A stretch of 38,682 bases of DNA, taken from the NCBI RefSeq assembly GCF_006345805.1, contig NW_021835932.1, positions 1 to 38,682 of the forward strand, given 5' to 3'. Shown piece by piece: positions 1 to 38,682 of this stretch (within the stretch, counting starts at the first letter, position 1; every line of letters starts with the position of its first letter). Both the position numbers and the translations under genes were made by a program. The notes below the pieces were generated by a model, which searched no databases, was not told where the DNA came from, and saw only the letters and a program-made list of their open reading frames with translations. Source of the DNA: Octopus sinensis. Taxonomy: Eukaryota.

Positions 1-360
1 CAGGCTGTTCCGTTGATTCGGATCAACCGGAACCCTCGTCGTCGTAACCGACGGAGTGCTTCCATTCCATTCCATTCCATATATATATATACACACATAT
101 ATATAAGTGTATATCTGATTGGTGTATATAAAGGACTATGCATTGTGTATGGTTGTTAACAAGGTGCATTCAAAAAGTATCTAACTTTTTTATTTTCCTG
201 CTAAAACTAATGCCATACAGGTAAAAATCCTTTGGGTGGGAAGTAGCATCACCCTTCCTGTGCGTGTGTGAAAATTTTCGTGCTGGTAGGCCGCATCAGT
301 TTCCTGGTTGTTATGCCTAGAGGTCAGACATGTAGTATGCGCACAGCAGATTTTCATTTT

Positions 361-1160
361 CGTGCAAGAGAGACAACTGCGCTGGTAAGGATGAGGATAG
401 CTGTGTGAAAAAGTGCCACACCCTAGCAGTTGAGGGAACCTGTGGAAGAGGTAGACCCAGGAAGATCTGGGATGAAGTGGTGAAGCACGACCTTCGAACT
501 TTAGGCCTCACCAAGGAAATGACTAGTGACCGAGACCTTTGGAAATATGCAGTGCTTGAGAAGACCCGGCAAACCAAATGTGACCATAACCTCATGGCCT
601 ATGCCAGGGGCGTAACCAGCCCACTTATGCGTACCTTTTCCTTCTTTGGACACTAAACTCTGCTTGCAAAGACCTGTTGAGGCAAGTGAAACTGAAATCA
701 AATTCGATGACTGGCATCCCTGCTAATGGAGCGCTAAGAGCACCATCCAAGCGTGATCGTTGCCAGAGCGGCTAACTGGCTTCCTTGCCGGTGTCAAGTA
801 AAAAGCACCATACGAGCGTGATTGTTACCATATTGGTACCTGTGCCAGTAGCATGTGATAAAAACATTCGAGTGAGGTCGTCGCCAGTGCTGCTGGACTG
901 GCTCCTGTGCAGGTGACATGTTAAAAACACCATTTGAGCATGACTGTTGCCAGTACCGCCAGACTCCCTTGTGCCAGTGGCATGTAAAAAGCACCCACTA
1001 CACGCTCGGAGTGGTTGGCGTTAGGAAGGGCATCCAGCTGTAGAAACTCTGCCAGATCGAGATTGGAGCCTGGTGCAGCCATCTGGTTCGCCAGTCCTCA
1101 GTCAAATCGTCCAACCCATGCTAGCGTGGAAAGCGGACGTTAAACGAGGATGATGATGAT
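361..1160 (+). mobile_element. 5'-truncated RTE-clade LINE 3' end (family RTE-1): C-terminal coding remnant, subrepeated 3' UTR and (GAT)n tail
   Basis: ORF 405-656 reads VEGTCGRGRPRKIWDEVVKHDL...DRDLWK, the typical RTE C-terminal GxRxRGRPRKxW...DRxxW pattern. It is followed by repeated gttgccag...gtaaaaagcacc subunits and ends ggacgttaaacgaggatgatgatgat. The same sequence recurs many times in the window. Confidence 0.8.
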
Positions 1161-1470
1161 TCAAGATGACTGAAAACATCAAGCAGAGATCAGAATTCCA
1201 TGTCTCCATAATCAATGATGATGGTTTCATAAAGCCTGGGTCATGGTTTACACAGTCCAGCATGTCCCAAATGATTTCCATTGAGCACTTTGGGGATGAA
1301 TTTTTACCAATACTCTTCATATGCGCAAATCCTTCGCTAAAATGGAACACACCGACCTTTTGCTTATTACCACTTTTTGAGGAATTTCCTGGCAAAAACA
1401 TGTAAAGGGCATCTGAGAAATTGTAGTTGTGGATGTTACTGACGTCATGTAAATGGTACCCTTGAAATAA

Positions 1471-1705
1471 GGCGGTGAGCTGGTAGAATCGTTAGCACGC
1501 CGGGCGAAATGCTGGGCTGTATTTCGTCTACCGTTATGTTCTGAGTTCAAATTTCGCCGAGGTCGACTTTGCCTTTCATCCTTTCAGGGTCAATAAATTA
1601 AGTACTGGTTACGCACTGGGGGTCGATGTAATCGACTTAATCCGTTTGTCTGTCCTTGTTTGTCCCCTCTGTGTTTAGCCCCTTGTGGGTAGTAAGGAAA
1701 TAGGT
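1471..1705 (+). mobile_element. tRNA-headed SINE, family B
   Basis: Head ggcggtgagctggtagaatcgttagc with A-box-like and B-box-like (gagttcaaatt) motifs. More than 15 related copies in the window. Confidence 0.75.
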
Positions 1706-2265
1706 ACCCTTGATATTGTGACTGTGACCCATTGCTGGTAGCATGATCTTTGAATGTTGGGCCTCGTGAAGGCAATGAGACTGAGATCTTTGATGATATG
1801 CTGTGCTTAAGAAGACTTGTTAAACCAAGTGAAACCCTGGTTGTGGTTAATGCCAGAGTCATGGGAAGGGCACCTGAGAAATTGCAGTCATGGCCGTTGC
1901 TGGTGTCATGTAAATGTGACCCTTGAAATTGTAATTGTGGTCATTGGCAGTAGTATGGTCTTCAAATGTGTGAGGTGATGAAGCATGATCTTTGGATGTC
2001 GGGCCTCATGGAGGCAATGACGAATGGCCAAGACCTTTGGTGATTAGCAGTGCTTGAGAAAACTTGTCAAGGCAAGTGAGATTGCAGTTGTAGCTGATGC
2101 CAGAGTCCTGTAAATGGCACCTGTGGAATTCATAATTGTGGCCATTGCCAGTAACATGATCTTCAGCTGTTGGGCCACGTGGGGGTGAGGAACAACATGA
2201 TGGCATATGGTCTTTGAATGTTGGGCCTCACGGAAGCAATGACAAGTGAAATCATGATTGCGGCT
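1706..2265 (+). repeat. Degenerate tandem subunits related to the RTE-1 3' end/UTR
   Basis: Repeated gatctttg(a/g)atgt(t/c)gggcctc and gctgtgcttgagaagac-like blocks, similar to 540-570. Confidence 0.45.
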
Positions 2266-2269
2266 GATG

Positions 2270-2690
2270 CCTATTTCTTTATTACCCACAAGGGGCTAAA
2301 CACAGAGGGGACAAACAAGGACAGACATAGGTATTAAGTCGATTACATCGACCCCAGTGCATAACTGGTACTTAATTTATCGACCCCGAAAGGATGAAAG
2401 GCAAAGTCGACCTCGGCGGAATTTGAACTCAGAACGTAACGACAGACGAGATACCTATTTCTTTATTACCCACAGGGGGCTAAACACAGAGGGGACAAAC
2501 AAGGACAGACATAGGTATTAAGTCGATTACATCGACCCCAGTGCATAACTGGTACTTAATTTATCGACCCCGAAAGGATGAAAGGCAAAGTCGACCTCGG
2601 CGGAATTTGAACTCAGAACGTAACGACAGACGAAATACGGCTACGCATTTTGCCCGGCGTGCTAACGATTCTGCCAGCTCGCCACCTTTA
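2270..2690 (-). mobile_element. SINE-B with a tandem 184-bp duplication of its 3' part
   Basis: 2270-2453 and 2454-2637 are near-identical direct repeats. The head (reverse complement of ggcgagctggcagaatc) is at about 2690. Confidence 0.75.
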
Positions 2691-2699
2691 CCAGCTCGC

Positions 2700-2930
2700 C
2701 GCCCAGTGCCAAGTAAGAAGCACCTGTTACACTCTTGGAGTGGTTGGCATTAGGAAGGGCATCCATTTGGAATGTAGAAGCCATTCCAAATCAGACTAGA
2801 ACTTGGTGCAGCTCTTTGACTAACCAATTCCAGTCAAACCCATGCAAGAATGGAAAACAAGCTGTAGATGATGAGGATGAGGAGGATGATGATGATGATG
2901 ATGATGATGATGTAGATGATGATGATGTAT
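2700..2930 (+). mobile_element. Degenerate RTE-1 3' UTR end with (GAT)n tail
   Basis: ggagtggttggcattaggaagggcatcc...aacccatgc...(gat)n, matching 1005-1160. Confidence 0.6.
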
Positions 2931-3340
2931 GTCGGTAGTTAATCATGGACACTGAATGTAGCGGATTTTATGTGTATGCATATATAATGAGAATTTGTAT
3001 ATGTATTTCATGTATACGTACCTATATGTCATACGTCTTGACGTGTTGTCGTCTTTGTGGTTGACAGTCAGCCCCTAACCTGTTGCAGTCCCCACTCTAA
3101 ATGTCACATGCACACATCATCCAACATTAAGGGCCCACATGGTGAAGTCGTTGTCGCCCCCTGCTGTTGAGGGACCTATTCCCTAATAAAGCTCGGGTGT
3201 TGCTCCCGAGAACCCTAACAATTCACAAGAAACTTCTCCTCCTCTCGCTACCCCTCTCATCGCCACATACACAAAGACAGTCATCGTCATTCCTCCTTCT
3301 CACTTCGGCCCCTACCGTGTCAGTCAGTCAGAAGATTTCA

Positions 3341-3575
3341 AGGCGGCGAGTTGGCAGAAACGTTAGCAAGCCGGGCGAAATGCTTAGCTGTATTTCGTCC
3401 GCCGCTGCGTTCTGAGTTCAAATTCTGCCGAGGTCGACTTTGCCTTTCATCCTTTCGGGGTTGATAAATTAAGTACCAGTTACGCACTGGGGTCGATGTA
3501 ATCGACTTAATCCCTTTGTCTGTTCTTGTTTGTCCCCTCTATGTTTAGCCCCTTGTGGGCAATAAAGAAATAAGA
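3341..3575 (+). mobile_element. SINE-B
   Basis: ggcggcgagttggcagaaacgttagc...gagttcaaattctgccgagg...gccccttgtggg, matching 1471-1705. Confidence 0.75.
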
Positions 3576-3713
3576 AGATTTCAAGGATCAGATGAAAATC
3601 GCCTTAGCAAGCATCAGTGTATCAGTCAAGAGGGCCAGGAGCCAGGTAATCATGATGATGAGGAGGAGGAAGAAGAGGGTATTCATAGCGATGTTGATGA
3701 TGATGGTGGTAGT

Positions 3714-5499
3714 TTAACCCTTTCGTTACCAACCCAGCTGAAACTGGCTCTGGGCTCTGTTGTACAAATGTCTTGTTTTCATAAGTTCTGAATTAAAATC
3801 TTCCACCAAACCTTAGTCACAATTTATGTTCCTAACACCAGCTGAATGGTAACTAAGTTATTTTACAAAATTCTTTGTTATATTTAAAATTAATTAAAAG
3901 AAACTCAGAGCATCTCAACAGAAATATGGTAACAAAAGGGTTAAGAAGAAAAATAATCAGCAGAAAACATGAGAGAAGGAGACCTCAATGTGGTCAATCT
4001 ATATGCTAGAAATAATAGCCTAAATTTCCTTCAATCCACACCCTTTCAACTGCTTCTAATGTCCATCTGCCTAAATGTAGAGGTGTTTTTAACCCTTTCA
4101 ATACCAACTCAGCTGAAACCACCCCTGGCTCTGAGTACAAATGTCTTGTTTTCAGAAGTTTTGAATTAAAATCTTCCACCAAACCTTAGACACAATTTAT
4201 GTTCCTAACACTAGCTGAATGATAACTAAGTATTTACTAAATTCTTTGTTATTTTAAGTAATTGAAAGAAACAGTGAGCATCTCAACAGAAATATGGTAA
4301 CAAAAGGCTTAAGAAGAAAAATAATCAGCAGAAGACATGAGAGGAGACCTCAATGTGGTCACTCTAAATGCTGAATAATAGCCTAAATTTCCTTCAATCC
4401 ACACCCTTTCAACTGCTTCTAATGTCCATCTGCCTAAATGTAGAGGTGTTTTTAACCCTTTCAATACCAACTCAGCTGAAACCACCCCTGCTCTTGAGTA
4501 CAAATGTCTTGTTTTCAGAAGTTTTGAATTAAAATCTTCCACCAACCTTAGACACAATTTATGTTCCTAACACTAGCTGAATGATAACTAAGTTATTTTA
4601 CTAAATTCTTTGTTATATTTAAAGTAATTGAAAGAAACAGTGAGCATCTCAACAGAAATATGGTAACAAAAGGCTTAAGAAGAAAAATAATCAGCAGAAG
4701 ACATGAGAGGAGACCTCAATGTGGTCACTCTAAATGCTGGAAATAATAGCCTAAATTTCCTTCAATCCACACCCTTTCAACTGCTTCTAATGTCCATCTG
4801 CCCAAATGTAGAGATGTTTTTAACCCTTTCAATACCAACCCAGCTGAAACTGCCTCTGGGCACTGTAGTACAAATGTCCTGTTTTCATAAGTTTTAAATT
4901 AAAATCTTCCCCCAAACCTTAGTCACAATTTATATTCCTAACACTGGCTGAATGATAACTAAGTTATTTTACTAAATTCTTTGTTATATTTAAATTAATT
5001 GAAAGAAACACAGAGCATCTCAAAATAAATGCAGTTACGAAAGGGTTAAGAAGAAAAATAATCAGCAGAAAACATGAGAGAAGGAGACCTCAATGTGGTC
5101 ACTCTATATGCTAGAAATAATAGCCTAAATTTCCTTCAATCCACACCCTTCCAACTGCTTCTAATGTCCATCTGCCTATGATAACTAAGTTATTTTACTA
5201 AATTCTTTGTTATATTTAACCCTTTAGCGTTCAGATTATTCCATCAAACATAATGCTTATTGATTCCCATTGATTTGAATTAATCATGCATTATCTCATA
5301 TCTTCAAGATCTTGATGGTGTAATTACTTAATGTAGAATAACATTGTAGGGTAGGTGTGAGAGCCTGGATCTGGTCAGTTTGAACATAAACCAGATTAAC
5401 TATTTTGGCCGGATATGGCCGGTTTAAATACTAAAGGGTTAAAATTAATTGAAAGAAACACAGAGCATCTCAAAATAAATACAGTAACGAAAGGGTTAA
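3714..5499. mobile_element. Tandem array of a TTAA-flanked piggyBac-type MITE (about 220 bp; 4 full copies + 1 partial) alternating with a ~140-bp spacer
   Basis: TTAA|CCCTTT...AAAGG(G/C)|TTAA termini at 3714-3944, 4089-4312, 4452-4678 and 4820-5049; a 3'-half copy ends at TTAA 5496-5499. The spacer gaagaaaaataatcagcag...aatgtagag is repeated four times. TTAA TSDs with CCC/GGG ends are the established piggyBac signature. Confidence 0.8.
5220..5438. mobile_element. Second TTAA MITE family nested in the last MITE copy
   Basis: TIRs ccctttag/ctaaaggg and TTAA TSDs at 5216-5219 and 5439-5442. Removing it restores the host tatat-TTAA-aattaattgaaag. Confidence 0.8.
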
Positions 5500-5547
5500 A
5501 AACAGAGGACGCCCTGAAGATTTTTGCTGATGCTGTTGTTGTTTTAG

Positions 5548-5570
5548 ATGTTCCTGTGTAGCCCCCCCAG
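5548..5570 (+). CDS. Candidate 23-nt micro-exon of unidentified gene 1 (xCSCVAPP, entry phase 2)
   Basis: Acceptor gctgttgttgttttag and consensus donor CAG|gtaagt, in non-repetitive sequence. The frame is inferred from joining to the 11269 exon. Confidence 0.5.
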
Positions 5571-5613
5571 GTAAGTCTTCCTCATCCAGCCAACCTACAA
5601 TTATAGATGTCCT

Positions 5614-5661
5614 GTAATTATGTACCTGAGTAAACGAACATTTACTCAGGTACATAATTAC
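5614..5661. other. Perfect 21-bp inverted repeat with a 6-nt loop inside the 189-nt intron
   Basis: gtaattatgtacctgagtaaa-cgaaca-tttactcaggtacataattac. Confidence 0.9.
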
Positions 5662-5759
5662 TTCATTCTGACTTCGTTATCTAATCTGTCCTTCTTTTTT
5701 AAAAGGTTTTTTTTTTTTCATTGATGAATAATTTGATTACATCTTGGTTGTGTGGGCAG

Positions 5760-5781
5760 GTGGGGAGGACGTTTTCTTCAG
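5760..5781 (+). CDS. Candidate 22-nt micro-exon of gene 1 (GGEDVFFS)
   Basis: Upstream poly-T and a ttgat branch-like motif; weak acceptor gtgggcag; donor CAG|gtgaat. It ends in phase 2, matching the terminal exon. Confidence 0.4.
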
Positions 5782-5916
5782 GTGAATAACTCTGCCAACA
5801 ATATTTCCGGAATGCTACAACTCAAATATGTACCTCACAACAACTCCATACTGGATTGTGATGCTGCGATAAGCGGATGTGCTTCAAAAGGGCACCACTT
5901 GGATTTTAACCTATAC

Positions 5917-6567
5917 TCTTTTACTCTTTTACTTGTTTCAGTCATTTGACTGTGGCCATGCTGGAGCACCGCCTTTAGTCGAGCAAATCAACCCCAGGAC
6001 TTAATCTTTGTAAGCCTAGTACTTATTCTATCGGTCTCTTTTACCGAACCGCTAAGTTACGGTGACGTAAACACACCAGCATCGGTTGTCAAGCGATGTT
6101 GGGGGACAAATACAGACACACAAACACACACACACACACACACCACACACATATATACATACATATATACGACGGGCTTCTTTCAGTTTCCGTCTACCAA
6201 ATCCACTCACAAGGCTTTGGTTGGCCCGAGGCTATAGCAGAAGAAACTTGCCCAAGGTGCCACGCAGTGGGACTAACCCGGAACCATGTGGTTGGTAAAC
6301 AAGCTACTTACCACACAGCCACTCCTACGCCTATCTTACATTTATTCTTTTATTCTTTTACTTGTTACAGCCATTTGACTGCGGCCATACTGGAGTGCTG
6401 CCTTTAGTCGAACAAATCGACCCCAGGACTTATACTTTGCAAGTCTAGTAACTATCCTATCGGTCTCTTTTTGCCAAACCGCGAAGTGATGGGGATGGTA
6501 AACACACCAAGATCGGTTGTCAAGTGATGGTGGAGGGACAAACTCAGACACAAATAACAGATACATA

Positions 6568-6600
<33 letters not shown>

Positions 6601-6630
6601 GATGGGCGTCTTTCAGTTTCTGTCTCTCAA
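5917..6630 (-). mobile_element. tRNA-headed SINE family A: one full copy (5917-6330) plus a partial copy (6345-6630)
   Basis: Minus-strand head aggagtggctgtgtggtaagtagc...ggttccgggttagtcccactgcgtggcaccttgggcaag with A/B-box-like motifs and an internal (TG)n/(TA)n tract. Many copies in the window. Confidence 0.75.
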
Positions 6631-7024
6631 ATCCACTCACAATGATTATATATATATATATATATATAAGGATATACTTAGAAACGATTATCTCCCCCTG
6701 AGCAGCAATACTTTCATTCTCCTCCTCTACCACAGTATATACAGGTTCCTATATATATATATATATGCATACATACATATACACACATACACATATATTA
6801 TATATTTATATATATATGGAAAGTTGGGGTTTTTTGTGTCCAGGAAAAAATATAGAATTTTTGAAAATGCACCTGTTTTTGAAAAACTTGTAGTTGTTTG
6901 TAAATAAATTTATTTACATACATGCCAAACTAGTTTCAATAATTTTTTTTGTTTGTCAGTCATATAAACATATATAAAATAATGGGATTTTAACACACAC
7001 ACACACATACATATACATACATAC

Positions 7025-7330
7025 ATATATATATATAAAAGCACCGTTCGAGCGTGGCAGATACTAGCATTGCCTGACTGGCGTCCGTGTCGGTGACACG
7101 TAAAAGCACCAACTGATTGTGGCCGTTTGCCAGCCTGCCCTGGCTCCTGTGCCGGTGGCACATAAAAAACACCCACTACACTCAGAGTGGTTGGCGTTAG
7201 GAAGGGCATTCAGATGTAGAAACACTGCCAAATCAGACAAGAGCCTGGTGCAGCCTCCATGGCTTACCAGACCCCGGTCGAACTGTCCAACCCATGCTAG
7301 CATGGAAAACGGACGTTAAGTGATGATGAC
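7025..7330 (+). mobile_element. RTE-1 3' UTR fragment with (GAT)n tail
   Basis: aaaagcacc...gagtggttggcgttaggaagggc...ggacgttaagtgatgatga. Confidence 0.7.
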
Positions 7331-7378
7331 AACGATATATACACAATACATGCATATATACATATGTATGTGTGCATA

Positions 7379-7543
7379 CTGGCTGTTCATAAATTATCTT
7401 TACAGCCCATGTGAAAATGCTCTGATATTTCTAATAAAGCTTCGTTACTTTGCCTATGTTTTTCCAATAAACTTCGTTGAGTTATCCTTATTTTTCATTT
7501 CTTTTGAATTTTTCAAATTGTAAAGGTAATTTATGAACACCTT
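7379..7543. mobile_element. Tc1/mariner-type MITE
   Basis: TIR gttcataaattatctttaca / tgtaaaggtaatttatgaac (19 of 20 match), with TA next to the left end. Confidence 0.55.
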
Positions 7544-7784
7544 AAATATACACGTTGTAATATGGAGGACCTGAAGTAGATCTTGGTGAATTAGAAACGA
7601 CTTTGTGTGCCTTTGTCTAAACAGATTACTATGCAGATTACTAACCAGAATAGCAGTATTCTGGTTAATTCATTTGGTCAGTTCACCAGTGTGTACAAAA
7701 TTAAAGAATTAGTGTCTCTGCATACCAACGCAGCTATCTGATTACCTGCACACATACATCCATACCTACAGGTGTGTATATTAC

Positions 7785-8494
7785 TCTTTTACCCTTTTAC
7801 TTGTTTCAGTCATTTGACTGCAGCCATGCTGGAGCACCGCCTTTAGTCGAGCAAATCGACCCCGGGACTTATTCTTTGTAAGCCCAGTACTTATTCTATC
7901 GGTCTCTTTTGCCGAACCGCTAGGTGACAGGGACGTAAACACACCAGCATCGGTTGTCAAGCAATGCTAAGGGGACAAACACAGACACACAAACATACAC
8001 ACACACACTTATATATATATATATATATATACATATATACGACAGGCTTCTTTCAGTTTCCGTCTACCAAATCCTCTCACAAGGCATTGGTCGGCCCGGG
8101 GCTATAGCAGAAGACACTTGCCCAAGATGCCACGCAGTGGGACTGAACCCGGAACCATGTGGTTGGTTCGCAAGCTACTTACCACACAACCACTCCTGCG
8201 CCTGTGTATATATGTGTATATATATATATATGTGTATATGTACCCCCCCAGACGTACGTATACATATATGTTAGTATGAACGTGTGCACATATGCAGGTA
8301 GGTATGTTTGTAAGTATGTGTGTATATGTGTATGTATATATATATATTTATAAACATACATGTAAATATATATATGTTTATGCATCTAGCTACCTTCATT
8401 ATTGTGTGTGTATATATATATGTATATGTGTGTGTGTATATGTATAATATATATGTAATATATATATATAATATATATATAATATATATATATA

Positions 8495-8554
<60 letters not shown>

Positions 8555-8710
8555 TGGCTGTGTGGTAAGTAGCTTGCTTACCAACCACATGATTCTGGGT
8601 TCGTTCCCGCTAAGTGGCACCTTGGGCAAGTGTCTTCTACTATAGACCCGGGCCGATCAAGGCCTTGTGAGTGGATCTGGTAGATGGAAACTCAAAGAAA
8701 CCCATCGTAT
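7785..8710. mobile_element. SINE-A (minus, 7785-8200) and SINE-A head (plus, 8552-8710) separated by (TA)n microsatellite
   Basis: Direct match to the other SINE-A copies, in divergent orientations. Confidence 0.75.
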
Positions 8711-8715
8711 ATATG

Positions 8716-8746
<31 letters not shown>

Positions 8747-9187
8747 ATGTGTGTGTTTATATATACATAGATTGTATATATCTGTCCCTCTATCTCTACA
8801 TATATATATATTTATGTATGTATGTATGCATTCAAAGATAAGTGTTTCCATTGTATGTCTGCCAGTCTAGACCATGTCAATGAGATAGTAAATGGTTGTC
8901 CCAATTTCTGCTATACAATGCAATAACATAGTGAAAGAGGTCGGGGAGATGTTGTTTTGTGTCTACAGTTTACAGGCTAGGTGTAAGAACTGTTAGGGAA
9001 CTGCTGTGGTGGTGGGGGTCATCGTAGTCGTTGCCGTTTAGTTTTGGGTCAGTACTGATCATGCTGGTATGTAACCAAAGACATTCCAACTGTGACAATT
9101 GCATGTATTGAGTTCCTTTTTCAGACCTTTGGCGATAAGCTGTGCTTGAGAAAACACAGCAAGCTAAGTGAAAGCGTAGTTGTGGCT

Positions 9188-9637
9188 TCAAACTTGAAAT
9201 CTTCAAAACCACAGTCGAACCAATTCTACTATATGGCTCAGAAACCTGGACGTTATCAAAGAAGCTTGAGAGGCGGTTGGATGGAACCTACACTCGCCTC
9301 CTTATGAGAGCTCAAAATATCTCGTGGAAGCATCATCCAACCAAAATGCAAATATATGGGAAACTACCACCTGTGTCATCTCTTGTGAAAGGTAGGAGAG
9401 TCCAGTTTGCTGGACATTGTTGTAGAGCTGAAAAAGAGGTAATTTCTACTCTTCTCCTCTGGAAGCCATCTACTCGCAATACCAGAGGGTGCACACTCTC
9501 CTACCCTGATGTAATTTCCAGGGATACAGGCATCCAGCAACAGGACCTCTGTAATGCTATGATGGACTGTGAAGTCTGGCGTAGCATGGTAAATTCCTTT
9601 GTCTCGACCACAGTCGAACAATGATGATGATGATGAC
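9188..9637 (+). mobile_element. RTE-related LINE 3' end (family RTE-2) inserted into an RTE-1 3' UTR
   Basis: Remnant PILL(Y)GSETWTLS...RRVQFAGHCCRAEKEVIS...DCEVWRS...VEQ*, then a (TGA)n tail. Direct repeat GTGGCT at 9182-9187 and 9638-9643. LYGSETW is typical of RTE-clade RTs; the exact clade (RTE/RTEX/Proto2) is unresolved. Confidence 0.8.
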
Positions 9638-9789
9638 GTGGCTGATGCTTGTGCCACCTGACTGGCACCCATGCTGGTGGCACACAAACAGCAAATATTA
9701 CACTCTTGAAGTGGTTGGCATTAGGAAAGACATAGAAACCGTGCCAAAGACATACATCATCTCGAAAGAGTCCAGAAGCTGGCTACCCG

Positions 9790-10222
9790 CATGGTTCTTG
9801 GTCTCAAGCATTTGTCTTATGAAGAAAGGCTGAAGACGCTCGACCTTTATTCTCTAGAAAAACGACGACGCCGTGGTGATCTCATTCTTGCTCACAACAT
9901 CATAATCGGAAAGTGTAACCTCTCGAAAGAGCTGTTCTTCTCTCCTGCTCCAGAGCGTCGACTGCGGAGCCACTCCGAAAAGCTCTATCTGCGACGATTT
10001 CATCTCAATCGAAGGAGAGGGGCTTTCTCCGTCCAGGTTGCAGATCTGTGAAATAAGCTGCCGGACGAGATGGGGAAGATGCTGACGACCGCTCAGTTCA
10101 AAGTCTCTCTTGACCAGAAATGGCCTGAACACTTTGCATGAACACCCTCCCTGTACATAACTCCGTGTCCCCCTACATGGCCTTGCTTTTGCTTTTTGAG
10201 CCAAAAAATTAACTTAACTTAA
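9790..10222 (+). mobile_element. CR1-group LINE 3' end
   Basis: LSYEERLKTLDLYSLEKRRRRGDLI...RRGAFS..V...WNKLP C-terminal motifs, with a (TTAAC)n tail. Confidence 0.85.
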
Positions 10223-10439
10223 ATCAAACCGGAACCTCCGGCTTGCCAGTTCCAGTCAAACTGTCTAACCCACGCCAGCATGGAAAGCGGATGTTAAATG
10301 ATGATGATGATGATGGCTGTGTGGTTAAGAAGCTAGCTTTGTTACCATGTTTTAGGTTCAGTACCACTGTGTAGCTCCATGGGCAGGTGTCTTCTACAAT
10401 AGCCCCAGGCTGACCAGTATCTTGAGAATAAATTTGGTA

Positions 10440-11205
10440 GAGCCGCTAAGTAACGGGGACATAAACACACCATCATCAGTTGTCAAGCAATGTTGGAGGG
10501 ACAAACATACACACACACACACATATATATGTATATATATATGGGCCTCTTTCAGTTTCTGTCTACCAAATCCACTCACAAGGCTTTGGTCGGCCTGAGG
10601 CTACAGTGACATTTGCCCAAGGTGTCACGCAGTGGGACTGAACCTGGAACCATGTGGTTGGTAAGCAAGCTACTTACCACACAGCCACTCCTACGCCTAT
10701 TAATTAATTGTGGCTGTGTGGTAAATAGCTTGTTTACCAACCACATGGTTCCGGGTTCAGTCCCACTGCATGGTACCTTGGGCGAGTGTCTTCTACTATA
10801 GCCTCGGGGCCGACCAAAGCCTTGTGAGTGGATTTGGTAGACGGAAACTGAAAGAAGCCTGTCGTATATATATATCTGCGTGTGTGTGTGTTTGTATGTC
10901 TGTGTTTGTCCCCCTAGCATTGCTTGACAACCGATGCTGGTGTCCTGTCACTTAGCGGTTTGGCAAAAGAGACCGATAGAATAAGTACTGGGTTTACAAA
11001 AGAATAAGTCCCGGGGTCGAGTTGCTCGATTAAAGGCGGTGCTCCAGCATGGCCGCAGTCAAATGACTGAAACAAGTAAAAGAGACCAATAGAATAAGTA
11101 CTGGGCTTACAAAGAATAAGTCCCAGGGTCGAGTTGCTCGACTAAACGCGATGCTCCAGCATGGCCGCAGTCAAATGACTGAAACAAGTAAAAAGGGTAA
11201 AGAGT
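10440..11205. mobile_element. Head-to-head inverted SINE-A pair plus a duplicated 3' end
   Basis: Minus copy about 10440-10690 and plus copy about 10710-11095; the 3' block gaccaatagaataag...gaaacaagtaaaa is duplicated to about 11205. Confidence 0.75.
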
Positions 11206-11268
11206 AAAAAGAGAGTATCCAGCCACCTCCATGATCATAATATTCTTTTTCTTCTTTTCTACTTGCAG

Positions 11269-11539
11269 TTTACAGAATGTCTGTTGGACGGCCAAGCATT
11301 CCCCGTTGCACGAGCGCCACAACAGCGACAACGGCACTGCAAGCAACAACAACACAGCCCTTCCGTCGCAGTCGCAAACAGGTTGCTCCCAGAACACATC
11401 TGCAGGCATGCTGCTCCCCAAAAGCATCAGTTTTGACAACAACTCCTCACCGGTCCTTGTGATTCGCTCACGAACAAAACAAGTAAAATCCAGCCTCCAG
11501 AAGTCCGAGCAAACAAACAACGAACTGTTCCAGCTTTGA
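11269..11539 (+). CDS. Terminal coding exon of unidentified gene 1 (LQNVCWTAKHSPLHERH...KSEQTNNELFQL*)
   Basis: Strong polypyrimidine acceptor ttctttttcttcttttctacttgcag; GC-richer, non-repetitive sequence open to TGA 11537-11539 (part of ORF 11231-11539); followed by U-rich UTR-like DNA. All three frames stay open for at least 55 codons, so the frame is the longest one, not a proven one. Confidence 0.65.
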
Positions 11540-12300
11540 TTCTTTAAGGAACCCATAATTCTTTGATTTGTTACCCCTTTTTTTTTTTAATTGTATTTTA
11601 TTTATTTATTTTTTTTTTGGTCCCTGAAATCCGGATTTGAACTAACCATCAGCCATGCCACTGTATGACTGTATACCTGTCAATGGCTATGGTACAATCC
11701 CCCCTTTTCCCCATTGTGCAAAGTTGTTTTGAATAATATTTATTATTTTTTATTATTGTTGTTATTAATAGAGGAGGATTGGACATATTTGATAGAACAG
11801 TGAATGAAATACTGCTACCTTTGTGGGAGGTTTTTTTTTTTTTCCCTTTTTTTTTCTCAAATCCTGGTTTTGTTCTGAGTGTACAAATATCCTGCTGAGG
11901 CTAATCCCAGTTTTATAATTTTATTATTTTTTTTTGTTTTGTTTTTGTTTTTTTTTTTGTTGTTGTTTTTTGTCCCTTGGAGGGACAGTTTGATAAAGCT
12001 ATAAAAACCAGTTAAGAAATAGTAGTGAGATGGCGGGGAGGGGGCGGGGCAGTTTCACATCAACTGTATACTTTACTTCCTTCTTCTTCTTCTTCGTCCC
12101 TCCACCCACCACCCACCATCACCACTACCACCAGCTCTACAATTTTTTTTTTTTTGCCCCCAGGCTCCCTACCTGTGTTAGAAAAATGATCAAATTTGAT
12201 TGACAAGACAGAATCATTTCAGTATCAGACAAACAGACAGACAGACAAAATTTCTTGTTCTATTTATTCGTGGATTCCAAGTTCAAATCTCACCGGCATA
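11540..12300 (+). other. Putative 3' UTR of gene 1
   Basis: TE-free, with poly-U tracts, directly after the stop codon. The 3' end is not defined from sequence. Confidence 0.4.
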
Positions 12301-12329
12301 AGCTCTCCTAATCATTTTATTTTCTTCGG

Positions 12330-12605
12330 TGGTTGTTTGCCCGTGCCATGGTAACGGCACCAGTGAATCACAGTCTCCGTTGTTGCTGGTGTCGTCATGT
12401 AAATGGCACCCGTGCCACCATCACGCAAAAGCACCAATTACACTCCTGGAGTGGTGGGCGTTAGGAAGCGCCTCCAGCTGTAGAAACCAAGCCAAATCAG
12501 ACTTGAGCCTGGTAGAGTTCTCTGGCTCATCAGCGCCAGTCGAACCATCTAACCCATACCAGCATGAAGAGTGGACGTTAAATGATGACGATAATGATGA
12601 TGATG
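12330..12605 (+). mobile_element. RTE-1 3' UTR fragment
   Basis: gagtggtgggcgttaggaagcgcctccagctgtagaaac...ggacgttaaatgatgacgat. Confidence 0.65.
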
Positions 12606-12769
12606 GTTGGAAGCGGAGGTCAGTGAAATAAGGTACTGGTCAAGTATTGAGTTGGTTGATATAGTTGACCGTTCCCCTTCCCCCCTCTCTTTACCCATAT
12701 CTGAAATCTTGTGCCAATTTAAGAAATCTTTATTTTTTTTCAGTGTTGTTGTTGTTGTTGTTATTGTTA

Positions 12770-13296
12770 TTAATATCATTATTATTATTATTATTATTAT
12801 TATTCTTAGGGCAATAACTTAGCAGAATCATCAGCCTGCTAGACAAAGTGCTTAATGGTATTCTCCCCCCCCCCGGATTTAAGGTTCAAAGTACATATGC
12901 CACCAAGGGTCAACATTGCCTTTCATCCTTTCAGTGTCAATACAATAAATAACCAATTCAATAAATAACCAGGTCAAACCTAAAGTCCATTGGCCTACCC
13001 ACCCAGCCTTCCCCCAAAATTACAGGCTTTGTGCAGATAGTAGAAATTATTATTATTATTATTATTAATATAGAAAGGATTCTCCTCCTGAAGATATAGA
13101 GATACTATTATTATTATTGTGAGCTGGTAGAGTGTTAGCATGTCAATGTGTTCTGTGGCAGCACTTCTTCCCGACTCATTTTTATACGGAGCTCGACTTT
13201 ATGGCAAGGTCCAGAGTCAATAAATACTGGTGTCAGTGTGATCAACTTATCCCCACTCCCCTCAAAATTGCTGGCCCTGTACCTAACTAATAAGGA

Positions 13297-13328
<32 letters not shown>

Positions 13329-15301
13329 GCAGTGAGCTGGCAGAATCGTTAGCAGTATTTTGCAGGGCTGTGGAATCGAAACAAAAAAATTTGACTCCGA
13401 CTCCTCTAATGTTGGCCCCTCTGACTCTTGACTCCTCTTTATCTAATTCAATAATTGTGGTCTACATATCTCATAAAGCACACGCTTGTACTTTGAGTAG
13501 GCCTGTATCTTATAACTGGTTTATATTAAAGAATAAAGACATTGTGAGTCAGAGTCAGTATAGTTTTACCAACTCCAACTCCCCACTTAATTGTTTCCGA
13601 CCCCGACTCCATGACTCTGACTCCACAGCCCCGGTAATTTGTGTGCCGCCATGTCCTGAGTTCAAATTCTACCGAGGTTGACTTTGCCTTCCATCCTTTT
13701 GGGGTCGATAAATTAAATACCAGTGAAACACAAGGGTTTGATGTAATCAAGTAGTCCCTTCCCTCAAAATATCTGGCCTTGTGCCTTTAGTAGAAAGGAT
13801 TATCATTGTTATTAAGGCGGCGAGCTGGCAGAATCGTTAGCACGCCGGGCAAAATGCTTAGCAGTATTTCGTCTGCCGTTATGTTGTGAGTTCAAATTCC
13901 GCCGAGGTCGACTTTGCCTTTCGTCCTTTCGTGGGTCGATTCAATAAGTACCAGTTACGCACTGGGGTCGATATAATCGACTTAATCCGTTTGTCTGTCC
14001 TTGTTTGTCCCCTCTGTTTTTAGCCCCTTGTGAGTAATAAAGAAATAGGTATTTCATCTGCCGCTAATGTCCTTAGTTCAAATTCTGCCGAGGTCAACTT
14101 TGCCTTTCATCCCTTTTGGGGTTGATAAAATAAGTACCATTTGAGCACTGGGGTCGATGTAATCGACTTGCTCCCCCCAAAAAATTCCAGGCCTTGTGCC
14201 TATAGTAAAAAGGGTTACTATTGTTGTTGTTATTATTATTATTATTATTATTATGAATGGTGAGCTGGCACAGTCATTAGTTTCATAAGGCTGCTCTTTG
14301 CATGCTGAGCTGAAATCTCACTTGATGTTCCAAGTTCAAATTCTGCTGAGGTCGACTTTGCCTATCAGCCTTTCGGGGTGAATAAAACAAAGTACCAGTT
14401 AAACACTGGGGTCAGTATAATCGGCTAGTCCCTCTCCCTACCAAAATTTCAGGCTTTTTACTGGTAATATAAAGTATTATTATCATTATTATTATTATTA
14501 TTATTATAAGGCACAGGAGTGGTGGTATGTTAAGAAGCTTTCTTATCAACCACATGGTCCCTGAAAGAAGCCCGTCGTATATATGTATATATATGTGTGT
14601 GTGTATGTGTTTGTGTGTCTGTGTTTGTCCCCCCAACATCGCTTGACAACTGATGCTGGTGTGTTTACGTCCCCGTAACTTAGCGGTTCGGCAAAAGAGA
14701 CCGATAGAATAAGTACTAGGCTTACAAAGAATAAGTCCTTGGGTTGATTTGCTCGACTAAAGGTAGTGCTCCCGCATGGCCACAGTCAAATGACTGAAAC
14801 AAGTAAAAGAGTATTATTAAAGTTATTATTATTATTATTGTTATTATTATTGTTATTATTATTATTATTATTAGCATGTCAGGCAAAATACTTTGTAGTA
14901 TTTTGCCCGTCGCTGTGTTCTGAGTTCAAATTTTGCCGAGGTCAACCTTGCCTGTCATCCTTTCGAGGTTGATAAATTAAGTACCAGTAAAACACTGGGG
15001 TCAATGTAATCGGCACATCCCCTCCTCCGAAATGTCTGCCCTTGTGGAAAAATTTGAAACCATTATTATTACTACTACTAAGGTGGTGTGCGCTGGTGGA
15101 ATCGTTAGCACACTGGGTAAATTGCTTAGCGGCATTTCGCCTGTCTTTATATTCTGAGTTCAAATTCTGCTGAGGTTGACTTTGCCTTTCATCTTTCTGT
15201 GGTCAATAAAATAAAGTACCAATAAAATAAAATACTGAGGTCAATGTAATTGATTAGTCCCCGTTCCCACCAAAATTTCAGGCCTTGTGCCCATAATAGA
15301 A

Positions 15302-15334
<33 letters not shown>

Positions 15335-15335
15335 G
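12770..15335 (+). repeat. Stack of about 8 same-orientation SINE-B copies separated by (ATT)n, plus one SINE-A (about 14505-14820)
   Basis: SINE-B heads or fragments near 12820, 13120, 13332, 13815, 14050, 14258, 14875 and 15081, most preceded by attattatt tracts. Confidence 0.7.
13363..13633. mobile_element. hAT-type MITE inserted in a SINE-B
   Basis: TIRs cagggctgtgga / tccacagccccg; 8-bp flanks gtattttg (13355-13362) and gtaatttg (13634-13641), a 7 of 8 match. Confidence 0.7.
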
Positions 15336-15740
15336 AAAGTATAAGCCATATTTTTAGTGAGTGCTCTAAGCTCGCACAACGTGAATACAAAAGGAGATGC
15401 GACGATGTGGCTAGATATGTCCACTGGCCGTTGTGCGATAAAGCAAACCTTGAGGGAGACGAAAAATGGTATGAACACAAGCCAGAGGTCGTAATGGAAA
15501 ATGAACATTACAGAATACTCCGGGATTCTAACATGCAGTGCGACCAAGTCATAGAGGCAAGATGGCCAGATATCGTCCTCATCCATAAAGATGAAAAAGA
15601 AGTAAAGATAACAGATGTTGCAATATCAGGCGATTCAAGGGTGAAATGTAAGGAAACGGAAAATATTGAGGAATACCGGTTACTGCGGGACGAGATAGGA
15701 AAGTTATGGGGCATGAGGAATGTAATGGTGACAACAGAAA
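15335..15740 (+). mobile_element. R4/Dong-clade non-LTR retrotransposon fragment (zinc-knuckle remnant plus restriction-like endonuclease)
   Basis: HIFSECSKLAQREYKRR...KWYEHKP..V.EN...PDIV...DVAISGD.RV..KE.E.I..Y..L..EI.KLW, the conserved R4/Dong RLE layout. Confidence 0.85.
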
Positions 15741-15744
15741 TTAT

Positions 15745-16640
15745 TATTATTATTATTATGGATGTCGCATAGGGTACAATATCACGAGGTTGTGGATTGA
15801 AGAAATTGTGTCTACCGGAGGATTTGTACTCTTTGTCAAGTCACAACAAGGACCTCAGACAGACAGTACTTTATGCAATATGCATGCAGTTCCAAGGAAC
15901 ACCGACTTTTGCAAGTAACATCTAGATTGTAGGGTATCTCTAAGGCAGTGCTTTTCAAACTTTTTGCTGGAGCGGAACCCCAAGGAAACATTCCACTGGC
16001 TCGAGGAACCCCTGTGCAATAATTTAATAGTCTTATGCACACATATCTGCACAGGAGAATTAAAAATTACTGTCGATTTTAGCAGTTTTGTAACTTCTTG
16101 CGGAACCCTGGACTGTACTGGCAGAAACCTAAGGTTCTGCGGAACCCTGGTTGAAAACCACTGAGTTAGACACAGTCAGTTAGACACTAGTTAGACCAGT
16201 GCTTTTCAAACTTTTTGCTGGAGCGGAACCCCAAGGAAACATTCCACTGGCTCGAGGAACCCCTGTGCAATAATTTAATAGTCTTATGCACACATATCTG
16301 CACAGGAGAAATAAAAATTACTGCCGATTTTAGCAGTTTTGTAACTTCTTGCGGAACCCTGGACTGTACTGACGGAACTCTAAGGTTCCAAGGAACCCTG
16401 GTTGAAAACCACTGCTCTAAGGTGTTCAGATTTTTTTCCAGATTGGGTGGTATTGAACCCAATGCTCCAATTACAATAGGGATAATCTTTATGTTCAACT
16501 ATCATAGTTGCCACATCTTAGCAATCTCAATTCCAAGGTCCTCATATTTATCAACTTCTCCTCTTTCTCTTATGATGATATGTTGGTGTCCAGGCACTGC
16601 TACGTCGATTATTAAGCACTCTACGTCGATTATTAAGCAT
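15745..16640 (-). mobile_element. R4/Dong-clade 3' end with (TAA)n tail, interrupted by a compound hAT MITE
   Basis: Minus-strand frames give CLIIDVAVPG..., IPIVIGALGSIP, and after the MITE LQKSVFLGTACILHKVLSV*. The (TAA)n tail is at about 15740-15760. Confidence 0.8.
15946..16414. mobile_element. Compound hAT MITE: two ~218-bp copies plus a 33-bp spacer, inside one 8-bp TSD
   Basis: Copies at 15946-16163 and 16197-16414 with TIRs cagtgcttttcaa/ttgaaaaccactg. CTCTAAGG occurs at 15938-15945 and 16415-16422. Confidence 0.85.
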
Positions 16641-16664
16641 TGACAGGTAGCAAGCCAAGCTACT

Positions 16665-16704
16665 CCAGACTGATGAAGAGCAATAACTCCGAAACTAGTC
16701 ACTG
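16665..16704 (+). ncRNA. Minimal type I hammerhead-ribozyme-like motif
   Basis: ccaga-CTGATGA-a-gag-caataa-ctc-c-GAAAC-ta-GTC^actg. Core CUGAUGA/GAAA, a 3-bp stem II with an A.C closing pair, palindromic stem III ACTAGT, and a short stem I CAG/CTG. This resembles the minimal hammerheads known from Penelope-like elements. Activity is untested. Confidence 0.55.
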
Positions 16705-16817
16705 AATGCTGACTTTGCCGGTTGGAGGTGCTTATCTCCCCTGTTTAAAAACTTAAGGACACAGAATACTTGTGTCACGTAGCCAACTGGAAACAATGTT
16801 TCCCGGGGGGCTAAATA

Positions 16818-17090
16818 GCAGAATATTCAGGGAAAGTCTTAGATAGTTGAAGAGAAGAGATAGCATGGTTCCATAGGCTGCAGGTAGCAAGACTCAGGGA
16901 ATTCCAAGAAAACCCATGATAAAGACAAATAATGATAATAATAGTTGGAAATTAGAATAGAGTGCCCTGTAGAACTGTTTTAAAAGGTTTGCCTCCTTGG
17001 CACGGCCAGAATATTCAGGAAAGTCTTAGATAGTTGAAGAGAACAGATAGCATGGTTCCATAGGCTGCAGGTAGAAAAGACTTTAAGGTT
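16818..17090 (+). mobile_element. Tandem 3' ends of a second R4/Dong-like family
   Basis: Translates to KVCLLGTARIFRKVLDS*, followed by a 3' UTR and an (AAT)n tail. The second unit starts ttggaaattagaatag at 16945. Confidence 0.7.
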
Positions 17091-17174
17091 TACTATATCC
17101 TGCATTTGGTGCTCTAACACTTTTTTGTCTGTCTGGAAATCAAAGTCCCAGAGGAATTTTTTGCCTTCCCCTTT

Positions 17175-17176
17175 AC

Positions 17177-17219
<43 letters not shown>

Positions 17220-17498
17220 TATGAAGATTGATATAACTCTTCACAAAGGTGAATAAGCAATAAGAAGAGTGAGATACGAGATGTGTCTGTGTTCTTTCCG
17301 TTTTACATTCTGAATCCATGGAAAATAGACAATCTGTCGAAATATTGTTCAGTTCAATAAACAAGAGTCAATCTCTATTTATTACAAATTATATCCTGCT
17401 CTTCTTATCGCTTATTATTATCATTATTATTATTATTATTATTATCATTATTATCATTATTATCATTATTATTATTATCATTATTATCATTATCATCA

Positions 17499-17535
<37 letters not shown>

Positions 17536-17612
17536 CATTATTATCATTATTATTATGATTATTATTATTATCATTATTATCATTATTATTATCATTATTA
17601 TTATTATCATTA

Positions 17613-17643
<31 letters not shown>

Positions 17644-17723
17644 CATTATTATTATTAAATGGCAGTGCCCCAGCATGGCCACAGCTCATGAGCTGAAACT
17701 GGAAAAAATCAAAAATCATCAAA

Positions 17724-17757
<34 letters not shown>

Positions 17758-18066
17758 TATTATTATTCTTATTATTATTATTATTCTTACTCTTCTTCTT
17801 ATTATTTATTATTATTTATTATTATTATTAGGTTGTCCCAAAAGTTCGTAAACTCTTGCGAAAATTGAATTTTTACTCGCCAAGTACTAACAAAAACAAC
17901 AAAAATTATTCCTCAAAATAAAGACCATTATTTTCCAAGACTTTCTACGAACTTTTGGGACAACCTTATATTATTATTATTATATTATTATATTATTATT
18001 ATTGTTATTGTTATTATTATTATTGTTATTGTTATTATTATTATTGTTATTGTTATTATTATTATT
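17175..18066. repeat. Compound (ATT)n/(ATC)/(GTT) microsatellite field
   Basis: Seen directly; it explains the poly-Ile and poly-Asn ORFs. Confidence 0.95.
17828..17968. mobile_element. Mariner-type MITE
   Basis: Perfect 20-bp TIR ggttgtcccaaaagttcgta (17831-17850) / tacgaacttttgggacaacc (17946-17965) in TA context; the ttaggttg start is mariner-like. Confidence 0.7.
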
Positions 18067-18615
18067 GAGTGAGAGAGCAGTGCATGCCATCAAAGTGACA
18101 CTGGGGTAAAATATACGAAGTCCAATATACCCATCATGACTACCCGTCTGATAAGGGTACACCAGGCACATGCATCACAACCATATGTGCGTGACATGGT
18201 GATCTCATATCAAGGTAAACAGCACATGACCTTGCAGGTGGAGCCCAGTTAGAATTTGCTTTTGGTCGAGTAACCCATCCTGCTCAAAAGGTCCCTGAAT
18301 AAGGGTTGTTTAAGGATGTTGAAGAAAACACCCATGTTTCCAGAGGTGAATTATTCAAACCCCAAAGAATCCCTCTCAACACATGGCTATGATGCTCCCC
18401 CACTACTTCTGCTTGTGATCAGAGGTGCACACATCGTCAGCCACTAAGGGACATGCTCAACTGGTTAAGGTCAAACAACTGACAAGGAAATCTGTGGTAT
18501 TGAGCAGAATATTTGCTGTAGTCCATCTTTTATACCAAAACAAAACAATGTACATGATGACACTTCCAATCAATTAAGATCAGAAGCCATGAGAACCACT
18601 GCCTGGTACTGCATC
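18067..18615 (-). repeat. Unclassified interspersed repeat, possibly a retroelement 3' end with (TAA)n tail
   Basis: Complex sequence bounded by (ATT)n tracts, with no supported ORF and only one copy in the window. Confidence 0.3.
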
Positions 18616-18639
18616 TTATTATTATTATTATTATTATTA

Positions 18640-19125
18640 TTATGGCAGCGAGCTGGTAGATTCATTAACATGCCAGGCAAAATGCTTAGTTCAAATTCCG
18701 CCGAGGTCAACTTTACCTTTCATCCTTCCAGAGGTCGATAAAATAAGTACCAGTTGAATACTGGGGTTGATCTAATCAACTCATCCCTTCCCCCAAGATT
18801 GTTGTCCTTGTGACAAATTTTGAAATCATCATTATTATTATTATTATCAATAATAAGGTGGCACGCTGGTAGAATCGTTAGCACACTAGACAAAGTGCTT
18901 AGCGGTATTTTGCCTATCACTAAGTTCTGAGCTCAAATTCTGCCGAGGTCAACTTTACCTTTCATTCTTTCAGGGTCAATTAATTAAGTACCAGTTATGC
19001 ACTGGGGTTGATGTAATCGACTGTTCCCACCATCACCACCGCCACCACCACTGCTGAAAAATTTCAGGCTTTGTGCTGTAGTAGAAAGGATTATTATTAT
19101 TATTATTATTGAAAGTAGCAAGCTA
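18640..19125 (+). mobile_element. Two SINE-B copies plus the start of a third, split by the LINE array (continues at 23362-23575)
   Basis: gaaagtagcaagcta joined to acagaatcaggagcatgcc...gttctgagttcaattt reconstitutes a degenerate SINE-B head. Confidence 0.7.
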
Positions 19126-19666
19126 TCATCATCATTCATCATTGTTCGACCGTGGTCGAGACAATGGAATTTACCATGCTACGCCAGACTTCACGGTCCA
19201 TCATGGCATTATGGAGGTCCTGTTGCTGGATGCTTGTATCCCTGGAGATTACATCAGGGTAGGAGAGTGTGCACCCTCTGGTATCGCGAGCAGATGGCTT
19301 CCAGAGGAGAAGAGTAGAAATTACCTCGTGTTCAGCTCTACAACAATGTCCAGCAAACTGGACTCTTCTACCTTTCACAAGAGATGATATGTATGTATGT
19401 ATATATATATCATCATCATCATTGTTCGACCGTGGTCGAGACAATGGAATTTACCATACTACGCCAGACTTCACAGTCCATCATGGCATTACGGAGGTCC
19501 TGTTGCTCGATGCCTGTATCCCTGGAGATTACATCAGGGTAGGAGAGTGTGCACCCTCTGGTATCGCAAGTAGATGGCTTCCAGAGGAGAAGAGTAGAAA
19601 TTACCTCTTTTTCAGCTCTACAACAATGTCCAGCAAACTGGACTCTTCTACCTTTCACAAGAGATG

Positions 19667-19698
<32 letters not shown>

Positions 19699-20853
19699 CA
19701 TCATCATCATTGTTCGACTGTGGTCGAGACAATGGTATTTACCATGCTACGCAGACTTCACGGTCCATCATGGCATTACGGAGGTCCTGTTGCTGGATGC
19801 TTGTATCCCTGGAGGTTACATCAGGATAGGAGAGTGTGCACCCTCTGGTATCGCGAGTAGATGGCTTCCAGAGGAAAAGAGCAGAAATTACCTCGTTTTC
19901 AGCTCTACAACAATGTCCAGCAAACTGGACTCTTCTACCTTTCACAAGAGATGATATGTATGTATGTATATATATATATATATATCATCATCATCATTGA
20001 TCGTCCGTGGTCGAGACAATGGAATTTACCATGCTACGCCAGACTTCACGGTCCATCATGGCATTACGGAGGTCCTGTTGCTCGATGCCTGTATCCCTGG
20101 AGATTACATCAGGGTAGGAGAGTGTGCACCCTCTGGTATCGCAAGTAGATGGCTTCCAGAGGAGAAGAGTAGAAATTACCTCTTTTTCAGCTCTACAACA
20201 ATGTCCAGCAAACTGGACTCTTCTACCTTTCACAAGAGATGATATGTGTGTATATATATAGATATATATATATATCATCATCATCATTGTTCGACTGTGG
20301 TCGAGACAATGGTATTTACCATGCTACGCCAGACTTCACGGTCCATCATGGCATTACGGAGGTCCTGTTGCTGGATGCTTGTATCCCTGGAGGTTACATC
20401 AGGATAGGAGAGTGTGCACCCTCTGGTATCGCGAGTAGATGGCTTCCAGAGGAAAAGAGCAGAAATTACCTCGTTTTCAGCTCTACAACAATGTCCAGCA
20501 AACTGGACTCTTCTACCTTTCACAAGAGATGATATGTATGTATGTATATATATATATATAATATATATATATATACATATATATATATATCATCATCATC
20601 ATTGATCGTCTGTGGTCGAGACAATGGAATTTACCATGCTACGCCAGACTTCACGGTCCATCATGGCATTACGGAGGTCCTGTTGCTGGATGCTTGTATC
20701 CCTGGAGATTACATCAGGATAGGAGAGTGTGCGCCCTCTGGTATTGCGAGTAGATGGCTTCCAGAGGAAAAGAGCAGAAATTACCTCGTTTTCAGCTCTA
20801 CAACAATGTCCAGCAAACTGGACTCTTCTACCTTTCACAGAGATGATATTATG

Positions 20854-20910
<57 letters not shown>

Positions 20911-23361
20911 CATCATCATCATTGATCGTCTGTGGTCGAGACAATGGAATTTACCATGCTACGCCAGACTTCACGGTCCATCATGGCATTACAGAGGTCC
21001 TGTTGCTGGATGCTTGTATCCCTGGAGATTACATCAGGATAGGAGAGTGTGCGCCCTCTGGTATCGCGAGTAGATGGCTTCCAGAGGAAAAGAGCAGAAA
21101 TTACCTCATTTTCAGCTCTACAACAATGTCCAGCAAACTGGACTCTCCTACCTTTCACAAGAGATGATATGTATGTATGTATATATATATCATCATCATC
21201 ATCATTGTTCGACAATGGAATTTACCATGCTACGCCAGACTTCACAGTCCATCATGGCATTACGGAGGTCCTGTTGCTGGATGCCTGTATCCCTGGAGAT
21301 TACATCAGGGTAGGAGAGTGTGCACCCTCTGGTATCGCGAGTAGATGGCTTCCAGAGGAAAAGAGCAGAAATTACCTCGTTTTCAGCTCTACAAAAATGT
21401 CCAGCAAACTGGACTCTCCTACCTTTCACAAGAGATGATATGTATGTATATATATATATATCATCATCATCATCATTGTTCGACCATGGTCGAGATAATG
21501 AATTTACCATGCTACGCCAGACTTCACAGTCCATCATGGCATTACAGAGGTCCTGTTGCTGGATGCTTGTATCCCTGGAGATTACATCAGGGTAGGAGAG
21601 TGTGCACCCTCTGGTATCGCGAGTAGATGGCTTCCAGAGGAAAAGAGCAGAAATTACCTTGTTTTCAGCTCTACAACAATGTCCAGCAAACTGGACTCTC
21701 CTACCTTTCACAAGAGATGATATGTATGTATATATATATATATCATCATCATCATCATTGTTCGACCATGGTCGAGATAATGAATTTACCATGCTACGCC
21801 AGACTTCACGGTCCATCATGGCATTACGGAGGTCCTGTTGCTGGATGCCTGTATCCCTGGAGATTACATCAGGGTAGGAGAGTGTGCGCCCTCTGGTATT
21901 GCGAGTAGATGGCTTCCAGAGGAGAAGAGTAGAAATTACCTCTTTTTCAGCTCTACAACAATGTCCAGCAAACTGGACTCTCCTACCTTTCACAAGAGAT
22001 GATATGTATGTATATATATATATATCATCATCATCATCATTGTTCGACCATGGTCGAGATAATGAATTTACCATGCTACGCCAGACTTCACGTCCATCAT
22101 GGCATTACGGAGGTCCTGTTGCGGATGCCTGTATCCCTGGAGATTACATCAGGGTAGGAGAGTGTGCGCCCTCTGGTATTGCGAGTAGATGGCTTCCAGA
22201 GGGAAAGAGTAGAAATTACCTCTTTTTCAGCTCTACAACAATGTCCAGCAAACGGACTCTTCTACCTTTCACAAGAGATGATATGTATGTATATATATAT
22301 ATATATATCTCATCATCATCATTGTTCGATTGTGGTCGAGACAATGGAATTTACCATGCTACACCAGACTTCACGGTCCATCATGGCATTACGGAGGTCC
22401 TGTTGCTGGATACCTGTATCCCTGGAGATTACATCAGGGTAGGAGAGTGTGCGTCCTCTGGTATTGCGAGCAGATGGCTTCCAGAGGAAAAGAGCAGAAA
22501 TTACCTCATTTTCAGCTCTACAACAATGTCCAGCAAACTGGACTCTCCTACCTTTCACAAGAGATGATATGTATGTATATATATATATATATCATCATCA
22601 TCATTGTTCGACCATGGTCAAGATAATGAATTTACCATGCTACGCCAGACTTCACAGTCCATCATGGCATTACAGAGGTCCTGTTGCTGGATGCTTGTAT
22701 CCCTGGAGATTACATCAGGGTAGGAGAGTGTGCACCCTCTGGTATCGCGAGTAGATGGCTTCCAGAGGAAAAGAGCAGAAATTACCTCGTTTTCAGCTCT
22801 ACAACAATGTCCAGCAAACTGGACTCTCCTACCTTTCACAAGAGATGATATGTATGTATATATATATATATCATCATCATCATTGTTCAACCATGGTCGA
22901 GATAATGAATTTACCATGCTACGCCAGACTTCACGGTCCATCATGGCATTACGGAGGTCCTGTTGCTGGATGCCTGTATCCCTGGAGATTACATCAGGGT
23001 AGGAGAGTGTGCGCCCTCTGGTATTGCGAGTAGATGGCTTCCAGAGGAGAAGAGTAGAAATTACCTCTTTTTCAGCTCTACAACAATGTCCAGCAAACTG
23101 GACTCTTCTACCTTTCACAAGAGATGATATGTATGTATGTATATATATATATATATACTTTGATACTTTGATAGGTTTCGGCCATTATTGGCCCAGGCCA
23201 TGTCTAACTTAATAGCACCACCTGGGTGGTGCTATTATATATCATCATCATCATTGTTCGACTGTGGTTGAGACAATGGAATTTACCATGCTATGCCAGA
23301 CTGTTGCTGGATGCTTGTATCCCTGGAAATTACATCAGGGTAGGAGAGTGTGCACCCTCTG
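19126..23361 (-). repeat. Tandem array of RTE-2 LINE 3' ends: 14 full ~255-bp units with (TGA)n tails and (TA)n/(CATA)n spacers, plus 1 shorter unit
   Basis: Every unit encodes SSLVKGRRVQFAGH...VEQ on the minus strand. Full units share the same 5' break (tcatctcttgtga). The period is about 270-320 bp. GCAAGCTA flanks the array at 19118-19125 and 23362-23369. Confidence 0.95.
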
Positions 23362-23579
23362 GCAAGCTAACAGAATCAGGAGCATGCCAAGCAAAACTCT
23401 TAGTGACCTTTCATCCACTGTTATGTTCTGAGTTCAATTTCTGCTGAGGTTGACTTTGCCTTTTATCCTTTCGGGGTCAATAAAAATAAATACCAGTTGA
23501 GTACCGGGATCGATGTAATTGTCTACCCCCCTCCCCCAAAATTTCAGGCCTTGTGCCCATAGTAAAACGGATTATTATT

Positions 23580-24155
23580 AGACCTTTGGAAATATGCTGT
23601 ACGTGAGAAGACCAGGCAGGACAAGTGAGCCCAGCCCACTTATGCATGCCTTTCCTCCCTTGGACACAAAGACCTGTTGAGGCAAGCGAAGTTGATATCG
23701 AACCTCATCCGACGACAGGCACCCATGCCAACCCCCTTTGCTTGCGAAGACATGTTGGCGCAAGTGAAATCGAAATCGAAATTGAACCAATCCTATGACT
23801 GGCACCCGGCAGATGCCAAGACCCCTGGACTGGTGGTATGTAAAAAGCACTATCCAAATCGTGGCTGATGCCAGCGCCGTCTCGACTGGCTTCCGTGCCG
23901 GTGGCACGTAAATTGCACCAATCCGACCGTGGCCGTTGCCAGCCTCGCCTGGCACCTGTGCAGGTGGCACGTAAAAAGCACCCACTACACTCACGGAGTG
24001 GTTGGTGTTAGGAAGGGCATCCAGCTGTAGAAACACTGCCAGATAAGACTGGAGCCTGGTGCAGCCTTCTGGCTTCCCAGATCCCCGGTCGAAACCGTCC
24101 AACCCATGCTAGCATGGGAAACGGACGTTAAACGATGATGATGATGATGATGATT
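23580..24155 (+). mobile_element. RTE-1 3' end with (GAT)n tail
   Basis: gacctttggaaatatgctgtacgtgagaagacc...ggacgttaaacgatgatgatg, matching 533-1160. Confidence 0.8.
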
Positions 24156-24336
24156 GTTGTTATTATTAAAGGCGGCAAGCTGGCAGAATCATTCGCATGC
24201 TGGGCAAATTACTTAGAGGCTTTTGTCTGTCTGTATGTCCTGAGTTCAATTTCCGCCAAAGGTGTTTGGGGTTGATGTAATCAACAGGTCCCCTCCCCAT
24301 AAAATTTCAGGCCTTGTGCCTTTAGTAGAAAGATTA

Positions 24337-24378
<42 letters not shown>

Positions 24379-24489
24379 CAGTATTTTTGTAGATATTAAT
24401 ATTTATATATAGAAATCACAAATATATAATTATTATGAATAATAATAATAATTATTATTATTATTATTAAGCTGATTAGTATTACATGC

Positions 24490-25085
24490 TAAACAAAAAA
24501 ATATTTTTGAAAAAAAATCAAAAAATATATATGTATATATATATATTTGTATGTGTATGTATATATATATGTATGTGTATATGTATATATATATGTATGT
24601 GTATATATATATATATATATGTGTATGTATATATATATATATGTGTATGTATATATGTGTATGTGTATATATTTGTGAGTATATGTATGTGTATATATAT
24701 GTGTGTATGTATATATATGTATGTGTGTATGTATATATATGTATGTGTGTATGTATATGTATGTATATATATATATGTATATATATGTATGTATATATAT
24801 ATATATATGTATTTGTATGTATATATAGATATATGTATATGTATGTATATATGGTGGTGTGTATATATGTATCTAGATATGTATGTATATGTATATAATT
24901 ATCTATATGTGTGTTTCTATATATGTTCGTGTGTGTGTATGTGTGTGTCTATATATGTATGTGTGTGTCTATGTATATACATATATATGCGACAGATATC
25001 AACTGATTTCACTGTTGCCCTAGTGTATGTGTAAGCATGTGTCTGTGCGTATGTATGCATGTGTGTGTGTGTGTGTGTGTGCATT
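24490..25085. repeat. (TA)/(TATG)/(TG)n microsatellite field
   Basis: Seen directly; source of the Y/I/C/M/V-rich spurious ORFs. Confidence 0.95.
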
Positions 25086-25385
25086 TGCGAGCATCTGCAC
25101 ATGTGTTGGATGAGCAAAGACCCGCAGACAATTGGTGCAATGCTGCAAGACTTATCCAGCATAATAATACAACAAACATTGGAAAAAAATTTTAAAAGAT
25201 GAAAGAAACCTGGAGGTGGTGATGATGATAATGATGATGATTCTTATTAATATTATTATTATTATTATTATTATTGTTATTGATGTTATTGTTGTTTATT
25301 AATATTGTTGTTATTAATGATATTGTTATTGCTGTTGTTTCTTGTTTTTGGTTGTTTTTTTTTATATGTATGTGTCCCTGCAGAT

Positions 25386-26072
25386 GTGGCTGTGTGGTAA
25401 GAAGTTTGCTTCCCAACCACTTGGTTCCGGGTTCAGTCCCACTGCGTGGCCCCTTGGGCAAGTGTCTTCTACTATAGCCTCGGGCTTACCAAAGCCTTGT
25501 GAGTGGATTTGGTTGACGGAAACTGAAAGAAGCCCGTCGTATATATATATATATATATAGGTGCAGGAGTGGCTGTGTGGTAAGAAGTTTGCTTCCCAAC
25601 CACTTGGTTCCGGGTTCAGTCCCACTGCGTGGCCCCTTGGGCAAGTGTCTTCTGCTATAGCCTCGGGTCAACCAAAGCCTTGTGAGTGGATTTGGTAGAC
25701 GGAAACTGAAAGAAGCCTGTCGTATATATATATAGGTGCAGGAGTGGCTGTGTGGTAAGTAGCTTGCTTACCAACCACATGGTTCCGGGTTCAGTCCCAC
25801 TGCGTGGCCCCTTGGGCAAGTGTCTTCTACTATAGCCTCGGGCCAACCAAAGCCTTGTGAGTGGATTTGGTAGACAGAAACTGAAAGAAGCCTGTCGTGT
25901 GTGTGTGTGTGGCTTCTTTCAGTTTCTGTCTACCAAATTCACTCACAAGGATTTGGTTGGCCCGAGGATATTGTAGAAGACACTTTCCCAAGGTGCCAGG
26001 CAGTGGGACAGAACCCGGAACCATGTGGTTGGAAAACAAGCTTCTTACCACCCAGACACGCCTGCACCTATA
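25386..26072. mobile_element. Three tandem SINE-A heads (+) followed by one inverted head (-)
   Basis: Heads start near 25386, 25563 and 25738; the inverted copy is at 25911-26072. Confidence 0.85.
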
Positions 26073-26380
26073 AGTGTAACCTCTCAAAAGAGCTGTTCTT
26101 CACTCCTGCTCCAGAGTGTCAGCTGCGGGGTCACTCCGAATAGCTCTATCTACGATGATTTCATCTCAATCGAAGGAGAGGGGCTTTTTCCATCCTGGTT
26201 GCGGATCCGTGGAATAAGCTGCCGGACAAGATAGTGAAGATGCCGATGACCGCTCGGTTCAAAGTCTCTCTTGACCAGAAATGGCCTGAACTCTTTGCAT
26301 GAACACCCTCCCTGTACATAACTCCATATCCCCCTACATGGCCTTGCTTTTTGCTTTTTGAGCCAAAAAATTAACTTAAC
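26073..26380 (+). mobile_element. CR1-group LINE 3' end, same family as 9790-10222
   Basis: aagtgtaacctctc...gagccaaaaaattaacttaac is near-identical to 9911-10222. Confidence 0.85.
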
Positions 26381-26412
<32 letters not shown>

Positions 26413-26440
26413 CACAGCCACGCCTGCACCTATATATATA

Positions 26441-26472
<32 letters not shown>

Positions 26473-26924
26473 CTTACTTGGAAGTGGAGGCGTGGCATTT
26501 GATCATATGACAACATAATGAATAAACATATGCATATATACATACATATATGTACATACCAACATCTATATGTATATATACATGCATATATGGGTTCAGG
26601 ACACCAAAAAGAAATATAGAACACAATGAGAAATGAAAACACAAAAACATGGAAATGGACTTTTTTCAAACAACGAAAAAACAGAGTAGAAGACATACAA
26701 CACAAGGAATATTCCCCTTACCTTCAAAACACGGAGTAGTCGAAACAGGGGCAACTGGTACTTATTTAATCGACCCCGTAAGGATGAAAGTCAAAGTCGG
26801 CCTTGGTGGAATTTGAACTCAAAACGTAGCGGCAGACAAAATGCCACTAAGCATTTCGTCTGGCGTGTTAACGTCTCTGCCAGCTCACCTCCTTAATAAC
26901 AATAATAATCCTTTCAAAAGCGAA

Positions 26925-27905
26925 TAAGCATCGACAGGTAGCAAGCCAAGCTACTCCAGACTGATGAAGAGCAATAACTCCGAAACTAGTCAGAATAATC
27001 AGGAAAGTGTCAGATAGTTGAAGAGAACAGATAGCATGGTACCGTAGGCTGCAGGTAGCAAGACTCGGAATTCCAAGAAAACCCATGATAAAGAGAAATA
27101 ATGATAATAATAATTGGAAATTAGAATAGAGTGCCCTGTAGAACTGTTTTAAAAGGTTTGCCTCCTTGGCACGGCCAGAATATTCAGGAAAGTGTCAGAT
27201 AGTTGAAGAGAACAGATAGCATGGTACCGTAGGCTGCAGGTAGCAAGACACGAGGAATTACAAGAAAATCTGTGATAAAGAGAAATAATAATAATAATTA
27301 ATTCGTTTATTGGCCACAAGGGCTAACAAAAATCTAATAAAACATGTAAGGACAAAATACAGGACGAAAGTTACAAAAAGGGTTTTGTCCATTTGTAAAG
27401 TCCGTGTAAAAATGCAAGATAACAACGAAAATATAACAAGTAAAAACTCCCAATAAGGGGAGGCGCTTCGAATGGTTACTCATGGAAAAACCCATAAAGG
27501 CCATGGGAGCCTGGTCAAAAATGTGGGTAGAGAGCCCCTTTCTCCTTTTATATTACCTTTTTTTTTACAGGTGTATCCTCAGAATTGGTCCATTCATAAT
27601 AATAATAATTGGAAATCAGAATAGCATGCCCTGTAGAACTTTTATAAAAGGTTTGCCTCCTTGGCACGGCCAGAATAATCAGGTAAGTCTTAGAGAGTTG
27701 AAAAGAACAGATAGCATGGTACCGTAGGCTGCAGGTAGCAAGACTCAGGTAATTCCAAGAAAACCTGTGATAAAGAGAAATGATAATAATAATAATTGGA
27801 AATTAGAATAGAGTGCCCTGTAGAACTGTTATAAAAGGTTTGCCTCCTTGGCACGGCCAGAATAATCAGGTAAGTCAAGACTCCAGGAATTCCAAGAAAA
27901 CCAGA
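26925..27905 (+). mobile_element. Hammerhead-bearing leader plus tandem R4/Dong 3'-end units, interrupted by another repeat at about 27300-27600
   Basis: The leader is shared with 16634-16701. Units start ttggaaat(t/c)agaatag at 27114, 27609 and 27796, each after (AAT)n. Confidence 0.7.
26956..26992 (+). ncRNA. Second copy of the minimal hammerhead-like motif, 3' stem I strand missing
   Basis: The core is identical to 16665-16701, but the sequence switches to the R4 unit one base after GTC. Confidence 0.4.
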
Positions 27906-28179
27906 GTTAAAAGAATAACAAAAATGGTTTCAAATTTTAGCACAAGGCCAGCAGTTTAGGGGACGCAGGTAAGTTTATTACATTGACCTCAGTGCTCAGC
28001 AGTTGCTCATTTTATCGACCCCAAAAGGATGGAAAGCAAAAATCAACATTGGTGGGATTTGAACTCGGGATTTAAAGACCGATGAAATGCCGCTAAGCAT
28101 TTTGTCTAGCATGCTAACAATTCTTATTTCTTTATTGTCCACAAGGGGCTGAACATAGAGGGGACAAACAAAGACAGCC

Positions 28180-28470
28180 GGGTCTTCTGAGGCACAGCAT
28201 ATTTCCAAAAGTCTCGGTCGCTAGTCATTTCCTTGGTGAGGCCTAATGTTTGAAGGTCGTGCTTCACCACTTCATCCCAGGTCTTCCTGGGTCTACCTCT
28301 TCCACAGGTTCCCTCAACCGCTAGGGTGTGGCTCTTTTTCACACAGCTGTCCTCATCCAATCTCGCCACATGACCATACCAGCGCAGTTGTCTCTCTTGC
28401 ACACCACATCTAATGCTTCTGAGGTCCAACTTTTCTCTCAAGTACTTACACTCTTGAGAGAAAAGTTGGA
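28180..28470 (-). mobile_element. RTE-1 C-terminal coding fragment
   Basis: LREKLDLRSIRCGVQERQLRWYGHVAR...GRGRPRKTWDEVV...DRDFWK. Confidence 0.85.
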
Positions 28471-28494
28471 CTCTCTCTCTCTCTCTCTCTCTCT

Positions 28495-28704
28495 TTACTC
28501 TCTTACTTGTTTCAGTCATTTGACTGCGGCCATGCTGGAGCACCGCCTTTAATCAAGCAAATCGACCCCAGGACTTATTCTTTGTAAGCCCAGTACTTAT
28601 TCTATCGGTCTCTTTTGCCGAACCATTAAGTAACGGGGATGTAAACACACCAGCATCGGTTGTCAAGCAATGCTAGAGGGACAAACACAGACACACAAAC
28701 ATAT

Positions 28705-28735
<31 letters not shown>

Positions 28736-28780
28736 CGACAGGCTTCTTTCAGTTTCCATCTACCAAATCCACTCACAATG
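28495..28780 (-). mobile_element. SINE-A lacking its head
   Basis: Matches 5917-6210. Confidence 0.7.
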
Positions 28781-28784
28781 ATGA

Positions 28785-30117
28785 TATTTACCAAAATTAT
28801 ATAAAAATATCTTGACAGGCTAAAGAGTAAATTTATTCAATAAAACCACCATTGGCTTCAACCATGGCCTCCAAACGAAGTCGGAATCTCCTGCAACTCT
28901 TCTGGATGGTCCCCTTGTTTAAAGTTGGTGAATGCTGCCATAATCCCTGCCTTCAGTTCATCTTTAGTGTTACAAGGAGTTTTGTTGGTCTCTCACTCAA
29001 CTGCACCCCACACATAATAATCAAGGGGGTTGCAGTCTGGGAAGTTAGGTGGCCAGATTTTAGGGGGGTGATGTGATCGCAGAAATTGTCTGATAGCCAT
29101 GAATGGGTTCTCCTGCTTGTCTGGCATGGTGCAGAGTCCTGTTGCCAGACATAGGGTCTTCCAGCAGTCACCCTCTTGAACCAGGACAGCACTACTTCCT
29201 CTAAGCACTTGATGTAGGCTTCCGTGTTGAGTTTGAGAAAGGGTATGGCCTGGTCAGCCTGTAATGACATGCATAAGATCTGGTCATCAAATCTAAGTAG
29301 AGACTTCAAACTTGAAATCTTCAAAGCCACAGTTGAACCAATTCTACTATATGGCTCAGAAACCTGGACGTTATCAAAGAAGCTTGAGAGGCGGTTGGAT
29401 GGAACCTACACTCGCCTCCTTATGAGAGCTCAAAATCTCTCGTGGAAGCGTCATCCAACCAAAATGCAAATACATGGGAAACTACCACCTGTGTCATCTC
29501 TTGTGAAAGTAGGAGAGTCCAGTTTGCTGGACATTGTTGTAGAGCTGAAAAAGAGGTAATTTCTACTCTTCTCCTCTGGAAGCCATCTACTTGCAATACC
29601 AGAGGGCACACACTCTCCTACCCGGATGTAATCTCCAGGGATACAGGCATCCAGCAACAGGACCTCTGTAATGCCATGATGGACCATGAAGTCTGGCGTA
29701 GCATGGTAAATTCCATTGTCTTGACCACGGTCAAACAATGATGATGATGATTGAGATTGTGTGGGAAGATGAATGGAGACATAACGTTGCCATCACTAGT
29801 GATCACTCCAAATACCATGGTGTTGACTGGATGTTTGATTTTTATCACTCTCGGTACATCTCAGATTGCGCTGTCCTGAGATTGACACCCAAACATTCTG
29901 AAATGTTCGTATTGAAGCTTGCAGCATGAACACCAAGCAGCACAGCATGCCGTTTCCAAATTTCTAGCTGAGTGAATCACATCATGGTGCTGTTTATCTC
30001 ACAGACAGTGCCCAACTGACCCTACTACACTGTGTATTTGACAAAGTCAGAAGCAAACAATGCCTATGCTTGAAATTAAAAATATAAAATGGTAACGATT
30101 TACCCATCGCCACCCTG
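28785..30117 (-). mobile_element. Decayed Tc1/mariner-superfamily (maT/DD37D-like) transposon
   Basis: KHPVNTMVFGVITSDG..PFIFPHNL|KLNTEAYIKCLEEVV...WQQDSAPC...WPPNFPDCNPLDYYVWG, with frameshifts. Terminal TA|cagggtg at 30119-30111. The subfamily assignment is by motif recall only. Confidence 0.8.
29238..29750 (+). mobile_element. RTE-2 LINE 3' end inserted in the transposase gene
   Basis: KLEIFKATVEPILLYGSETWTLSKKLE...; 5-bp TSD TTGAG at 29233-29237 and 29751-29755. Removing it restores the PHNLKLN reading frame. Confidence 0.85.
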
Positions 30118-30164
30118 TATATGTGCACACACATATTAGATATATTTATATTTTATATATATTA

Positions 30165-30203
<39 letters not shown>

Positions 30204-30325
30204 TAAATAGAGACAAAACCACTATTAGGCAAATCATACAATGAAAAACTTAAGCCAATACATAAGATTATTTAATTTATATTATTTAAATATATAAAAA
30301 ATTATTAAAAAATATAATCAATCAT

Positions 30326-30393
30326 AACCTACGATCGTTTCATGGCTGTTAATTTCTTTAAATTTTCAAGTCACAGTCATTCATCAGGTGGTT
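30326..30393 (-). ncRNA. Type I hammerhead-ribozyme-like motif, family 2
   Basis: Minus strand: aaccac-CTGATGA-atgactgt-(23 nt)-acagccat-GAAAC-gatc-GTA^ggtt. Stem II pairs at 7 of 8 positions, stem III is the palindrome ACGATCGT, and stem I is AACC/GGTT with a 2-nt bulge. Confidence 0.6.
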
Positions 30394-30759
30394 TAAATAT
30401 TTATCTTGCGCGAGTTTTGTCTAATTTAATATAATATATATTTTACTATAAAATTGGATTCAATCCTAAATCTGATTTTTCCCTGTAAGTTTGGATTTAT
30501 TCCCTAATATTTTTATTATATATATATATATATATAGTTATCCGTAATAATGAAGGGTGAATTAATTAATTTGGAAAAATTATCAATTACACCAAGTAAG
30601 TCTCGCATGTAAAAGCCTCATTCGAGGGAGAAAATTTAAGTAATACTAAGCAATAAGGTTTAGCAACGAGTTGCCTTACCACATACCGAATTTAGAAATA
30701 GCGTCAAAGGGTATAGCTATTTCTTCTACTATATATATATATGCACACATGATTTTGTG

Positions 30760-30809
<50 letters not shown>

Positions 30810-31338
30810 TATATAAATCCTTAAAAATGTTTTAGCCCAAAGGCCACGGCCATGCTGGGGCACCACCGCTCACAAATTCATGTGTGCATATATACACTTA
30901 CATACATACATACATAAAGATCTATGAGTGTGTCTGAATAAATACACACACACATAGTGTTTGTGCATGTGTGTGTCTGAGATAGACAGAGAAAGAGATA
31001 TATATAGAGGAGAGACAGACAGACAGAGACTGGATGAGAATAATTTTTGAGGAAAGTGAAAAAGAAAATTTAATAGTGTTTAAAATAAGGTCATTATGAC
31101 AACGTTAATAATAAAATTAATTAATCACCTTGTGTTAATTTTTTTTCATTAATAAAATTGATTTATTTTATTTTAACGAGTAATAATTAAAATGGAAGTG
31201 TTTGAGTTGAGGATGGCCTGCTATGGGTCAGAAGAGCATCAAGTAATATGTCTTGTGACATTTGTTCTGCCACAGGTTACCTTGGAGTACATAACTGCAA
31301 CTACCAGGAAAGAAACATGAGGTAATGCAGTCCCAGAT

Positions 31339-31572
31339 ACACTGTGTCAGAATAAAAGATAGGATGATCACAGTTGGATTGTCTTTGATTGTAGGTCTGC
31401 TAGATGAAGGTTGCCCGGGGCTAAACAACAACATGGGTGGAACATTAAATGATGTAGTCCTAGGTACACTGTGTCAGAATAAAAGATAGGATGATCATAG
31501 TTGGATTGTCTTTGATTGTAGGTCTGCTAGATGAAGGTTGCCCAGGGCTAAACAACAATATGGACGGAACAT
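31339..31572. repeat. Tandem duplication of about 120 bp
   Basis: tacactgtgtcagaataaaagatagg...ggaacatta(a/g)atgatgta is present twice. Confidence 0.8.
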
Positions 31573-32357
31573 TAGATGATGTATATATAAATATACGACG
31601 GGCTTCTTTCAGTTTCCATCTACCAAATCCACTCCCAAGGCTTTGGTCGGCCCGAGGCTATAGTAGAAGGCACCTGTCCAAGGTGCCACGCAGTGGGACT
31701 GAACCCGGGCCATGTAGTAAGCAAGCTATTTACCACACAGCCGCTCCTACACCTATTATATACATATACATATTTTTCATTATTATTGAGCAACGTTTGG
31801 TAAGTGTCAATATACGAAACTTTCGGACCTTGAATCACTCAATAATCTCTACTGATTTAATAATTAATTCTTTTATTGGTTACAAGGGCTGACAAATATG
31901 ACTGGAAAACATAAAGGGACAAAACAGGCCGAAAGGTTACAAAAGGTTTTGTCCGTTTTTCGAAAGAAAAAGGTCCGTGTAAACAAAGTTTTAAAACAAC
32001 GAAAGAAATTCTACATAATAAGATATGTACAGGCATACTTCAATTTATGTTGGCAATTAGTTACTTATTCTATAAGTCTCTTCTGCCGAACCGCTAAGTT
32101 ACGGGGGTAAAGACAAAGCAACACCAGTAGTCAAGTGGCAGAGTGGGGACAGACGCCCTCCCCCCGCCACACACATAATGGGCTTCCACACAGTTTCGTC
32201 TATGAAATTTACTCACTGGGCTTCAGTCGGTCTGGAACTATAGTAGGTGGCACCTACCCAAGGTGTTAATAATAATAATAATAAACATTGTGTACAGTGC
32301 TCAGGTGCACTACAAAACATTCGACGTAATTCGGAAAACTACATTAAAAGAAAATTT

Positions 32358-33016
32358 ATTGGCTTATATCCGTTTTATATGTTTATTAAATAATGTGTAC
32401 ATATTTTCATATGTATTTCATTCGATTTTTAACTTCAGTATCGGCTTTTAGGTGTTTCTTTTAACTCTTTTGTTAATGTATTTCTGTTAAGATGCTCTGT
32501 ATTTCTTTCAATTACTTTAAATATAACAAAGAATTTAGTAAAATAACTTAGTTATCATTCAGCTGGTGTTAGGAACATACAAATTGTGACTAGGTTGGTG
32601 GTGGAAGATTTTAATTCAAAACTTATGAAAACAAGACATTGTACTACAGAGCCAGAGGTGGTTTCAACCAGGTGGTATCAAAAGGGTTAAGAATTGCTTC
32701 TCTATTATATATTTTAACCCTCTTGTTACTATATTTCTGTTGAGATGCTCTGGGTTTCTTTCAATTAATTTTAAGTATAACAAAGAATTTAGTAAAATAA
32801 CTTGGTTATCATTCAGCTAGTGTTAGGAACATAAATTGTGACTAAGGTTTGGTGGAAGATTTTAATTCAAAACTTATGAAAACAAGAAATTTAGAGCCAG
32901 AGCCGGTTTCAGCCGGGTTGGTAACGAAAGGGTTAAACATTTATGTATTTAAAATATATTCGCCGAGACCGACGTAAAGTCGATGAAGACGTAACTCGAA
33001 ACGCCGTTAGTTGAGA

Positions 33017-33054
<38 letters not shown>

Positions 33055-33345
33055 TGTGTGTGTGTTTATATGCACACACACACACACACACACAATCCGT
33101 TTTATATCTGTTTATTAAATAGTGTGTACATATTTTCATATGCATTTCATTGGATTTTTTACTTCAATATCCACTTTAAGGTGTTTTTTTAAACATTTAC
33201 GTATTTAAAATATTCGCCGAGACCGACGTAAAGTCGATGAAGACGTAACTCGAAACGACGTTAGTTGAGATGTCTGTGTGTATGTATGCATGTATGTGTG
33301 TGTGTGTGTTTAAATGCACACACACACACACACACATACACAGTA
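32358..33345. repeat. Local tandem duplication (unit A 32358-33094 carrying a MITE insertion; unit B 33095-33345)
   Basis: atccgttttatat...gtgtacatattttcatatg and gtatttaaaat...cgccgagaccgacgtaaagtcgatgaagacgtaactcgaaacg each occur twice. Confidence 0.85.
32461..32936. mobile_element. Dimer of the piggyBac-type MITE (same family as 3714-5499, opposite orientation) with a 23-bp spacer
   Basis: TTAA at 32461-32464, 32687-32690, 32714-32717 and 32933-32936; the paralogous empty TTAA site is at 33189-33192. Confidence 0.85.
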
Positions 33346-33389
33346 TATGAAAAAAAAAAACATAAAATTAAAGCAGTAAATACAATGCT

Positions 33390-33572
33390 GTCTTTTGGTT
33401 GGTCGAAATTAAGTCAAATTTTATCCAATGAAATCATTCCGTTTGACAAATAGCGGTTTATACAAACTTTCTACGCAGGACGGTAATTATGTGGATTAAA
33501 CACGGATCATCGAATTATTGATTGTCATCGATTTTACTTATTGTATATTGAAGATTACATTTACAGAAACCA
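33390..33572 (+). promoter_or_regulatory. Putative promoter and non-coding first exon of HAUS3
   Basis: A TE-free, CpG-containing island with CCAAT at 33425-33429, ending at donor cca|gtaagt (33573). The downstream coding exon has an acceptor 2 nt before its ATG, so an upstream UTR exon is required. Linkage of the two is inferred. Confidence 0.45.
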
Positions 33573-33804
33573 GTAAGTGTCCGTTTGATGATATTATTTA
33601 ATTATGAATATTGTCTATTTTTCTATTGCCGCGCCTTTTTTAGGATTTTTTTTCAGCAATTAATTTAGTCATTTATTTTAGCCCTAGGCCGGCCTTGATT
33701 GAGCACCCCGATCATTTGAGTATCAATGTCTATATTATATATATATATATATATAGACATGATACTAAGATATTGATATTATATATATATATATATATTA
33801 TATA

Positions 33805-34197
33805 TCTTTATATATAAAAGTGAAGTTGTGTGTCTGTCTCCTCCGATTTAGATTCCTAACTACTCCCACATTTTGCGGTGCAGTGTAACCAAAACCGGGT
33901 TCTTATAGTCGTGATTCATATCGAGCCCTTCTGGGTATTAGCGCGCGTCTACGATGAGTCTACGATTTTAAAAATAATTTACCATCATTTTTTCCATTTT
34001 AATGCATTTTTTCGCTATTATATAAGGGAAGTAACTCTCTAAAAATGTCTACGATGAGTCAACGATTTAAAAAAAATTTACCATCATTTGTTTTCCATTT
34101 TAATGCATTTTTTTTTGCTATTTTTTGGCTATAACTCTCTAAAAATGCTTATATAGTTATTTCCTTACAAACCCGAGCAACGCCGGGCGTACTGCTA

Positions 34198-34198
<1 letters not shown>
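33805..34198 (+). mobile_element. Non-autonomous Helitron
   Basis: 5' A|TCTTTATATATAAAA; 3' hairpin cccg-a-gc-aac-gc-cggg (34172-34187), then CTAG|T. It also has an internal tandem duplication. These are the established Helitron termini. Confidence 0.85.
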
Positions 34199-34259
<61 letters not shown>

Positions 34260-34306
34260 ATTTAAAAAATAAAACATGCATACATACATACATATGTATA
34301 TATACA

Positions 34307-34342
<36 letters not shown>

Positions 34343-34877
34343 GATATAATATATAAATAAATACATCTAATCCATACATATGTATATATACTAATATATA
34401 TATATATATATGTATATAAATATAATAAATAAATAAAATATATGCATATACTACATAATGTACATACTTACATCTACATGTATATATACATGCATACATA
34501 TAATATATATATATATGAGTACAGGACAAACAATACAAGGAATATTCCCCTTCATCAGCTTCCCCTGGTTCGACTCAATGCATTCTTCAGGCATTTTATA
34601 TCTAGGAGACTATATCATCTAATGTGTCCACTCGTCTTTAGAAAGAGCCTGTAGGGGTTGAGAGAGATGTGGCTGCTATTGCTACCAGTTCTGATTGTGG
34701 AATGTTAGTTTAAGTACCCCTTATAAGCCCTTATAGCTTCTATGTTTTTGGGAATTTTCAGAAAATCTTTGCGAATTTGTGTTCTTCACACAGGAATTTA
34801 TACGATTATGCAAAAAGAAAAAAGTCATGAGGGGGTTATATGAGGTGCTTATACCAGAATTCCTCCCGTTCTGACTA

Positions 34878-35100
34878 CCTATTTCTTTATTACCCACAAG
34901 GGGCTAAACACATAAGGGACAAACAAGGACAGACAAAGGGATTAAAGTCGATTACATCAACCCCAGTGCGTAACTGGTACTTATTTAATCGACCCCGAAA
35001 GGATGAAAGGCAAAGTCGACCTCGGCGGAATTTGAACTCAGACGAAATACTACTAAGCATTTCGCCCGGCGTGCTAACGTTTCTGCCAGCTCGCCGCCTA
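34878..35100 (-). mobile_element. SINE-B
   Basis: Reverse complement of 1471-1705. Confidence 0.75.
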
Positions 35101-35704
35101 CTACCATGTAGAAGTCTCCCATGTTGGCTCATACATCTATAGATTTTCGAGAAGCGGGCCGCATGAGACGAAATACATATACCGAAGGTTCGCCGAGATC
35201 TTCCTCGTTGACTCATACATATATACATACATAAGACAGTAAAGTTGATTTGCGCTGAACCGATAAGTTACAGGGACATAAACACACCAACACCGGTTGT
35301 TAAGCGGTGCTGGGGGACAAACACACGCACGTACCACGGGTATCTTTCGGGTTCTGTCAACCAAATCCCCTCAAGAATTTTAGTCGGCCAACGGCTTTTG
35401 TAGTAGACGCTTGCCCATGGTGTCACGCAATGGGACCGAACTCGGAACTATGTAGTTGGGAAGCAAGCTTCTTGCCACATAGCCACCCCTGCGCCTGCAT
35501 CAGCTGATATTCCAACCAGATGGGGTACTAAAGAATTGAAGAAATTGGCTGTTAACGGGTCAGTTTCTTGGAAACCTCTCAAATACCCACAAATTGCAAA
35601 AGTATAATATATGGTAATTCTTGAGTTGTCAGTCTTTTTCTGCCAGTGCTTGACTTATTTTATCGACCCCAAAAGGATGAAAGGCAAATCATTTTAATAA
35701 CCCT

Positions 35705-36116
35705 GGATCTTTTCGGTTTGAACGGCAGTTTTTTCTAGCGGTGTCATATGAAATTGTCACCCATAATTATGACCCTAGTATCAATCTATTGCTTTTCAAT
35801 CTGTTTTTGGATTAGGGTTGGTTAGGGGTGGGGGAAGGGTATCTTTTTTCTTCAGAAATGTAAATAAACCCAATCTGTTTCTTAAACGAGGGACATATTC
35901 ATACGGCACAGAATATTTTTTACCTCAATAGACGTCATTGATTGGTAGAAATTGAAGGAAAAAAAACAAGAAATATCTTACAAACAATAGAATTTTCTCA
36001 ATAAAGCCAAGAGAAAAAGATATTTTATAAACACATTCTACCAGTATACGAAGTTTAAAAGTGTTTAGTTACGTGGAAATTATTTTAAAAAACTGCCGGT
36101 CAAACTGAAAAGATCC
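35705..36116. mobile_element. Unclassified ~410-bp TIR element (GGATC...GATCC)
   Basis: TIRs ggatcttttcggtttgaacggcagttttt / aaaaactgccggtcaaactgaaaagatcc. Confidence 0.7.
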
Positions 36117-36265
36117 CTTGACTTATTTTATCGACCCCAAAAGGATGAAAGGCAAATAATTATAATAATAACCCTTTCTACTATAGGCACAAGGCCTGAA
36201 ATTTGTGGGGAGGGGATGTTTCAATTACATACACCCCAGTGTTACACTGATACTTAATTTATCAG

Positions 36266-36605
36266 GAGTGGCTCTGTGGTAAGTAGCTTGCTTACCAATC
36301 ACATAGTTCTGGGTTCTTTCCCACTGCATGGCATCTTGGGCAAATGTCTTCTACTAGTCACGGGCTGACCAAAGCCTTGTGAGTGGATTTGGTTGATGGA
36401 AACTGAAAGAAGCCCGTCGTATAAATGATATATATATATATGTATGTGTGTGTGTATATGTCTGTGTTTGTCCCTCCTGTAACTTAGTGGTTTGGGAAAA
36501 GAAACCGATAGAATAAGTACTGGGCTTACAAAGAATAAGTCCTGGGATCGATTTGCTCGACTAACGGCGGTGCTCCAGCATGGCCGCAGTCAAAATGACA
36601 CACAA

Positions 36606-36640
<35 letters not shown>

Positions 36641-36808
36641 CATATATACGAAGGGCTTCTTTCAGTTTCCGTCTACCAAATCCACTCACAAGGCTCTGGT
36701 TGGCCCTGAGGCTATAGTAGAAGACACTTGCCCAAAGTTCCACACAGTGGGACTGAACCTGGAACCATGTGGTTGGAAAGCAAGCTACTTACCACACAGC
36801 CACTCCTG
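36266..36808. mobile_element. Convergent SINE-A pair (+ 36266-36600, - 36640-36808)
   Basis: Matches the other SINE-A copies. Confidence 0.7.
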
Positions 36809-36849
36809 GAAAAAAGTCGTCTATCGAAATCAAAAGTAGAAATTCTAGT

Positions 36850-37470
36850 TGTGGACAATGCCAGTGACACCTGACTGGCTCCCCATGCTGATGACACATA
36901 AAGAGCACCATCCAAACGTGGTCAATGCCAGCCCCGGATGAGATTGGAACCTGGTGCAGCCCACTGGCTTGCCAGACCTCAGTCAAACCGTCCAACCCAT
37001 GCCAGCATGGAAAACGGACGTTAAACAATGATGGTGATGATTCCCCCTCTCTGTCTTTTGTTACTCTATTACTCTTTTACTTGTTTCAGTCATTTGACTG
37101 CGGCCATGCTGGAGCACCGCCTTTAATCGAGCAACTCGACCCCGGGACTTATTCTTTTGTAAGCCCAGTACTTATTCTATTGGTCTCTTTTGCCGAACCG
37201 CTAAGTGACAGGGACATAAACACACCAACATCGGTTGTCAAGCAATGCTAGGGGGACAAACACAGACACACAAACATACACACACATATATATATATATA
37301 CATATATACGACAGGCTTCTTTCAGTTTCCGTCTACCAAATCCACTCACAAGGCTTTGGTCGGCCCAAGGCTATAGTAGAAAACACTTGTCCAAGATGCC
37401 ACGCAGTGGGACTGAACTTGGAACCATGTGGTTGGTTAGCAAGCTACTTACCACACAGCCACTCCTGCGC
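36850..37470. mobile_element. RTE-1 3' UTR fragment (+, 36850-37040) and full SINE-A (-, 37070-37470)
   Basis: Matches the copies above. Confidence 0.7.
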
Positions 37471-37532
37471 CTATTTTGTTGATAATTTTTTTTTTTCATT
37501 ATTGAATTTAAAAAATTTATTTATTTTCAGAA

Positions 37533-37711
37533 ATGAGTGGGGACGCTTTTATGAACACGCTCCGCAATTTGCAATGTCCTAAAGTGGAGAAACTGAGCGC
37601 TCAGTTCTTTGATCGTCACTTTGCCAACCAAGAGGCAACTCGGTCGTTTATCACCTGGTTTTGCAAGACCCTTAATTCCAAGCATGTGGTGGCCCCTACA
37701 GAAATGCAAAG
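37533..37711 (+). CDS. HAUS3: First coding exon of HAUS augmin-like complex subunit 3 (augmin Dgt3 homologue)
   Basis: MSGDAFMNTLRNLQCPKVEKLSAQFFDRHFANQEATRSFITWFCKTLNSKHVVAPTEMQR matches the recalled HAUS3 N-terminal pattern (MS.G..F..TL....PK...L....FD..F.......F..WFC.......V....E). Acceptor ttattttcag at 37521-37530 and donor AAG|gtaagc (phase 2). The identification is from memory, not from a database search. Confidence 0.8.
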
Positions 37712-38057
37712 GTAAGCAAATGGATCCTAATAGAAACCTTTTTTATATATTATATTTATTTTTTTATCTTTAACTAGTTTGTCATAAGACTGTGGCCATG
37801 CTAGGGCATAGCCTCGGGGTTTTTTTTTTTTTTTTTTGGTTAAGCCTGATACTTATTCAATAGGTCTGTTGCTGAACCGCAACAGACCTATTCAGGGGTC
37901 ATAAACACACCAGTTGTCAAGTGGTGATGGAAGACAACACACACATATATATCAGGTATGTGCCATCAGTAATTACTCAGAGTAGGCAGTCGGTGACCTT
38001 TTAAGTTGTAAAACGCACAAAAATATAACCGAAACCAGTCACGTCTGGCAGTTGACT

Positions 38058-38682
38058 TGGCAGACACCCATAAAATTATCAACCATCGTACAAACAATAA
38101 CTCTGAGCACCTTTTCAAACTCCACCTGTCTAACACCCGTGGACATGTTTACAAAGTCAGAAAACAGCACAGCTCCCATGACTTTCGGAAACATTTTTTC
38201 ACGCTAAGAGTTGCTGGAGCATGGAACAAACTGCCGGCATCAGTTGTTAGTTGTCGGAGCACTGCATCCTTCAAAACTTCCATGCTTCCTGAGATTCGCC
38301 TACACTACACCTGATTTTCTCCCCTCCATACACACACAAGCATGTATCTGACTCATACACTGTTCACTTCCCAGACATTTGTACATACTGCATATGCAGA
38401 CACCCATAAAATTATTAATTATAAAATTATTGCAGACACCCTTAAAATTATTAACCATCTTACCAACAATAACTCTGAGCACCTTTTCAAACTCCACCTG
38501 TCTAACACCCATGGACATGTTTACAAAGTCAGAAAACAGCACAGCTCCCATGACTTCAGGAAACATTTTTCATGCTGAGAGTTGCTGAAGCATGGAACAA
38601 ACTGCCGGCATCAGTTGTTAGTTGTCGGAGCACTGCATCCTTCAAAACTTCCATGCTTCCTGAGATTCACCGAAACTACACC
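38058..38682 (+). mobile_element. Two tandem 3' ends of a CR1/L2-group LINE in a HAUS3 intron
   Basis: FKLHLSNTRGHVYKVRKQHS..DFRKHFFTLRVAGAWNKLP appears twice, both copies starting at gcagacaccc(a/t)taaaattat. The second copy runs off the window. Confidence 0.8.

What the first reader, a model, noticed from the sequence alone, without database searches (positions are those of the whole stretch)
19118..23369. A 4.2-kb multimer of 15 LINE 3' ends sits inside one 8-bp target-site duplication
Seen in sequence: GCAAGCTA precedes the first tail (19118-19125) and follows the last, 5'-truncated unit (23362-23369). Deleting the array plus one copy rebuilds a SINE-B head (gaaagtagcaagcta|acagaatc). Polarity is that of a single retrotransposition event on the minus strand, with the tail at one TSD and the 5' truncation at the other. 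The 5'-most unit is shorter than the other 14, so they cannot derive from it alone. Inference: either a multimeric or chimeric RNA (LINE tail, 80-bp unique segment, microsatellite, LINE tail...) was retroposed as one piece, or a two-unit chimera inserted and then expanded in place. Either way this looks like a satellite built from LINE 3' recognition ends that could itself be mobilised.
Basis: partly seen in the sequence, partly recalled or inferred. Interest (0 to 1): 0.8.

Follow-up and report, generated by a model that had tools for sequence, protein, structure and literature searches.

The report
LINE-tail tandem array within one insertion
A jumping gene's tail end landed once inside another repeat as a two-copy founder and was then copied in place into a 15-unit, 4.2-kb tandem array, a clear but not new example of how satellite DNA arises from mobile elements.

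Summary
Window 19118-23369 holds 14 full units and one shorter unit, each the last ~260 bp of an APE-type, RTE-like LINE on the minus strand. Each unit carries the ORF C-terminus, whose TGA stop starts the (TGA)n tail. Units are joined by (AT)n(ACAT)n spacers, and the whole array is framed by an exact 8-bp duplication, GCAAGCTA. Joining the flanks restores a SINE head colinear with five other SINE copies.

The LINE identity, the minus-strand TPRT polarity and the argument that the units cannot all derive from the truncated unit U15 all hold.
- All 14 tail-to-internal junctions are the same junction by descent.
- Two-unit blocks are 99.3% identical, against 97.7-98% for other comparisons.
- Two unit subtypes are interleaved.
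- The unique 86-bp segment and the odd compound tail sit only at the two array edges.
- Units decay neutrally, and 6 of 15 have lost the conserved 3' hairpin.

Nothing supports mobility of the multimer. The junction occurs nowhere else in the window or in JGI metagenome contigs, and the host genome could not be searched. This is a new member of a known kind, of moderate interest.

The parts
19118..19125 (.). Target-site duplication copy 1 (GCAAGCTA). It abuts the tail of U1.
   Evidence: Exact match to 23362-23369. The SINE consensus has this sequence only once.
19125..23154 (-). Fourteen full units, U1-U14. In LINE sense each reads (AT)n(ACAT)n spacer, then ~260 bp of LINE ORF C-terminus, then a (TGA)n tail.
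   Evidence: TRF finds a 282-bp period x14. The open frame ends ..STTVEQ*. Each unit scores E=1e-115 to 1e-130 in blastn against the core.
19126..19142 (-). Terminal tail of U1, compound and unique: CAATGATGA-ATGATGATGAT. Internal tails are regular, of 14-17 nt.
   Evidence: Alignment of units.
19140..19167 (-). Example, in U1, of the LINE 3' stem-loop (CAUUGU-C-UCGAC-CACG-GUCGA-ACAAUG) that sits directly before the tail.
   Evidence: Fold. The inner 5-bp stem is kept in all 11 LINE ends compared, including relatives at about 70% amino-acid identity. It is broken or deleted in U4, U6, U7, U8, U12 and U15.
23155..23240 (-). Unique 86-bp segment S in the 5'-most spacer, flanked by ATATA and TATATAT. 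It contains a perfect 13-bp palindrome (23210-23237) and an 8-bp tandem duplication.
   Evidence: No other copy in the window. Inverted repeat I5. No hit in JGI metagenome contigs.
23241..23361 (-). U15, the 5'-most unit. It is truncated at CAGAGGG.., has a 31-bp internal deletion and a regular 14-nt tail.
   Evidence: Alignments. blastn q108-260.
23362..23369 (.). Target-site duplication copy 2 (GCAAGCTA). It abuts the 5' truncation of U15.
23370..23580 (+). Body and (ATT)n tail of the interrupted SINE. Its head is at 19111-19125.
   Evidence: The empty-site reconstruction aligns colinearly with five SINE copies.
9189..9636 (+). Dispersed copy C1 of the same LINE, 5'-truncated at a different point. 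TSD GTGGCT at 9183-9188 and 9638-9643.
29239..29751 (+). Dispersed copy C2 of the same LINE, 5'-truncated at a third point. TSD of about 6 bp, TTGAGA, at 29233-29238 and 29751-29756.
   Evidence: The LINE 5' limit was judged against L001/L002 and P0003/P0009.

Best explanation
One target-primed reverse transcription event by an RTE-like LINE inserted a two-unit founder into the head of a SINE. The nick was on the window + strand at GCAAGCTA^ACAG, and the event made the 8-bp TSD. In LINE sense the founder read: a 5'-truncated LINE end (U15) with tail, a short AT-rich junction that either included S or gained it later, then a second LINE end starting at ..TCATCTCTTGTG with its own tail.

I infer that the founder was most probably copied from a chimeric template. 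That template would be either a read-through RNA spanning two neighbouring LINE fragments or the product of a template jump of the reverse transcriptase onto the 3' end of a second LINE RNA.

The two homologous ends then served as substrate for unequal sister-chromatid or homologue exchange. This amplified the full unit plus its junction microsatellite to 14 copies, with later multi-unit block duplications. The units now drift neutrally.

Shown: the anatomy, the TSD, the common descent of all junctions, the block duplications and the neutral decay. Inferred: how the founder dimer arose and the order of events.
For: - Single TSD and a colinear empty site.
- The tail abuts one TSD and the truncation abuts the other.
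- All 13 internal unit-unit junctions have the same breakpoint and the same (AT)n(ACAT)n motif, whereas the dispersed copies C1 and C2 read on into LINE sequence at that point (..CCACCTGTGTCATC..). The junction therefore arose once.
- U2U3 versus U4U5 and U9U10 versus U13U14 are 99.3% identical including spacers. Other neighbour comparisons give 97.7-98%.
- Two unit subtypes are interleaved: the ancestral CTACTCTTCTCC, also found in C1, C2, L001 and L002, and the array-only CTGCTCTTTTCC.
- The two array edges are unique, as expected because edge repeats escape homogenisation. S occurs only next to U15, and the compound tail only on U1. Internal tails match U15's 14-nt tail.
- Decay is neutral: 29 nonsynonymous against 9 synonymous variants, and the otherwise invariant 3' hairpin is broken in 6 of 15 units.
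- The nick site resembles those of C1 and C2 (..A^AC..).
- Tail-to-internal non-LTR dimers that expand by unequal exchange are documented (PMC5932611).
- Tandem TPRT products made by template jumping are documented for R2 (PMC11371274).
Against: - A first exchange between U15 and the 3' part of the full unit would copy S into every spacer. So either S was deleted once (it is flanked by AT repeats) or it is a later filler insertion. That is one extra step either way.
- No source locus, empty allele or read data could be examined.
- Unit heterogeneity and block structure could have been inherited from a source array if a multimer was retroposed.
- The nick-site similarity rests on three sites only.
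Confidence: 0.6

Rival explanations
1. A long multimeric RNA transcribed from a pre-existing array elsewhere was reverse-transcribed in one piece, primed on the last unit's tail and 5'-truncated inside a unit. On this reading the array is a mobilisable LINE-tail satellite.
For: - One TSD with correct TPRT polarity.
- U1, the unit that would prime, keeps an intact 3' hairpin and tail.
- The unit heterogeneity could predate insertion.
Against: - The junction is found at no other place in the window or in JGI metagenome contigs.
- The single S-bearing spacer lies exactly at the 5' edge and the single odd tail at the 3' edge. That is expected for in-place growth from a founder and would be a coincidence for a random slice of an array.
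- It needs a 4.2-kb cDNA from an element whose other copies here are only ~450-510 bp.
Confidence: 0.12
2. The founder dimer arose by two separate insertions. A first 5'-truncated copy (U15) inserted and made the TSD. A second copy then inserted into its (TGA)n tail, so its own TSD is hidden in the tail. In-place amplification followed.
For: - The compound terminal tail CAATGATGA-ATGATGATGAT could be a second tail followed by the rest of the first.
- Non-LTR tail-to-internal tandems are mostly ascribed to repeated insertion (PMC5932611).
- SINEs in this window sit head-to-tail at each other's tails.
Against: - There is no copy of GCAAGCTA at any internal junction, so this is not double insertion at the same target.
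- The antisense strand of the tail holds no ..A^AC.. nick motif like those of the three outer junctions.
- Two hits within a 14-nt tail are unlikely a priori unless the element targets tails, and C1 and C2 show no such targeting.
Confidence: 0.15
3. Each of the 14 units is an independent retrotransposition into the microsatellite or tail of the previous one.
For: The tails and (AT)n tracts could act as hot spots. Tandem SINEs with (TA)n spacers exist at 25379-25898.
Against: - All 14 units have the identical 5' breakpoint and the same junction motif, while C1, C2 and U15 are truncated at three other points.
- Multi-unit blocks are near-identical.
- Array-specific linked variants are shared by subsets of units.
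- Units with a broken hairpin recur by descent (U4, U6, U7).
Confidence: 0.03
4. Assembly artefact: the copy number or the linkage of the flanks is wrong.
For: Tandem arrays of 280-bp units are hard to assemble, and no reads are available here.
Against: The units are individually distinguishable, differing by 1-27 positions and in spacer length (18-59 bp), in an ordered pattern. The two flanks fit together into one SINE.
Confidence: 0.05

Closest known systems
Tail-to-internal tandem dimers of non-LTR retrotransposons that expand into arrays by unequal exchange (McGurk & Barbash 2018, PMC5932611; for example the Drosophila R1 array)
   Same: An intact 3' end is joined to a 5'-truncated copy. 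One founding junction is propagated to all units. There is later multi-unit turnover and internal deletions.
   Different: There is no target-site copy at the internal junction, so this is not double insertion at the same target. The whole array lies inside one TSD. The spacer is a microsatellite. The array is small (4.2 kb).
Satellites derived from LINE 3' ends: chicken HinfI/SCR1 from the CR1 3' UTR plus partial ORF2, the cetacean common satellite from the L1 3' end, and 18HT from HeT-A (review PMC9659126)
   Same: The monomer is the 3' terminal part of a LINE and includes the end of ORF2.
   Different: Those are large, old arrays whose birthplace is lost. Here the insertion site, the TSD and the truncated founder unit are still readable.
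Tandem or chimeric TPRT products made by template jumping (R2 proteins in vitro and in cells, PMC11371274), and U6-L1-type chimeric retrocopies (the latter from my own knowledge)
   Same: One insertion event can carry a 3' end followed by a second, full or truncated, template copy, head to tail within one target site.
   Different: Not shown for RTE-type elements. Here at most the founding dimer, not the 14 units, can be ascribed to it.
RTE-clade LINEs of octopus, whose ORF runs into a microsatellite that makes up most of the 3' UTR (Petrosino et al. 2022, PMC9115989)
   Same: The ORF stop codon starts the (TGA)n tail. Relatives are single ~1000-aa APE+RT ORFs on contigs of about 3.3-3.7 kb.
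   Different: Identity with the published octopus elements and phylogenetic placement in the RTE clade were not tested.

Membership tests
Single TPRT insertion of a LINE-derived cDNA | Direct target-site duplication flanking the insert, with a colinear empty site | tested here: met
   GCAAGCTA is present twice. Background 8-mer identity is 4.2e-4. The joined flanks align without an indel to five SINE copies.
Single TPRT insertion of a LINE-derived cDNA | The 3' tail abuts one TSD and a 5' truncation abuts the other | tested here: met
   The tail of U1 lies at 19126-19142 next to the TSD. U15 is cut at CAGAGGG next to the other TSD.
Single TPRT insertion of a LINE-derived cDNA | Nick site like that of other copies of the family | tested here: inconclusive
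   Bottom-strand sites are GCTA^ACAG (array), CCAC^AACT (C1) and TCAA^ACTC (C2). All three share ^(A)AC, but there are only three sites.
RTE-clade LINE | Single ORF of about 1000 aa with an APE endonuclease and a reverse transcriptase, and no RNase H | tested here: met
   Relatives P0134, P0185, P0196, P0206 and P0250 have Exo_endo_phos plus RVT_1 only, and the region matching the query sits at their extreme C-terminus. This was shown for relatives, not for a full copy from this genome.
RTE-clade LINE | Very short 3' UTR that ends in short tandem repeats rather than poly(A) | tested here: met
   The stop codon TGA begins the (TGA)n tail in the array units, in C1 and C2, and in L001-L008.
RTE-clade LINE | Phylogenetic placement of the RT domain within RTE reference elements | not tested
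   No reference LINE set was on hand. The sources give no names for the hits.
TE dimer expanded by unequal exchange (McGurk & Barbash model) | All tandem junctions are identical by descent | tested here: met
   The same breakpoint and the same (AT)n(ACAT)n motif occur in all 13 internal unit-unit junctions.
TE dimer expanded by unequal exchange (McGurk & Barbash model) | [quoted passage not shown] | tested here: not met
   GCAAGCTA/TAGCTTGC is absent from 19126-23361.
TE dimer expanded by unequal exchange (McGurk & Barbash model) | Signs of unequal exchange: multi-unit blocks and mosaic units | tested here: met
   U2U3=U4U5 and U9U10=U13U14 at 99.3% identity, with interleaved subtypes.
Mobile multimer (retroposed LINE-tail satellite) | The same multimer junction at other loci with different TSDs | tested here: not met
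   None was found in the remaining 34 kb of the window or in JGI metagenome contigs. The host genome is not in any searchable collection, so this test is weak.
Mobile multimer (retroposed LINE-tail satellite) | Units keep the 3' recognition structure under selection | tested here: not met
   The inner stem is invariant in 11 of 11 dispersed or related LINE ends, but broken or deleted in 6 of 15 units.

The most novel reading that the evidence does not exclude
The array, or its source, is a composite non-autonomous retroelement: a multimer of LINE 3' recognition ends that is transcribed from the minus strand and retroposed as a block by the RTE-like LINE. Satellite DNA could then spread to new loci by TPRT.
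Probability: 0.1. Interest if true: 0.65.

Novelty: new member of a known kind. Interest (0 to 1): 0.35.

Why it matters
Satellites derived from LINE 3' ends are known, but their birth is almost never visible. This locus still shows the target site, the TSD, the truncated founder unit, the founding junction and the later block duplications. That makes it a compact worked example of how a LINE insertion becomes a tandem array in a very repeat-rich genome, probably a cephalopod's. That origin is my recollection of the SINE sequences and was not tested. If other loci with the same multimer junction were found, it would additionally show satellite dispersal by LINE machinery, which would be much more interesting.

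Tried and rejected
- **Junction in JGI metagenome contigs:** I searched for the multimer junction (CATATCATCTCTTGTGAAAGG) and got 0 hits. A 22-mer from segment S also gave 0 hits.
- **Exact look-up of an array ORF:** The 290-aa ORF spanning the array is not in the gene-position index. Only two close LINE relatives (87-90% identity) exist in the protein collection, both on ~600-bp metagenome contigs. The host genome is therefore not represented, and I ran no further search on a junction peptide.
- **Names for relatives:** The sources gave none that help, so the clade assignment rests on architecture and tail type only.
- **Rfam:** No match anywhere in the window. Neither S nor the SINEs are known RNA families at gathering score.
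- **Hairpin stability:** The fold of the last 64 nt is not more stable than shuffled sequence (z = -0.12). The case for the hairpin rests on conservation, not on energy.
- **Reversed polarity:** I considered a + strand retroposon with a (TATG)n(TA)n tail. I rejected it because the + strand 3' end of the array is the truncated U15, with no tail at the TSD.
- **Rolling-circle or eccDNA reintegration:** I considered and rejected this. It does not predict a tail exactly at the TSD, an 8-bp TSD or a LINE-like nick site.
- **Selection on the repeated ORF:** I considered and rejected this. There are 29 nonsynonymous against 9 synonymous variants.
Full report
**Observation**

- On the + strand there are fifteen (ATC)n runs.
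- TRF reports a 282-bp period with 14.0 copies over 19128-23154.
- I cut the array at the tails and read it on the minus strand. This gives 14 units, each with a ~260-bp core preceded by an (AT)n(ACAT)n spacer of 18-59 bp.
- A fifteenth unit, U15 (23241-23361), begins 107 bp further into the core and also lacks 31 internal bases.
- Between U14 and U15 lies a unique 86-bp segment, S (23155-23240). It has no other copy in the window.
- GCAAGCTA is exact at 19118-19125 and at 23362-23369.
- Random 8-mer pairs in this repeat-rich window match at 4.2e-4, so a flanking match at the two independently defined borders is unlikely by chance.
- More decisively, the two flanks joined with one GCAAGCTA align without an indel to five other copies of the same SINE. 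Their consensus reads ..AAGGTGGCAAGCTGGCAGAATC...

The target-site duplication and the empty-site reconstruction are therefore real.

**What the unit is**

The minus-strand core has one frame open over its whole length: SSLVKGRRVQFAGHCCRAENEV...DLRNAMMDREVWRSMVNSIVSTTVEQ. The TGA stop codon is the first repeat of the (TGA)n tail.

Two further copies of the same sequence lie on the + strand.
- C1 (9189-9636) and C2 (29239-29751) both continue upstream into more LINE coding sequence. They are truncated at two other points and have their own short TSDs, GTGGCT and TTGAGA.
- The 5' border of the array unit is therefore not an end of the LINE. It is a breakpoint.

A 164-aa C-terminal query found 308 homologues.
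- The closest (87-90% identity) sit on small metagenome contigs that also end ..STTVEQ* followed by (TGA)n.
- More distant relatives are 980-1020-aa proteins with only an Exo_endo_phos (APE) domain and an RVT_1 domain. The region homologous to the unit lies at their very C-terminus. Many sit on contigs of 3.3-3.7 kb.
- A single ~1000-aa APE+RT ORF, a tiny 3' UTR and a microsatellite tail are the architecture of RTE-type LINEs. Petrosino et al. describe an octopus RTE whose ORF runs into a microsatellite that makes up most of the 3' UTR (PMC9115989).
- I did not test phylogenetic placement, so I call the element RTE-like.

**3' recognition end**

Directly before the tail lies a stem-loop, CAUUGU-C-UCGAC-NNNN-GUCGA-ACAAUG.
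- It is not more stable than shuffled sequence (z = -0.12).
- However, its inner 5-bp stem is kept in all 11 LINE ends compared, including relatives that share only about 70% of amino acids. The Ser and Val codons there are always TCG and GTC, while the loop varies.
- That pattern fits a 3' RNA element read by the reverse transcriptase, as in other LINEs with microsatellite tails. That last comparison is my own knowledge and was not tested here.
- In the array, the stem is broken or deleted in six of 15 units: U4, U6, U7, U8, U12 and U15.

**How the array grew**

- All 13 internal unit-unit junctions share the same breakpoint and the same (AT)n(ACAT)n motif, so the junction arose once.
- Pairwise differences between cores range from 1 to 27, but U3/U5, U9/U13, U10/U14 and U2/U4 differ by only 1-4.
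- Including spacers, U2U3 versus U4U5 and U9U10 versus U13U14 are 99.3% identical. Other neighbour comparisons give 97.7-98%. These are two-unit blocks duplicated at distances of two and four units.
- Two unit subtypes are interleaved. One keeps CTACTCTTCTCC, as do C1, C2, L001 and L002. The other has the array-only CTGCTCTTTTCC.
- Variants are 29 nonsynonymous to 9 synonymous, with no bias toward third codon positions.

Together with the hairpin losses, this is the signature of DNA-level turnover by unequal exchange and neutral decay. It is not the signature of repeated retrotransposition.

**The founder**

U15 abuts the TSD and is shorter than the other units, so the insert must from the start have held sequence that U15 lacks. 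That means at least U15 plus one full unit.

The two edges of the array are unique.
- S occurs only in the spacer next to U15.
- Only U1, next to the other TSD, has a compound tail (CAATGATGA-ATGATGATGAT).
- The internal tails are regular, and most equal U15's 14-nt tail.

This is expected if the interior descends from the single founder junction and the edges escaped homogenisation. It would be a coincidence if a random slice of a longer array had been retroposed.

S is flanked by ATATA and TATATAT. It contains a perfect 13-bp palindrome and an 8-bp tandem duplication.
- It may be original junction filler that was later deleted once in the interior.
- It may instead be a repair-type insertion into the AT tract.
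- I cannot tell which.

**How the founder dimer arose is inferred, not shown**

- The outer junctions look like one TPRT event. There is one TSD, the tail lies at the nick, and the nick site GCTA^ACAG resembles those of C1 (CCAC^AACT) and C2 (TCAA^ACTC).
- No copy of the target lies at any internal junction. Classical double insertion at the same target (PMC5932611) is therefore not met.
- I favour a single event on a chimeric template. That would be either a read-through RNA across two neighbouring LINE fragments or a template jump onto a second LINE RNA. Such a jump is documented for R2 proteins, which give head-to-tail tandem insertions (PMC11371274).
- A second insertion into the first copy's tail remains possible.

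**Mobility**

- The junction occurs nowhere else in the window or in JGI metagenome contigs.
- S is also absent from those contigs.
- An array ORF is not in the gene-position index.
- The host genome is evidently not in the searchable collections, since only two close LINE relatives were found in 5.8 billion proteins.
- The idea that the multimer itself is retroposed is therefore unsupported and essentially untested. I give it about 10%.

**Comparison with what is known, and verdict**

Satellites derived from LINE 3' ends are known: chicken HinfI/SCR1 from CR1, the cetacean common satellite from L1, and 18HT from HeT-A (PMC9659126). So are tail-to-internal non-LTR dimers that expand by unequal exchange (PMC5932611). 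This locus is a small, young and unusually legible member of that kind, sitting inside one intact TSD. Novelty: a new member of a known kind. Interest is moderate (0.35).

Noticed in passing
window 25379-25990: Three tandem copies of a different SINE-like unit (~175 bp) are separated by (TA)n tracts. An inverted partial copy of the same unit follows across a (TG)n tract. This is a second TE-plus-microsatellite tandem array in the window.
   Followed up: partly
window 3713-5178: A 368-bp unit is repeated four times (92% matches) with no microsatellite between units. Its origin was not examined.
   Followed up: no
window ~18650-23580: Three SINE copies lie head to tail, each starting directly after the (ATT)n tail of the previous one. 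The third is the copy interrupted by the LINE array. This suggests tail-targeted SINE insertion in this genome.
   Followed up: partly
window 21202-22074 (-): A 1-bp deletion shared by U9-U11, U13 and U14 shifts the frame. Translation then runs through the tail (as Asp repeats) and the spacer into the next unit, giving a 290-aa repeated ORF. There is no sign of selection (29 nonsynonymous to 9 synonymous variants).
   Followed up: yes
LINE 3' ends: window 9595-9625 and 29713-29743; L001-L008: A stem-loop UCGAC-NNNN-GUCGA directly before the (UGA)n tail is invariant across relatives that share only ~70% of amino acids, with fixed TCG and GTC codons. It is a candidate 3' recognition element of this LINE family.
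   Followed up: partly
window 10230-10315; 2867-2927; 24131-24154: Other repeat copies also end in (TGA)n/(GAT)n tracts, for example ..GGAAAGCGGATGTTAAA(TGA)n at 10280-10315. These may be non-autonomous elements that use the same LINE's tail.
   Followed up: no
window 2266-2638, 10965-11193, 15946-16414, 31325-31583, 33947-34147: Five further two-copy tandem duplications with periods of 100-251 bp. Short tandem duplication of repeat-derived DNA seems common in this region.
   Followed up: no
L001 565-597: The metagenome contig that carries the closest LINE relative ends in what looks like a Nextera adapter sequence (CTGTCTCTTATACACATCT...). The contig end is therefore an artefact of library preparation.
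   Followed up: no
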